A stretch of 64,000 bases of DNA from Carpediemonas membranifera BICM. Lineage: Eukaryota > Protista > Fornicata. A program made the translations under genes and the position numbers. The notes below the pieces were generated by a model. The model was not told the DNA's origin, did no database searches, and was given only the letters and a program-made list of their open reading frames with translations. The stretch spans positions 722,104 to 786,103 of the forward strand of contig JAHDYR010000003.1 of NCBI GenBank assembly GCA_019828565.1, written 5' to 3'. Below are positions 1 through 64,000 of the stretch, one piece after another. Positions within the stretch are counted from its first letter, which is position 1. Each line of letters opens with the position of its first letter.

Positions 1-271
1 TAGTAAATGTAATTTAATACTTCAATTAGAAAAACTTCCATCCATCTGGGTGCCCCTGTGGAAAGGCGAGGACTGATTTCATGGCATGGCTCATCCTCGA
101 CTCACCCCCTCGAACAACAGAGACTATAGCTGCCAGCTGACACACAGGGCCAGTGTGTGGAGCGCCGTTTGCCAGTATTGAGCGCAGATTGCTTTATGGT
201 GCACTTTATGTCAGCATTATTGTGGTATTTAGAGGGTTTATGTGGAGGATTCATGTAAAGGTGACTTAGGC

Positions 272-306
272 TTTTAGACTGAACAATTCTAATCCTGCGC
301 AGCACA
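272..306 (+). repeat. Direct repeat of the Fanzor downstream terminal motif (matches 2673-2707)
   Basis: AACAATTCTAATCCTGCGCAGCACA is identical at 282-306 and 2683-2707; 33/35 identity when extended to 272/2673. A third copy is on the minus strand at 33009-33033. Confidence 0.9.
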
Positions 307-687
307 CTACCTCCACTCACCCACTTCAGCCCTCGTCTGTACCATCGGGCTTTCGTGCTTTCAGTCGTCGGTCTGCACGAAAAGATGCGTCGTCCATCGT
401 CTGTGTCGAACGCTGCTGTCTTCTTTCGCGTCTGTGCTCGTCTGTTACGCGCTCATCTGTCGTCCATTGCCGGCGTCTGAAGCTCATGACGTCGTCGTCT
501 TCGTCGTCTTCGTCTGTTGTGAGAGACACTAGTGGTGGAAAGCGGTTGTAGCTAGTAGTAAAGACGCTTTGTGCTGTATGATGCTGGTTTCTTGTGTTTT
601 GAGGGATGCTGCTAGCTGATGAACCCTGAAAAGAAATGATCGATGCAGGCAGCTCAATAGACTCCAATACCTTCCAAGATATACACG

Positions 688-2563
688 GTGAAGGCTTCCG
701 TTAACAAGGCCATGGGCGAGATTAACGGCGGAGGCGATAACAACGCGCCGCGGCGAGGAAATCTTGAACCCGGCATGCGTTCTTTCACGCAGGCTAAGTA
801 CACATTCACTTGCCTGCTTGCGTGCGTCTCTGCATCTGCGCACGCGTTGACCCCACCGAGGACGGTCAACCTGTTCGACGAGGAGGTCCTCACGCAGATC
901 GTCAGCATTGCTCAGCAAAAGGTGTCGAGGGCAAAGGCAGCGGATCGGTGCAGGTGGATTTGCGACCTGGCGATGTGGAGGGACCCTGGCATAACCCCAC
1001 TCGTCCGGGACTTCAGGGAAGCCTACGTTGGAATTGCAGCGCCATTTCAGAGCTGGTTGGGTGAGTACTCCACAGTCACCCGGGTCTGGCTCTCGCGCGC
1101 GTCACCCGCGTACCTGACCCGTCTTCGTGCTGGATTAGAACGGGTGCGTCCGCTCCTCCATGATCGGCCGGGTGTTCGACAGGATTTTCCCGACACCCAA
1201 GGCGAGCTCGACACTGAGGTTGCCGCCATAGCCGCCGATCATGACATGCATCATCGTCAAATGCATGCATCGCCCGAGGGGCAACGGGTGGGTCGCACTG
1301 GTACCGTGGCCGAGGCTCTCGTCGGCGTGCTGTCGTGCGTCACGCGCATGAGTGCTGCAGTGACCAAGCTGGTCACACTCCCTCGTGCCGTGAACCTCGA
1401 GCTCAGTCAGGCCCTGCCAGAGCCGAAGCTCGTCCCGTTCGTGCCGATGGCACCGGTCAGGCCTGGGTTCATAACCATCGAGCGCGGAGTAACAGCGCTC
1501 ACCCCAGCGATGAAGAGGCGCCTGCGTGTGCACGTGAATTGGTCAGCAACCAAGAATTTGACCGACGAGCAGGTTGATAGATACGAGCGTGATCACGGCG
1601 ACATCACCAAGCTCCGCAGAGTGCTCTCTGTGAAGACAGACGGGGTCTCTGCTGCTGTGACGGTTTGGGTGGGCTGCGAGAAATACCGTGGCGGTCGGGT
1701 GGCTGACCGGCCCACGTACAAAAAGGGTAGCAGCAACAAGCGGGCTCGGCTCGGTCAGGATGACGCCGAGGCTACTCCTGCCCCGGACATTCAAGCTCTC
1801 ATGGGCTTCGACCCTGGTGCTCGGTCGCTGGGCGGCTACACGATCCGCCGCCCAGACGGGCAGAGTGTCTGGCGTACTCGCTAAGTGTGGCTACACTGCC
1901 ACCCCCTCTTTCCGCGTGAATATGAGCGTAGCATCGTTCAAAACGACAAGTCTAGAGGCTCTCAAACAGTCGATTAGATTTGTCCATGAGAACATCGTTC
2001 AGATCATCAACGAGGGGACTAGAAAGTGTTTCCGCCGTGCGACTTTTGCCAATCACTGTCTGCGCCTGAAGCACTTCGCCCGGGCTGGACGTCAACTCCT
2101 GGATGATCTCGGCGGGCGCCCCCCGGAGCCCATTCACCTCGAAGTCGCGTATGGGGCTGCACTGTTCGGTTCCGCCGGCACTCCCTCCTGTGCTCCGTAC
2201 CGCCACTTTGCTCGAGCTCTTCCTGGCATCATGCTCCGGCACAACGTCGTCGTGAGTGTCACGATGGTCTCGGAATTCCGCACTTCCATCGTGTGGCCAT
2301 ACTGCAAAGCACACTTCCGACGTGTGGTGCACACACACCGCACCATGCTCTGCCAGAATCCCGCGTGCGAGGGAGCTCCATGGCGCGTTGAACGGCTACG
2401 TCGGCATCCCGAGCAGAGAGACAAACTTCTCAATCTCTCTCACCGAGATAAGAGCGCCAGCGAGAACATCCTTTGGTGCACCCACGATGCAACTTCAGAT
2501 CAGATAGAGCAATCTCCTTTCCACTACGACTCCCAGAGAGGTGCTCTTCCTCGCTATCATTAA
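688..2563 (+). pseudogene. Fanzor1-type (eukaryotic TnpB) RNA-guided endonuclease, split by a frameshift near 1860-1890
   Basis: ORF 688-1884 has SVKTDGVS and RuvC-I MGFDPG. Overlapping ORF 1688-2563 has SFKT, YGAALF, RuvC-II VSEFRTS, a Zn finger (W)PYC...CQNPAC and RuvC-III HRDKSASENI. The first Zn-finger Cys is replaced by Trp. True start uncertain. Confidence 0.85.
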
Positions 2564-2707
2564 CTTGCTAAGTTGAGCAAACACGCGCTGCAGCGCGCGT
2601 GATATGCTGCGCACGATTGATAGAGTATGATGAACCACACTGCGATCCTGATGCTGCTTGGATCACTGTGTGTTTTGGACTCAACAATTCTAATCCTGCG
2701 CAGCACA
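2564..2707 (+). ncRNA. Candidate Fanzor omega-RNA scaffold / element right end
   Basis: Lies directly 3' of the Fanzor stop. Hairpins GCGCTGCAGCGC and CACACTGCGATCC..GGATCACTGTGTG. Long-range stem TGCTGCGCA-C-GATT (2605-2618) with AATC-C-TGCGCAGCA (2692-2705). The terminal 25 nt recur at 282-306. Confidence 0.55.
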
Positions 2708-2718
2708 ATTATTTCGAG

Positions 2719-3117
2719 ATGGAGCCACAGCACGAAACCGAAGTGGATATTCCCACAAATGTAGGAGAAGAGCTCAAGGAGGAATCTATGCCGGTTGAGA
2801 AGCCCATGACGTCTGCAGATCTCTTCACCTCCCTGAAAAGTTATCTTTCCTCTCATCTCTCCGAAGCAGTGAATGATCTGGACCTCCTTGCTGATCTTAA
2901 CAAGCTTGGTGCCGAGAAGTACGAGCAGATGGCCAAGTTTTGCGGCCAGCTCATCCCCCAAGGCGAGGCGATGACAGAAGCATTCAAGCAGATCCAGCCC
3001 CATCTTGAGGAGATTGATGAGCTGATCAGCAACATTTCTGGTCTAGAGGCCACTGTGAATGCCCTGGACCACTACACGAAGGCGCTGCAGGGCAAGCTCG
3101 AGACGATCCTCCGCTAG
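2719..3117 (+). CDS. BLOC1S2: BLOC-1 subunit 2 (BLOS2)-like
   Basis: LLADLNKLGAEKYEQM...IQPHLEEID...LEATVNALDHYTKALQGK matches the BLOS2 pattern. ATG at 2719 chosen because the upstream part of the ORF is element DNA. Confidence 0.75.
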   Translation: MEPQHETEVDIPTNVGEELKEESMPVEKPMTSADLFTSLKSYLSSHLSEAVNDLDLLADLNKLGAEKYEQMAKFCGQLIPQGEAMTEAFKQIQPHLEEIDELISNISGLEATVNALDHYTKALQGKLETILR

Positions 3118-3363
3118 GCCGTAGATTGGACCAGCGGGATAAATATAGCAGGCGTGCACGCAAATGTACGAGGATGATGTTGTGTTGTACGATTACGATT
3201 TGTTCGTGAACGACGGCCGGGGGTTTGATCATCCATCATCAGCAGTTCGTTGGCCTAATCTGTCCATGGGCGACAGGACCATGTAATGAACCAAGTAATG
3301 TTACCCGGCCATGCGTCGGGACCAAGCTTACTCCTGGTGCAGCTTTAGAGGAGGCCAGATGAG

Positions 3364-4443
3364 ATGACGACGGGAGATTTAGTATTTCAAACCTATGTGC
3401 CTGGAAAGGTCATCTTATCTGGAGAACACGCCGTTGTGAATGGATACGCTGCCGTCGTCGTCCCTATCAACGCTTTCCTCACGCTGTCCATCAAAAGAAA
3501 CCAGAATGCTGCTGTTTTCACAGTCATTTCCGCCACCACCGGCACCAAGGAGATCTTCAGCCCATCCGAGCTATCCATGCTCTTCATCGCCCCACCACAG
3601 CCCCGCCCCACTCCCTGCGCAGCGATGGTGCATGCCCTTGCGCTATGCGCCAAGGCCAGAGGCCTTTCCAGTGACACAGTGATAAGCTCCATCATGGGGC
3701 TGACTGTATCTGTCGACTCCGAGCTGCCCATGGGAGCGGGCATGGGGTCCTCGGCCGCGCTGTGCACTGCCATGGCTCGAACCGCAGTCCACATCGTCTC
3801 CCAGCTCCCCCGTGAACCAGAGCAACGCATGTCAGACAGTCCACTCCCCCTCTCATCCCCCCCCTCACTCGCCCCCATACAGCTGGACGCGTCTGTTTAC
3901 GACGTGGCCCTCGCCCTGGAGCACCTGTTCCACGGCAAATCGTCGGGCATTGACGTCTTCTGCTGTCTAAACCCCAACCTCGTCACAGTATCCCGGACTG
4001 GGGTCCACTCAACTCTGGCCATGCCCGAGGGAGCACCGGGGATCGAGATCGTGGTTGTCCACAGCGGCGTGGAGAGGAGTACTGCCGATGCCGTGGCAAT
4101 GGTGCAGGGTAATGCTGACTACAAGCGGGTCCTGGGTCAGATTGGAGCTATTTCCGCAGAAACTGCGCGACTGCTGGGAGAAGGCATGACCGGCGATGCG
4201 CTCGAGACTGCTCTGGCTTCTGAGCAGCACCTAGAGGCTCTTGGCCTTTCCGTGCCCAGCATTGGCCACATCCTGTCCATCGGCCAGCAGCTCTCCCCGC
4301 CCTGGGTCGGCAAGATCTCGGGCGCCGGGCTCGGCGGGGCAGTGATCTTTCCCGTTGTTGCTGGGACACGTGATACCAGACCGCTGCTGGATGCTGTGCG
4401 GGCGGCGGGGTTCGAGGCCGCGCTGTACTCTACCGGCTGCTGA
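3364..4443 (+). CDS. MVK: Mevalonate kinase (GHMP family)
   Basis: PGKVILSGEHAVV, LPMGAGMGSSAA, HGKSSGID and KISGAGLGG motifs. Confidence 0.9.
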   Translation: MTTGDLVFQTYVPGKVILSGEHAVVNGYAAVVVPINAFLTLSIKRNQNAAVFTVISATTGTKEIFSPSELSMLFIAPPQPRPTPCAAMVHALALCAKARGLSSDTVISSIMGLTVSVDSELPMGAGMGSSAALCTAMARTAVHIVSQLPREPEQRMSDSPLPLSSPPSLAPIQLDASVYDVALALEHLFHGKSSGIDVFCCLNPNLVTVSRTGVHSTLAMPEGAPGIEIVVVHSGVERSTADAVAMVQGNADYKRVLGQIGAISAETARLLGEGMTGDALETALASEQHLEALGLSVPSIGHILSIGQQLSPPWVGKISGAGLGGAVIFPVVAGTRDTRPLLDAVRAAGFEAALYSTGC

Positions 4444-4499
4444 CCAGTGCCATGCAAGATTTACTAGCAAGCTGTTCTATTTATATTGATCGTATAAAT

Positions 4500-7400
4500 C
4501 TACCTCCCTCTGCCATATCCGTCGTATCCAAACGATATCCGGCTGGTGGAGTATCTTTTGTTGAGATCCTGCATCGTCGCGGGTGAGATGGCCGTGCTGC
4601 CGATCCTCAGCGGGTACGTCCCCGTCGCCCCGGGCCGCCGCATCGACGTCGGGTCTGACCCCGTCTCGAGGCGGTACCGGAGCCCCGGCATCTCGCGGCA
4701 CATGCGGCGGTTGCGGCCGAGGATCTTCATGCGGCACATCGCCCTGACCGCGAGCATCGCCACGCGGAGCCGGCGTCTGGCCTTCATGGGCCCCATTCTC
4801 CGGCGTACCGGGGAGATTGCGATGGGGGCGATGACCCGCTGATGCTGCATGCCCGTCATCAGCGTCCGCACGTAGTCGAGCGCCTCCTTCTCAGCCCGCT
4901 TAAGCTGCGCGGACTCGGACTCCGCGGCGGCCTTGTCCCTCGAGAGCCGCTCGATGACCATCTCCGAGTCGGCCAACGCTCGCTGGAGTCGAGCGAGCTG
5001 CTCGGCCGGATCGGGCTGGGGCTCGGGTGTGGCGCTGCGAAGCGTGGCGACGGTCTGCTTCAGTCCGCGGATCTCGCCGTCCTGCTGGGCAATCGTCTGG
5101 GCCTGGTCGGCGTTCAGCTGCTGGTACCGGCTGACGTCGGCGCTGAGTCGCGCGATCTCGGCCCGGAGCTCCCTGTTCACGGCCAGCATCTCCGCACCGT
5201 GCGCATGCTGCTGCTCGTCCTGGAGCTGTGCGATCGTCTGCTCCTTAACCTGCACCTGCTCTCTGAGATCGACCAGGTTGCGCTGCATCGCCGCCAGCTG
5301 GCTGCTGACGGACTCGAACCCGGCGCTGTCCCCGGGCCCCTTGGCTTGTCTGATCTCGGCGAGGAGGGAGTCGCGGTGGCTGGCCAAGATGCGCTCGATA
5401 TCAACATCGCGAGGCTGGGCACGCGGGGTGCCTGGGCGGTCGGCGAGTCGTTTGACCGTGCCGATGAGCGTCTCGGACGGCTTCACACCGCGTTCAATGC
5501 ACATCGTATCCAATTTCTGCCGTATCTCCGAGATTGCCTTGATCTGGGCCTTCTGTGAAGCAACGAGCTCGAGAACACTGTCCCAGGACTGGGCCTCGAG
5601 CTCAGGCCCCTCAAGCACCGCGGCCAGCCTTGCTTTGAGCTGTGACAGGTCAGCGGCGGCCGTGGCATCGTGTTCCTGGGCCGACGCGAGGATCTTTCTA
5701 TACCCTGCGGCAATCGCGTCAACAACCTTCCTCATGCTCTCGCCGCCCTGCTCCCGGACACCGGCGACGGCGGCCTCGAGACGGGTGCGGTCCACCTCGC
5801 CCCCGTACGCGGCCTGCGCTAGCTGGGCGATTACTCTCGGATCCAGCTCGTCCTCCTCGACGGCCTCGAGGGCCTCTACGGGCCAATCGGGTGGCGCCGT
5901 CATGGCGAGGGCGTCGTCCAGGTCAGCCCTGCTGAGGGAGGCAGGGGCATGAGGGGCACTGAGCTCGAGGTCGATGTCGGACGGCTTCACCGACATGAAC
6001 AGGGCGTCGTCTACGGCCTGCTTAGGGCGTACAAGGTCGTCGATGCGGGCCTCCAGCTGTGTCCGCTGGTCCAGGAGCTCATTCACACGGGCCCTGGCAT
6101 TGGCCAGCTCTTCGGACAGTGCATCGGCTCTCTCCGTGACAGAGTTGAGGCGCTGGGTGACGGCCTTGTTCTCGGAGGTCAGACGCTTCTTCTCGGCCTC
6201 CACTGCCTCCATATCACGTCTAATGGCATCGACCTGGGTCTTAGCGTCAGCCTTGGCGCCCTCCTCGCGCTGAACGAGCCCTGTCTCGAGCTTCATGACC
6301 TTCTCCTGCAGCAGCGCGTTGTCCGCGCTGAGGTCGGCCTTCGCTTCGAGCAGGAGCGACACCTCGTGCCGCAGTCCGCCAGCCTCCCTGGTGAGCGCTG
6401 CCTTTTCCTCGCCGAGGATGTCATTGAGCGCCTGCAACTCCTTCTGGCGGGCTGCAGTGGTTCTAACTTCCGTCAGCTTCTGCTCCAGCTTGCCAACAGC
6501 GTCCTCGAGCGCCGCCTTCGCCTCCGCCAGCACGGAGCTTTCCTTCTGTAGCTCCACTACCCTATTGGCTGCCTCCTCGCTGGTGTGCAGGGCGTCGTCC
6601 AGCGTCGCCCGGAGATCATCGGCCTCCGCTAGCGAGGCGTCGAGCTTGGCCTGCAGTCCAGCGGCCTGAGTCTCAAACGGCGCGAGTCGGGCGACCTCGC
6701 CCTTCGCCTTCCGCAGCTCTCTGCCCCGACTCTCGAGGGCCTGCTGAACACCGGCCATGCTCTCTTGGTATGTCGCCGCAGACGAGTCAAGCTCAGCCTC
6801 GAGGGACTCCTTGCCGGCCCGGGCCTGGGCGACGTCCTCGTGGGCGGCGTGGAGCTCCCGGCGGACGCGGGTGAAGTCGCGGGTCAGGCCAAGGTGGTCC
6901 TCGCGGAGCTTGGCGAGCTTCTGCTCGAGCTCGGTCTGGGTAGACTCGCGGTCCTTGGCGGACTCCTCGAGGCGGGTCTCAAGAGCGGCCTTCTCCTCGC
7001 GGATCTCGGCGAGCTTCTGCTCGAGCTCGGTCTGGGTAGACTCGCGGTCCTTGGCGGACTCCTCGAGGCGGGTCTCGAGAGCGGCCTTCTCCTCGCGGAT
7101 CTCGGCAAGCTTCTGCTCGAGCTCGGTCTGGGTAGACTCGCGGTCCTTGGCGGACTCCTCGAGGCGGGTCTCGAGAGCGGCCTTCTCCTCGCGGATCTCG
7201 GCGAGCTTCTGCTCGAGCTCGGTCTGGATAGACTCGCGGTCCTTGGCGGACTCCTCGAGGCGGGTCTCAAGAGCGGCCTTCTCCTCGCGGATCTCGGCAA
7301 GCTTCTGCTCGAGCTCGGTCTGGGTAGACTCGCGGTCCTTGGCGGACTCCTCGAGGCGGGTCTCGAGAGCGGCCTTCTCCTCGCGGATCTCGGCAAGCTT

Positions 7401-10295
7401 CTGCTCGAGCTCGGTCTGGGTAGACTCGCGGTCCTTGGCGGACTCCTCGAGGCGGGTCTCAAGAGCGGCCTTCTCCTCGCGGATCTCGGCAAGCTTCTGC
7501 TCGAGCTCGGTCTGGGTAGACTCGCGGTCCTTGGCGGACTTCTCGAGGCGGGTCTCAAGAGCGGCCTTCTCCTCAGCGACGGAAGCGACCTGGGTCTCAA
7601 GAGCGGCCTTCTCCTCAGCGACGGAAGCGACCTGGGTCTCGAGAGCGGCCTTCTCCTCGCGGATCTCGGCAAGCTTCTGCTCGAGCTCGGTCTGGGTAGA
7701 CTTGCGGTCCTTGGCGGACTCCTCGAGGCGGGTCTCAAGAGCGGCCTTCTCCTCGCGGATCTCGGCGAGCTTCTGCTCGAGCTCGGTCTGGGTAGACTCG
7801 CGGTCCTTGGCGGACTCCTCGAGGCGGGTCTCAAGAGCGGCCTTCTCCTCGCGGATCTCGGCGAGCTTCTGCTCGAGCTCGGTCTGGGTAGACTCGCGGT
7901 CCTTGGCGGACTCCTCGAGGCGGGTCTCGAGAGCGGCCTTCTCCTCGCGGATCTCGGCGAGCTTCTGCTCGAGCTCGGTCTGGGTAGACTCGCGGTCCTT
8001 GGCGGACTCCTCGAGGCGGGTCTCGAGAGCGGCCTTCTCCTCGCGGATCTCGGCAAGTTTCTGCTCGAGCTCGGTCTGGGTAGACTCGCGGTCCTTGGCG
8101 GACTCCTCGAGGCGGGTCTCGAGAGCGGCCTTCTCCTCGCGGATCTCGGCAAGCTTCTGCTCGAGCTCGGTCTGGGTAGACTCGCGGTCCTTGGCGGACT
8201 CCTCGAGGCGGGTCTCAAGAGCGGCCTTCTCCTCGCGGATCTCGGCGAGCTTCTGCTCGAGCTCGGTCTGGGTAGACTCGCGGTCCTTGGCGGACTCCTC
8301 GAGGCGGGTCTCGAGAGCGGCCTTCTCCTCGCGGATCTCGGCGAGCTTCTGCTCGAGCTCGGTCTGGGTAGACTCGCGGTCCTTGGCGGACTCCTCGAGG
8401 CGGGTCTCAAGAGCGGCCTTCTCCTCGCGGATCTCGGCGAGCTTCTGCTCGAGCTCGGTCTGGGTAGACTCGCGGTCCTTGGCGGACTCCTCGAGGCGGG
8501 TCTCGAGAGCGGCCTTCTCCTCGCGGATCTCGGCGAGCTTCTGATCGAGCTCGGTCTGGGTAGACTCGCGGTCCTTGGCGGACTCCTCGAGGCGGGTCTC
8601 AAGAGCGGCCTTCTCCTCGCGGATCTCGGCAAGCTTCTGCTCGAGCTCGGTCTGGGTAGACTCGCGGTCCTTGGCGGACTCCTCGAGGCGGGTCTCAAGA
8701 GCGGCCTTCTCCTCGCGGATCTCGGCGAGCTTCTGCTCGAGCTCGGTCTGGGTAGACTCGCGGTCCTTGGCGGACTCCTCGAGGCGGGTCTCGAGAGCGG
8801 CCTTCTCCTCGCGGATCTCGGCGAGCTTCTGCTCGAGCTCGGTCTGGGTAGACTCGCGGTCCTTGGCGGACTCCTCGAGGCGGGTCTCAAGAGCGGCCTT
8901 CTCCTCGCGGATCTCGGCGAGCTTCTGCTCGAGCTCGGTCTGGGTAGACTCGCGGTCCTTGGCGGACTCCTCGAGGCGGGTCTCAAGAGCGGCCTTCTCC
9001 TCGCGGATCTCGGCAAGCTTCTGCTCGAGCTCGGTCTGGGTAGACTCGCGGTCCTTGGCGGACTCCTCGAGGCGGGTCTCAAGAGCGGCCTTCTCCTCGC
9101 GGATCTCGGCGAGCTTCTGCTCGAGCTCGGTCTGGGTAGACTCGCGGTCCTTGGCGGACTCCTCGAGGCGGGTCTCAAGAGCGGCCTTCTCCTCAGCGAC
9201 GGAAGCGACCTGGGTCTCGAGAGCGGCCTTCTCCTCGCGGATCTCGGCAAGCTTCTGCTCGAGCTCGGTCTGGGTAGACTCGCGGTCCTTGGCGGACTCC
9301 TCGAGGCGGGTCTCAAGAGCGGCCTTCTCCTCGCGGATCTCGGCGAGCTTCTGCTCGAGCTCGGTCACGGAGGTCTCAAGGGCGGTCTTGTCCGCCTTCA
9401 CAGCCTCCAACTCAGCATTCGCCTTCATTAGCTTCTTCTCCCGCGCGCCCTTATCGAGCTCAAGAGCGATCGACTTTTTCCTGAAGTCGGCCCGCTCGGC
9501 CTTGGTTGCCGCCAGTGACGACGCCAGCTGTTCCTTCTCCTCGGACAGCTTTTCGACCTTTGTCTTGTAGTCTGCGATCTCAACCCTGTGTCGAGCCTCC
9601 TTGGACTCGAAGCCGTCCTGGGCCGCCGCAAGCTTGCGCTTCATGTCCTCAAGCTCGATCTCAAGCACTGAGTGTCTATATAGAATGTCTGCCTTCTCCT
9701 CTCTGAGCTCGGTCACGACCTTGTCCATCGCGGAGACCTTATCCAGCAGCTCGTATTTCTCGGTGGCGAGCTCGTTCGACTGGTGTTGTAGATACTCGTT
9801 GTGGCTGTTCAGCTTCTCCACCTTCTCGGCCATGCTGTTGTACTCAGTCCGCAGCATGCTGAGGTCCTCGTTGTGGTGGATCAGGTCGGCAGTCTTCACC
9901 TCCTCCTGCCGCTTCAGCTGTACTGACGCCAAATCCTGCTGGGAAGCGATGATCTCGTCCATAACAGCAGCTAGCTCCTTCAGGGTGTCCATGGTCGGGG
10001 CGGTGTCCTCCTGCAGGAGCTTCTTCCGGGCGAGTAGGTCCGTCATCTTGCCCTCGAGCGTGCTGTGGCGAGTAAGATCAAGGAAAGGCGTGTCTAGCGG
10101 CGCGTGGTCCCGTGCACTGCTCTCCTTTGTTGCGTCTGAGCGGACAGGAGTCCATGTAGGTGCCGGGGGGGCGGGAATGCTGCTCGATGGCGGCGCAGCG
10201 GCCGATGGGGTTGCGGATGTTGGCGTTTGGTTCACATTGCGCTTCTTATAGCGACGCAACGCTTGCTCCATCCGGGCACTCTTGTCAGCGTCCAT
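4500..10295 (-). CDS. Giant coiled-coil protein with 28-aa tandem repeats and a C-terminal PACT-like motif (pericentrin/AKAP450-like)
   Basis: ~1930-aa open frame with heptad character; C-terminal RRRLRVAMLAVRAMCRM resembles the PACT calmodulin-binding motif. Start may be 10295 or 10397. Confidence 0.75.
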   Translation of the reverse strand: MDADKSARMEQALRRYKKRNVNQTPTSATPSAAAPPSSSIPAPPAPTWTPVRSDATKESSARDHAPLDTPFLDLTRHSTLEGKMTDLLARKKLLQEDTAPTMDTLKELAAVMDEIIASQQDLASVQLKRQEEVKTADLIHHNEDLSMLRTEYNSMAEKVEKLNSHNEYLQHQSNELATEKYELLDKVSAMDKVVTELREEKADILYRHSVLEIELEDMKRKLAAAQDGFESKEARHRVEIADYKTKVEKLSEEKEQLASSLAATKAERADFRKKSIALELDKGAREKKLMKANAELEAVKADKTALETSVTELEQKLAEIREEKAALETRLEESAKDRESTQTELEQKLAEIREEKAALETQVASVAEEKAALETRLEESAKDRESTQTELEQKLAEIREEKAALETRLEESAKDRESTQTELEQKLAEIREEKAALETRLEESAKDRESTQTELEQKLAEIREEKAALETRLEESAKDRESTQTELEQKLAEIREEKAALETRLEESAKDRESTQTELEQKLAEIREEKAALETRLEESAKDRESTQTELEQKLAEIREEKAALETRLEESAKDRESTQTELDQKLAEIREEKAALETRLEESAKDRESTQTELEQKLAEIREEKAALETRLEESAKDRESTQTELEQKLAEIREEKAALETRLEESAKDRESTQTELEQKLAEIREEKAALETRLEESAKDRESTQTELEQKLAEIREEKAALETRLEESAKDRESTQTELEQKLAEIREEKAALETRLEESAKDRESTQTELEQKLAEIREEKAALETRLEESAKDRESTQTELEQKLAEIREEKAALETRLEESAKDRESTQTELEQKLAEIREEKAALETRLEESAKDRKSTQTELEQKLAEIREEKAALETQVASVAEEKAALETQVASVAEEKAALETRLEKSAKDRESTQTELEQKLAEIREEKAALETRLEESAKDRESTQTELEQKLAEIREEKAALETRLEESAKDRESTQTELEQKLAEIREEKAALETRLEESAKDRESIQTELEQKLAEIREEKAALETRLEESAKDRESTQTELEQKLAEIREEKAALETRLEESAKDRESTQTELEQKLAEIREEKAALETRLEESAKDRESTQTELEQKLAKLREDHLGLTRDFTRVRRELHAAHEDVAQARAGKESLEAELDSSAATYQESMAGVQQALESRGRELRKAKGEVARLAPFETQAAGLQAKLDASLAEADDLRATLDDALHTSEEAANRVVELQKESSVLAEAKAALEDAVGKLEQKLTEVRTTAARQKELQALNDILGEEKAALTREAGGLRHEVSLLLEAKADLSADNALLQEKVMKLETGLVQREEGAKADAKTQVDAIRRDMEAVEAEKKRLTSENKAVTQRLNSVTERADALSEELANARARVNELLDQRTQLEARIDDLVRPKQAVDDALFMSVKPSDIDLELSAPHAPASLSRADLDDALAMTAPPDWPVEALEAVEEDELDPRVIAQLAQAAYGGEVDRTRLEAAVAGVREQGGESMRKVVDAIAAGYRKILASAQEHDATAAADLSQLKARLAAVLEGPELEAQSWDSVLELVASQKAQIKAISEIRQKLDTMCIERGVKPSETLIGTVKRLADRPGTPRAQPRDVDIERILASHRDSLLAEIRQAKGPGDSAGFESVSSQLAAMQRNLVDLREQVQVKEQTIAQLQDEQQHAHGAEMLAVNRELRAEIARLSADVSRYQQLNADQAQTIAQQDGEIRGLKQTVATLRSATPEPQPDPAEQLARLQRALADSEMVIERLSRDKAAAESESAQLKRAEKEALDYVRTLMTGMQHQRVIAPIAISPVRRRMGPMKARRRLRVAMLAVRAMCRMKILGRNRRMCREMPGLRYRLETGSDPTSMRRPGATGTYPLRIGSTAISPATMQDLNKRYSTSRISFGYDGYGRGR
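6905..9380 (-). repeat. Coding 84-bp tandem repeat (~28 units, TELEQKLAEIREEKAALETRLEESAKDRESTQ-type) with three 42-bp QVASVAEEKAALET inserts
   Basis: Near-identical repeats visible in DNA and protein. Unit length and count estimated by eye. Confidence 0.85.
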
Positions 10296-10406
10296 CCAAG
10301 AATGTCGCCAATGTCGCCCGCGCACTTCTGTCAAACGAGTTACATGCTCACGTAATGGCCCCAGCCGCCACGCGCTATCGACAGTACACCACGCCATTTA
10401 TCGCCC

Positions 10407-11402
10407 TCAGAGCCTCTTCAGCTCCCGGATCAGCAGCTGCTTCTCGTCCTTGAACTGGTCGTCCTGCCCGTCCCGGTCGTTCTGGAAGTCTGATAGATAT
10501 GCGATCATCTTGTCCTTGTTCTTGGTGAGGATGGACATCACGCCCTCGCTCTCAGACTTCTTGGGGTTGGCGACGAAGACCTTGAACACGTGGAACGCCT
10601 CAAACTGGATCGACTTGTTGGGGTCAATCAGCAGCTTCATCATCAGCTTCAGGTTGTCCGCATCGGCGATGTACTTCTTCATGAGGGCGAAGTTCGCCTG
10701 GTCGAGGAGCATCTCCGCGAGCAGCTTGACTGACTGTCTCCGGGTCACGTAGTTCTCCGAGAGCAGCAGCTGGCGGTACTTCGCAAAGAAATCGTCGTAG
10801 TTGGCCGTCAGGTAGGTAGAAAGTGTCCTCTTATGCTGGGTCAACAGCGTCTTAAGCGTGGCAAATGCGTCCGACCCGATGTCAAACGAGCGGACCTGGG
10901 TCTGCTCAAAAAGCTTCTCCAAGTACGTGTCCAAGACGTGCTTGCTGATTCGTTCGCTCTTGAGGCAGTCGCGGAGGATGAGACCTGCGGTGAGAGCAGA
11001 GTTTGAATCGAGGTCGTAGGCATCGATCAGAATCTTAAGAATCTCGGGACGGTGGAGCACATACTTCACCGGATCGAGGGTGCCCTTGTGCCGCATCACG
11101 CAGGACACAATGCGGGCGAAGTCGGAGCGGGTGTCGACATCAAAACGGGTGAAATACTGGAAAAGATTGAACAGGAGCTCGCTCTCAGGATCAATGAGCA
11201 TGGAAACCACCGTCTCAACCACATCTGGATCCGGTTCCTTGTCGGGTTCACCATACAGAGCAGCGCGAATTGTTGCCAGCTCCTTGGTAACGCCCTCCTG
11301 TGTTTCAGTCGAAACTTCCTCACTGGAGCTGTACTCCTCAAGGTACTTCTCCAGACGGCCAATGTATTTGCTTGGTTTGAATGAGTGCTTGCGCTTGAAC
11401 AT
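10407..11402 (-). CDS. CAB39: MO25/CAB39 kinase scaffold
   Basis: FDIGSDAFAT, SENYVTRRQSVKLL and KSIQFEAFHVFKVFVANP. Start placed at MFKRKH. Confidence 0.95.
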   Translation of the reverse strand: MFKRKHSFKPSKYIGRLEKYLEEYSSSEEVSTETQEGVTKELATIRAALYGEPDKEPDPDVVETVVSMLIDPESELLFNLFQYFTRFDVDTRSDFARIVSCVMRHKGTLDPVKYVLHRPEILKILIDAYDLDSNSALTAGLILRDCLKSERISKHVLDTYLEKLFEQTQVRSFDIGSDAFATLKTLLTQHKRTLSTYLTANYDDFFAKYRQLLLSENYVTRRQSVKLLAEMLLDQANFALMKKYIADADNLKLMMKLLIDPNKSIQFEAFHVFKVFVANPKKSESEGVMSILTKNKDKMIAYLSDFQNDRDGQDDQFKDEKQLLIRELKRL

Positions 11403-11617
11403 GGGATTGGCGAAAGAACGGAGAGTTCCTGGCTGAATTTGGTGTTGGCTTGTCCAAACATGGACACGCATGTAACAATGTAAATGATGCATGATGACTC
11501 TGCCAGCATATTCAGGGTGACTATTCGCGCCCATAACAGCATTTTCAGGCCAGACTGGGCCAACAGCGGCTGGCGCCTATCCTGCGCACTTAAGATCGTT
11601 GAGCGAAAGCAAACCCC

Positions 11618-12157
11618 ATGTCCGGCCGCAGAACGATCACACCAGTGAATCAGAAAGTTCTCACAAATGTAGCCGTTGTGAGGTACAAAACCCACGGCAT
11701 ACGGTACGAGATCGCGTGTTTCCCCAACAAGGTCGCCGATTGGCGCAACGGTGCTGAGAAGGACATTGAGGAGGTGCTTCAGGCTGATATGGTCTACTCA
11801 AACGTGTCCAAGGGAGTCTTTGCCAAGGACGCGGATCTCAAGAAGGGCTTCGGGACCTCCGACCACTTCGAAGTGGCCAAGATCATCCTCCAGAAGGGCG
11901 AGCTGCAGGTCTCCGCTAAGGAACGCGCTCACGGCCAAGATGCGATGCTTAAGGAGATTGCCTCAATTGTCAGCGCGCAGACGATCAATCCCGAGACCGG
12001 GCTGCCCTACCCAACGACTGTCGTGCTGCGGGAGATGGCAAACATTCACTACAACGTTAAGACTGGCAAGCCCGCTAAGGCACAGGCGGCGGACGTCATT
12101 CGCCAGCTCCAAGAGCGGATTCCGATAGAGAAGAACCTGTTCGACGGTGCCTTGTGA
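11618..12157 (+). CDS. SBDS: SBDS/Sdo1 ribosome maturation factor (domains I-II only as read)
   Basis: TPVNQKVLTNVAVVRY, YEIACFPNKV, NVSKG, ILQKGELQVS, INPETGLPYP and AKAQA. Confidence 0.92.
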   Translation: MSGRRTITPVNQKVLTNVAVVRYKTHGIRYEIACFPNKVADWRNGAEKDIEEVLQADMVYSNVSKGVFAKDADLKKGFGTSDHFEVAKIILQKGELQVSAKERAHGQDAMLKEIASIVSAQTINPETGLPYPTTVVLREMANIHYNVKTGKPAKAQAADVIRQLQERIPIEKNLFDGAL

Positions 12158-12281
12158 GCAACTGGTCCGCAGACTGATGAACGGCTGTAAACACTCGGTT
12201 GACTTCGTTGTTCCAGGTGAGAATCCGGTCTGGGCGAGATTTTGAGGTCTCCGCAGTTTATGCCAAAAATACTGAATCGAG

Positions 12282-13757
12282 ATGAACTCGATGGATACAA
12301 CGGTGCTTGATAAGGCTGAGCAAAACCTGATCAAGTTAGTTAGTGGTACACAGGATATGCTTAGCTCACTAGCTGAAAGTGCCGCCAATCCTTCAAACCG
12401 CGAGCCTGCGACTGCAGAGTCAGTTGGACAGCTTTACAGCCTCTTATCAGACATCAAGGAGTCCCTCCATGATGAAGTAGGCAAGATGCGTCCTCTTCAC
12501 AACCACCGATCCCACCGAGCAATGCACCAGTTCATCCAGAGCAGGAAAGACCTCGCCCAGAAGATCCCCGAGTTCCTACAGGCTGCGGCCAACGCCTCCA
12601 TCCAAGCTGTATCCACTCAGGCCCCACTTGCCACCGGAGACGCCACGATGTCTCTCCACCGCGTGGACCCCGCCGTCCAGCGCTACGTCTGGGGCATGGA
12701 GCCGCCCTGCCTCGTCCACGCCATGTCCGGCGCCGCAGACGGGACTCCGGAGCCTTGGGCCGAGGCATGGTTCGGCGTTCATCCCCGGGCCCCGTCGACC
12801 CTCCCCAATGGCATGCCGCTGACCGAGTTCATCGCATCTAACCCTGCCCTTGGCTTCCCGCCCTTCCTGCTCAAGGCCCTCTCCATCGCCAAGCCGCTGT
12901 CGATCCAGGCCCACCCCGACCAAGAGCTCGCAGCCACGCTCCATGCCCGCCGGCCGGACATCTACCCGGACGCCTCACACAAGCCGGAGCTCATGATCGC
13001 GGTGAAGCCGACGCGGGTGCTGTGCGGGTTCAAGACGTCGGCGGAGCTCCTGGAGCTCGTGGGCAAACTACCAGCCCTCGCGGCGGCATTTGGAGCAGCC
13101 GCATTTGATGCGTTCAATTCTGAACCCTGGTCCGGTGTCAAGGGCTGTCTCACCCACCTGTTCGACCACCCCGAGACCCACGAGGCCGCCATTGCCGAGC
13201 TCGTTGCCGTGGACGGCGTGGCGGCGTTCGTCCACGGCTTCTTCGGCACGGACGTCGGCGTCATTGTCGCCGCCCTCCTCCAGCACCGCACGCTGCAGCC
13301 CGGGGAGGCGGTGTTCATCCCGGCCAACGAGCTGCACTGCTACCTCAGCGGCGAGGGCATCGAGGTCATGGTGTCCTCAGACAACGTCGTCCGGTGCGGG
13401 CTGACGGGCAAGCTCATCGACACCCCGACTCTGCTCGGGATGGTCTCGGGCATGCATGCAGAGATGGCCCAGGTCACCCCGACAGTAAGCGGGCCCTTCA
13501 GATCTTTTGATTGCCCCGCTGAGTTCAGGGTTGTCGGCGTCACACTCGATGGGGGAAACACGGAGGCCGACGTCGAGCCCATGCCGGGCCCTCTGTTCGT
13601 CCTCTGCATGACAGGGGAGGTCGAGGTCTCGACGCCCATGGGTTCATCGGCCGTGATCTGCGCGCACCAGTGCTTGTTTGCCGGCATCGACCTGGGGCTC
13701 GCCGGTCTTAGGATGCGGGGGCGCGGTGAGGCCATCATCGTGGCGCCGAGAGTGTAG
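12282..13757 (+). CDS. MPI: Mannose-6-phosphate isomerase type I with ~120-aa helical N-terminal extension
   Basis: QRYVWG, AEAWFGVHP, PFLLKALSIAKPLSIQAHPD, HKPE, HCYLSGEGIEVMVSSDNVVRCGLT. The PMI domain starts at Met 12648. Confidence 0.92.
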   Translation: MNSMDTTVLDKAEQNLIKLVSGTQDMLSSLAESAANPSNREPATAESVGQLYSLLSDIKESLHDEVGKMRPLHNHRSHRAMHQFIQSRKDLAQKIPEFLQAAANASIQAVSTQAPLATGDATMSLHRVDPAVQRYVWGMEPPCLVHAMSGAADGTPEPWAEAWFGVHPRAPSTLPNGMPLTEFIASNPALGFPPFLLKALSIAKPLSIQAHPDQELAATLHARRPDIYPDASHKPELMIAVKPTRVLCGFKTSAELLELVGKLPALAAAFGAAAFDAFNSEPWSGVKGCLTHLFDHPETHEAAIAELVAVDGVAAFVHGFFGTDVGVIVAALLQHRTLQPGEAVFIPANELHCYLSGEGIEVMVSSDNVVRCGLTGKLIDTPTLLGMVSGMHAEMAQVTPTVSGPFRSFDCPAEFRVVGVTLDGGNTEADVEPMPGPLFVLCMTGEVEVSTPMGSSAVICAHQCLFAGIDLGLAGLRMRGRGEAIIVAPRV

Positions 13758-13893
13758 ATTCGTTGAGTGTTAGGCTGTATATATCATAAATTTGTCATTT
13801 TCCTGCCAGCTACAAGGACATGCGGTTGGACATCCCTCGAGGATGTATCACAGTTGTTGTTGTCACATAAAGCAAACGCGCAGTTTATATTGC

Positions 13894-16030
13894 CTAATCA
13901 ACCTCCTCGAGGTCCTCGTCCTCGGCGACCTCTTCAACGGGGGCCTCGACGGGGGCGGCGACCTCAGTCTCATCGACACCGAGGCCGATGGAGACGATGT
14001 TGTAGATGCGGCTGACGAAGGAGTTGGGGTCGTCGAGGGTGAAGCCGGAGTTGAGCATGGCGGTGTCGAACATGAGCCACACGAGGTCCTTGGCCGTGGC
14101 CGAGTCCTCGCCCTCCTCCTCGATCTTCTGGCGGAGGTTCTGGATGATGGCGTGGCCGGGGTTGATCTCGAGGGTCTTGCGGCCGCTCATGTACTGCATC
14201 ATGGTGTTGTCACGGAGCGCCTGGGCCTTGACGATACGCTCGAGGTTGGCGGACCAGCCGTGCTCGCCGGTGACGAGGATGCAGGGGGAGTTGACCAGGC
14301 GGGAGCTGCCGAGAACAACCTTCTCGACCTTGTCGCCGAGAACGTTCTTCATGACGGTGCAGAGCTGGGCGAAGGCGGCCTTGTCCTCCTCGGCCTTCTT
14401 CTTCTCGTCCTCAGTCTGCTCGAGCTCGAGGCCCTCCTTGGTGACGCAGACGAGCTTCTTGCCCTCGTACTCCTTGAGAGCGGTGACGCAGTACTCGTCG
14501 ATGGGGTCGACGAGGAAGAGAACCTCGAAGTCCTTCTGGCGCAGGGCCTCAAGGAAGGGGGAGTTCTCGACGGCCTTCTGGCTCTCGCCGGTGATGTAGT
14601 AGATGCTCTTCTGGCCCTCCTTCATGCGGGTGATGTAGTCGTCGAGGGAGGTGCGGTCGTCGGTCGACTTGGTCGAGGTGTAGCGGAGGAGCTTGGCGAG
14701 CTTGTCGCGGTTGGCGGAGTCCTCGTGGACGCCGAGGGAGATCTGCTTGTTGAACTGCTCGTAGAAGGTCTTGTACTTCTCGGCGTCCTCGGAGATGTCG
14801 GTGAACATCTCGATGGCGCGCTTGACGAGGTTCTTGCGGATGACCTTGAGGACGGTGTTGCGCTGGAGCATCTCACGGGAGATGTTGAGGGGCAGGTCCT
14901 CGGAGTCGACGACGCCCTTGACGAAGCCGAGCCACTCGGGGATGAGGTCCTCGCAGTTGTCCATGATGAAGACGCGGCGCACGAACAGCTTGATGTTGTT
15001 CTTCTTCTTGTTCTGCTCGAACATGTCGAAGGGGGCGCGCTTGGGGATGTAGAGGAGGGACTTGAACTCAAGCTGGCCCTCGACAGAGAAGTGCTTGTGG
15101 TAGAGGGGCTCCTCCCAGTCGTTCGAGAGGGACTTGTAGAACTCGGTGTACTCCTCCTCGGTGACGTCGGCGGGGGCGCGGGTCCAGATGGCCTGCTGGG
15201 TGTTGACGTGCTCGAACTCCTGGACGGTCTCCTTGACCTTCTTGGTCTTCTTCTCCTTCTTCTCCTCGTCGACCTCCTCGATCTTAGGCTTGTCCTCGTC
15301 CTCCTCGGCCTCAACCTCCTCGACCTTGGACTCGGCCTCGTCGTCGGTGACCTCCTTCTCCTCTTCCTTCGTGACGAAGAGGCTGATGGGGTAGGAGACG
15401 AACTGGGAGTGGGTGTTGATGAGGCCCTTGATCTTGGCCTCGTCGAGGTACTCGAGCTGGTCCTCCTTCATGTGGAGGACGAGGCGGGTACCGCGGCCAA
15501 GGGTGTCCTCGGACTCGGTGATGGTGAACTCACCGCCGGCAGAGGACTCCCAGGTGTGGCAGGCGTCGTCGTTGTGCTTGGAGGTGACAGTGACGCTGTC
15601 GGCGACGAGGAAGGCAGAGTAGAAGCCGACACCGAACTGGCCGATGAGGGAGAGGTCGCTGGCGCCGCTCTGGATAGCCTCCATGAACTGCTTGGTGCCA
15701 GACTTGGCGATGGTGCCAAGGTTGTTGATGAGATCGGCCTTGGTCATGCCAACACCGGAATCCTCGATGGTGAGGGTCTTGGCCTCCTTGTCGGGGATGA
15801 TCTTGATCTCCATCTCCTTCTTGGACTCGAGAGCGGAGGAATCAGTCAGAGACTGGTAGCGGATCTTGTCAAGAGCATCAGAAGCGTTGGAAACGAGCTC
15901 GCGAAGGAAGACATCCTTGTTTGAGTAGAAAGTGTTGATGATCAGAGAGAGAAGCTGTGTAAAGGGGAAATGAAGCTCAAATGCAACATACCTGGTTGAT
16001 CTCAGCCTGGAACTGGAAGGTTTCGGACAT
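13894..16030 (-). CDS. HSP90: Cytosolic Hsp90; exon 1 16030-15992, 37-nt intron 15991-15955
   Basis: Splicing yields [13 protein letters not shown]|[13 protein letters not shown]; also [10 protein letters not shown] and C-terminal LEEVD. Intron GTATGT...TTTACACAG. Confidence 0.98.
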
Positions 16031-16629
16031 ACAGACGTATACAGACAAACTGTTTTGGCGCGGCGAATCAATCCGATCAAAACACCCCAAATTGATTGGA
16101 CAGATTGATCTGTGGAACCTGTCGTCTATGAGCGGTGCAGGGGCAGAACACGTCGAGTACTTGCAAAGTGTTGATAATCGCTCGGGCTGCTCGAATAGAT
16201 TTGATAGATGTCGGGGTTGAGATTCATCAGTGCAAGCTGAACGCAGATTTTTGGCCGACCAGTAGCAGTAGTAACGTGCACAGTGCTCTCCGGTGCGTTC
16301 TTGTCGGTAGTCAAAACCCTCTTTTCCATCACTTAATCAGCCGACCAACATGGCAAGCTGAGCTAGCATAGCCAGCGTCTGACCCGATGGCCGGTGTCAC
16401 AGGATAAGAATGATTAAATGGTGACCACCCACCCCGGCAGAGGCATTGTTGACCGGCAGAGGCATTGCCATCAGCAAAGACAACGGCAATGTCAAAACTT
16501 GAGCCGGTGGATTTCCCAGCTACTCGGAGACTGCGGGTCGTAGCGAGACTTGGAGCCCGCCATCGACGCGATCTCCTTGAGGAAGTCGAGTGACAGTCAG
16601 CCGAAAAATGTGCCAAAAACTGCACCATC

Positions 16630-18143
16630 ATGAACAAGGCGCAGAACGGACTGGATTTGCTCTCTCAGGCATATTCATGCTACAGAAGACACAAATTTGA
16701 CGATGCTGTGGAGATTTGTACCACGCTTTTGGCCAAAAACAGCCTTGATCAGGCTGCTTTCGTGCTCAAATGCCGTGCAGCCAATGCTATGGTCGCTGTA
16801 GACCGCACTGGTTCGTGGAACATGCTATCTTTCACCCAGATATTGACGAGGAAGTTGCTGGAGACACGCTACTTGATCGAAACGCGGCCACGACGACAGC
16901 TCGAGTTGGCACGACGTACCGACGCACATCTACTGCCGCCAGACCCGTGACCAAGTCAGGCCGACCTGTTACCGGTTTTATGCGGCCTGGAACGCAGAAT
17001 CGCATGGCCTCTGGCCGCCGCCAACAGATGAAGACCGCGACAGCCAGGGCCGGCACGGCGAGGCCGGTCACATCGGGCGGAAGGGTCCTTAGGCTTGGCA
17101 CGGCGTCACTCGCGACACTGCAGAGGGAAGGGCAGATCGAGCTGGGGTCGATTGACCCGCACTCGTACGCCTCGAAGCCCTATGGCCGGATTCTGGCCGA
17201 CTATCTCATAGACGTGTCCGGGGAGACGTCAAGGGCCACGGAGCTGGCTAGCACTGCTCTTGGACTGAAGGAGGACGATGTATTCTGGTGCCACCGCCAC
17301 GCCCGCGCCCTGTACAACCTCGGGCTTCTCCAAGAGGCCGAGACGGCGTACAAGCGCGTGCTGCAGCTTGCCCCGTCCGTGTCAGTCTTCATGGAGGCAG
17401 CCCGCATCCCAGTCCGCCGTGACCAGCCGCTGGCGGCCAAGGAGCTGTACGACCGGGGCCTGGCGGTGTTCCCGGGGTCCCCCTCCCTCATCCTGGGCAA
17501 GGCCAGGGTCGAGGACACACTCGGGAACGAGGCGGAGGCGGAGAAGCTGTTCAAGGCCGTGATCCGGGCCGACCCCACCAACCTCGAGGCGATCGCGTCG
17601 TACGGGGCAAACGCCTTCTACTCCTCCCGGTACGAGCTCGCCCTGCAGCTGTTCACCCGGCTTGTGCACATGGACGCTGCTGTTCCGGCGGTCTGGAATA
17701 ATCTGGCCCTCTGCTACCACCACATCTGCCAGCCCGACCTCGCCCTGCAGGCCCTGCAGCGGGCACTGCTCGGGGCCGACTCGGACGCCACGGCTGCCGT
17801 CTGGTACAACACGGCGCTGGTCGCACTGGCCCTGGGCGAGCATGCCTTGGCCAGGGACGCGCTACACTGCACGCTGCAGACGGACCCAGCGCATACCGCC
17901 GCCCTAAACTGCCTGGGCGTCCTCGAGCTGCAGCAGGGTAACGATGAGGCGGCTCGGCAGGCGTATATGGCCGCCAGTGAAGGAGACGGGTTCGAGCCGC
18001 ACCTGAACCAGGCCCTGCTGGCGTACAAGACGGGCAGGGTGGAGAAGGCGTTTGAACTCGTCAAGGGTGTGTTGGAGGATGTGCCCGGTGAGGAGCAGGC
18101 GACCCAGCTGGAGGCCCGCATCAAAGAGGATTTCCTTCTGTAG
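16630..18143 (+). CDS. TTC8: BBS8/TTC8 BBSome TPR subunit; 29-nt intron 16811-16839
   Basis: RPVTKSGRPVTGFMRPGT and RPVTSGGRVLRLGTAS plus TPRs. Intron GTTCGT...TTCACCCAG joins the two ORFs in frame. Confidence 0.92.
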
Positions 18144-18249
18144 GGGTAAATAGTGAGAGGAGCAGTGCGATGTTTTATCTCGTATGGCTCCGTCCATTTG
18201 CGTCAGAGAAGGCCGCGTCAAGCCGGCCATTTGACGAGTTCAATGAGCA

Positions 18250-19323
18250 ATGGAGGGCGAGACGATCGAAACGATCCAGTTTGGCGATAACGTCATCATA
18301 TACGAGGGCGTGAACCGAGTATTCGTTCATAAGATCGTAGAGCATGAGCGGTACGACAGCAAGTTCGGCACCTTCTACAACTGCGATTTCGTCGGGAAAC
18401 GCTACGGCCAGCCGATCTTCGACAACAAGGACCGCAACCACATCTACGCGTTGAAGTTTAACTCACTTTTGTGGACTCTTGCGCTTGAGAAGCGCACGCA
18501 GGTGCTATATCTGCCAGACATTGCCCATATCATCGCACAGCTCAACATCCGTGCCGGTGATACAGTCGTGGAGGCTGGAACGGGTTCAGGCTCCCTCTCG
18601 CATGCACTTGCCGAGGCTGTCGGCCCCACTGGCCGTCTCGTCACCTTTGAGTTTCACGAGGTTCGTGCCGCCGCGGCAAAGGAAGAATTCGCCGACCATG
18701 GTCTTAAGAACGTCACCAGCCTACACAGAGACGTCTTAACCGGCTTCCACGTTGACGACGCGGCTGTGGTGTGCGACGCTCTCTTCCTGGACGTACCCGC
18801 GCCATGGAGTGTGATCGAACATGTCGCCGAATCTCTCAGGCCGGGCAAGATGTTCTGCTCGTTCTCCCCATGCATCGAACAGGTCCAGCGCACCGTTGCT
18901 GCGGCTGCGAAGGCTGGGTTCACCGACATTGTAACTCACACCGTCGACGTCATCTCATACGACAGACGGTCCCGGCCTGTCTTCGACATCGTCACCCAGA
19001 CCATCAACCAGCTCCAGACAGGCGGCAAGATTGTCGAGAGCCGGCTTGCCAAGCGTGATGATGAGGAATCGAAGGCGAAGGCTGCGGAGGTCGCCGAGTC
19101 GCGGGAGCGGGCCATCGCGGCAATGGAGCAGCTGATACCTGTGCTTCCCCGCGGTGTGACGTCGCAGTGCATCCCCATGAAGGAGCAGCAGACACACAAA
19201 GGCTACCTCAGCTTCATGCGGGCCCCTATCCCCTTTGAGGGGGTGGAGATCGACGTTGAGGTCACCACGTTCATGAAAGGCGGGAAGCGCAAGGGCAGGG
19301 GCCGGGGGCGGGGGAAGAGGTAA
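18250..19323 (+). CDS. TRM61: tRNA (adenine58-N1)-methyltransferase catalytic subunit (Trm61/Gcd14)
   Basis: RTQVLYLPDI, VVEAGTGSGSLSH, TFEFHE, FLDVPAPW and FSPCIEQV. Confidence 0.95.
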   Translation: MEGETIETIQFGDNVIIYEGVNRVFVHKIVEHERYDSKFGTFYNCDFVGKRYGQPIFDNKDRNHIYALKFNSLLWTLALEKRTQVLYLPDIAHIIAQLNIRAGDTVVEAGTGSGSLSHALAEAVGPTGRLVTFEFHEVRAAAAKEEFADHGLKNVTSLHRDVLTGFHVDDAAVVCDALFLDVPAPWSVIEHVAESLRPGKMFCSFSPCIEQVQRTVAAAAKAGFTDIVTHTVDVISYDRRSRPVFDIVTQTINQLQTGGKIVESRLAKRDDEESKAKAAEVAESRERAIAAMEQLIPVLPRGVTSQCIPMKEQQTHKGYLSFMRAPIPFEGVEIDVEVTTFMKGGKRKGRGRGRGKR

Positions 19324-20372
19324 AGACTCGCGGATCATATGGTGGATGGTAAAGGGGTGGGTCCTGGCAGGCACGTCTGCTGGGGCGGTGTGCGGCAGTG
19401 ACAGGCCTGGGCAGTCGATGAGGAGATGGAGGGGGACTAAATGATTGCAATGGCATCGGTATCGTTATTAGACAATTTGCAGAGCGGTCGCTAGTGGTCG
19501 ACCTGACTTGTCACCCCGAGTTCAACCACTCAAAATGGTGCGTGCATGCTTTTGAGTCCATGCTGTAGCGATACCAGCCAGCAGGTTGGCGACATGTTCA
19601 CCCGATTTGAAATCCTATCGACTGCGGGTCCGAAGCTGAACGATGCTCTCACCTCGACTACTATCATCGAATCGCTGCCGCTCTGCCATAAAGCTTGTAT
19701 AGCCCTCTAACATCTGGATCCGGGCCATTACCAGCGGGCGCACACTGGAAGTATGTGTTTGGAGTCGGCCCAAACTTCGATTTCGACCGACATCGAACTT
19801 GACGAATAGAGGTCGGAGAGGGCTGAAACTCACACCATTACATCAAAATAGAAGCTCATACAGGATGGCTGACCCATCTTTATTTTTTAACCTGCCCACC
19901 TCGTTCGGCCGGACGCCGAGTTCACGGCGAAGGTACCGGTGGCCCGCAGGAACCAGCAGCGGCGGGCCATGAGAGAGCAGCTGGTGCGATAGGAAGAGTA
20001 CATCAGACGCTGTTCAGATCATCGTCGTGGTCATCAGCAAGAAGCGGAGGGCCTCCGCTAGCCAGGACAGCCGGCCGCAGTTAAGCCGGCCTCGCCAGTA
20101 GTGAATGCCGAATAGGCGCATGCCAGCCCTCATGACAGTCCAATAGCGGGATTATGATAATGTTTGTTGACCGGATTGCGGGAAGCATGATGAGGGCGTG
20201 ATCTGGCTGGGTTCGCAGGATCGGCAATTAATCCACGTCTATCCGAGCTTGACGTATGCACCAAGGCGTGTTGCCCCCTGGGTTGCGATAGTATCCGGGG
20301 TGGGTTCGGCTTGACTCGCAGACTCGGCGACAGAGATAGCGGACGAAGCCTTTCTTCGAACATAAGCGGATA

Positions 20373-21407
20373 ATGGCTGATTCCTCCGACCCATTCATGC
20401 AATCAAACCCCTTTTATGACCATGTCGAGCTCGATACATACGATCCCTTCGCTCAGGCGAAGAAGACTACAGAAACAGCAACACCACCAAAGACGATGCC
20501 GAGAATGGTGAAAGAAGCACCAAAAATACCAGCACCAGCAACACAGAAGCCAAGACCAGCGGAAACGAAGGCCTCTAAGATTCCCGTGGCGCCCGAAGCA
20601 CCCGTCGCAGACTTCGAGGCCCCTTATGGTGGGAACCCCGGCGACCGCGAGAAAGAACTACAAAAGCGCGAGGCCAACCTCGCTGCCCGCGAGCGTGCAT
20701 TGGAACAGCGGGAGAAGTCACTCGGCGGGGGCAACGGCAAGTCGCTCTCGGACGCCCCGAACTTCCCCCCGTTCCTGCCTTTCATCCACCACGACCTGCT
20801 CCACGACTTCGACAACTGGTTCCACCGCATCGTTCTGATCTCCGCCATCGGAGTGCAGGTCGCTGTGCTCCTCGCGACTTTTGCCAACATGGTCATCCTG
20901 ATATGGGCGGGGATCATCGCCATCTTCTACACTGTCCACACCGTGTTCTACAACTACATCTTCCACATGCTCCTGGGCGTCGTGCTCCACATCGTCGTCA
21001 CCCCCGCCCTCTTCATCCTGCAGTATAAGCCCCTCTACTCCGCCCTCAGGTACGGCCGCGGCACCTTCCTCATCTACAGCGCCGCCATCAGCATCGTGCT
21101 GCAGTTGCTCTGTCTCGTTGCATGCCTTGGCCTCGTAACAACCGGCACTGCTCTGCTCTACGACTTCTGGGACTGCACCACCGTCTTCTGGCCCAACCTA
21201 GTCATGACGGTCGTATGGTGGACGCTCAGCTGCTGCTTCCTTGCTCAGGCCATCCTCGTCGCCGTCGTCTTTGTCCACCACTACAAGGTCATCCCCATTA
21301 TCCAGAGGCTGTGGAAGAGCCCCGTCGCCCGCACTGCCGCAAAGACAGCCACAAAGCAGGCCGCGTCGTCGCTGAAGAGCAGTAAGCCACAGAGGAACAC
21401 TGTGTGA
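20373..21407 (+). CDS. Secretory carrier membrane protein (SCAMP)
   Basis: N-terminal NPF/DPF, coiled coil, NFPPFLPFIHHD, four TM segments and YKPLYSALR. Confidence 0.85.
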   Translation: MADSSDPFMQSNPFYDHVELDTYDPFAQAKKTTETATPPKTMPRMVKEAPKIPAPATQKPRPAETKASKIPVAPEAPVADFEAPYGGNPGDREKELQKREANLAARERALEQREKSLGGGNGKSLSDAPNFPPFLPFIHHDLLHDFDNWFHRIVLISAIGVQVAVLLATFANMVILIWAGIIAIFYTVHTVFYNYIFHMLLGVVLHIVVTPALFILQYKPLYSALRYGRGTFLIYSAAISIVLQLLCLVACLGLVTTGTALLYDFWDCTTVFWPNLVMTVVWWTLSCCFLAQAILVAVVFVHHYKVIPIIQRLWKSPVARTAAKTATKQAASSLKSSKPQRNTV

Positions 21408-21577
21408 GTCAAATTTCCCGTAAATAGTAGATTTAGGCCGATTTTGTGTTTCTGGGATTCATGTGAACTGGATGGATGCAGATAGTGTGCGAATCTCGAA
21501 GGTGGCACTCCATTGATTATCATCTGTTGAACTGAAGTATCATAGAGTGCACAGTGCAAGCACTGCGTCTCTCCACT

Positions 21578-22440
21578 TCAATTAGCTTGCCCGGAGGCGA
21601 AGACTAGCGGCTGGTTAGCCGTAATTGGTGTATTGGGGTTATAGTTGGGAAGACGGGCTGGAGGTCTTGGATTTCTGAAAGCACTGGCTTGATACTGTGC
21701 ATCCGTCATGAGGCCGCAATCCAAGATGTTCTGTGCAGCAGTCTTGTCTCTGTGGGAGAGATTGAGCCAAGTGGTGGTAGTAGGATCGGAATTGAGGCGT
21801 TGCTTGTAGCTCTGGATCCGTTAAATCTCGAATGAACTACTTTAACCTGCGGGGCAGACCCAGCGATAAATATCACACTGCACCGCCTTCCCGTGGCTGA
21901 CCTGCGGTCAAGTAGAAATCTAACGATATCGTCATTTTGCACTTTAACCGCGATCTGGCGAGCGATGGGCGTTTGGCAAGACCTCGGTCATGCATAATCA
22001 ACAGCACGTGGGCGGGCGTTATCACCGATTTGGGCATCGCGGGCGCGCCACTGAGCACCACGGCACTGTGGATTTTCGCAGAGCATAACACGATGTGGGT
22101 GAACGTGCTGGTCATCACGCGGACGAACTCGCTTGTAGGTGGCGTGGCAGTGAGGGCAGACGACGGTGGTGCGATCCTCGTTAACCATGTTAAGATCGAC
22201 GACAATGTTATACCTCTTGAGAAGGGGAACTATCTCTCTCGCGAACTTTCGATATGGCGCGCAAGGAATGAACATACCAGCAGGCGTGGTGAATCCCGAG
22301 CTCCCGTAGAAGACTTTCAGGCGAATGGGGGTGGCGATGGGATGGTGGCGACGTGTGAGCGATTGTGATGTTGCAGCTGTGCTGACGTCCACGAAGAAGA
22401 CGCTTTGTGGAAGCCCTGGAGAAGACGATCTCCCTACCGA
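21578..22440 (-). pseudogene. Second, diverged Fanzor C-terminal relic interrupted by a ~220-bp insert
   Basis: CAPYRKFAR, VNEDRTTVVCPHC and CENPQC (to ~22045). After the insert, my translation of 21820-21578 gives WLNLSHRDKTAAQNIL...stop, matching LNLSHRDKSASENIL of copy 1. Confidence 0.85.
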
Positions 22441-22489
22441 CTTTAGACGTGAGTAGGAGGGAGACAGGGCAGTGTTGCGCAGTATAAAC

Positions 22490-22653
22490 ACATTGTTTGA
22501 CCCTTCAATAGCACAAGATGATTTACCTTAAAGTGCGAAGTCGCAAACTTTGCGGGAGGGACACCTGCCGTTGCGTTTCGAAGTGTGTCACAACCTTCAC
22601 ATTGATCGGTTTGACCCTTCAATAGCACAGCTTCGCGTTGGCTAAAGTGCGAA
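22490..22653. repeat. Imperfect tandem duplication (GTTTGACCCTTCAATAGCACA...TAAAGTGCGAA, two copies)
   Basis: Copies at ~22490-22539 and ~22599-22653, between the Fanzor relic and E2F. Confidence 0.8.
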
Positions 22654-22686
22654 ACACAGGGTTTGGTTAAACTGCATACGGGCTGG

Positions 22687-23773
22687 ATGACCGCATCCTT
22701 GCCAATAACAGTGAAGGAAGAAGGTGTATCACAGATGAAAACTCGAAATTCACTTCGTCAAAGCTCACAGCCTCCGACGGAAGCGTCACAAAATTCTCGA
22801 GCGATTGGCGGGAAATGTTCGTTTTGCGCTCATTCTTGAGCATCATCTTGATCAATATTCTCACACAGCATCCGCGTCAAACCTCGGGCAGATCTCTCGT
22901 CGCTTTGTAGAGATCCTGAGCAGCTCCCCCGAGCCACTCGACATTGCAGCCATCGCCAACAGCCTCGACATCAAGCAGCGCCGGATATACGACATCACGA
23001 ACGTCCTCGAGGGGTGTGGGTTTATTAAGAAGGAGGGGAAGAAGCGGTTGAAGTGGTGCGGCCCGGGGGCCTCCGCGATCGACCCATCAACCAGCGAGCT
23101 CGCCTCGGAGCTCAAGGCGATAGAGATGGACATAGCGCGTGCGAAGAACGATCTCCGCATGTTCTCTGAGTCCTTGCCATCCGAGGTCAGCCTCTGTGTC
23201 TCGCAGCAGGACGTGATCAGCTCAGCGACGGCCCTGTCCAACCGGACCAAGCCCAACTTCGAGGCAGCACCGCTTCTGATCGCAGCCACCCCTGTGAATG
23301 GCTCAGCAGACTCGATGCTTGCGGCGAACGACTCCGACGACGAGGTCGACCGGTCGGACCTCGCGATCTTGGGGATCCGGGCAGCACCGGGCAGCGAGAT
23401 GATCCTTTCCACCCTGAATGACAACGGGGACCGGTACGCCATCGACTTGAAGTCAGACGAACCGATCCACTGCATCGTTCTGTCCGAGTCCCAGCCGTCG
23501 GATAGACCCGATGCTGGGGCCGAGAATCGTCTGGACGCCCTCACTGAGCTTACAGGCGACCTCCCCATCTCCGGCCGGGTCGGTGTTGAGGACATCGCCC
23601 AGACCTTCGCCAGCCAGGCCCCACCGCGGCAGCTGAACATCCCTGATATGAGTTTGAATGAATCACTGGCTATGTCGGACATGACCATGGTCGGTGGCGT
23701 CGGCATGGGCTCGTTCCTGGGCGGGGACGACGTGACCGAGTTTGACTCGTTCCTGCTCGAGTCGATGCGGTGA
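22687..23773 (+). CDS. E2F: E2F-family transcription factor; 52-nt intron 22817-22868
   Basis: LGQISRRF...QRRIYDITNVLEGCGFIKK..K.RLKW DNA-binding domain. Intron GTTCGT...CTCACACAG links ATG 22687 in frame. Confidence 0.88.
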
Positions 23774-24055
23774 GGGCCGGGTGCCAGTCGCCGCGTTATT
23801 TGTAAATCTTGCTCAGCTGTCTCCACCGTTCCTGCTAACCGCTGGCAGCCCAAGCATGCCTGCTTGACTATGCCTCGCCTGTTTGAGCCTGAGGGTCCAG
23901 CCGGCCGTCCGACTGGCAGTTTATGAAGCCACCGCCTCCGGTCGACCCTGGCTAGGAGCTGCCCGGCAGTCGCGTCTCGACACCACCGCCGTTGACTGGA
24001 GACGCGGCTAACATGCGCGGTCCTCGCAGAATGCCGACTTTCAACGAAGAACAAG

Positions 24056-24770
24056 ATGTCCTATGACGATGGCCGCTATCACTACTCGTTTAAGATCGCC
24101 CTGCTAGGTCCCAATGGCGTCGGCAAGACCGATGTGCTGACGCACCACCTCCAAACAGAGAACAGCAGTTCGTTTATCCCCATACGCTCACGCAGGCGCA
24201 CCAGCTACCATCCACCACATCGAGTGCGGCATTTCGTACGTTGTGAAGGATGTATCAGCGCTTGGGAGGCTCTATCGTGTCCAGTACTGGGACGTCCAGT
24301 CCGCCGAGCACTACATGACGCAAGTTGCGCGCGTCTGCCGCGGAGCAGCAGGCTATGTCTTCGTCTTCGACATCACGGACCGCAAGTCCTTTGAGATTAC
24401 GAAGCGGCTCGCCCAGCTGTTCGAGCACACCGGCCCTGTCGTGAAGAAGGTCCTCATCGGCAACAAATGCGACCTCGAGAGCCAGCGCGAGGTGTCCAAA
24501 GCCGAGGCCGAGGACCTCGTGTCCCAGTACAAGAGCAGCGGCATGGTTCAGTACTTCGAGACGAGCGGCGTCAGCGGGCAGGGCGTGTACGAGGCGTTTA
24601 CCCTGCTGCACACAGAGATCTTCGGCACAATCCCGAAGCACCCGGACCCAGAGCTCCTGCTGCAGCGTGGAGTGAGGCTGGGGAAGAGATGGTATGGGGC
24701 AGGCGGGGAGGAGTTCGAGGCACACAACTTCAAGGTCGATGACACGACGAAGAAGGTGGATTGGATGTGA
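24056..24770 (+). CDS. Divergent Rab-like small GTPase, copy 1; 28-nt intron 24168-24195
   Basis: FKIALLGPNGVGKT, WDVQS, NKCD and ETSG. The intron joins ORFs 24056 and 24243 in frame. Confidence 0.88.
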
Positions 24771-24990
24771 GCGGAGGCTGCGGAGCTTTTTGACGAATGC
24801 CTTTTGAGATGGAGGTCTTTACTACCATCTTTTTTAAACTGCACTTCTCATGCCTTATTCTGCACATTCGTCACGATGCCGTGCCACCGTGACGGACCTA
24901 ATATCGCACTTTAACGCAGAAACAAAATCAGCTTAAACTGTTGACTGTGGTTTTATTTTATCAATACGCACGTTATGTCGCCTGCACTCG

Positions 24991-26045
24991 TCATGGTGAC
25001 TTCGTACACACCGAAAGCTGCTTCACAATGAAAGTGACAAGACGACCGCCCTGTTTTGGCTCCCGCACCTCCATCTCCGAACCAATCCCCGCAAACTGAG
25101 CCGGGTCTGACTCATTCTCGTCAATCTCCGCGTTGGTTGGCGCCGCATGCGGGGCAACGATCAAATGTCGATCAGAAGTTGTAACTCTGACTCCAAGTCG
25201 CCATAAATCATCAAGGAATATCTTCCTGACGTACCTGCAGTCAAGCAGCTCCCCATATTTCACGGTCTGGAGGTACCGCACGAGACGTTTCATCGACTGC
25301 GGGTACCGGGAGGTCTCAAACGACTCTATGAACGCTGCCTTCTTCAACCCAGCCACCTTGATTCCATCACCGTGCTTCCATGGCAGCCTTCCATCCATCA
25401 GCTCGATCAGGGAGAACAACAGTGACCAATAATCGTCGCGGGGGCCCAGGTCCGCCTCGGCGTGGGCGTTGGGGGAGGCATAGAGGATGCTGCCCCGGAA
25501 CCCGGGCTTGGGTCGGGCGGGAATCAGTCCGGTCTTGCTGGCGAATGTCCTGGCGATACCGAAGTCAATCAGATAGAGGCGATGCTTCTTCGAGCTGAGC
25601 GCGAAGTTCGACTGGGTGAGTGCTGGCTGCGGGGACAGACGTTTTTGATGTCCCTGTGGACGACACCGTACTGGTGTATGCTGAAGAGGCAGGCGTTCAT
25701 CGCAATGGCGATGCGGAGGACGCCGGCCATGGGGATGTTCTGGTTGTCGGCATGGGTGCGGATCTGGGACATTGAGGGGCCAAGGAGCTTCATGACGAGT
25801 ACTCCACGGTCGCCTTCCGTCACGAAACGGTTGTATCGAGGAATACATGAGGTGACGCTTCCAAGCCGATAGAGGAGGTTCGCTTCGTGGCGTAGGGCCT
25901 CGACGTGGCGATCACTCACCTTGCAGGCGACCTTCTCGTTCGAATCAATGTCAAATGCTTTGTAGACGTTGCCAAAGCCGCCTTGGCCGACCATCTCGAG
26001 AACCTGGTAGCGGCCGGCGATTACATCGTCCTTTGAGAACACCAT
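24991..26045 (-). CDS. CK1-group / tau-tubulin kinase-like kinase; 29-nt intron 25640-25612
   Basis: GQGGFG, VACK, HRDIKN|SNF, DFGIAR, GFRGSILYASPNAH and RDDYWSL. Confidence 0.9.
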
Positions 26046-26539
26046 TGTGCTACTATACCGAGTATCGCTGTAGAATCATGGATATATACGAACTTCACCT
26101 TGTCATTCACCCATCTTTCCTACAGCGACAAAATGCTCTTGGTCGTTTCGGAAAGGACACTCAGACCTGAGCTGAAGGGCCATTTCTTAGTGTATGGCGG
26201 GGTCATACTGTCTGTCTGAGCAGCGCAGTATTTGTAGTTGATGAACACGGCGCAATCATTTCGTCAGATTTGGTCAATTTGACACAACCTCCAGAAATGT
26301 GCCACACACAATGCATGCTGTCCCTTAACCCGCCTGGATGCCCCGTAATTGACCATTTCGAGAAGTCAATTTTTGTGATCGTTGAACCGTTATTGACCGA
26401 GATCAAGGCCAAACTACACAGAAGTGATACAATGGGCTGGGCGATGCTTCCACGGCCTTGGCGTGGCTGAATACTCGTCAAGGGCCCGAGATTCTGACAA
26501 AAGATTCGCAGTCGAAAGAACACGTTCGAGGCAAGGTTA

Positions 26540-28018
26540 ATGAATCTGGGGGCGAAACAGCTAATTTCACCCGCCAAATTGCGTCAGAACAAGCCGATAT
26601 ACCGCAAGTATGTCAGTACTCGCTTGCTCCGCCATTTGGCAATGAAAGTAGACGAGGAGCGCGCCAAGAACATTACTCGCCTTCAGAAGGCAGAAGATGC
26701 GTTCAGGTCCTTCATGCCAAGCTGCAAAATCGTGGTCCAAGGCTCTTACTACGCCCAATACGCCACCGCGGACAGTGATTTAGACCTCGTGCTCTTGGAC
26801 GACACCGAGCTTCCCGTCCTGATGCAGCAGATGCAGGCCCAGCTCGGCCCCACGACTACTGCTAAGGAGATACGCTTTGTGAATGCCCGAACTCCTCTGG
26901 TCACCTTGATTATTGAGGACGTACTCGTGCAGATCTCGGCCGCCCAGCCGCACGCCCTATCCAACACCAAGCGACTCACCCGCATGCTCAGCTCAGCCCC
27001 GCAGGTGGCCTTCCCCACCCTCTGTATTCTTAAGCACGTGCTCGGCTGTATCAGCCTGAACATCCCCTCCTGGGCAGCCAGTCTCACCATGATCCGCATG
27101 TTCGAAGGGGGAACGCTCCCGGACGTATCGGACCCGGTGGAGATGCTCAGCAGCATTCTAGAGCAGCTCATAGCCAAGCCCTCGATCCTCTTTGGTCATG
27201 GTGCGACGCGCCAGTCGACGGGTCAGATACACGACCTCGAGTACGAAGGCGAGACGAAGGTCATTGGGCCGACTATTAAGATCGGAGACCTGCTGGACGT
27301 CCTCGAATTTGTTGATGAAGAATTGCATTCAGCGGCTGAAGCGGTGCCTGCAGAGGACCCACCGACCGCCGTTCTTCAGACAATCGAAGACGTTTTGCTC
27401 ACCACGACTGCATCTACAGCTACTATAGTCGGGCCACACGGCTACGGGCTCGCATTTACGGGTGATACGGTCGAGATCGATTCAGAGATGCCTCAATGCG
27501 CTGACATCCAAGCATGCGTCAGAGAGGTCGTCGCTGGGCTTAAAACTGCGTTCCGAGTCGACCCTGTGGTTGACGGGACGCTGATCATGATTAACGTGTC
27601 TGGGAACATCTTCCAGCTCAACCTTGACCCACTGACCTGTCGGTGGCAGTGGACAAACTGGATTTACCGGACCTTGCAGCTTAATACCGACGAATTTAGG
27701 GCGGCAGTACTCAAGTTCATGTCTGCTTTCGTCGATGTAATCTCGCCAGCCTTCCCAACGGAGGCGGCCGCCCTACTAGCAATGCTCGTTCTCCGCGTCG
27801 ACAACGTCATCGGTGGAATCAGCAACCAGCCAACGTCAGCCAAGCCGAAAGATGACTATTTCGTAGATATGCGGGATGTTTTTGATCGGATGGTTGATCG
27901 GGTCGTCAGCAATGGCGGCCAATCCTTCTGGTATGTCGAGACACCCGACAAGTTGACTCAATACAAGTTGTACCGCTGGCAGCTTAGAGAGGTCATCGGT
28001 CGGATGAAGAGAATGTGA
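26540..28018 (+). CDS. Non-canonical poly(A) polymerase/TUTase-like nucleotidyltransferase
   Basis: GSYYAQYATADSDLDLV and VNARTPLV; a second degenerate NTase-like segment GPHGYGLAFTGDTVEI. Confidence 0.7.
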   Translation: MNLGAKQLISPAKLRQNKPIYRKYVSTRLLRHLAMKVDEERAKNITRLQKAEDAFRSFMPSCKIVVQGSYYAQYATADSDLDLVLLDDTELPVLMQQMQAQLGPTTTAKEIRFVNARTPLVTLIIEDVLVQISAAQPHALSNTKRLTRMLSSAPQVAFPTLCILKHVLGCISLNIPSWAASLTMIRMFEGGTLPDVSDPVEMLSSILEQLIAKPSILFGHGATRQSTGQIHDLEYEGETKVIGPTIKIGDLLDVLEFVDEELHSAAEAVPAEDPPTAVLQTIEDVLLTTTASTATIVGPHGYGLAFTGDTVEIDSEMPQCADIQACVREVVAGLKTAFRVDPVVDGTLIMINVSGNIFQLNLDPLTCRWQWTNWIYRTLQLNTDEFRAAVLKFMSAFVDVISPAFPTEAAALLAMLVLRVDNVIGGISNQPTSAKPKDDYFVDMRDVFDRMVDRVVSNGGQSFWYVETPDKLTQYKLYRWQLREVIGRMKRM

Positions 28019-28149
28019 CTTGCATATATCGCTAAATATTTGGTTTAAGAGTTTTAAAACGGCTGTTACAGATGCAAACCGGTAGTTCCGGGTTGGACGA
28101 GCAACTCCACTCCTGCCTTACGCTCTGCCCAACCATGCCGTGGATGCAT

Positions 28150-29246
28150 TCGTTCCTGGGTGGGGACGACGTGACCGAGTTTGACTCGTTCCTGCTCGAG
28201 TCGATGCGGTGAGGGCCGGGTGCCAGTCGCCGCGTTATTTGTAAATCTTGCTCAGCTGTCTCCACCGTTCCTGCTAACCGCTGGCAGCCCAAGCATGCCT
28301 GCTTGACTATGCCTCGCCTGTTTGAGCCTGAGGGTCCAGCCGGCCGTCCGACTGGCAGTTTATGAAGCCACCGCCTCCGGTCGACCCTGGCTAGGAGCTG
28401 CCCGGCAGTCGCGTCTCGACACCACCGCCGTTGACTGGAGACGCGGCTAACATGCGCGGTCCTCGCAGAATGCCGACTTTCAACGAAGAACAAGATGTCC
28501 TATGACGATGGCCGCTATCACTACTCGTTTAAGATCGCCCTGCTAGGTCCCAATGGCGTCGGCAAGACCGATGTGCTGACGCACCACCTCCAAACAGAGA
28601 ACAGCAGTTCGTTTATCCCCATACGCTCACGCAGGCGCACCAGCTACCATCCACCACATCGAGTGCGGCATTTCGTACGTTGTGAAGGATGTATCAGCGC
28701 TTGGGAGGCTCTATCGTGTCCAGTACTGGGACGTCCAGTCCGCCGAGCACTACATGACGCAAGTTGCGCGCGTCTGCCGCGGAGCAGCAGGCTATGTCTT
28801 CGTCTTCGACATCACGGACCGCAAGTCCTTTGAGATTACGAAGCGGCTCGCCCAGCTGTTCGAGCACACCGGCCCTGTCGTGAAGAAGGTCCTCATCGGC
28901 AACAAATGCGACCTCGAGAGCCAGCGCGAGGTGTCCAAAGCCGAGGCCGAGGACCTCGTGTCCCAGTACAAGAGCAGCGGCATGGTTCAGTACTTCGAGA
29001 CGAGCGGCGTCAGCGGGCAGGGCGTGTACGAGGCGTTTACCCTGCTGCACACAGAGATCTTCGGCACAATCCCGAAGCACCCGGACCCAGAGCTCCTGCT
29101 GCAGCGTGGAGTGAGGCTGGGGAAGAGATGGTATGGGGCAGGCGGGGAGGAGTTCGAGGCACACAACTTCAAGGTCGATGACACGACGAAGAAGGTGGAT
29201 TGGATGTGAGCGGAGGCTGCGGAGCTTTTTGACGAATGCCTTTTGA
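28150..29246 (+). repeat. ~1.1-kb near-identical duplication of 23711-24807
   Basis: Constant offset of 4439 bp. Includes the E2F 3' end, the intergenic DNA and the whole Rab-like gene. Confidence 0.95.
28495..29209 (+). CDS. Divergent Rab-like small GTPase, copy 2; intron 28607-28634
   Basis: Translations are identical to copy 1. Confidence 0.88.
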
Positions 29247-29340
29247 TGGAGATCTCAATTATCTCAACCATAAACGTTTGGCTCAAAATTTTGGCCAAAA
29301 CTGACAAAACTATCGAACGAAATCTGCCAGTGCCGTAGGA

Positions 29341-30633
29341 ATGTCGGATACTGACGAATCGATAAACCTCAGCATCGCAGAGGAAGAAGCTAACGAGATT
29401 GAGCGCTCAGAACTCCACGAAGCAGCCCTTTTCAACGATACTGAGCGCTGCCAATCTCTCATCGACGAAGGCGCGGATGTGAACGCTGTAGACTCCCAAG
29501 GACAAACTCCGCTCATGAACACACTCTCTGGGCCAACATGGAGTTTCCAAGCCGCCGCAGTTCTTGCTACCGCCCCCGACGCGGACCTAACGATCGCCGA
29601 TAAGAACGGCGACACCGCCCTCCACCATGCCTGCGACGACGATGCCTTCACTCTCTTCAAACAGCTTGTCGACGCCTGCCCAGAGGCACTGAACATGTAC
29701 AACGCCGTTGGGGACTCGCCCATCCACATGTGCGCGCGGCAGAATGCACAGAATTGCCTCGCTTTCCTGGTTACTGAGTGCAACGTCGACATTGACATGC
29801 GCACCCTCGGCAGCAAGAACACGCCGCTGCACTTGGCCCTGCTAGTGGGCAACGTTGACCTCGCCGTCGACCTCCTTGCCCGCGGGTCATCCTGGTCTAG
29901 CATGAACCGCACGGGGCAGACGGTGCTGCACTACGCCGTGACATTTGCCACAAACACGGACATCGTTAAGCTGCTCCTGCGGGACTATCAGGCGGACGTG
30001 GATGTGACGGACGCCCAGGGCAAGACTCCGCTCTTCCTGGCCGCTAGAAACGCCCACTGCCCCGCGGAGATGTGCGAGCTGCTCATCAGCTTCGGGTCCG
30101 ACGCCAACAAAACGAACGAGGAGGGCGAGACGCCGCTGCTGTGGGCGAGCGGGCTGGCCGCTATCCGGGTCCTCGTAGACCGGGGTGACTCAAAGCTGAC
30201 CGCCAGGGCACACAACGGCACGAACATCCTGCACGGCATGGCCCACTTTGGTGATGCGGAGGCAGTCGACTTTGTGCTTGCCCGCCTCAGAACGGCCGAC
30301 AGACTCGGGTCCGGCGAAGGCAAGCTCGACCTCAACGGGGAGGCGGGGCCTGACAGGAACACGCCCCTGCACACCGCCGTGATCGGGGCCAACCAGAAGG
30401 TGCACGCGGGCGAGGGCTACGATGGTCACGTGCGCGTCGCCTCGCTCTTGATCGCGGAAGGCGCCGACCCGACCAAGACTAACGCCGCAGGGGAGACCGC
30501 GGTGGAGCTTGCCGCCCGCTTCTGGCTTGGCCGCATGCGCCGTGTTCTCTCGAGCACGGACGGCATGGCTGGGGCGAACGAGGTCATCGACAACCGGAAG
30601 TGGTGGCAGAAACTGCTGCCCTGCCTCATGTGA
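29341..30633 (+). CDS. Ankyrin-repeat protein
   Basis: Repeated G.TPLH/TALH motifs. Confidence 0.92.
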   Translation: MSDTDESINLSIAEEEANEIERSELHEAALFNDTERCQSLIDEGADVNAVDSQGQTPLMNTLSGPTWSFQAAAVLATAPDADLTIADKNGDTALHHACDDDAFTLFKQLVDACPEALNMYNAVGDSPIHMCARQNAQNCLAFLVTECNVDIDMRTLGSKNTPLHLALLVGNVDLAVDLLARGSSWSSMNRTGQTVLHYAVTFATNTDIVKLLLRDYQADVDVTDAQGKTPLFLAARNAHCPAEMCELLISFGSDANKTNEEGETPLLWASGLAAIRVLVDRGDSKLTARAHNGTNILHGMAHFGDAEAVDFVLARLRTADRLGSGEGKLDLNGEAGPDRNTPLHTAVIGANQKVHAGEGYDGHVRVASLLIAEGADPTKTNAAGETAVELAARFWLGRMRRVLSSTDGMAGANEVIDNRKWWQKLLPCLM

Positions 30634-30746
30634 GGGGCTGAAGAGCTAGCAGTATCACGCCGCACGGGCCATCTCGGCCAGTAAAGAGTTTTTACGGTTG
30701 CTTGACCCCTTTACTTGAACCATAATTCGAAATTCCAGCAAACTAC

Positions 30747-32507
30747 ATGCAGGATCCTGTCCAATACCTCCTCTCCTGCTCTAATGAAGTGAGGATATGG
30801 GACTTCTCGAACAAAAAGGCCCCTTATGTGCTCTGCAATGCCCCAGAGGCCGCCCACAAGTCAAAACCAGTGAATGGCGTTGTCTGGACGTCCAATAACT
30901 GTGTATGCGTGTCAGCTGGCAGCGATGGCCATGTTGCCTTGACACTGCTTCGTCCCAAGAAGAGCCCCACGATTGTAACAGCCCCTTCGTTGCTCATCCC
31001 CTCGATGCAAATGGAGGAAGCTGCCATCCCGAGGCCTCTCCGCGCCGTCTCCATCACCCAGAACTCACGCTTCCTGGTCTCCGGTGGCGATTCGAACGAG
31101 CTCTACATCTATTCTCTCAAGACCAAGCGTATGCAGGACGTCTTGACCATCCACCAGAGCCCCATCACCGCGGTCGCCAGCTCGCCCTCAGTGGACATGA
31201 CGCGCACTCAGTCAGAGGACCATATTGCCTCGGGAGACGACTCGGGCAAGGTAGCAGTCACCCGCATTGTCTACGACGACGCGACGAAGCAGGTGCTGGA
31301 CCAGACCGTGACGTCTCTGTCGTCCCACCCCAACAAGGTCACCGCACTGTCATTCGGACCCACTCCCACCCAGCCCCAGCTCCTGGCATCAGACGCCCTG
31401 GGCCTCGTCACGTTGTACACCTGCACGAGCGGCGTGTGGCGCGAGACGGGGAGACACGCCCGCCATGACGGGTCCTGTGTTGCGTGCTTCATGGCGAGTA
31501 GTAGTTCAGACATTAGCGGTCACTATATTGCCTCGGCTGGCTCCGACGGTCATGTGTGCGTGTCCACGGTCAGCGATCTTGCAGATATCGGCCACAAGAG
31601 GAAGCCTTTCTTCGACCACTATATTCCTGGAAAGAGATTCACGTCTATCGCTGCCAGAGGGTCAATTTTGGCAGTCGGGACCGACTCTGGCGAGGTCTTC
31701 GCGCTCGACATGACCGCTGGCGGGTCAGACGCGGTCCTCCTGGCGCGTTTCAACGAGAATCCCTCCAGACTTCCCGTCAAGCAGCTTTCGTTCAGCACCA
31801 TGCGTGTCCCTGCTGGCGTGCGTCCGGGCGTCTCGGCCCGAGGCCCACAGCACTTGATGCCGCGGCAGCCGTACCAGTCGGTCTCGCCGATCAAGATCAG
31901 CCCCATTGGCCGCAAGCTGGACTCGGGGCGGTCCTCAGCAGAGCCCAGTGGTCCGCTGAGTCTGAAGACCTCCCCCCAGGACGAGCAGGGCTCCGTCCGT
32001 ATGGCCATCCCCCGGGCCTCCGTTGACACCATCCCCTCGGGCAAGTCGGCTGGGTCTGTTTACGAGAGGTCGCCCATCAGACCCGTGCCGGCGGCCCCGT
32101 CGACCGTGAGCGCCAGACATACCCCAGCGGCGGGGGTCATTGATATCCGCCCGGCCCGGCCGCTGGAGCCCACCAGGCTCGGGTTGGAGTCGGCGGGGGA
32201 TGCGGAGATGGCGGAGTCCGAAAAGACTCCGAGCGAGACGAAGGAGCGCACACCGCTTGAGGGGATGGACGGGGGTTGTCGGCCGCCCCAACTGATGGAG
32301 CTGCTCAAGATGGTGGCCGTGGGGCAGAAGGACATCCAGGAGAAGCTGGAGCTGGTTCTGGGGAAGATTGAGGACATGGAGGACCGGCTCTCCAAGGTTG
32401 AGTCGATCTCTGGTCAGGTCAAGGCCCAGCTGGCCAAGGCGGGCGACACCGGGGCTGAGGTTCGGACCCGGTCGGACCTCGAGCAGGAGCTCTGGAGCTT
32501 GGTCTGA
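30747..32507 (+). CDS. NEDD1: WD40 protein, NEDD1/GCP-WD-like
   Basis: N-terminal WD40 (VRIWD, WTSNN, FLVSGG..N.LYIYSLKTKR, IASGDDSG), disordered linker and C-terminal coiled coil. Confidence 0.65.
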   Translation: MQDPVQYLLSCSNEVRIWDFSNKKAPYVLCNAPEAAHKSKPVNGVVWTSNNCVCVSAGSDGHVALTLLRPKKSPTIVTAPSLLIPSMQMEEAAIPRPLRAVSITQNSRFLVSGGDSNELYIYSLKTKRMQDVLTIHQSPITAVASSPSVDMTRTQSEDHIASGDDSGKVAVTRIVYDDATKQVLDQTVTSLSSHPNKVTALSFGPTPTQPQLLASDALGLVTLYTCTSGVWRETGRHARHDGSCVACFMASSSSDISGHYIASAGSDGHVCVSTVSDLADIGHKRKPFFDHYIPGKRFTSIAARGSILAVGTDSGEVFALDMTAGGSDAVLLARFNENPSRLPVKQLSFSTMRVPAGVRPGVSARGPQHLMPRQPYQSVSPIKISPIGRKLDSGRSSAEPSGPLSLKTSPQDEQGSVRMAIPRASVDTIPSGKSAGSVYERSPIRPVPAAPSTVSARHTPAAGVIDIRPARPLEPTRLGLESAGDAEMAESEKTPSETKERTPLEGMDGGCRPPQLMELLKMVAVGQKDIQEKLELVLGKIEDMEDRLSKVESISGQVKAQLAKAGDTGAEVRTRSDLEQELWSLV

Positions 32508-32823
32508 GAGGTGCGTTGTATCATAAATGAGGTCGCGTGGCGAAGTATCTTCTTGATCGTCTTCACCTATTGAGGGCATGACAGATGTGTGTTGGCCGAC
32601 AACTCGGGAATGTCGGCGTGAGTGCCAGGAATCCGCACGCAACACAGGCTCTCACCTAGCGTTGCTAAAAAAGCAGATCAGAGTGCTGACGGCTTGTACA
32701 GTCGAGTGCAGTTTAGGGAACCGATCTCAGGTTGGCTGCAAAAATCGCTGGAAATGTCTGAGAAAATTGGGACCATTTGTAGAGGAAAAGCGTTGAAACT
32801 GGGCGCAGCGCAGCCTTGTTGCC

Positions 32824-33087
32824 TGTCATGATCGGCGGCTATGGCGGCAACCTCAATGTCGAGCGCGTAACAGACGAGCACAGACGCGAAAGAAGACAGC
32901 AGCGTTCGACACAGACGATGGACGACGCATCTTTTCGTGCAGACCGACGACTGAAAGCACGAAAGCCCGATGGTACAGACGAGGGCTGAAGTGGGTGAGT
33001 GGAGGTAGTGTGCTGCGCAGGATTAGAATTGTTCAGTCTAAAAGCCTAAGTCACCGTTACATGAATCCTCCACATAAACCCTCTAAA
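32824..33087 (-). mobile_element. Internally deleted non-coding derivative of the Fanzor element
   Basis: Reverse complement of 228-454 joined to 1210-1246 at a GCTC microhomology. Confidence 0.9.
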
Positions 33088-33154
33088 CCCCCAGTAAACA
33101 TCTCATCACACTGCTGATGGGCAAAACTGCATTTTGCGATCAACGTTAACGACC

Positions 33155-36109
33155 ATGTGCTGGCTTCCAGCATCCGTCCTTCTCTTGTTCCTGATCATCC
33201 AACAAGTTTATGCTGTTGAAACCATTAGAATCATTACGAACAACTACCAAACAGCAGATAACGTTGAATCTCTCGTCGCAGCCTTCAACAATGAGTATGA
33301 AGGCCAGTACTCCGCAACCCTCACCCGCTCAAACAACGGCGCGGAGTATGTTACCGAGCTTAAGTCGATCTTGATGAACAACGAGAATCTCTACGACGTG
33401 ATGTACTTCTCGATGAACAGCATGGTCGACCTCCTCCTAGCTGGCGTAGACAGCGACGATTCCAGAGAGAAGTGGAACTTCAAGGCTATCGACGACTACG
33501 TGGGAAGCTCTACGACCATCAACTGGGAGGACATCAACTTCTTCTCTCGCTACTACGGCACCCGCTTTGCGATGGAGACGTTCTTCGTGCCCTTCGACGG
33601 CGACTACCACTTCTTGCACTACAGATCCGACGTCCTTAGCAAGTACGGCATCTCCCCGCCCGAGACGCTGTCCGACGTCCTCACCGTCTCTCAAACGCTG
33701 CATGCCTCGGCTATGGCCGCTACCGACGGTGATCCCGACTTCCCCATCTGCCTGGTGTGTTCAGGGGACGAGTACAGCGGGCCCTTCATGATCGACTTCA
33801 TCGCCCCCTTTACCCAGTACGAGGGGACAACGCAGGGCGCGTTCTTTGATTCGGGAGACCTCGACAGTCTCCTCAGCTCAGAGGGCGGTAAGGAGGCCAT
33901 TCAGCTGTTCAAGGAGGTCTACCAGTACTCGTGGCCCGCCGTTGTCGGCGACTCAAGCGGCATCGGCGACCTGCTCAACCAGCGAGCGGCCTATCTGAAC
34001 GGTTCGTGCGCCATGATCGTCGACTGGGCAGACATGTTCTTCCTACCCCTCTCGGACGGCACGGCGGCCGTCGCCGCCAACACTGCCCACTCATTGATGC
34101 CCGGGTCCACCCGTGTGTTCAACAGAGCCGCGGGACATGTCGAGACGTGCACCGCTGACCTCTGCCCCTACGCCACCGCGGCATCGAGTGGGGACCTCAT
34201 CAACACGGCCCCCTACGCGGCCAACGGGGGCTGGGGCATGGCGATCCCGGCCATGTCCGACCGTTCTGATGCGGCCTGGGCGTTCATCGAGTTCGCCAAC
34301 ACACCCTCCCGCATCAACCCGTACACGCTCAACGGAAAGGGATGGGAGCCGTTCCGGTCGAGCGTCATTGACGAATCTGCGCTCAGTCTGTGGGAGGCGG
34401 CGGGCTTCACTGAGGCCCAGTTCGACTCGACTGTCTCTGCTCTCTCCGCCTTCATGGCGCACGGCAACGTGGCCCTCGAGCCCCGTATACCCGGGTTGAC
34501 TGAGTATCTGGCGGCGATGGCCACCTACCTCGGGCCATATGTCACGAACGCCACCGATGACGTCGACCAGGCCCTTTCCGACCTGGATACCGCCATCGAG
34601 GCGATCACGGACAGCTACGGCCGCAGCGACCAGTTGAAATACTACCGCATGAACCTTAACATCGACCCACTGACCCTCGAGGAGCTCGACATTCTCTTCA
34701 TCGTCCTGGGCATCATCGTCATGACTCTGGCACTGCTTCTAACCTGCACCATGATGCCCATCACTGTCTTCTTCGGCTTCATCAAGAACGACGGCAACTT
34801 CAGGCTCGCGTCGCCCTCTTTCCTGCTCGTGGTCAACGTCGGCTGTCTCGTCCTGGGTGTCAGCGAGCTCGTCCACGTCGCCACCTTCCGCTACCCCGGC
34901 TTCCTGATCTGCACCGTGCGGCACCTCCTGTTCCTTCTTGGATTCTGTACTATCCTCGGCGCTCTCTTCACCAAGCAGTTCCGCCTGGCCTTTATCCTCA
35001 TCATGACTGGCCGTGCTAAGCGCACCGGCCGCAAGTTCAAGGTCATGACGGACCTGCAGCTTGTCCCCGTCTTCCTCACCTTCATGCCCCTGCCCTTCCT
35101 TATCGTGCTCGCCCGTGTGCTCCTGGACCCGCTTAGAGCCGAGTACGTCACCCTCACTACGTACACGGAGTGCCAGGTGTGCCGCTCGGTGTACAACGAG
35201 AGCTGGTTCGTGGTAGCGATCGTCACGGGCGTCCTCTACCTCCTGCCCAACGCCGTGCTTGTCTTCATCACCAGGAAGCTGCCCATAAGTGAGAACAAGG
35301 TCCTCGCCCTCTCCATTGAGATCATCGCGGTTATCATGGTCGTATACGGCCTCGTCGAGCTCATCACTGACGACCCGCTCATTCCGCCAGCGTACACGCC
35401 CACCATCCTCGCCGCAGGCATCATCCTGCTGCAGCTCGTGACATTCGCCCCCAAGTTGTGGAAGGTCCTGCGCCGCCAGCCTCTGTCCAAGCGTGACTTC
35501 CGCATCCTCGTCGGTGAGGGCATGGACGTCGCCTCAGGATACGTCATGTGCCCTTGCGGCTGCGGGCACGCCTTCACGGTCGCCGGGAACCGCATCCAAA
35601 AGAGCGAGTACGACCATTACACCGACAGCGCGGCCTCGACGTCCTCCCGCGGCCGTGCTCGGTCGATCCGGTCGGTGTTGTCGTCCGCGATGAGGTCTGA
35701 GGACCACCACCCCGCCGCCAAGGCCTGCTACCCCTCCATGGGCATGGACGCGGTGTTCCCTCTGTTTGACGCGGACGGGAACGTCGTAGACCCCGAGACT
35801 GTCGATATGTCGAGCTTCATCACGAAGGACATGGTCGACCGCCTCATGGCCACGCGACACTCAACCGAGGACGGGCTGGAGGAGTATGACATCGAGGTGC
35901 TCGAGGACGGCCACTCCAGCGGTGCCCAGTGCTTCGCCAACGACTCGTCCGGCCATGCATACAGCTCCAGCGACGGCCAGGCAACCCCCGACGGCCGCGT
36001 GACTGGCGTGCTACGGACAGAGACCGCCGAGCAGTCCCTACCCGAGGCGGGGTTCATGGAGGCCCCGGACGACGACAGCGTTGTCACTGTCGGCGACGAC
36101 AACGTGTAA
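33155..36109 (+). CDS. Class C (7tm_3)-like GPCR with extracellular solute-binding-protein family 1 ectodomain
   Basis: Signal peptide; SBP motifs (VPFDGDYHFLHYRSD, PPET, GGWGMAI, AAWAFIEF); 7TM with ASPSFL and C..R...LGF....GALFTK.FRL. Confidence 0.75.
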   Translation: MCWLPASVLLLFLIIQQVYAVETIRIITNNYQTADNVESLVAAFNNEYEGQYSATLTRSNNGAEYVTELKSILMNNENLYDVMYFSMNSMVDLLLAGVDSDDSREKWNFKAIDDYVGSSTTINWEDINFFSRYYGTRFAMETFFVPFDGDYHFLHYRSDVLSKYGISPPETLSDVLTVSQTLHASAMAATDGDPDFPICLVCSGDEYSGPFMIDFIAPFTQYEGTTQGAFFDSGDLDSLLSSEGGKEAIQLFKEVYQYSWPAVVGDSSGIGDLLNQRAAYLNGSCAMIVDWADMFFLPLSDGTAAVAANTAHSLMPGSTRVFNRAAGHVETCTADLCPYATAASSGDLINTAPYAANGGWGMAIPAMSDRSDAAWAFIEFANTPSRINPYTLNGKGWEPFRSSVIDESALSLWEAAGFTEAQFDSTVSALSAFMAHGNVALEPRIPGLTEYLAAMATYLGPYVTNATDDVDQALSDLDTAIEAITDSYGRSDQLKYYRMNLNIDPLTLEELDILFIVLGIIVMTLALLLTCTMMPITVFFGFIKNDGNFRLASPSFLLVVNVGCLVLGVSELVHVATFRYPGFLICTVRHLLFLLGFCTILGALFTKQFRLAFILIMTGRAKRTGRKFKVMTDLQLVPVFLTFMPLPFLIVLARVLLDPLRAEYVTLTTYTECQVCRSVYNESWFVVAIVTGVLYLLPNAVLVFITRKLPISENKVLALSIEIIAVIMVVYGLVELITDDPLIPPAYTPTILAAGIILLQLVTFAPKLWKVLRRQPLSKRDFRILVGEGMDVASGYVMCPCGCGHAFTVAGNRIQKSEYDHYTDSAASTSSRGRARSIRSVLSSAMRSEDHHPAAKACYPSMGMDAVFPLFDADGNVVDPETVDMSSFITKDMVDRLMATRHSTEDGLEEYDIEVLEDGHSSGAQCFANDSSGHAYSSSDGQATPDGRVTGVLRTETAEQSLPEAGFMEAPDDDSVVTVGDDNV

Positions 36110-36300
36110 TGCGCTGGTGATACATACCAGCGCCATATGTAACATTCAATGTAAATACCGTAGACTGGCCGGTCTCTCCCAAGGTCTCCCAAGTGGTTCG
36201 ATGCTGCTTCAACAATATGTGCATGTGCGGGTTGATCCTCACAGGAAGAGGAGCCAGCCGCTGGCAAGGTCACGTCAGGACGTGATGAAGGGCACTCGCT

Positions 36301-37059
36301 ATGCATGTTTTGCGACGTGTACATAACATGGCATGTATACGCATAAATCGATTTGACAGTAGTAGAGACATGAGTACAACCGTGGCCAGGCAGCTTCAGC
36401 CTCAAACAAAAGGCCCAAAAGATGTTAGACTGGTTGCAAAGCCGATTGACCACTCTATCAATATTGTACCACAAACCAAAGCCGCAGTAACCGCGTTTTG
36501 CACAGAAATAGCTAGCGTTGCGAAAACAGGCGTCTTGTGCCGGACATCTGAGGTCACTGTTGCCGATCTTACAAAGCATACTAAGTTAGAAGGCCGCTTA
36601 GTGAAGGGTGCGCTTGTTGCGATCAACGACATCAAGAACCAAAGCGAGGCGGACTTCGGCCCCGTTTCAGACCTCAACGCTCGCCTAAAGGACATCAACG
36701 AGGAGATATCACAGAATCTGAAGAACCTCGAGGCCACATTGGGTGAGCGGGAGGCGCAGCAGTCGGAGAAGTATCTCGCCGAGAAGCGGCAGATGACCGC
36801 CGAGGCCGAGGCATACAGGCGTGCCTTCTTGCCCTCCTTCGACTCCCTCCACGCCCGGCACGCGGCCCAGCAGAGTGCCAGGGCCGAAGCGCTACGGGGG
36901 CAGCTGCATGAGCTCGACGTGGCGCTGTCTGTGGCGACCGCGCGGGAGGAGGACAGGCAGAAGTGGGTCGCCGCGGCCAAGCACGAGCGGATCCAGGCGC
37001 TGAGAGACGGGCGGCAGGCGAGCGTGACGACGAATGACCTGCTCAGCCTGTTCGAGTAG
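36301..37059 (+). CDS. Hypothetical coiled-coil protein
   Basis: 252-aa ORF, helical charged C-terminal half. Start uncertain. Confidence 0.55.
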   Translation: MHVLRRVHNMACIRINRFDSSRDMSTTVARQLQPQTKGPKDVRLVAKPIDHSINIVPQTKAAVTAFCTEIASVAKTGVLCRTSEVTVADLTKHTKLEGRLVKGALVAINDIKNQSEADFGPVSDLNARLKDINEEISQNLKNLEATLGEREAQQSEKYLAEKRQMTAEAEAYRRAFLPSFDSLHARHAAQQSARAEALRGQLHELDVALSVATAREEDRQKWVAAAKHERIQALRDGRQASVTTNDLLSLFE

Positions 37060-37481
37060 GATAAATAGGCTAGTAGTAGTAATGCTAGTAGTAATGGCTA
37101 GTAGGATAGGCCATGGCAGGATGTCATTACAGCTTGTTGTCGAGAGTAATGGAAAATTGTGGAATCTGTTTTGGATTTAGAATCGAACGTATCAATCGTA
37201 TCGGACGTATCTTTTCTCATTCGGCACGGTGGGGGAAGATTCAGCGATGGTGTTACTATGGGATGCTCGGGCCCCCATTCCTGCGGTCGATCCATCGTTG
37301 GACTTCGGTGACAGCGTCAGAATGTTTCCCTCATCCGCCCTCCACACTCCTTCAGCACAGACTCGTTTGCTGAGTGTTGCGCATGGTTTAGAAGCCCTCT
37401 CTGGCTCTATGGGCCAAAAGATGCTCGGGCGGTCGGTGCAGTTTAGCCATTGGAAGAACACTTCTTCTTGTTGCTCGGGGA

Positions 37482-40400
37482 ATGAACCGACGCCCAACAG
37501 ACGCTGTCGAAGAAGAATCTTCATGGGAAATGCGATGGGAGACGTCAGCGTGGTCGAACGCACAGTTCAAGTCATTCTTCAACGATCTAAAGGAGGTTAG
37601 ATCATACAAGACAGTCCGGAGCAGCATCCTCGCGCCCTCGTCCATATTTTTTCGTGATTCAGGCACATACAACGTCCCTTTAGAGCTTAAAGTGAAGTTT
37701 GACTCCAAGGACAGGCAATCGCGCGCTCTCGTTCACTACCCGTCTGATTTCTGGACAGCGACGCCCCACAGGCTGACATCGCTCCTCATCAACCTTGTAG
37801 ACGCGATACATCTCCTTCATTCCCACTCCCCACCCATATACTACCGTTCCTTCGACCCTGCGTTCTTCTTTATCAAGACAAACGGCACACTAGAGCTCCT
37901 CCCCATCGGAATAGGGCCGCCGCGTTCAATGAACGAGTTCCCCAATGTCTCCAACCCCGACCTCCGGGCCTTAGCACTCGACCCAGCCATGAAGATGCGG
38001 CTCCCGACGGATCACGGCGAGGGGGCCTTCACCGTCTCTACAGACCTCGTCCAGTTCGGGATGTTCGTGATGACGCTGCTCGTGGGCCACCCCTGGTCGT
38101 TCCCCGACACCCTGACCGAGCGGATCATCTCTGGCTCGGGCATGCGGGTGTTGCGGATGCCGTCAGACGCAGACCTGCGGGCGACTATATTCCACGCATT
38201 CAGGGACAAGGAGCCCGTGCAGGGTAAGCCCGCCGTCCGTGTGTCCGACGCCTTCAAGGAGCTCTTCTTCAACATGGTCTACCGCCTCCTCTACCTCGCC
38301 TCCCCTTACGTCTCCTTTGGGGAGCTCGCCAAGGACCTCCAAACACTCCACTCCCTGCCCAACGACGCCCCCGGTGTGCAGAGGTCACAACCGATGGCGG
38401 ACTTCCTCGACGAGCTCTTCGTGGGTCGAGCTGCCCACGTGCGGTCGGCCGTGGCGTTCGTCCGCTCCGACAACGGACTAGACAGCGACTCCGACGACTC
38501 CATAGACTCCGAGAGCGTGCCCATCGCCGAGCAGGAGCAGCCCATGGTGCTGGAGGTCGAGCGGCGGTCGTCCCGTGGCATCTTCAGTCCCAGTGTGATC
38601 GACGACTTGTCGGACGACTACGACGAGTACGACGGCGAAGAGTACGACCAGGAGTACAGCGATAGCTCCTCGGGCATCAGCGTCGACTCGCACGGCTTCT
38701 TCCACGGCCTTGGCGAGCTGAACTTCGACGCGCCGCCCCTCCCGCCCCGGTCGAAGTTCCTGCTCGTCACGGGCCGCCCCGGGTTCGGTGTGACGAAGTT
38801 CCTATGGGCCGTCGCCAAGGAGGTCTCGACCGCCGGCACGCACCACGTGGTGATGCTGTCGCCGAACAACACCCCCGCCCGGCCGCTGAGCCTGGTTTAC
38901 GCGGCCATCGAGGAGATCGTGCCGCTGCTGATCAACTGGGGCCCGCCGGTCTTGGAAATGCTCAAGCCCGAGACCCACGCCATGCTGTGCACCAGATTCG
39001 GCATGCACCGAGACCTGCTGACCGTGGCCGAGGCAGAGGTCGCCCCGCCCAACGAGGGGATGCTGGACATCGTCAGGGCCCTCACGGCCGTCGGTCAGGA
39101 CATATTCATCGCCATCGACGACATCCACCGCTGCTCGAAGGACGACGCGTTCTTCTTCTCCTCCATGCTGGCCGAGAAGGAGCTGCAGCTCAGTCTGGCC
39201 GTCGGTCTTGTCCAGTACGACCGGACGCACAAGAGAGCGCTGCCCCGGGCCATCCGAGAGGCGTACCAGACCGCCATCGGCATGTCTCAATCAGTTGATG
39301 TGTCCATGCAAATGCAGATCACCCTGGGCCCACTGACGACGCACGACATCCTGCCTTTCGTGGAGATGCTCGAGATCCACTCCGGGACCAGCCGCGAGGA
39401 CGTCGCCGAGAAGCTGAGGGAGGCGTGCAAGGGCGTCCCCGCAGGTCTCCAGAAGGTGCTCAGGATCCTCGCAGTCAACAACGCTTTCGGGTGCCACCGC
39501 GGGTCAGGGCGCTGGGTACTCCATGCCAACGCCATCGCCAAGGCCGCTGCGGCCACGAGCAGCCGTCTGACTGCCCGCTACACGATCCCCCGCCGAGACA
39601 CCGAGGCGACGGCGTGGATCGTGGCCACACGTGCTGCGGTGCTGGGGTCGACCTTCAGTAACGACCAGCTCGTGGAGTACTTCAAGATGAGCAAGCTGGC
39701 CGAGGACCGCGAGCTGGACACCGAGAACAACCGCGTGCTGTTCGTACTGCTCAACCTCGTGTCCGAGTACCGCATCCTCGTGGCGGACCAAGCCTCGGCC
39801 TCTGGGTCCCAGATGTTCTCGTTCGTCACCCAGCGTGCCCGAGAGGACGTGCTGGCGACCGTGAGCGACGGTGCGATGGAGTACATCCAGTACAACATGG
39901 GGAGGTACTTCACGGCCGTCATCAAGCGGCAGAAGGGCAACAAGGACGTCAACAGCAGTACGAGCAACTTCATCCAGCTGTCCCACTACAACCGGGCCGT
40001 CTCCCTCGTCAAGGAGTCCAACCGCATCCGCCTCGCCTCCATGAACTACAAAGCTGGCAAGGAGGCGCTCAAGGGCGCTGCGGTGGAGGCGGCGCTGCAC
40101 TACTTCACGGCTGGGCTGAGTCTGCTGTCGACCGTGAAGGCCTTGCCCGAGGACTTCAAGCAGCTGCCCTGGAACCTCGTTGTCGAGTCCGTCGAGTGCT
40201 CTTTCGTGCTGGGGCAGGCCAGTGAGACCTCACAGAGGCTGACTGCGGCCCGCAAGCATGCCAAGACGATGCACCAGAAGCTGTACCTCACGATCCGGCA
40301 GATGAGGCTGCACACTTCACTCGGGAACCCCAAGACGGCGCTGGACGAGGGGTTCAAGGCGCTGATGAAGGACGGCATGCTCAAGCCCCCCTCTGTCGGG

Positions 40401-42017
40401 CTGTCCGTGCGGGCAGAGGTCCACGAGCTGTACAAGGGGCTCGACACCCACGTCCCCGTCGACAACAAGACGCTGAACTTTATCAAGAGCACGCCTGTCA
40501 CCCTGACCCGGGTCAATGACTCTGGGCCGACGACCAAGTCGCCCGCGCTGCTCCAGATCTTCGACTCGTGCGTCGAGTGCGGTCGTCTAGAGCAGGGTCT
40601 CTCGTACATTCTCGCCACCCCACAGGGCGTCATCGCGGGCCGAGGCGAGGACCTGACCCCCGAGGTCCTGCTTTCGTGGCTCATTTACGGCTGCATGAGG
40701 CTGTGGCGTAACAGCGAGGTCAGCCAGACGTGGCTCTTCCTAAAGGCCGTGATGAAGACCCTCGAGGAGCGGTGCCCGTCCAACTACTACCGCCAGGCCC
40801 TCATTTATCATATACGTTTTGCCGCGATATATCGTCGGACACCCGAGAAGATCATCTCTCTGCTAGTGCAGGCCGAGTGTCTCGCGCTCGAGGAGAAGGC
40901 CCTCGCAGACTGCGGCAAGTGCTTGCTCGAGCGGCTCAAATTCATGTTCTTCCTCGGCGGTCCAGTCGGAGTAACCTGCGCGGACGCCTCGTCGGCCTCC
41001 TCCCTCATTGCCCGGGTCCGTTCGAGGGCCCTCAGCAGGCCGACGACCGTGATCCACCAGCTGCTCCAGAACATGCTGAGCGCCCGCGCCGATATCGACA
41101 GCGTCGTCGGGGCCGGCCGAGTCGCGGACGTCATCAGCGTCCACGCGGAGCTGATGAAGAGCGAGGACGCTCCAAATGCCTTCACGGCCACCCTCGCGAT
41201 CCAGCTGGCCCTCATCCTGACGTGGGACCTGCCTGCCGTCGCCGCAGGCATCAGCCTGCTAGCGGACAAGCTCGAGGTGGCCTGGTGCACCGGCCTCGCG
41301 GTCCACTACCTCGCGATGATGTCGATCTCTCGACACATTACCGCGTTCGGGTCGAGCACCAGCAGAGCGACGGCGTGCCTGGCCGATATGGACACCGTCA
41401 AGAACATTACCGCGAACGGCGCGTACCGCTTTGTCGAGGCGGTGTTGGCAGCGCTGTACATCCATGCCTCGAGCGGGCCATCCAGGGCGCTGCGGGCGTT
41501 GCTCGCCGCCCAGGAGGAGGACGCACCCCCGCTGTGGGCGGCCATCATCAGCATGCTCATCGCCCAGGCCGCCGTCCAGTGCGACGACTCGGCCTGCGCC
41601 AGGGCGTTCGCTGACGAGGCCCTAACCACGCTGAAGGAGGCCAGTGCCGAGGGCGTTGTCGCGTTACTCCAGCCCCGACTCGACGCCGTGGTCGACCGGC
41701 CCCGGCGGGTCGTCACCCAGACCGTGGAGGAGGTCGACCTCTTTGCCACACCCGCTAGCCATGCCCCCGCGGTGGTCGATGCGGCAGTAGCACCGGACCA
41801 GACACTCTGGACACCGCACGCCCGCGAGGACGCGACGGCAAAGACTCCCGGCCGGGGGCTGTCGTCGGTCGGGTCCAGGAGCGATGACACCGGCCTGCTG
41901 GACGCCCTGAGCGACCGAGTGGTGGCGGACTATTACGGCTCTGTGGCCCACTCGGAGGACGCCCTCAGCTTCCCCAGCGAGAGCTACACCAGTTTTGATT
42001 ACGTTGCGATTTATTAG
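37482..42017 (+). CDS. Pseudokinase + STAND/AAA_16-like NTPase + helical repeat protein
   Basis: Kinase-like N-terminus (LHSHSPPIYYR, STDLVQFG), degenerate P-loop GRPGFGVT, Walker-B IAIDDIH, and MNYKAGKEA...AALHYFTAGLSLL typical of kinase-AAA sensor proteins. Confidence 0.65.
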   Translation: MNRRPTDAVEEESSWEMRWETSAWSNAQFKSFFNDLKEVRSYKTVRSSILAPSSIFFRDSGTYNVPLELKVKFDSKDRQSRALVHYPSDFWTATPHRLTSLLINLVDAIHLLHSHSPPIYYRSFDPAFFFIKTNGTLELLPIGIGPPRSMNEFPNVSNPDLRALALDPAMKMRLPTDHGEGAFTVSTDLVQFGMFVMTLLVGHPWSFPDTLTERIISGSGMRVLRMPSDADLRATIFHAFRDKEPVQGKPAVRVSDAFKELFFNMVYRLLYLASPYVSFGELAKDLQTLHSLPNDAPGVQRSQPMADFLDELFVGRAAHVRSAVAFVRSDNGLDSDSDDSIDSESVPIAEQEQPMVLEVERRSSRGIFSPSVIDDLSDDYDEYDGEEYDQEYSDSSSGISVDSHGFFHGLGELNFDAPPLPPRSKFLLVTGRPGFGVTKFLWAVAKEVSTAGTHHVVMLSPNNTPARPLSLVYAAIEEIVPLLINWGPPVLEMLKPETHAMLCTRFGMHRDLLTVAEAEVAPPNEGMLDIVRALTAVGQDIFIAIDDIHRCSKDDAFFFSSMLAEKELQLSLAVGLVQYDRTHKRALPRAIREAYQTAIGMSQSVDVSMQMQITLGPLTTHDILPFVEMLEIHSGTSREDVAEKLREACKGVPAGLQKVLRILAVNNAFGCHRGSGRWVLHANAIAKAAAATSSRLTARYTIPRRDTEATAWIVATRAAVLGSTFSNDQLVEYFKMSKLAEDRELDTENNRVLFVLLNLVSEYRILVADQASASGSQMFSFVTQRAREDVLATVSDGAMEYIQYNMGRYFTAVIKRQKGNKDVNSSTSNFIQLSHYNRAVSLVKESNRIRLASMNYKAGKEALKGAAVEAALHYFTAGLSLLSTVKALPEDFKQLPWNLVVESVECSFVLGQASETSQRLTAARKHAKTMHQKLYLTIRQMRLHTSLGNPKTALDEGFKALMKDGMLKPPSVGLSVRAEVHELYKGLDTHVPVDNKTLNFIKSTPVTLTRVNDSGPTTKSPALLQIFDSCVECGRLEQGLSYILATPQGVIAGRGEDLTPEVLLSWLIYGCMRLWRNSEVSQTWLFLKAVMKTLEERCPSNYYRQALIYHIRFAAIYRRTPEKIISLLVQAECLALEEKALADCGKCLLERLKFMFFLGGPVGVTCADASSASSLIARVRSRALSRPTTVIHQLLQNMLSARADIDSVVGAGRVADVISVHAELMKSEDAPNAFTATLAIQLALILTWDLPAVAAGISLLADKLEVAWCTGLAVHYLAMMSISRHITAFGSSTSRATACLADMDTVKNITANGAYRFVEAVLAALYIHASSGPSRALRALLAAQEEDAPPLWAAIISMLIAQAAVQCDDSACARAFADEALTTLKEASAEGVVALLQPRLDAVVDRPRRVVTQTVEEVDLFATPASHAPAVVDAAVAPDQTLWTPHAREDATAKTPGRGLSSVGSRSDDTGLLDALSDRVVADYYGSVAHSEDALSFPSESYTSFDYVAIY

Positions 42018-42347
42018 ACTTATTAGGCTATCCTGTATCTTACAGCTAGTGTCGAATCAGGTAAACTCGAGTTGTTTGCTGCCAACTCGCAATGAAAATG
42101 CGGGCTCGATCGATCTGGTCGGGTCCTGCTGTACCATGATGATGACTGGAAGTGCATGATGGTGGCGTCCGAGTTCACTAGACGGCCATGGAGAGGTGTG
42201 GTCGCGACAGGCTAAACTGCACTTCTTTTCGCCAAGCCTGGCAGTGTGCGTCTACCAAAGCGGAGCTACAGAGCACCGTTAGGCACCTGAAGGGGAGGTT
42301 GACTGAAAGTTCTCTCGAATATTTGGTCCAATAACACAACGGCCACA

Positions 42348-44018
42348 ATGGCTCAATCCGCGAGCTCTTCCAGTTCAAAGCTCCGAGCTGAGCTTAGCAA
42401 GGTATCAAGAGATTATCAACTCACGCAAAGGTCCCTTGAGCGAAGCCAGGAGCTGCGCGCCAACTTGGAGGCGCAAGTGAACGAACAAGTTTGTTACAGG
42501 CGTTAATACCTCCCAAATCCAGTAACATAGAAGATACACATCAGGAAAATGGAGCAAAAGCTCTCCAGGGAGTCTCAGCTAAGCGGCCTTGGGAAAGCAA
42601 CGAACAAGATCCTGAAACTTCGGGAGGAACAGCAGCAGGACCGGCATGTCATCCGGGCCCAGGACGAGGAGATCTCCCGGCTCCAGAGGGAGCTGCAGAT
42701 CGTGAACGACGCCCTCTGCACGAAGGAGGAGGACCTCGGGCTGGACCCAGTTGAGAGCCTCGAGGATTCCCTGCTGTACGCGCTGTCACAGGCCAAGGTC
42801 GACTACGACAATGCGATGCTGCAGCTGAGGCACGCTGAAGAGGAGCTCCAGGTCCAGCGGGAGCGGACCGAGGGGCTCGAGGCCGACCTGCAGACCACCG
42901 AGGAGGAGGCGGGCGAGCTAAGGGCCGAGGTCGAGCAGCTCAAGGCTGAACTAGCAGCCGAGAAGCGCCGCAGCACGCAGTTCGGGTCAAAGGTGACGAG
43001 CCTGGAGCAGCAGCTGGAGGCGATCGAGGACGAGAACGCAGCCCTGTCAGAGGCTACCAGGGAGCTGCAGGCGACGCTGGAGCAGAACGAACGCAGTGTA
43101 GCAGATGTGCAGTACGAGTCGAACTCCCAGAAGATGATGTACGACGAGTTGCTCCACAGGTTCGACCGTAAGACGACCGAGCTGAAGGACCTCCACGACA
43201 AGTATGACTCGCTACAGGCTGAGCACGTCACCGACATCGAAACATTTGCTACTGAGCGCGAGGACCTCGAGAGCATTCTCGACCAGCTGCAGCGTGAGGT
43301 CCAGCGGGCCCAGGAGGACGGCGAGGCCTACAGAGCCAGGGCTGACGACGTCAGGATCCAGATTAGCGGGGCACAGGCCGAGGCTGACCACATGCGACGG
43401 GAGCTGGCGGACTACAAGGCCGGGCATGGCCAGTTGGAGCGGGAGCTGGAGAAGGCCAACCGCAAGACCGCGCAGCTGCAGGCGGCGCTCGACCAGGAGG
43501 TATCTGCCAAGAAAGAGCATGCCACGGAGCGGAGGCGGCTGGCCGATACAGCGGATGACACGAGTCGCAAGGTCGCCATGCTCGAGGCCCAGGTCCGCGA
43601 GCTGAAGGAGGAGAAGGACGCGCTCAGGACGGCGAAGAGCCAGCTGCAGCAGACCCTGCTCCGGGAGATCAGGGCGCTGAGATCGGGCCAGACGATGCCC
43701 GTGTCCGGCGCCGAGAGCTCGCTGAGGACGCCCGGGGTGCCGAGGAAGGTTGCATCGACGGGTGGTATTAACGCCGCGGTGGCGGCATACCGTCAGCAGA
43801 ACGCATCGACCAACATCCCCGCTCATACATGGTCTGAAGTGGACGAGCCTGTCAAGCCTGTCACCAACAAGGTAGCCGACGCCGCGACCCGCGCCCACAA
43901 CCTCGAGGCCTTGAGGGCCATGGCCGGGCGGAGTCGGGCCGCGGCCCTGCAGAGCCCTGAACCCGATCAAATTGTGCAGTTTGATGGGGGACACACACTG
44001 CTCGAGATTTCCCAATAG
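42348..44018 (+). CDS. Coiled-coil protein; 42-nt intron 42489-42530
   Basis: Upstream exon from ATG 42348 joins ORF 42549 in frame via GTTTGT...GTAACATAG. Confidence 0.75.
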
Positions 44019-44268
44019 ATTTGATGTCCTAGCTGTCGATTAAACGATGTTCCGAGCATGATTCTCATGTTTCCCGATCTGGCTCTCCAGGCCCGGCTTG
44101 AGAACCTGGCGCAGCCGGGCGATGCAGTGGCTGGGTATAGTTGCTGGTTCCTGGTTCATAAACGTCCCGTATGGCCCGAAATACAGGCAATTAGCGGCCC
44201 TGGCCTAACCTGCATTCCTGTCGTTCAGAATCGTTGGCAGAACAGCGATTGCTGAATAAGAGCGCAGG

Positions 44269-45987
44269 ATGAGTGAAAGGTGCGGACCAGTGATAATGAG
44301 GCCCACAGACGCTGTTCTGAACCACATTACTCGGGCGTATAACTCCCCCTTCCTCGTGATCAAGGAATATGGCCCTACGTCCTTCAGCTTGAAGAGTAGA
44401 GGCAACAGGAGGACGTTTAAGGTTACGATTGGCAATCCCCACTCGTGCACGTGTTCTGAAGGCATGCGTACACATCAGTGCATCCACGTGTTCTTCATCT
44501 TGCTCCGCGTCCTCAACGTTGACCCGGCATCATCGCTCTGCTGGCAGCATGCCCTCATTGACCGTGAAATCAACATAGTTTTGGCCAACAGGTTCCGTTC
44601 TATCGCTGCTTCTCACCCCACTAGGCCTGCGAGACCGACTGAAACGACGGCGTCCTCAGACTCTGACAACCACCGCGCCCTGGAGGAGGACGCGATATGC
44701 TGCATCTGCCAGGACCTGATGACACCCTTCGATGAGATCGACTTCTGCTCTTCCTGCGGCAACAACGTCCACGCCAACTGCATCACAGTATGGCACGCTC
44801 ACTCAGCATCCCACACCTGCCCCCTGTGCCGCGCCCCCTGGACAACCCACACCGTCGCTACCGACACCCACCGGTATGCCATGCCCACCGTACACCCCGG
44901 GGTGATGTGCGGCGCATGCCATGGTCCCGTGGACGGCCCCCTATACCGATGCCGGCAGTGTAGCGACCTGCACCTGTGCGTGTCGTGCTTTGTGACCGGG
45001 ACGAATCTTCCAGGGGCACACCGGCCGAACCACACGTTCCAGGTGAAGCAGAGGCCTTTCGGGCACTGGAAGGCTGTCGTGCCCATGAAGACGGGCAAGG
45101 CAGCGCCCGTGGACGCCACCCAGGCCCAGGACATGATGACGCGAGATCTCACATCAGATGATTACGACCTCCTCTGCCAGCTGGACGATAATGTCGCCAA
45201 ACCCGGGCAGTACACGCTCCATCCCTCATGGCTCCAGTCCAAGGCCTTCCCGGTGAAGGTGCTGACGGACGTGGCCATGATGGGACCCGCGTCATGCGCC
45301 ATTTGTGCGGACGAGTTCAAGATCGGCGACAGTAGACGGATGCTGCCGTGTCAGCACATTTACCACAAGGGCTGTATCGATAAGTGGCTGACCAAGGAGA
45401 AGGACGTCTGCCCTATGTGTAACGGCCCGGTTCTGGCTGAACAGATGAGGGGCACGCGATATCAGGAGGTGGAGGCGGTCAAGAAGAAGGCTAAACCCAA
45501 GCCAAAGCCCAAGCCGGGCCCGCAGCTGATGGGGGCCCTGGTCGGGGTGGGTATCACGGGCGCAGGGCCCATGATCGCCCAGCCAACTGACCGGGCCCCG
45601 GCCAACCGCACCACGCGGCCAAGCTCGGGGGCTTCCACCCGCAGAGTGCCCCAGCGACCGCCCAGGCCGCGGGCACCCAGGCCGAGCTCCACGCAGCCGC
45701 TGTCTTCGGACGAATTGGCGGGCCTTACCGGCGTGGGCGGTGTCGGTATCGTCACCCCGGCCTGGGGCCAGAGCTCGGTGTCAGCCCCTAATAGGAGCCA
45801 GCCCGCGTCTGCTCGCCGTATCAGGGCGCCCGTCCATGCCCGGGGGACCTCTGACGGGGCACTGACGGCCAGACCCGCACACAGCCCTACTCTGTCGATC
45901 GGCAGCATCCCGCCTATGAATGAAGAGCGCCGGAAGAAGCCTTCTGGCAGCATTTGGCGCGGTCTCCCCTCCCAGACGGTAGTCTAG
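44269..45987 (+). CDS. ZSWIM2: SWIM-RING-ZZ-RING E3 ubiquitin ligase (ZSWIM2/MEX-like)
   Basis: CTC...CIH SWIM, CCICQD..CGNNVH..C..CPLCR, ZZ finger, RDLTSDDYDLLCQLD and a RING-H2. Confidence 0.8.
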   Translation: MSERCGPVIMRPTDAVLNHITRAYNSPFLVIKEYGPTSFSLKSRGNRRTFKVTIGNPHSCTCSEGMRTHQCIHVFFILLRVLNVDPASSLCWQHALIDREINIVLANRFRSIAASHPTRPARPTETTASSDSDNHRALEEDAICCICQDLMTPFDEIDFCSSCGNNVHANCITVWHAHSASHTCPLCRAPWTTHTVATDTHRYAMPTVHPGVMCGACHGPVDGPLYRCRQCSDLHLCVSCFVTGTNLPGAHRPNHTFQVKQRPFGHWKAVVPMKTGKAAPVDATQAQDMMTRDLTSDDYDLLCQLDDNVAKPGQYTLHPSWLQSKAFPVKVLTDVAMMGPASCAICADEFKIGDSRRMLPCQHIYHKGCIDKWLTKEKDVCPMCNGPVLAEQMRGTRYQEVEAVKKKAKPKPKPKPGPQLMGALVGVGITGAGPMIAQPTDRAPANRTTRPSSGASTRRVPQRPPRPRAPRPSSTQPLSSDELAGLTGVGGVGIVTPAWGQSSVSAPNRSQPASARRIRAPVHARGTSDGALTARPAHSPTLSIGSIPPMNEERRKKPSGSIWRGLPSQTVV

Positions 45988-46156
45988 CAACTTTATCACT
46001 CTCACTGAACACAGCTTTAAATTCTCTCTGATTTCTCGCCGAGTGTTGAATGCGTCGGTCCGTTGGCCAAGTCTGCCACTGAAGCAGACGGCCACAGAGG
46101 CACCCACACTTTGTATTGTCAGATTTGACCAGAGCGCGTGAGATCTGCCGAATTCC

Positions 46157-47158
46157 ATGGGTGAGCAAGTAACGATCGTTCATCTGGCATTTATCATCGT
46201 ATTCTCTGTTTTTGTTCAGTCGGCATGTTCTATACTGTCCAAAATGAGCCAGGTTGACGGCAACTATGAATATAGTGTCCCCGTGAGCAATTTCGCAATC
46301 GAAATCGTGAAATTCGCTGTTGCATCGACATTATTCTACACGAGAACACCAGCGCCCGACCGGAATCGGCAACTCTCGACCTTTTTCCACAGTCGTCGAG
46401 ACATTGTCTTCTTCGCCATCCCCTCGCTAATCTACGTCTGCGTCAACATTACGTACATGATTATGTTCATATTCACTGACCCTGGTACCGCTCAGATGCT
46501 CGTCAACTTCAAGCTGATCACTACTGCCGTCCTCTCTGAGATAGTGTTTGCCAAGCTTCTTTCCAGACCGCAGTGGCTTTCACTCATCATGACGTTCGTA
46601 GGCCTTGCTCTAACATCATGGCCGATGTCTGGCAAGTCGTTTGAGTCTGACATTGTCATTTCATTCGCCCTGGCCTTCGCGTTCTCCGTCTTTAGCGCCT
46701 GTGCTGGTGTCTCATGCGAGTACGTGTTCAAGCGCACCGATTATAGCCTGCACATGCAGAACAGCGTGATGTACTTCTACGGCGCCGTGATTAGCCTCAT
46801 CACCGCCGCTGTAGCCGACCCGTCCGTTGTACTCAACCCGTTCGCCGGATTCAACACTTACGCTATTCTGCTCGTTTTGATGAGGGCCGTCTCGGGCCTT
46901 CTCATCTCGGCCGTAATGAAGTATGCAGACACGATTACGAAGAACTTCTGCAGCGCCGCCTCCTTGTGTGCGACTGTGATCTTGTCCAAGCTCATTTTCG
47001 ACGTTCCCATCGTTGCCCAAAAGAGCTTTGCTATCATCATCATATTTAACGCGATGCTCTTGTACGGCATTCCCGAGTCCAAGGCGCCCGTTCCTGCTGT
47101 CGAGCATCGCAAGGTCGAGAAAGTTGACCTGTCTGATTGCGAAGAGAATGCTGTATGA
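46157..47158 (+). CDS. Nucleotide-sugar transporter (SLC35A family)
   Basis: ~10 TM segments; EIVKF, AIPSLIY, NFKLITTA, QW.SL, AGV..E and VMKYADTITKNF. Confidence 0.9.
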   Translation: MGEQVTIVHLAFIIVFSVFVQSACSILSKMSQVDGNYEYSVPVSNFAIEIVKFAVASTLFYTRTPAPDRNRQLSTFFHSRRDIVFFAIPSLIYVCVNITYMIMFIFTDPGTAQMLVNFKLITTAVLSEIVFAKLLSRPQWLSLIMTFVGLALTSWPMSGKSFESDIVISFALAFAFSVFSACAGVSCEYVFKRTDYSLHMQNSVMYFYGAVISLITAAVADPSVVLNPFAGFNTYAILLVLMRAVSGLLISAVMKYADTITKNFCSAASLCATVILSKLIFDVPIVAQKSFAIIIIFNAMLLYGIPESKAPVPAVEHRKVEKVDLSDCEENAV

Positions 47159-47217
47159 ATGCACGATGCCTTTATAAATATTTATTGCTTTACGAGATCA
47201 CCATGTAATATTGGGCT

Positions 47218-50200
47218 TTTACTACAACGAAGCAATCCAGGCCAGCTCTCCTGCGTCTGGCCGATCCGGAGTCGAGCGCTTGGTCGACCCCCCATACGCG
47301 CACCTGGGACAGTGACGCCCGCAGGCTTGCTGTGCATACCAAGACACTGTCTACGTATGCGCGCCTGGTGCTGCCAGTCGGGCCGTGACCCGCCCGAGGT
47401 GTGGCTGCCCGAGCTGAAGTCGAGAAATTGGGTCGACCCAAAAGTCGCGAGTGGGAGGCGCCAAGACGGCGTGCTCCTGGAATCAGTAGGGCTCTGCACG
47501 CCCTGCGTATTCCGGTAGCACGCGGTCCTGCCGCTCCCCGTCCGCCCCAAGTGCGACTCGACCAGATCGATCGGATGCGCGCATCCAGCACAGCAGCCCC
47601 AGTCAGGCTTGGGCGCGCGGCAGCGCACGCATGTACTATTTACTACAACGAAGCAATCCAGGCCAGCTCTCCTGCGTCTGGCCGATCCGGAGTCGAGCGC
47701 TTGGTCGACCCCCCATACGCGCACCTGGGACAGTGACGCCCGCAGGCTTGCTGTGCATACCAAGACACTGTCTACGTATGCGCGCCTGGTGCTGCCAGTC
47801 GGGCCGTGACCCGCCCGAGGTGTGGCTGCCCGAGCTGAAGTCGAGAAATTGGGTCGACCCAAAAGTCGCGAGTGGGAGGCGCCAAGACGGCGTGCTCCTG
47901 GAATCAGTAGGGCTCTGCACGCCCTGCGTATTCCGGTAGCACGCGGTCCTGCCGCTCCCCGTCCGCCCCAAGTGCGACTCGACCAGATCGATCGGATGCG
48001 CGCATCCAGCACAGCAGCCCCAGTCAGGCTTGGGCGCGCGGCAGCGCACGCATGTACTATTTACTACAACGAAGCAATCCAGGCCAGCTCTCCTGCGTCT
48101 GGCCGATCCGGAGTCGAGCGCTTGGTCGACCCCCCATACGCGCACCTGGGACAGTGACGCCCGCAGGCTTGCTGTGCATACCAAGACACTGTCTACGTAT
48201 GCGCGCCTGGTGCTGCCAGTCGGGCCGTGACCCGCCCGAGGTGTGGCTGCCCGAGCTGAAGTCGAGAAATTGGGTCGACCCAAAAGTCGCGAGTGGGAGG
48301 CGCCAAGACGGCGTGCTCCTGGAATCAGTAGGGCTCTGCACGCCCTGCGTATTCCGGTAGCACGCGGTCCTGCCGCTCCCCGTCCGCCCCAAGTGCGACT
48401 CGACCAGATCGATCGGATGCGCGCATCCAGCACAGCAGCCCCAGTCAGGCTTGGGCGCGCGGCAGCGCACGCATGTACTATTTACTACAACGAAGCAATC
48501 CAGGCCAGCTCTCCTGCGTCTGGCCGATCCGGAGTCGAGCGCTTGGTCGACCCCCCATACGCGCACCTGGGACAGTGACGCCCGCAGGCTTGCTGTGCAT
48601 ACCAAGACACTGTCTACGTATGCGCGCCTGGTGCTGCCAGTCGGGCCGTGACCCGCCCGAGGTGTGGCTGCCCGAGCTGAAGTCGAGAAATTGGGTCGAC
48701 CCAAAAGTCGCGAGTGGGAGGCGCCAAGACGGCGTGCTCCTGGAATCAGTAGGGCTCTGCACGCCCTGCGTATTCCGGTAGCACGCGGTCCTGCCGCTCC
48801 CCGTCCGCCCCAAGTGCGACTCGACCAGATCGATCGGATGCGCGCATCCAGCACAGCAGCCCCAGTCAGGCTTGGGCGCGCGGCAGCGCACGCATGTACT
48901 ATTTACTACAACGAAGCAATCCAGGCCAGCTCTCCTGCGTCTGGCCGATCCGGAGTCGAGCGCTTGGTCGACCCCCCATACGCGCACCTGGGACAGTGAC
49001 GCCCGCAGGCTTGCTGTGCATACCAAGACACTGTCTACGTATGCGCGCCTGGTGCTGCCAGTCGGGCCGTGACCCGCCCGAGGTGTGGCTGCCCGAGCTG
49101 AAGTCGAGAAATTGGGTCGACCCAAAAGTCGCGAGTGGGAGGTGCCAAGACGGCGTGCTCCTGGAATCAGTAGGGCTCTGCACGCCCTGCGTATTCCGGT
49201 AGCACGCGGTCCTGCCGCTCCCCGTCCGCCCCAAGTGCGACTCGACCAGATCGATCGGATGCGCGCATCCAGCACAGCAGCCCCAGTCAGGCTTGGGCGC
49301 GCGGCAGCGCACGCATGTACTATTTACTACAACGAAGCAATCCAGGCCAGCTCTCCTGCGTCTGGCCGATCCGGAGTCGAGCGCTTGGTCGACCCCCATA
49401 CGCGCACCTGGGACAGTGACGCCCGCAGGCTTGCTGTGCATACCAAGACACTGTCTACGTATGCGCGCCTGGTGCTGCCAGTCGGGCCGTGACCCGCCCG
49501 AGGTGTGGCTGCCCGAGCTGAAGTCGAGAAATTGGGTCGACCCAAAAGTCGCGAGTGGGAGGCGCCAAGACGGCGTGCTCCTGGAATCAGTAGGGCTCTG
49601 CACGCCCTGCGTATTCCGGTAGCACGCGGTCCTGCCGCTCCCCGTCCGCCCCAAGTGCGACTCGACCAGATCGATCGGATGCGCGCATCCAGCACAGCAG
49701 CCCCAGTCAGGCTTGGGCGCGCGGCAGCGCACGCATGTACTATTTACTACAACGAAGCAATCCAGGCCAGCTCTCCTGCGTCTGGCCGATCCGGAGTCGA
49801 GCGCTTGGTCGACCCCCCATACGCGCACCTGGGACAGTGACGCCCGCAGGCTTGCTGTGCATACCAAGACACTGTCTACGTATGCGCGCCTGGTGCTGCC
49901 AGTCGGGCCGTGACCCGCCCGAGGTGTGGCTGCCCGAGCTGAAGTCGAGAAATTGGGTCGACCCAAAAGTCGCGAGTGGGAGGCGCCAAGACGGCGTGCT
50001 CCTGGAATCAGTAGGGCTCTGCACGCCCTGCGTATTCCGGTAGCACGCGGTCCTGCCGCTCCCCGTCCGCCCCAAGTGCGACTCGACCAGATCGATCGGA
50101 TGCGCGCATCCAGCACAGCAGCCCCAGTCAGGCTTGGGCGCGCGGAAGCGCACGCATGTACTATTTACTACAACGAAGCAATCCAGGCCAGCTCTCCTGC

Positions 50201-53200
50201 GTCTGGCCGATCCGGAGTCGAGCGCTTGGTCGACCCCCCATACGCGCACCTGGGACAGTGACGCCCGCAGGCTTGCTGTGCATACCAAGACACTGTCTAC
50301 GTATGCGCGCCTGGTGCTGCCAGTCGGGCCGTGACCCGCCCGAGGTGTGGCTGCCCGAGCTGAAGTCGAGAAATTGGGTCGACCCAAAAGTCGCGAGTGG
50401 GAGGCGCCAAGACGGCGTGCTCCTGGAATCAGTAGGGCTCTGCACGCCCTGCGTATTCCGGTAGCACGCGGTCCTGCCGCTCCCCGTCCGCCCCAAGTGC
50501 GACTCGACCAGATCGATCGGATGCGCGCATCCAGCACAGCAGCCCCAGTCAGGCTTGGGCGCGCGGCAGCGCACGCATGTACTATTTACTACAACGAAGC
50601 AATCCAGGCCAGCTCTCCTGCGTCTGGCCGATCCGGAGTCGAGCGCTTGGTCGACCCCCCATACGCGCACCTGGGACAGTGACGCCCGCAGGCTTGCTGT
50701 GCATACCAAGACACTGTCTACGTATGCGCGCCTGGTGCTGCCAGTCGGGCCGTGACCCGCCCGAGGTGTGGCTGCCCGAGCTGAAGTCGAGAAATTGGGT
50801 CGACCCAAAAGTCGCGAGTGGGAGGCGCCAAGACGGCGTGCTCCTGGAATCAGTAGGGCTCTGCACGCCCTGCGTATTCCGGTAGCACGCGGTCCTGCCG
50901 CTCCCCGTCCGCCCCAAGTGCGACTCGACCAGATCGATCGGATGCGCGCATCCAGCACAGCAGCCCCAGTCAGGCTTGGGCGCGCGGCAGCGCACGCATG
51001 TACTATTTACTACAACGAAGCAATCCAGGCCAGCTCTCCTGCGTCTGGCCGATCCGGAGTCGAGCGCTTGGTCGACCCCCCATACGCGCACCTGGGACAG
51101 TGACGCCCGCAGGCTTGCTGTGCATACCAAGACACTGTCTACGTATGCGCGCCTGGTGCTGCCAGTCGGGCCGTGACCCGCCCGAGGTGTGGCTGCCCGA
51201 GCTGAAGTCGAGAAATTGGGTCGACCCAAAAGTCGCGAGTGGGAGGTGCCAAGACGGCGTGCTCCTGGAATCAGTAGGGCTCTGCACGCCCTGCGTATTC
51301 CGGTAGCACGCGGTCCTGCCGCTCCCCGTCCGCCCCAAGTGCGACTCGACCAGATCGATCGGATGCGCGCATCCAGCACAGCAGCCCCAGTCAGGCTTGG
51401 GCGCGCGGCAGCGCACGCATGTACTATTTACTACAACGAAGCAATCCAGGCCAGCTCTCCTGCGTCTGGCCGATCCGGAGTCGAGCGCTTGGTCGACCCC
51501 CCATACGCGCACCTGGGACAGTGACGCCCGCAGGCTTGCTGTGCATACCAAGACACTGTCTACGTATGCGCGCCTGGTGCTGCCAGTCGGGCCGTGACCC
51601 GCCCGAGGTGTGGCTGCCCGAGCTGAAGTCGAGAAATTGGGTCGACCCAAAAGTCGCGAGTGGGAGGCGCCAAGACGGCGTGCTCCTGGAATCAGTAGGG
51701 CTCTGCACGCCCTGCGTATTCCGGTAGCACGCGGTCCTGCCGCTCCCCGTCCGCCCCAAGTGCGACTCGACCAGATCGATCGGATGCGCGCATCCAGCAC
51801 AGCAGCCCCAGTCAGGCTTGGGCGCGCGGCAGCGCACGCATGTACTATTTACTACAACGAAGCAATCCAGGCCAGCTCTCCTGCGTCTGGCCGATCCGGA
51901 GTCGAGCGCTTGGTCGACCCCCCATACGCGCACCTGGGACAGTGACGCCCGCAGGCTTGCTGTGCATACCAAGACACTGTCTACGTATGCGCGCCTGGTG
52001 CTGCCAGTCGGGCCGTGACCCGCCCGAGGTGTGGCTGCCCGAGCTGAAGTCGAGAAATTGGGTCGACCCAAAAGTCGCGAGTGGGAGGTGCCAAGACGGC
52101 GTGCTCCTGGAATCAGTAGGGCTCTGCACGCCCTGCGTATTCCGGTAGCACGCGGTCCTGCCGCTCCCCGTCCGCCCCAAGTGCGACTCGACCAGATCGA
52201 TCGGATGCGCGCATCCAGCACAGCAGCCCCAGTCAGGCTTGGGCGCGCGGCAGCGCACGCATGTACTATTTACTACAACGAAGCAATCCAGGCCAGCTCT
52301 CCTGCGTCTGGCCGATCCGGAGTCGAGCGCTTGGTCGACCCCCCATACGCGCACCTGGGACAGTGACGCCCGCAGGCTTGCTGTGCATACCAAGACACTG
52401 TCTACGTATGCGCGCCTGGTGCTGCCAGTCGGGCCGTGACCCGCCCGAGGTGTGGCTGCCCGAGCTGAAGTCGAGAAATTGGGTCGACCCAAAAGTCGCG
52501 AGTGGGAGGCGCCAAGACGGCGTGCTCCTGGAATCAGTAGGGCTCTGCACGCCCTGCGTATTCCGGTAGCACGCGGTCCTGCCGCTCCCCGTCCGCCCCA
52601 AGTGCGACTCGACCAGATCGATCGGATGCGCGCATCCAGCACAGCAGCCCCAGTCAGGCTTGGGCGCGCGGCAGCGCACGCATGTACTATTTACTACAAC
52701 GAAGCAATCCAGGCCAGCTCTCCTGCGTCTGGCCGATCCGGAGTCGAGCGCTTGGTCGACCCCCCATACGCGCACCTGGGACAGTGACGCCCGCAGGCTT
52801 GCTGTGCATACCAAGACACTGTCTACGTATGCGCGCCTGGTGCTGCCAGTCGGGCCGTGACCCGCCCGAGGTGTGGCTGCCCGAGCTGAAGTCGAGAAAT
52901 TGGGTCGACCCAAAAGTCGCGAGTGGGAGGCGCCAAGACGGCGTGCTCCTGGAATCAGTAGGGCTCTGCACGCCCTGCGTATTCCGGTAGCACGCGGTCC
53001 TGCCGCTCCCCGTCCGCCCCAAGTGCGACTCGACCAGATCGATCGGATGCGCGCATCCAGCACAGCAGCCCCAGTCAGGCTTGGGCGCGCGGAAGCGCAC
53101 GCATGTACTATTTACTACAACGAAGCAATCCAGGCCAGCTCTCCTGCGTCTGGCCGATCCGGAGTCGAGCGCTTGGTCGACCCCCCATACGCGCACCTGG

Positions 53201-53347
53201 GACAGTGACGCCCGCAGGCTTGCTGTGCATACCAAGACACTGTCTACGTATGCGCGCCTGGTGCTGCCAGTCGGGCCGTGACCCGCCCGAGGTGTGGCTG
53301 CCCGAGCTGAAGTCGAGAAATTGGGTCGACCCAAAAGTCGCGAGTGG
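47218..53347. repeat. Tandem array of a 421-bp GC-rich structured unit, ~14.6 copies
   Basis: Period 421 (47218, 47639, ...); near-identical units; one 420-bp unit (C deletion ~49395). Ends mid-unit at the RT junction. Confidence 0.98.
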
Positions 53348-55900
53348 CCGTGATGGGTACAAAACGACAAAAAGGATCCTCGCAAACCAAGTGTTCCGCT
53401 TCTGGAACGAGAAGCAGCACGCCGGTCTCCCGGTGATGCTGAAGGCTGGAAACAAGATTCTAGCAAGGCAGAGGGAGATGGCAGACTCCCTCCAGGAGCA
53501 GTACGCGAAGGTAAGCTCCGGGAAGGAACCCACCTGGGAACCCACCTGGGAAACCGAGCCGGAAACGGACATGGAGGACCATCCGCCATCGCTTGAAGAA
53601 GTGACAGCGGCGGTCAAGTCCATAAGGAAGTCCTCGGCCGGAGGCCCGGACGGGATTATTGGAGATTGTCTGAGGGACCTCCCCGAGTCAGCGTACGAGG
53701 CAATCACAGTCCTGCTCGCGAAAGTATACGACAGCGGGACCATGCCAACCACATGGAAGTATGCAGCGGTGTCGCCTATCCACAAGGTTGGGAAGGACAA
53801 GCTCACGCCCAGCTCGTACAGACCGATCTCCCTCACCCCCTCCTATACAGAGCCTACGGGAGGATACTGAAATGGCGCCTCAGGCCGACGGTGGAGAAGT
53901 TCATCCCCAGAGAGCAAGTTGGGTTCATGAAAGGGAAAACTGTAGTGGATCACATAGCCCTCCTAGCCCAACTCCACCAGTCCGGAAACCGTACCAGCGT
54001 CCTACTTGACATAGCAAAAGCATATGATACGGTCCCAAGGGACCTGCTGGTGAACAAGTTGACGCTCATGGGGGTACACCCAAGACTGACGAGGGCCATC
54101 CGAAATACACTTACAGAAACGTACATCTCGGTACGAGGGGCAAGCACATGGTCCAGAACAAACATGGGGGTCAAGCAAGGATGTGTGGTGGCCCCCACTC
54201 TGTTCATTCTCTTCACAGCTAACTGGCTAAGCCAGGCGGCACTGTACCTCCGGCATAGAGAGATCCCGGACCCCTGCCTCCCTCCAACGGACGATAGGCC
54301 CAAAAACTGCCTCATTGCAATGTTTGTAGATGATACAAGCATCTCAGCCGAGACCCCGCAGCTCGCCGAAGAAGGCACAGACGCAGTGGTCAGGGTAATT
54401 GAAGCCCATGGACTCCAGACCAGCCCAGGCAAAAATGTGGTGATAAGTACCGACGTAACTGCAGCGGTCAGCATCCAAGGAACTCCCACACTGGCGTCAG
54501 ACTCAGCAAGGTATCTGGGACTCTGGCTAGCCAGCGGGAAGAATCCGTTGGCAGCATGCATCAAAATGAAGACGTCACAATCCCGGAAATACCTAGCCCT
54601 GGCAAGGAGAGCAGGGTGGACCAAAGGATCCACCCCGGCCGCCACCTCGGAATCCATCCTCAGAACCTTCCTCTGGCCCAAGATCGAGTTCGGGATCGAG
54701 ATCTGGGGCCAAGCGCTCAGGGGAAGAGCCATCTGGAACAACTGGCGCGGCCTAATGGCAGGCACAGGACCAGGGGGAGGAGGAGCCGCCCGTGTACTAA
54801 TGGGATGGATGTGCTGGGAGGCAGATATGGGGCAGAGAGCGGTGAGGCTCTATGAGTCTGCGCACGACCCGGACCGTCCGACCCCCTAGGGAATCTGGAC
54901 TGGGCGACAGCGGAGAGAGGATCGGTCTTACATCGCCTCTACCAATGGCGACGGAGCGTCCTCCAGGGCACACAGGAGGAGATGCCCGCCAGGGAAAGAG
55001 CAAAGAGGGGAGGCTGGACCCTCACAGCAGAAGAACTACTGCACACCGGGGAGCCGAACGGCCAAAGGGGTGGCAACAGTACTAGCCCCGAAAGTCATCC
55101 TCAGCATGCAGCAAGGGAAGAGACCCAAGAAACCAGGAATGATCAAGGGTGAGATGATAACCAGACGGGAAGTCAAGAGAGTAATCATGACTGCATCCAA
55201 CACACTCCCCTCCCCCAGCAACAGTGGCAGAAGCAGAGCCATACTTGGGAGCGCGATCGGCCAGCCCCAGGCCCTCCTGAGCAGGATCAAGCGGTGTTGC
55301 CCCCTATGTACCCTGGACTCAGAAGGTGACACCATTACTCGCCTGTACACTGTCACCAGAACCGCGGCGGAAACCACCAAAATCCTCTCAGAATGGGCAT
55401 ACAACCAGCCCCTGGGAACACAAAGCCACATCATCTGCCAATGCAAGGCGGTAGAACGCCCAGAAGGATGGGATGACATCCTGGCGGAGGCGCATCTACG
55501 CACACAGTACCACGCCCTAAGGCAAGGGCAGGAGGCGGAGTGGTACAACTCAAGGGCAATCCTGGAAATGCTCTGGCTCCTCCGCAGCGAGGACCATACC
55601 GTCAGAGAGGGACTGCAGAACGGCAGATGTGCCCTTCTGAACCTCCGGAAAGACGGGTAAGTACACCATCCCAGAATCCTATGACCTCTGGGACCAGGGT
55701 CAAACTGGGACCCAACCCCCCGCCTCAACCGAAGCGGAGCGCTCCTGGGATCAGCGGGGGACGCAAGCCCCACGTATCCCGGTAGCACCCAGCCGCGGAA
55801 GGGGGACTCAACCCCGAACACTAATCTCGCTAACACACAAACGCTCACCCATACTGGGAACGTAGACAACATTCAGCCGGCAGAACCGGCACACTCTTCA
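53348..55900 (+). mobile_element. 5'-truncated, frameshifted non-LTR retrotransposon (RT + C-terminal Cys/His knuckle + 3' UTR)
   Basis: SAGGPDGI, YRPISL, EQVGF, LLDIAKAYDTVPR, GVKQGCVVAPTLF, MFVDD and RYLG; CPLC...HIICQC in ORF 55070-55660. Frame breaks near 53840 and 54890. 3' end approximate; no endonuclease domain seen. Confidence 0.9.
55741..55788 (+). ncRNA. Conserved stem-loop in the retroelement 3' UTR, shared with every 421-bp unit (e.g. 47473-47521)
   Basis: GCTCCTGGRATCAG-[variable hairpin]-CGTATYCCGGTAGCAC with a compensatory A-U/G-C change. Confidence 0.75.
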
Positions 55901-57210
55901 CACCATGCAGTCAATTCTGGTACCTTTTCTGGAACAAATAGTTCCAGAATTGGTTCCAGAATGCCAGAAAAAATGGCATTTGCAAGAAAAACTAAACGCG
56001 TTCAAACAATTTAGCGACGCCTTGCCATGGGATGTAAAGCAATATGCAACTAATACTGGGCCCAAGGAACGTTGATACGTACTGCTCTCATGAACTCACT
56101 CACTTTTCAGCAGAGCTCGACCAAAAACTAACAGAGGCTTGCCCGAGGTGTGCTTAAGCCAGCTCCAACTCTCTCTCAGTCTGTGACAGCTCCCCAAAAA
56201 AAATATTCTTGCTCAAAGTTGAGGTTTTCGGGAAATACTGCCAAAAAGTTTGCTTCTGCTCAAGAACGGGGGATGCGCGTTGGATACCGACACCGTTACG
56301 TAACAGTTTAACATTCATTATAACAGCGCTAGCCTCCAGATTTCCTTGCGCACGCCTTTATCTGGAGAAAATAGCACAAACTTTCGCAAGCAAACGCAAA
56401 TCGATAGAAAAATATGTTTCATGTCCAACGGAGCTAAAACTGAGCACAGTGTTATTCATCCTTCTATTCTACTAGTTTATCACTTCAAAAGGATCTGAAC
56501 TTCAGTATTGATGGTGTTATAGGCACTGGTTCGGTTCGAGTCAAAACTGACTAAACTGTGACGACGGCTAGGTGTTGAAACATGCCATACTCACTCGTAG
56601 CGTGGCGCTTAATAGTGCCAGAATTGCTTCACTGCCACAAATCAATGGAGGTTCATGTTTGTGCATAAAGTACACAAACATGAGAAGACACGAATTCGTC
56701 ACTGAATTAGAGACGATGCGCATAAGAATCAAAGATTTGGTTCAAATAGAGGAATACTACCTCTTTGCAGACGATATCGCGAAGGAATACCTTGATGTTG
56801 CGTCCATATACCTGATGAAGGCAATCCTACGTTCTCAGTGAGGCAACTAGCAAACATGAACCGTATCAAGAGACAAATATTGAAGCACTCCCCGTCCACA
56901 TCATGTTTGATAAATTTTCTGGTGTCATTCTGCTGTTAATATCAGACAAGCAAACAACGTAGTGATGCGGAGAGACCGCGTGCTGCTAGAATACGCAGGG
57001 CATGATGCACCTGTTGATACCAGGAGCGCTGTCTGGTATGATGATTAATTGCAACGAACGCGATCACCGGAAATTACCTTACCTTACCTTACCTGCAGGT
57101 ACCATGGGTGTTCGTTTTCGTCTCCAAACGCCATGGTGTAAGAGCATAAAGTGCATTTTCTGTTTACTGTGCCGTTGGGGATTGATGGCGCTGGCGTAGG
57201 GGTGCTGTGT

Positions 57211-57651
57211 GGGCGCCAGGGATGAGGCGCCAGGGATGAGGGAGCCAAGATGAGGGCGCCAGGGATGAGGCGCCAGGGATGAGGCGCCAGGGATGAGGCG
57301 CCAGGGATGAGGCGCCAGGGATGAGGCGCCAGGGATGAGGGAGCCAAGATGAGGGCGCCAGGAATGAGGCGCCAGGGATGAGGGAGCCAAGATGAGGGCG
57401 CCAGGGATGAGGCGCCAGGGATGAGGCGCCAGGGATGAGGCGCCAGGGATGAGGCGCCAGGGATGAGGCGCCAGGGATGAGGCGCCAGGATGAGGGCGCC
57501 AGGGATGAGGCGCCAGGGATGAGGCGCCAGGGATGAGGCGCCAGGGATGAGGCGCCAGGGATGAGGCGCCAGGGATGAGGGAGCCAAGATGAGGGCGCCA
57601 GGAATGAGGCGCCAGGGATGAGGGAGCCAAGATGAGGGCGCCAGGGATGAG
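57211..57651 (+). repeat. 14-bp purine-rich minisatellite (GGCGCCAGGGATGA, ~30 units with variants)
   Basis: Directly visible. Confidence 0.95.
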
Positions 57652-57664
57652 GAGTACAGTATTT

Positions 57665-58006
57665 GAACCCCGAAAACGCCATATTACCAGCACCAATGAG
57701 CTTCATCAACGAAGATGCGCTCACTGGTGCCTGTTATGGCGTTTTCGGGGTTCGTCGATCATTCTGCTCCCAAATCTGCACCTGTATTTTCGTGAGCATG
57801 CCCGGGAGCTGGGCCAGACGAGTGGTGCCACAGGGACTAAGCTCCGCTGCTCAGCCTCTGCCAGGCGACACTCGTCTGAATTCTGCACGAAAAATTCAGA
57901 CGACGAATGATGGGCAAGGGCCGCGAAAACGCTGAAGTACCAGCGCAAGTAGAGCGGTTTGCAATAAAATAGCTTACTTGCGCTGGTGCTGGCGTTTTCG
58001 GGGCCC
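57665..58006. repeat. Two related imperfect inverted-repeat pairs (57665-57701/57719-57753 and 57918-57951/57975-58006)
   Basis: Arms CGAAAACGC...CCAGC and GCTGG/TGGTGC...GGCGTTTTCG. Confidence 0.85.
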
Positions 58007-58013
58007 TGAATTG

Positions 58014-58400
58014 CCCCGGGCGCTCTCCCAGGCTTCTCTCTCCCGGGCTCCTCTCTCCCGGGCGCTCTCCGGGCTTCTCTCTCCCGCGCTCTTCTCCCCG
58101 GGCGCTCTCCAGGCTTCTCTCTCCCGGGCTCCTCTCTCCGGGCTCTCTCCCGGGCGCTCTCCCGGGCTTCTCTCTCCCGGGCTCTTCTCCCCCGGGCGCT
58201 CTCCCGGGCTCCTCTCTCCCGCGCTCTTCTCCCCGGGCGCTCTCCCGGGCTCCTCTCTCCCGCGCTCTTCTCCCCGGGCTCCTCTCCCTGGGCTCTCTCC
58301 GGGCTCCTCTCTCCGCGCTCTTCTCCCCCAGGCTCTATCCTCCGGGGCTCCTGTCCCCAGCGCTGTTTCCCAGGCGCTCTGCTCTCTCCAGCGTCCTCAC
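58014..58400 (+). repeat. Pyrimidine-rich degenerate minisatellite (CTCTCTCCCGGGCG-like)
   Basis: Directly visible. Confidence 0.9.
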
Positions 58401-58847
58401 TCGTAAATGTACGTTGCTGTCTTGTCTGCTTGATCTGATTTCATTTAGTGTGCACTTTAGGGGATAGTTTCATTGCAACGCCAAAATGGCGAGTTCAGGT
58501 TGTAGCAATGATCTGATGCGCGGAATGTACTAGAAAACATTGCAATTACAACGCAAAGCAGCGAAAAGCGGAGAAATCAACATCAATAACAACATCAACA
58601 CCAAAAGAACAGTATCCCAAAGAATTGTGGGCGTTGCTGCGCCAAAGAGCAATAAATGACCACAAAGCATTCGCTTATGCACAATTAGCTGCCAGAAAGA
58701 ACACTACACCGTTACTTTGGATCATCCCAGTTCGCCGGAGATGACGCAGGTCCAGAACGCTGCCTTGGAGGGCTGGTGAAGCGGTTGTGTAGCGCTTACT
58801 CGCCTGGCCTTTGGGGCTCTCTCAACATCCTTCCAGACTACTGCATT

Positions 58848-58998
58848 GTCATTCACCGGAGGAGCAGGCCAGAGTCACTTGCCATCTGGCGCATCATGAG
58901 GAGATATTGGAATGTGATGATGTGTTTATTGACTAAATGAGCTGGAATTAGGCGGGTTTGATGTTGCTTACATGTTCTGTGGCATGCCTGATGTCCAA
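58848..58998 (+). repeat. Direct repeat, copy 1 (matches 63849-64000)
   Basis: ~150 bp with about 2 differences; copy 2 runs off the window end. Confidence 0.93.
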
Positions 58999-59394
58999 AG
59001 ATGTATTTTGGCACAGTGATGTTGTTTAGTGTGCTCATTGCTGACCGCATAGTTATCTGACGTCAATGTGTCGTGTTGATGGCAAGAAATCGATGGTAGC
59101 TCGCACGTTTGAGGTAGTTGCTTGTTGCATCGATGCAACGCACTTTAAGGATTAACCACCTGCACCCCATAGCCGTTTCCTAAGGCCAGATACGGTCCTC
59201 TGTAGCGTATATACACGCGTGAATTGGGACTAGATGGGACTAGATGCAGTGTTGTGGCATGCCCGGTCTAGCTGAATCCACAAATGTGGATCGGCTCGGG
59301 CTGCCGTATAGGTGGCCTGCTCTGGACTTATGGCTGGAGATACAGTTGGCAGGTAGTTGACTCGTACATGCTCATATGGACAACCGACGGCCAT

Positions 59395-60783
59395 TTACTT
59401 CTGGTGCTTTTCCTGCTCTCTCTTCTCCATCAGGTCGTCATACTCGGCCCTCGTCAGCCTCACAGTTGTCATCCCGGCATCACGGATGTGCTCAAAGGCC
59501 TCAACGGGCAGCTTCGGCATCCCGTCGTCGCTGTCGCTGCTGCTGCCGAAGTCTGACTCGCTCTCGTGATAGCGGCGAAGGCGAATGCGTCTGCTGGGCT
59601 CCCTGGCCTTCATAGAGTCATAGAGCGGAGCGAGCCCACTTCCATTGGTCCCGCTACGGACACCCTCATCGGTATCTCTCTCAGACATATCACACTCAAC
59701 CTGTTGTGACTGAACAAATGACAGGTTGTCGACGAGGCTATCCTCGGCATCGCTGTCTGAACTCTCCTCATCCTCCCACTCTCCTTCCAGCATCTCCAAC
59801 CCGGCCTCATCGTCAGACTCGCCCTCCACCGCGGTCTCCGGCATCTCTGCCTCGCCAGCTGTCTCGTCAAACAGCGCCTCATCGTCAGACTCCCCCTCCC
59901 CCGTGTCGTCCCCCTCGGGCTTACGCTGGTCGTGGAGCTGGACCATCCTAATCCTGAGCTTGTTGTAAAGCCAGTCATCGAGCGTCGGCGGCACCAGGTC
60001 GGCAGAGCTTCGGATCTCCGGGTTGAGATCGAGGATCGTTGGGCGTCGCGTGGTCGTTAAGTGACTGGACGCCAACTGGCGCCTGAACTGCTCATCGGTC
60101 AGGCTGATGCGCTTGTCCTTAATGACCTTACGAACCTTGGTCGGATCCCTGGGCCTGCCCGTCCGTCTCTGTGTCTCAATCACCCGCTTCTTGAGCTGAT
60201 TGAGATCGACATGCACAGTGGGCGCATAGCGAAGCTGGTTAACACTCAGCCCGACCGACTTGAGAGCCTGCGAGAAGGTGCTAGGCATCACAGCGGACAT
60301 CGTGGATGGTGCCCCGGTGAATAGCAACCAGTCAGCGAGTTCCGGGGGAATCTGGAGCTCGCTCACATCAATATCGCGGGCTGATGTGGCAGTCATGCCT
60401 GTGTGGCTGATGATAAGAGCCAGCGCATTGTAGGGGAAGACTAGTCGGACAATAGCTTCCGATGCGACAGGCTCAAACTGCCCAAGCGGCTTGACATTGT
60501 CTCTGCCGGAGTTTCGGAATGAGTTGACGGCACTGAGAGTGACAGCAGCGGTTGCCTTGCTCAATGATGCAGCAAAACCGGGCACAAGCGATCTAACCTC
60601 CTCGGACCGGATCACGGAGAGCGCTTCGTCCTCGGTACTCCCTCGCTCACGTTGTACGAATTGAACGAACCGCGAAAGGTTGTTTGCGACCGCTTTCCGG
60701 GAAGATTTCTTACTGATGGTGCACAACCAAGCATTCTTCACAGCTTCCATGGTTGTTTCCATCTCCTGCGGGCTTCCTTCCAT
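59395..60783 (-). CDS. Hypothetical protein with degenerate tyrosine-recombinase-like N-terminal half and acidic tail
   Basis: NNLSRFVQF...ATAAVTLSAVNSF (core-binding-like), ALALIISHTGMTATSARDIDVSEL (box I-like, R missing) and SVNQLRY (box II-like). The ORF is solid; the fold call is weak. Confidence 0.45.
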   Translation of the reverse strand: MEGSPQEMETTMEAVKNAWLCTISKKSSRKAVANNLSRFVQFVQRERGSTEDEALSVIRSEEVRSLVPGFAASLSKATAAVTLSAVNSFRNSGRDNVKPLGQFEPVASEAIVRLVFPYNALALIISHTGMTATSARDIDVSELQIPPELADWLLFTGAPSTMSAVMPSTFSQALKSVGLSVNQLRYAPTVHVDLNQLKKRVIETQRRTGRPRDPTKVRKVIKDKRISLTDEQFRRQLASSHLTTTRRPTILDLNPEIRSSADLVPPTLDDWLYNKLRIRMVQLHDQRKPEGDDTGEGESDDEALFDETAGEAEMPETAVEGESDDEAGLEMLEGEWEDEESSDSDAEDSLVDNLSFVQSQQVECDMSERDTDEGVRSGTNGSGLAPLYDSMKAREPSRRIRLRRYHESESDFGSSSDSDDGMPKLPVEAFEHIRDAGMTTVRLTRAEYDDLMEKREQEKHQK

Positions 60784-60784
60784 C

Positions 60785-61114
60785 GATATACGGATTTCAG
60801 ACTTTCGTCATGCACAAAAATTCGAATCTCTCCAAATGCCCAAAACAGTGGTCAAACCGTGTTCAGGGGTACAAAAGAGTGCCATAGGCACGTTCTTGCA
60901 TTTCAAAATATTCTAGAGGTCGTTCATAAATTCTCAGATGGCCAACAGTACGAAAGTCTGAAATCCATTTATCATGAGACCCGACAAATTTGAAATCCAT
61001 TTATCGGGTGGATACATCACTGTAGAGGGTATTCATGGATATAGGTGCCTTTTCGGTGCCGAGGGGAGTCAACATTTGAGGTCGTGCAGGCAGAAAGTCT
61101 GAAATCCGTATATC
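60785..61114. mobile_element. MITE-like segment with perfect 22-bp terminal inverted repeats
   Basis: GATATACGGATTTCAGACTTTC (60785-60806) and its reverse complement (61093-61114); partial internal copies at 60952 and 60991. Confidence 0.65.
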
Positions 61115-62018
61115 TCATCACTGCTTATAGATCCTGGCAGACAACGGCCTCTTGGCAACGCCTGAGGTGTAAGGATTCGCTTGCCTCTGTGTTGTCGCAT
61201 CAGCTTCGCTGAAAACGGGGGAACTGACCCGCGCATTCGCGCACTTTATGCTCGCAACGAGACCGAAATGACGAACTGAAGAATAGGAAGAATACTGGCG
61301 GCTTTAACGATACAGGCATGCACATATCACTAAGAAACATCAGTTGGCGGGCGCAGAGCATCAGTCAAGCACCAATTATCTCTAAACAACATCAAGTACC
61401 AAAAGTCCATCAGGACGAAACGATATGAACTATAAATGGAGCACAGAGCAGTACAGATGATTTGAGAGTACCAGGCATGGCCAGAATACCGTAATTATCG
61501 TCCGTTCATCCACGTGACCTCCATCTTGGTCGGTATCCAGAGAACACCTGTCAGACGCTTGCAACGGAACATTTAGGGGGTGCATCCTAAATGGGTCCAG
61601 ATTTGAGGCACCCTTGGTCTGACATGCCATGACCGAGCACTCTAGGGGCCTCCACAGTGCGTCCCGAGGTACGTTAGAGCACCACAGACCTTCCCCCAAA
61701 AGCTGACTCCTGGACCCCTTGGCCGGAGCTCGCCCGAAGCGTGCCTCGGCTTGAACTAACGGCAAGAGAGCATAAAATCAGCCCTTTCGAACCGTGTTTT
61801 ATGCTCTGCTGCCGTTATAGAATTATTCAAAGGGCCCTCTCTTTGCGCTTTTTTCTGGTTCGTGGGACGAAGTAGGGACGGACAAAAAAAGCACATACGG
61901 AAGGTATTGGAGGTACTGAGGCCGCCTAGGTACATAGTTGCCGTGTGGATGGTTTCAGTTTATTACTTTTGGCACTCTATGTCCATTTTTTTATGCTCTC
62001 TTGCTGATAGTGCCGAAC

Positions 62019-63723
62019 ATGGACTTGCTAAAGTGGATTGAGAGCGCTAGCAAGGAACAGTACGATGCGATATTGGCTGCATACACCAAGGCAACCACCA
62101 ATCATGCCAAATGTGCTGTCCTTCGCGCGGTTTTGCTGGATGAACGGAAACTGCTCGATCTAGTCATCAGGAAGCGTTTGTAGTCATAGCAATGCTTATA
62201 TAGGAATCAACCTGAACCATATCACCACGAAATTCCGCCTCACGAAGGACGAGAAGGAGGAGCTCCATGATAAGTTGAAGAAGCAGTTTATGGCACTCGC
62301 CGGACCAAGAAGTTCCAAGAAGCTCGGCGCGCTGGCGAAGTGGGTTGACGACAACCAGGCTGATATCGTGTATAGCCAGGAGAAGCGCAAGGCGCGTAAG
62401 GCCATTATTGAGGCCATTGACGCCGAGGAGAAGGACAAGGGCAAGGGCAAAGCCGAGAGCGCTAAGAAAGAACCCGTCGACGATGAGAGTGGCGTGGACA
62501 GTGGTGAAGAGAGCGGCGTCGACGATTCTGAGTTGTGCGACAGTGAGAGTGAGGTGGACTTTGACAACGAGTCCGACGATGAGATTAGAGAACGCGCGAT
62601 CAAGCGCCGGCGCGAGAGAAAGATCGCCCAGAAGCTCAAGGAGTGGGAGGACAATAACGCTCGCAACTACGTCCTGTGGCATAGAGTCCAGAAGGAGGTG
62701 CACGGCGAGCTTCGCATTCGCGCCTCTCGAGAGTCAGCTTCGGTTGCTGGGGACAACCACGTCGACGTTCAGTTCGACAGATACCTTCGCGTATCCAAGC
62801 TGCTCGAAATGAAGGACTGGATTCACAAAGACCTCCCATCTCTTCCGATGGAGGCACGAGTGCTCCATCACAAGGCGCAGAAGAGAGTACTCGAGCTGGA
62901 GGAGACCGTCACGAGGCTGCTGCAAGACGTGGGGTACGCAGCTGACATCTCCATGGGTGCCAGCCCGACACCCGCGCCGTTTCGCCGCGACCTACCCCAG
63001 TCGGGCACACACCAAGCACGAACGAGTACCCCCCGCCGTACGGGGAAGAGCGACACAATCCACATGAAGCGCAAGGCCCTCATGACAATCCCTCAGAAGA
63101 TCGCTGATGTCGATAGCAACTCAGAGGAGTCAGACGAGGAGGAGATGGTGACAGAGGAGAGGAAGGGTGAGTCACATGAGGAGGACGTGACCAAATGCGA
63201 CGCCTGCATCCAGACTGAGCCGGAGACTCAGACTCGCATCACCTCTGAGGCCGCGGTGCAGACGTGCATCAACGCGGAGGCTCTCACGGCTGGCTGTACC
63301 GCGATTCATGTCAAGAGTGACGGCAACTGCGTTGCATATTGTCTCCAAGCCATTGAGTTGGGTGGCAGAGTTGATGGCGACTTCGAAAGGTGGCAGCGTG
63401 GCCTCTGCCAGTCAGTGAAGGCCAAGTACTGGTCTAAGAAGAATTTCACGGAGCGTAGCCTGACAGATCCGGACTCCGGCTACTATAACTCGAACGCCAT
63501 CCGAGTCTGGGCGAGGAAACAGAAGCGGAACATCCTTGTTGTCCAGTCATACGACGGATACAACGGCATGCAAGGCATCTCCGCCATCTTATACCTGTTT
63601 GATGGCACCACCATGCTTGCACCCGATGCAGACTTGTGGGGGTTGACAGATAATTTCGCTATTGTCATCGAAGGCGATCCGGCTCACGCCACGCTGTACC
63701 CAGAAGAAGTGCGAGGTCGTTGA
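62019..63723 (+). CDS. Charged protein with C-terminal OTU-like cysteine protease domain; probable 28-nt intron 62176-62203
   Basis: IHVKSDGNCVAYCL and a distal His (DPAHATL). Intron GTTTGT...TTATATAG joins ATG 62019 in frame with ORF 62275. Confidence 0.65.
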
Positions 63724-63848
63724 GATTGAATAAAGATTTGGATATGCCCGTGTAGCCAGCGGTTCATGACCTGCAGCAGACATTTGGACGTACAGCGGGA
63801 TACCACATCAATTAGGTCACTTGCGGGCTAAGATTGTCGTTGTCGATC

Positions 63849-64000
63849 GTCATTCACCGGAGGAGCAGGCCAGAGTCACTTGCCATCTGGCGCATCATGA
63901 GGAGATATTGGAATGTGTTGATGTGTTTATTGACTAAATGAGCTGGAATTAGGCGGGTTTGATGTTGCTTTACATGTTCTGTGGCATGCCTGATGTCCAA
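63849..64000 (+). repeat. Direct repeat, copy 2 (matches 58848-58998)
   Basis: Sequence identity to copy 1; truncated by the window edge. Confidence 0.93.

Follow-up and report, generated by a model that had tools for sequence, protein, structure and literature searches.

A conserved hairpin shared by LINE 3' UTRs and tandem satellites in Carpediemonas membranifera, and a LINE insertion into a 421-bp satellite array

Site-specific LINEs occupy tandem repeats, with R1 and R2 in rDNA and SLACS and CZAR in spliced-leader arrays, and ribozyme-bearing satellites include the retrozymes and the hammerhead satellites of newts, schistosomes, and crickets. The genome paper on Carpediemonas reportedly found canonical kinetochore and replication-origin proteins to be absent, and its chromosome-maintenance machinery is said to be atypical. 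Satellites derived from transposable elements (TEs) are an established phenomenon (PMC5932611, PMC9659126), the subject of reviews on TE-born satellite DNAs (PMC9659126, PMC12628747), and TE dimers expand to arrays (PMC5932611). In stringent LINE/SINE pairs, represented by UnaL2/UnaSINE1 of eel and ZfL2 of zebrafish, a 3' stem-loop is shared by the partners (PMC1636434, PMC4176376).

We analyzed a 64,000-nt window of Carpediemonas membranifera BICM (GCA_019828565.1, contig JAHDYR010000003.1, hereafter C4, positions 722,104–786,103 of the forward strand). The left half of a 421-bp satellite array spans 47218–53347 on the + strand (TRF: period 421, 14.6 copies, 99% matches) and follows a nucleotide-sugar transporter gene (46157–47158, Pfam PF04142), whose stop codon lies 60 bp before the array start. 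A genome search placed the 421-bp family at a single locus, as two halves of one ancestral array that together held about 29 units before the insertion described below. The outer ends of this array had neither a LINE tail nor a duplication. Rfam 15 yielded zero matches at E ≤ 1 across 46000–57000, ARAGORN found nothing on the 421-bp unit, and a promoter/terminator scan was also empty, being a bacterial scan that is uninformative for a eukaryotic host. A resemblance to 5S rRNA helix IV and to tRNA boxes was considered and dropped for want of a covariance-model match.

The array adjoins a 5'-truncated RT element at a sharp junction without a spacer (53347/53348), as the preliminary description had it, and LINE homology begins exactly at 53348. 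This element is an internal fragment of an APE-type LINE that we call family C (53348–55903, +), equivalent to positions 1501–4053 of a fuller copy, L032. The RT assignment was confirmed by an RVT_1 domain (53840–54526, +) in the ORF at 53666–54889 (E 4.9e-27), although the reading frame is broken, shifting near 53870 and running into a stop at 54889. Downstream, the C-terminal region of ORF2 (55070–55660, +; ORF2 stop 55658–55660) contains a Cys-Cys...His-Cys cluster and was aligned to ORF2 of a second LINE family, A. The endonuclease and upstream part of the window copy were lost through 5' truncation, and its 3' 779 bp were split off by a transposon insertion.

That transposon, a multi-copy TIR DNA element designated Y (left part 55904–58508, +; TIR 55904–55959), sits in the LINE 3' UTR with a 2-bp duplication (AC). 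The same 56-bp TIR was found, inverted, at both break points, and the LINE halves, positions 1501–4053 in the window and 4052–4830 on a second contig (C54), overlap by 2 bp. On C54 the right TIR of Y adjoins the remaining LINE 3' end, whose 779 bp close with the (TTTC)n tail; the remainder of the array comes immediately after it (C54:59673–53680). From array phases and junction sequences we identified a 15–16 bp target-site duplication, with the left copy at 53332–53347 (+; unit positions 222–237, CAAAAGTCGCGAGTGG) and the right copy on C54 after the LINE tail. The window array stops at unit position 237, while the C54 array starts at 222 right after the tail, 16 bp before the window's stopping point. 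Because the array resumes in the phase that gives a duplication, the insertion was into existing DNA. The window element is an ordinary APE-type LINE inserted into an already existing array, and the entry of Y at 55904 split the LINE and concealed the continuation of the array. The earlier statement that the array does not resume holds for the window contig only, since on C54 it does so past the missing LINE 3' end, at the phase that accounts for the 16-bp duplication. Similarly, the RT 3' UTR had been taken to end at about 55900, the point where the transposon cuts the window copy (55903); full copies continue for 779 bp to the (TTTC)n tail. The array/LINE junction is thus ordinary, which corrects a tempting over-reading.

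Like R1/R2 and SLACS/CZAR, this is a 5'-truncated LINE lying within a tandem array in the orientation of the units. Unlike them, family C has an APE-type endonuclease and no site specificity, as one of its ~30 loci is in a satellite and other copies have 14- and 16-bp duplications of unrelated target sites. Copies share a 3' end (L032:4822–4834, (TTTC)n) and vary in their 5' starts (755, 811, 1501, 2179, 2334, 2974).

The array and the LINE share a three-stem hairpin of about 60 nt, with invariant arms GCUCCUGGRAUCAG / CGUAUYCCGGUAGC. Its outer stem, P1, is separated by a C/U mismatch from P2, a 7-bp stem that includes an invariant U.G wobble; beyond P2 come a 2x2 internal loop and an apical hairpin, P3, that differs by family. 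The first array copy (47464–47526, +) folded to −38.8 kcal/mol (z −5.6), and the motif recurs once per unit every 421 bp, in 14 copies, the last at 52936–52998. The LINE 3'-UTR copy (55732–55793, +; 55741–55788 in the pattern search) lies about 80 nt 3' of the ORF2 stop, and its apical hairpin is unlike that of the 421-bp unit. Window matches comprised the 14 array copies and the one LINE copy, all on the + strand, with zero in window shuffles. The preliminary description had proposed a shared hairpin with a compensatory swap, and the A-U to G-C stem swap is real and the motif strand-specific. A weaker upstream similarity that it also reported was not recovered, as sensitive BLAST gave just 55 nt of similarity between unit and family C LINE (78%; E 1.9e-6, pairwise search), confined to the motif.

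Compensatory change supports this structure across the genome. Four families each folded alike when folded separately, and a consensus of five families had 21 pairs, eight of them changed on both sides. In this consensus 91% of cells were paired, compared with 35–47% with slid partners. The covariation score of this consensus exceeded all 500 shuffles. In all, the covariation draws on about 11 related families in one genome, with the pairs of the extra families read by eye from pattern matches outside the alignment. Covariation among further copies, which had been suggested as a check, is present, and the motif links LINE 3' UTRs and tandem repeats genome-wide. Pair 5 of P2 is G-C in some families and A-U in others, and pair 7 is likewise either U-A or C-G. 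Every one of the four combinations occurs among families. Genome pattern searches for the two mismatched versions of the variable P2 pair had zero matches each. Broken pairs in canonical copies were singletons only. An A.C mismatch is fixed in the second of the motifs in the 655-bp unit, and the 1084-bp family has other internal-loop letters. Comparison within this one genome supports the motif unusually cleanly, and we regard it as a candidate for a new structured RNA element.

A strict motif pattern had 274 genomic matches against zero in the control, and two looser patterns had 321 against 2 and 420 against 4. Carriers were the 3' UTRs of two LINE families, satellites of 278, 421, 548, 655, and 1084 bp, and dispersed copies. 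At the protein level families A and C are 38% identical, and the motif was the sole detectable similarity between their 3' UTRs; its conservation is stronger than that of their proteins. In family A, about 315 nt separate the ORF2 stop from the motif, and about 780 nt separate the motif from the terminal AAATTTC(TTTC)n; in full copies of family C the distance from motif to 3' tail is about 890 nt. Two or more further LINE lineages, represented by ~70%-identical copies and the L068 RT fragment, had no exact match to the motif where their 3' UTRs would be expected, and no donor LINE with the 421-type apical hairpin was found. The 278-, 548-, 572-, 655-, and 1084-bp arrays, the dispersed 'J' copies, and the interior of the transposon on C54 are known from coordinates and short pattern matches only. 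Among the arrays, the 572-bp family (contig C22) is homologous to positions 109–350 of the 421 unit and matched none of the motif patterns used. A genome-wide covariance-model search added nothing among its best 150 matches, and an exact-motif scan of metagenome contigs had zero matches.

We propose, with a probability of roughly 0.7, that a LINE inserted into a pre-existing satellite, that the shared hairpin is a conserved cis-element of LINE RNA, and that the satellites probably came from LINE-UTR modules. The anatomy of the insertion, the distribution of the motif, and the conservation of its structure through compensatory changes are observed directly. In this account a family C LINE entered the ~29-unit array by ordinary target-primed reverse transcription, being 5'-truncated in the endonuclease-RT linker and generating the 15–16 bp duplication. 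A TIR DNA transposon later entered the LINE 3' UTR, and the halves may have come to lie on C4 and C54 via recombination between transposon copies or through an assembly mis-join. The hairpin would be an element of the LINE sense-strand RNA that was kept in 3' UTRs while the families diverged, and motif-containing LINE-UTR-type modules would have been amplified in tandem to give several satellite families. Such modules are the most likely source of the satellites and of the dispersed copies. The units share only 45–55 nt with LINE UTRs, against 110–240 nt with one another, so descent from LINE to satellite is proposed and not traced. No form leading directly to the 421-bp unit turned up.

This proposal has close parallels in TE-derived satellites, where tandem arrays also share sequence with a resident TE in TE-rich surroundings. 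Tandem TE dimers, which might represent an intermediate form, exist here too: at four or more loci a LINE-A derivative carries the motif twice, with 1076-bp spacing. The Carpediemonas arrays differ in that sharing is limited to a structured element of about 50 nt, which is kept in at least five satellite families of differing period with compensatory changes. This retention points to constraint on the module instead of random TE capture. Through this recurrence, LINE RNA recognition can be connected with the origin or maintenance of satellites in a concrete form that is open to testing, and the motif provides a handle on Carpediemonas repeat biology.

The hairpin resembles that of the stringent LINE/SINE systems in its conserved stem, internal loop, and family-specific apex in a LINE 3' UTR, in the short-repeat LINE tail in place of poly(A), and in its presence on non-coding repeats. 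By this analogy the motif, which the comparisons suggest acts as RNA, is a candidate binding site for a LINE protein or a host factor needed for retrotransposition. Unlike in those systems, the hairpin lies 780–890 nt from the LINE 3' end and not in the terminal tail, it is internal in the 421-bp unit, its partners are tandem satellites without a LINE tail and not dispersed SINEs, and recognition by a LINE protein is putative.

These likenesses and differences bear on whether the satellites are active non-autonomous partners, with hairpin-bearing transcripts that LINE proteins would reverse-transcribe or mobilise in trans, so that selection would maintain the motif in the satellites themselves. 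Stem-loop recognition is documented for stringent LINEs, general for the stem and specific for the loop (PMC4176376, PMC1636434). Between the 421- and 278-bp families the arms are invariant, although the 114 nt of shared sequence are just 74% identical; P1 has a compensatory change, and the apical hairpins are different yet paired. The 278-bp family also occurs at many loci, including at least 13 solo copies. However, the 421-bp family has one ancestral locus, its units lack the AAATTTC(TTTC)n end, the motif is outside the LINE tail, and the satellite apical hairpins mismatch those of the two abundant LINEs. Furthermore, Y contains a decayed motif copy with satellite-type flanks (56975–57034, −; covariance-model match of 33.7 bits, E 3.5e-6), in which P2 is broken and the fold is no better than shuffles, and carriage of this module within a DNA transposon indicates that dispersal at the DNA level occurs. 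We give active partnership a modest chance overall. For the 421 unit itself, which had been cast as a non-autonomous partner of this RT, the single locus and missing LINE-type tail make it unlike a dispersed SINE-like partner, and its apical hairpin differs as well. Alternatively, the motif could be a palindromic or cruciform DNA site, bound by a host protein of chromatin, the centromere, or recombination, for instance, and could promote tandem amplification wherever it arrives. Its enrichment in arrays of at least five unrelated periods, the conservation of arm sequence beyond pairing, and the equally good folding of the whole 421-nt unit on both strands (z about −3) would fit such a site. 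This is nevertheless quite improbable given that pairing of the invariant T with the opposing G in P2 is confined to the LINE-sense strand, that compensatory changes preserve pairing, and that the motif has a constant place just 3' of ORF2 in LINE UTRs that would be transcribed.

A catalytic RNA is a far weaker candidate. If the hairpin were a small self-cleaving ribozyme, array and LINE transcripts would be cut into unit-length RNAs, as in retrozymes or newt satellites. There is one conserved structured motif per satellite unit, linked to a retroelement, as in those systems, and conserved internal loops, one with a CA dinucleotide, lie between covarying stems. Unlike in those systems, searches gave no match to a hammerhead or to any other established self-cleaving RNA (Rfam 15 at E ≤ 1, 46000–57000), which leaves the retrozyme idea of the preliminary description without support, and loop letters vary in the 1084-bp family and the second 655-bp motif. 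Minimal twister-sister-like ribozymes require loops of 5 and 6 nt (PMC11620745), and that class was rejected on the 1x1 and 2x2 loops here. We find it still less credible that the array is a cDNA concatemer, made when the RT switched from its own mRNA to a 421-nt RNA that was circular or used over and over, leaving the junction as a template-switch scar. The sharp junction and the shared strand of motif and RT fit a jump, as does the 3'UTR-to-ORF junction of the LINE-A derivative. Yet the array continues beyond a complete insertion in the phase that yields the target-site duplication, its outer ends have no LINE tail or duplication, and the expected repeated joining of arrays to RT copies came down to one of the ~30 family C loci. 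The junction is that of a standard 5'-truncated LINE insertion. A broader role for the RT is improbable: the hairpin might be a template-picking handle of LINE RTs, which would engage it on UTR fragments or satellite transcripts, switch templates around it, and so build satellites as tandem cDNA arrays with units centred on the motif. If true, RNA would be the route by which motif satellites repeatedly arise and perhaps spread.

In full copies of the LINE an APE endonuclease is present and ORF2 reaches up to 1119 aa, and a protein search with the 1119-aa ORF2 gave distant matches only (21–29% identity). Exo_endo_phos_2 scored 30.4 bits in a family A copy (L065), over the cutoff of 27.4, and 24.6 bits in L032 of family C, under it. 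The solved structures nearest to the window RT were LINE-1 ORF2p and R2.

Tandem Repeats Finder reported a single array in the window, with 14.6 copies of a 421-bp unit at 47218–53347 (period 421, 99% matches). A nucleotide-sugar transporter gene (46157–47158) lay upstream, its stop codon 60 bp before the start of the array. As the preliminary description had stated, the array met reverse transcriptase (RT)-coding sequence (RVT_1, E 4.9e-27) at 53347/53348 without a spacer. A hairpin motif occurred once per unit in 14 units and once at 55741–55788, always on the + strand, and window shuffles gave 0 matches. Since the array, the sharp junction, and the motif copies were all recovered, the original sequence-level observation is correct. 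The weaker upstream similarity also claimed between the unit and the RT element was undetected by sensitive BLAST, which confined their similarity to 55 nt at 78% identity, a match far from chance. We searched the 24.2-Mb, 69-contig assembly, in which the window corresponds to C4:722104–786103, and all genome-wide counts are from this one genome. The sole other site of the 421-bp unit in the assembly was on a second contig (C54:53680–59673, minus strand, ~14 units).

The RT element is an APE-type LINE, here named family C. It is young and multi-copy, with at least 22 copies matching the whole 2.55-kb query at ≥99%. Other copies reached >1.5 kb farther 5' and 779 bp farther 3' than the window copy (53348–55903), an internal fragment equivalent to positions 1501–4053 of L032, the fuller copy used here as coordinate reference. 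Family C copies shared one 3' end point in a (TTTC)n tail and differed in their 5' starts (755, 811, 2179, 2334, and 2974 in L032 coordinates), and target duplications were 16 bp (L033) and 14 bp (L056) in the copies with both ends in hand. An Exo_endo_phos_2 endonuclease was encoded upstream. Copies L031–L053 were ~99% identical, yet most had different frameshifts; one, L048, contained an uninterrupted 1119-aa ORF2. Many of the differences fell in homopolymer runs, including the C-run of the motif, so part of them may be assembly errors. The 5' flank of one further copy (C16:717007–718885; L054:1–1500) was a run of N, representing either a gap or a withheld stretch.

The apparent cut of the LINE at 55903 is explained by Y, a DNA transposon present in many copies, whose 56-bp TIRs begin with CATGCAGTCAATTCTGG; one such TIR starts at 55904. 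Y was located at 55904–58508 and beyond in the window and at C54:60452–~70139, and was present as dozens of partial copies with a complex interior. A Y end broke the family C 3' UTR in four copies (the window copy, L043, L048, and L052) at three positions (L032 4052/3, 4160, and 4702). On C54 an inverted Y TIR adjoined LINE position 4052 with a 2-bp overlap (AC), and the apparent target duplication of Y was 2 bp. The split of the locus between the window contig and C54 reflects either a real exchange between Y copies or an assembler mis-join inside Y. A 14-bp minisatellite (57212–57652) was an internal part of Y, as was a decayed motif copy with satellite-type flanks (56975–57034, - strand). 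Because this decayed hairpin module sits inside Y, satellite modules can travel at the DNA level.

In unit orientation, the C54 array was preceded by exactly the LINE part absent from the window (L032 4052–4830), including the (TTTC)n tail. It started at unit position 222 after the LINE tail, and the window array stopped at unit position 237; the 16 unit bases 222–237 (CAAAAGTCGCGAGTGG, window 53332–53347) were thus found on both sides of the LINE. We give this target-site duplication as 15–16 bp rather than a fixed size because its first C may be part of the tail. The duplication is the signature of target-primed insertion, by which the LINE entered a pre-existing array. The array had earlier been suggested as a possible concatemer built by the RT enzyme through template jumping, and the duplication flanking the LINE contradicts that reading. 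Among ~30 family C loci, this was the only one in contact with a satellite. By rough estimate, motif-bearing satellites make up a few tenths of 1% of genomic sequence, and insertions of family C and of a second motif-bearing LINE, family A, number well over 100. From these estimates, rather than by computation, we infer that one LINE hit in a satellite is unremarkable.

The motif has three stems. The outer one, P1, comprises GCU/AGC and an extension and is separated by a C/U mismatch from P2, whose 7 bp (CUGGRAU/AUYCCGG) include an invariant U.G wobble. Beyond a 2x2 internal loop lies the apical hairpin, P3, with a different sequence in each family. Four families reached the same fold independently. 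A strict motif pattern had 274 genomic matches vs 0 in the reversed control, compared with 321 vs 2 when the whole P2 was freed and 420 vs 4 for the outer arms alone.

Both LINE families had the motif downstream of ORF2, ~80 nt past the stop in family C and ~315 nt past the stop in family A, where a further ~780 nt led to an AAATTTC(TTTC)n end, the type also present in family C. The C-terminal ORF2 halves of A and C were 38% identical and the motif was the sole detectable similarity between their 3' UTRs, so the motif is better conserved than the proteins. The commonest motif copies of family A (L065, L067, L062, and L066) were internal-deletion derivatives, with the endonuclease and EN-RT linker fused to the last ~975 bp (3' UTR), a segment that starts 155 nt before the motif. 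Two of these deletion variants began within 7 nt of one another. The satellite carriers were the 421-bp family of the window array; a 278-bp family (arrays on C42, C50, and C54:159–230 kb, as well as 13 or more solo copies); a 548-bp family (C8, and C57 by homology); a 655-bp family with two diverged motif copies per unit (C1:1309650–1317553); and a 1084-bp family with a fully compensated P2, GGAAC/GUUCC (C6:139743–148463). A dispersed family, J, had an apical hairpin resembling that of the 548-bp satellite, and two motif copies were singletons. Thirteen solo 278-bp modules were seen at C1:1431427–1830452, C33, and C16, and all eight on C1 were on one strand within 400 kb. In L068, a 278-bp module directly followed an RT fragment that was truncated mid-domain and belonged to a third LINE family, with 56% protein identity to family C.

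Family-level differences in the stems were compensatory. The variable P2 pair was G-C in 115 copies and A-U in 159, with 0 matches to the G..U and A..C combinations. At the innermost position of P2, most families had U-A; the 1084-bp family and the first motif of the 655-bp unit had C-G. Each of the four possible combinations at these two positions was represented among families, which requires a minimum of three double substitutions, or else recombination. In P1, a compensatory C-G/U-A change separated the 278- and 421-bp families. The five-family consensus fold had 21 pairs, 8 of them changed on both sides, and 91% of cells were paired vs 35–47% with partners slid 1–3 columns; its covariation score was reached in 0/500 shuffles. 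Broken pairs in canonical copies were single-copy mutations. The 655-bp unit had a fixed A.C mismatch in its second motif, and internal-loop letters differed in two satellite versions. The invariant T opposite G pairs on the LINE-sense strand only, which argues for a single-stranded, sense-strand structure, with the evidence drawn from related families sampled in one genome. A site acting at the DNA level is disfavored by both the wobble and the compensatory substitutions, and neither Rfam nor the loop geometry gives support to a ribozyme.

On the simplest reading, the motif would act in cis as an RNA structure of these LINEs. The ORF2 of stringent-type LINEs binds a 3' stem-loop through the stretch that links endonuclease and RT, with general recognition of the stem and specific recognition of the loop (PMC4176376; PMC1636434). 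The combination of arms that do not vary and apical hairpins specific to each family fits this scheme. The scheme is an analogy for the Carpediemonas motif, which is 780–890 nt from the LINE 3' end and would be a putative protein-binding element.

The satellites could alternatively be active RNA partners of the LINE. The 278-bp family, with its many loci and solo copies, may be a candidate, but the 421-bp family was without the expected hallmarks (dispersal, a LINE tail, and a cognate loop). Satellites shared 110–240 nt with each other, and their similarity to the LINE UTRs was limited to the motif. They may stem from the UTR of an unseen LINE lineage, or from a non-autonomous derivative. Tandem amplification would have followed, in the manner of TE-to-satellite transitions already described (PMC5932611, PMC9659126). 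The 278- and 421-bp families agreed at 28/28 arm positions, while the surrounding 114 nt were 74% identical. By our own arithmetic, the chance of 28 unchanged positions at that divergence is ~2e-4, and the arms were therefore under constraint along this lineage, which at the time may have been a LINE UTR or may already have been a satellite.

One family A derivative contained two motif copies 1076 bp apart (L062/L063; C1:593701 and 594777). The same dimer was found at no fewer than four loci, including C8:1014034/1015111, C24:134008/135082, and C24:211577/212655. In it, a copy ending ~125 nt past the motif is joined to a second copy at ORF2 position 587. This dimer could have arisen by template switching or by nested insertion, and is a possible seed for a satellite.
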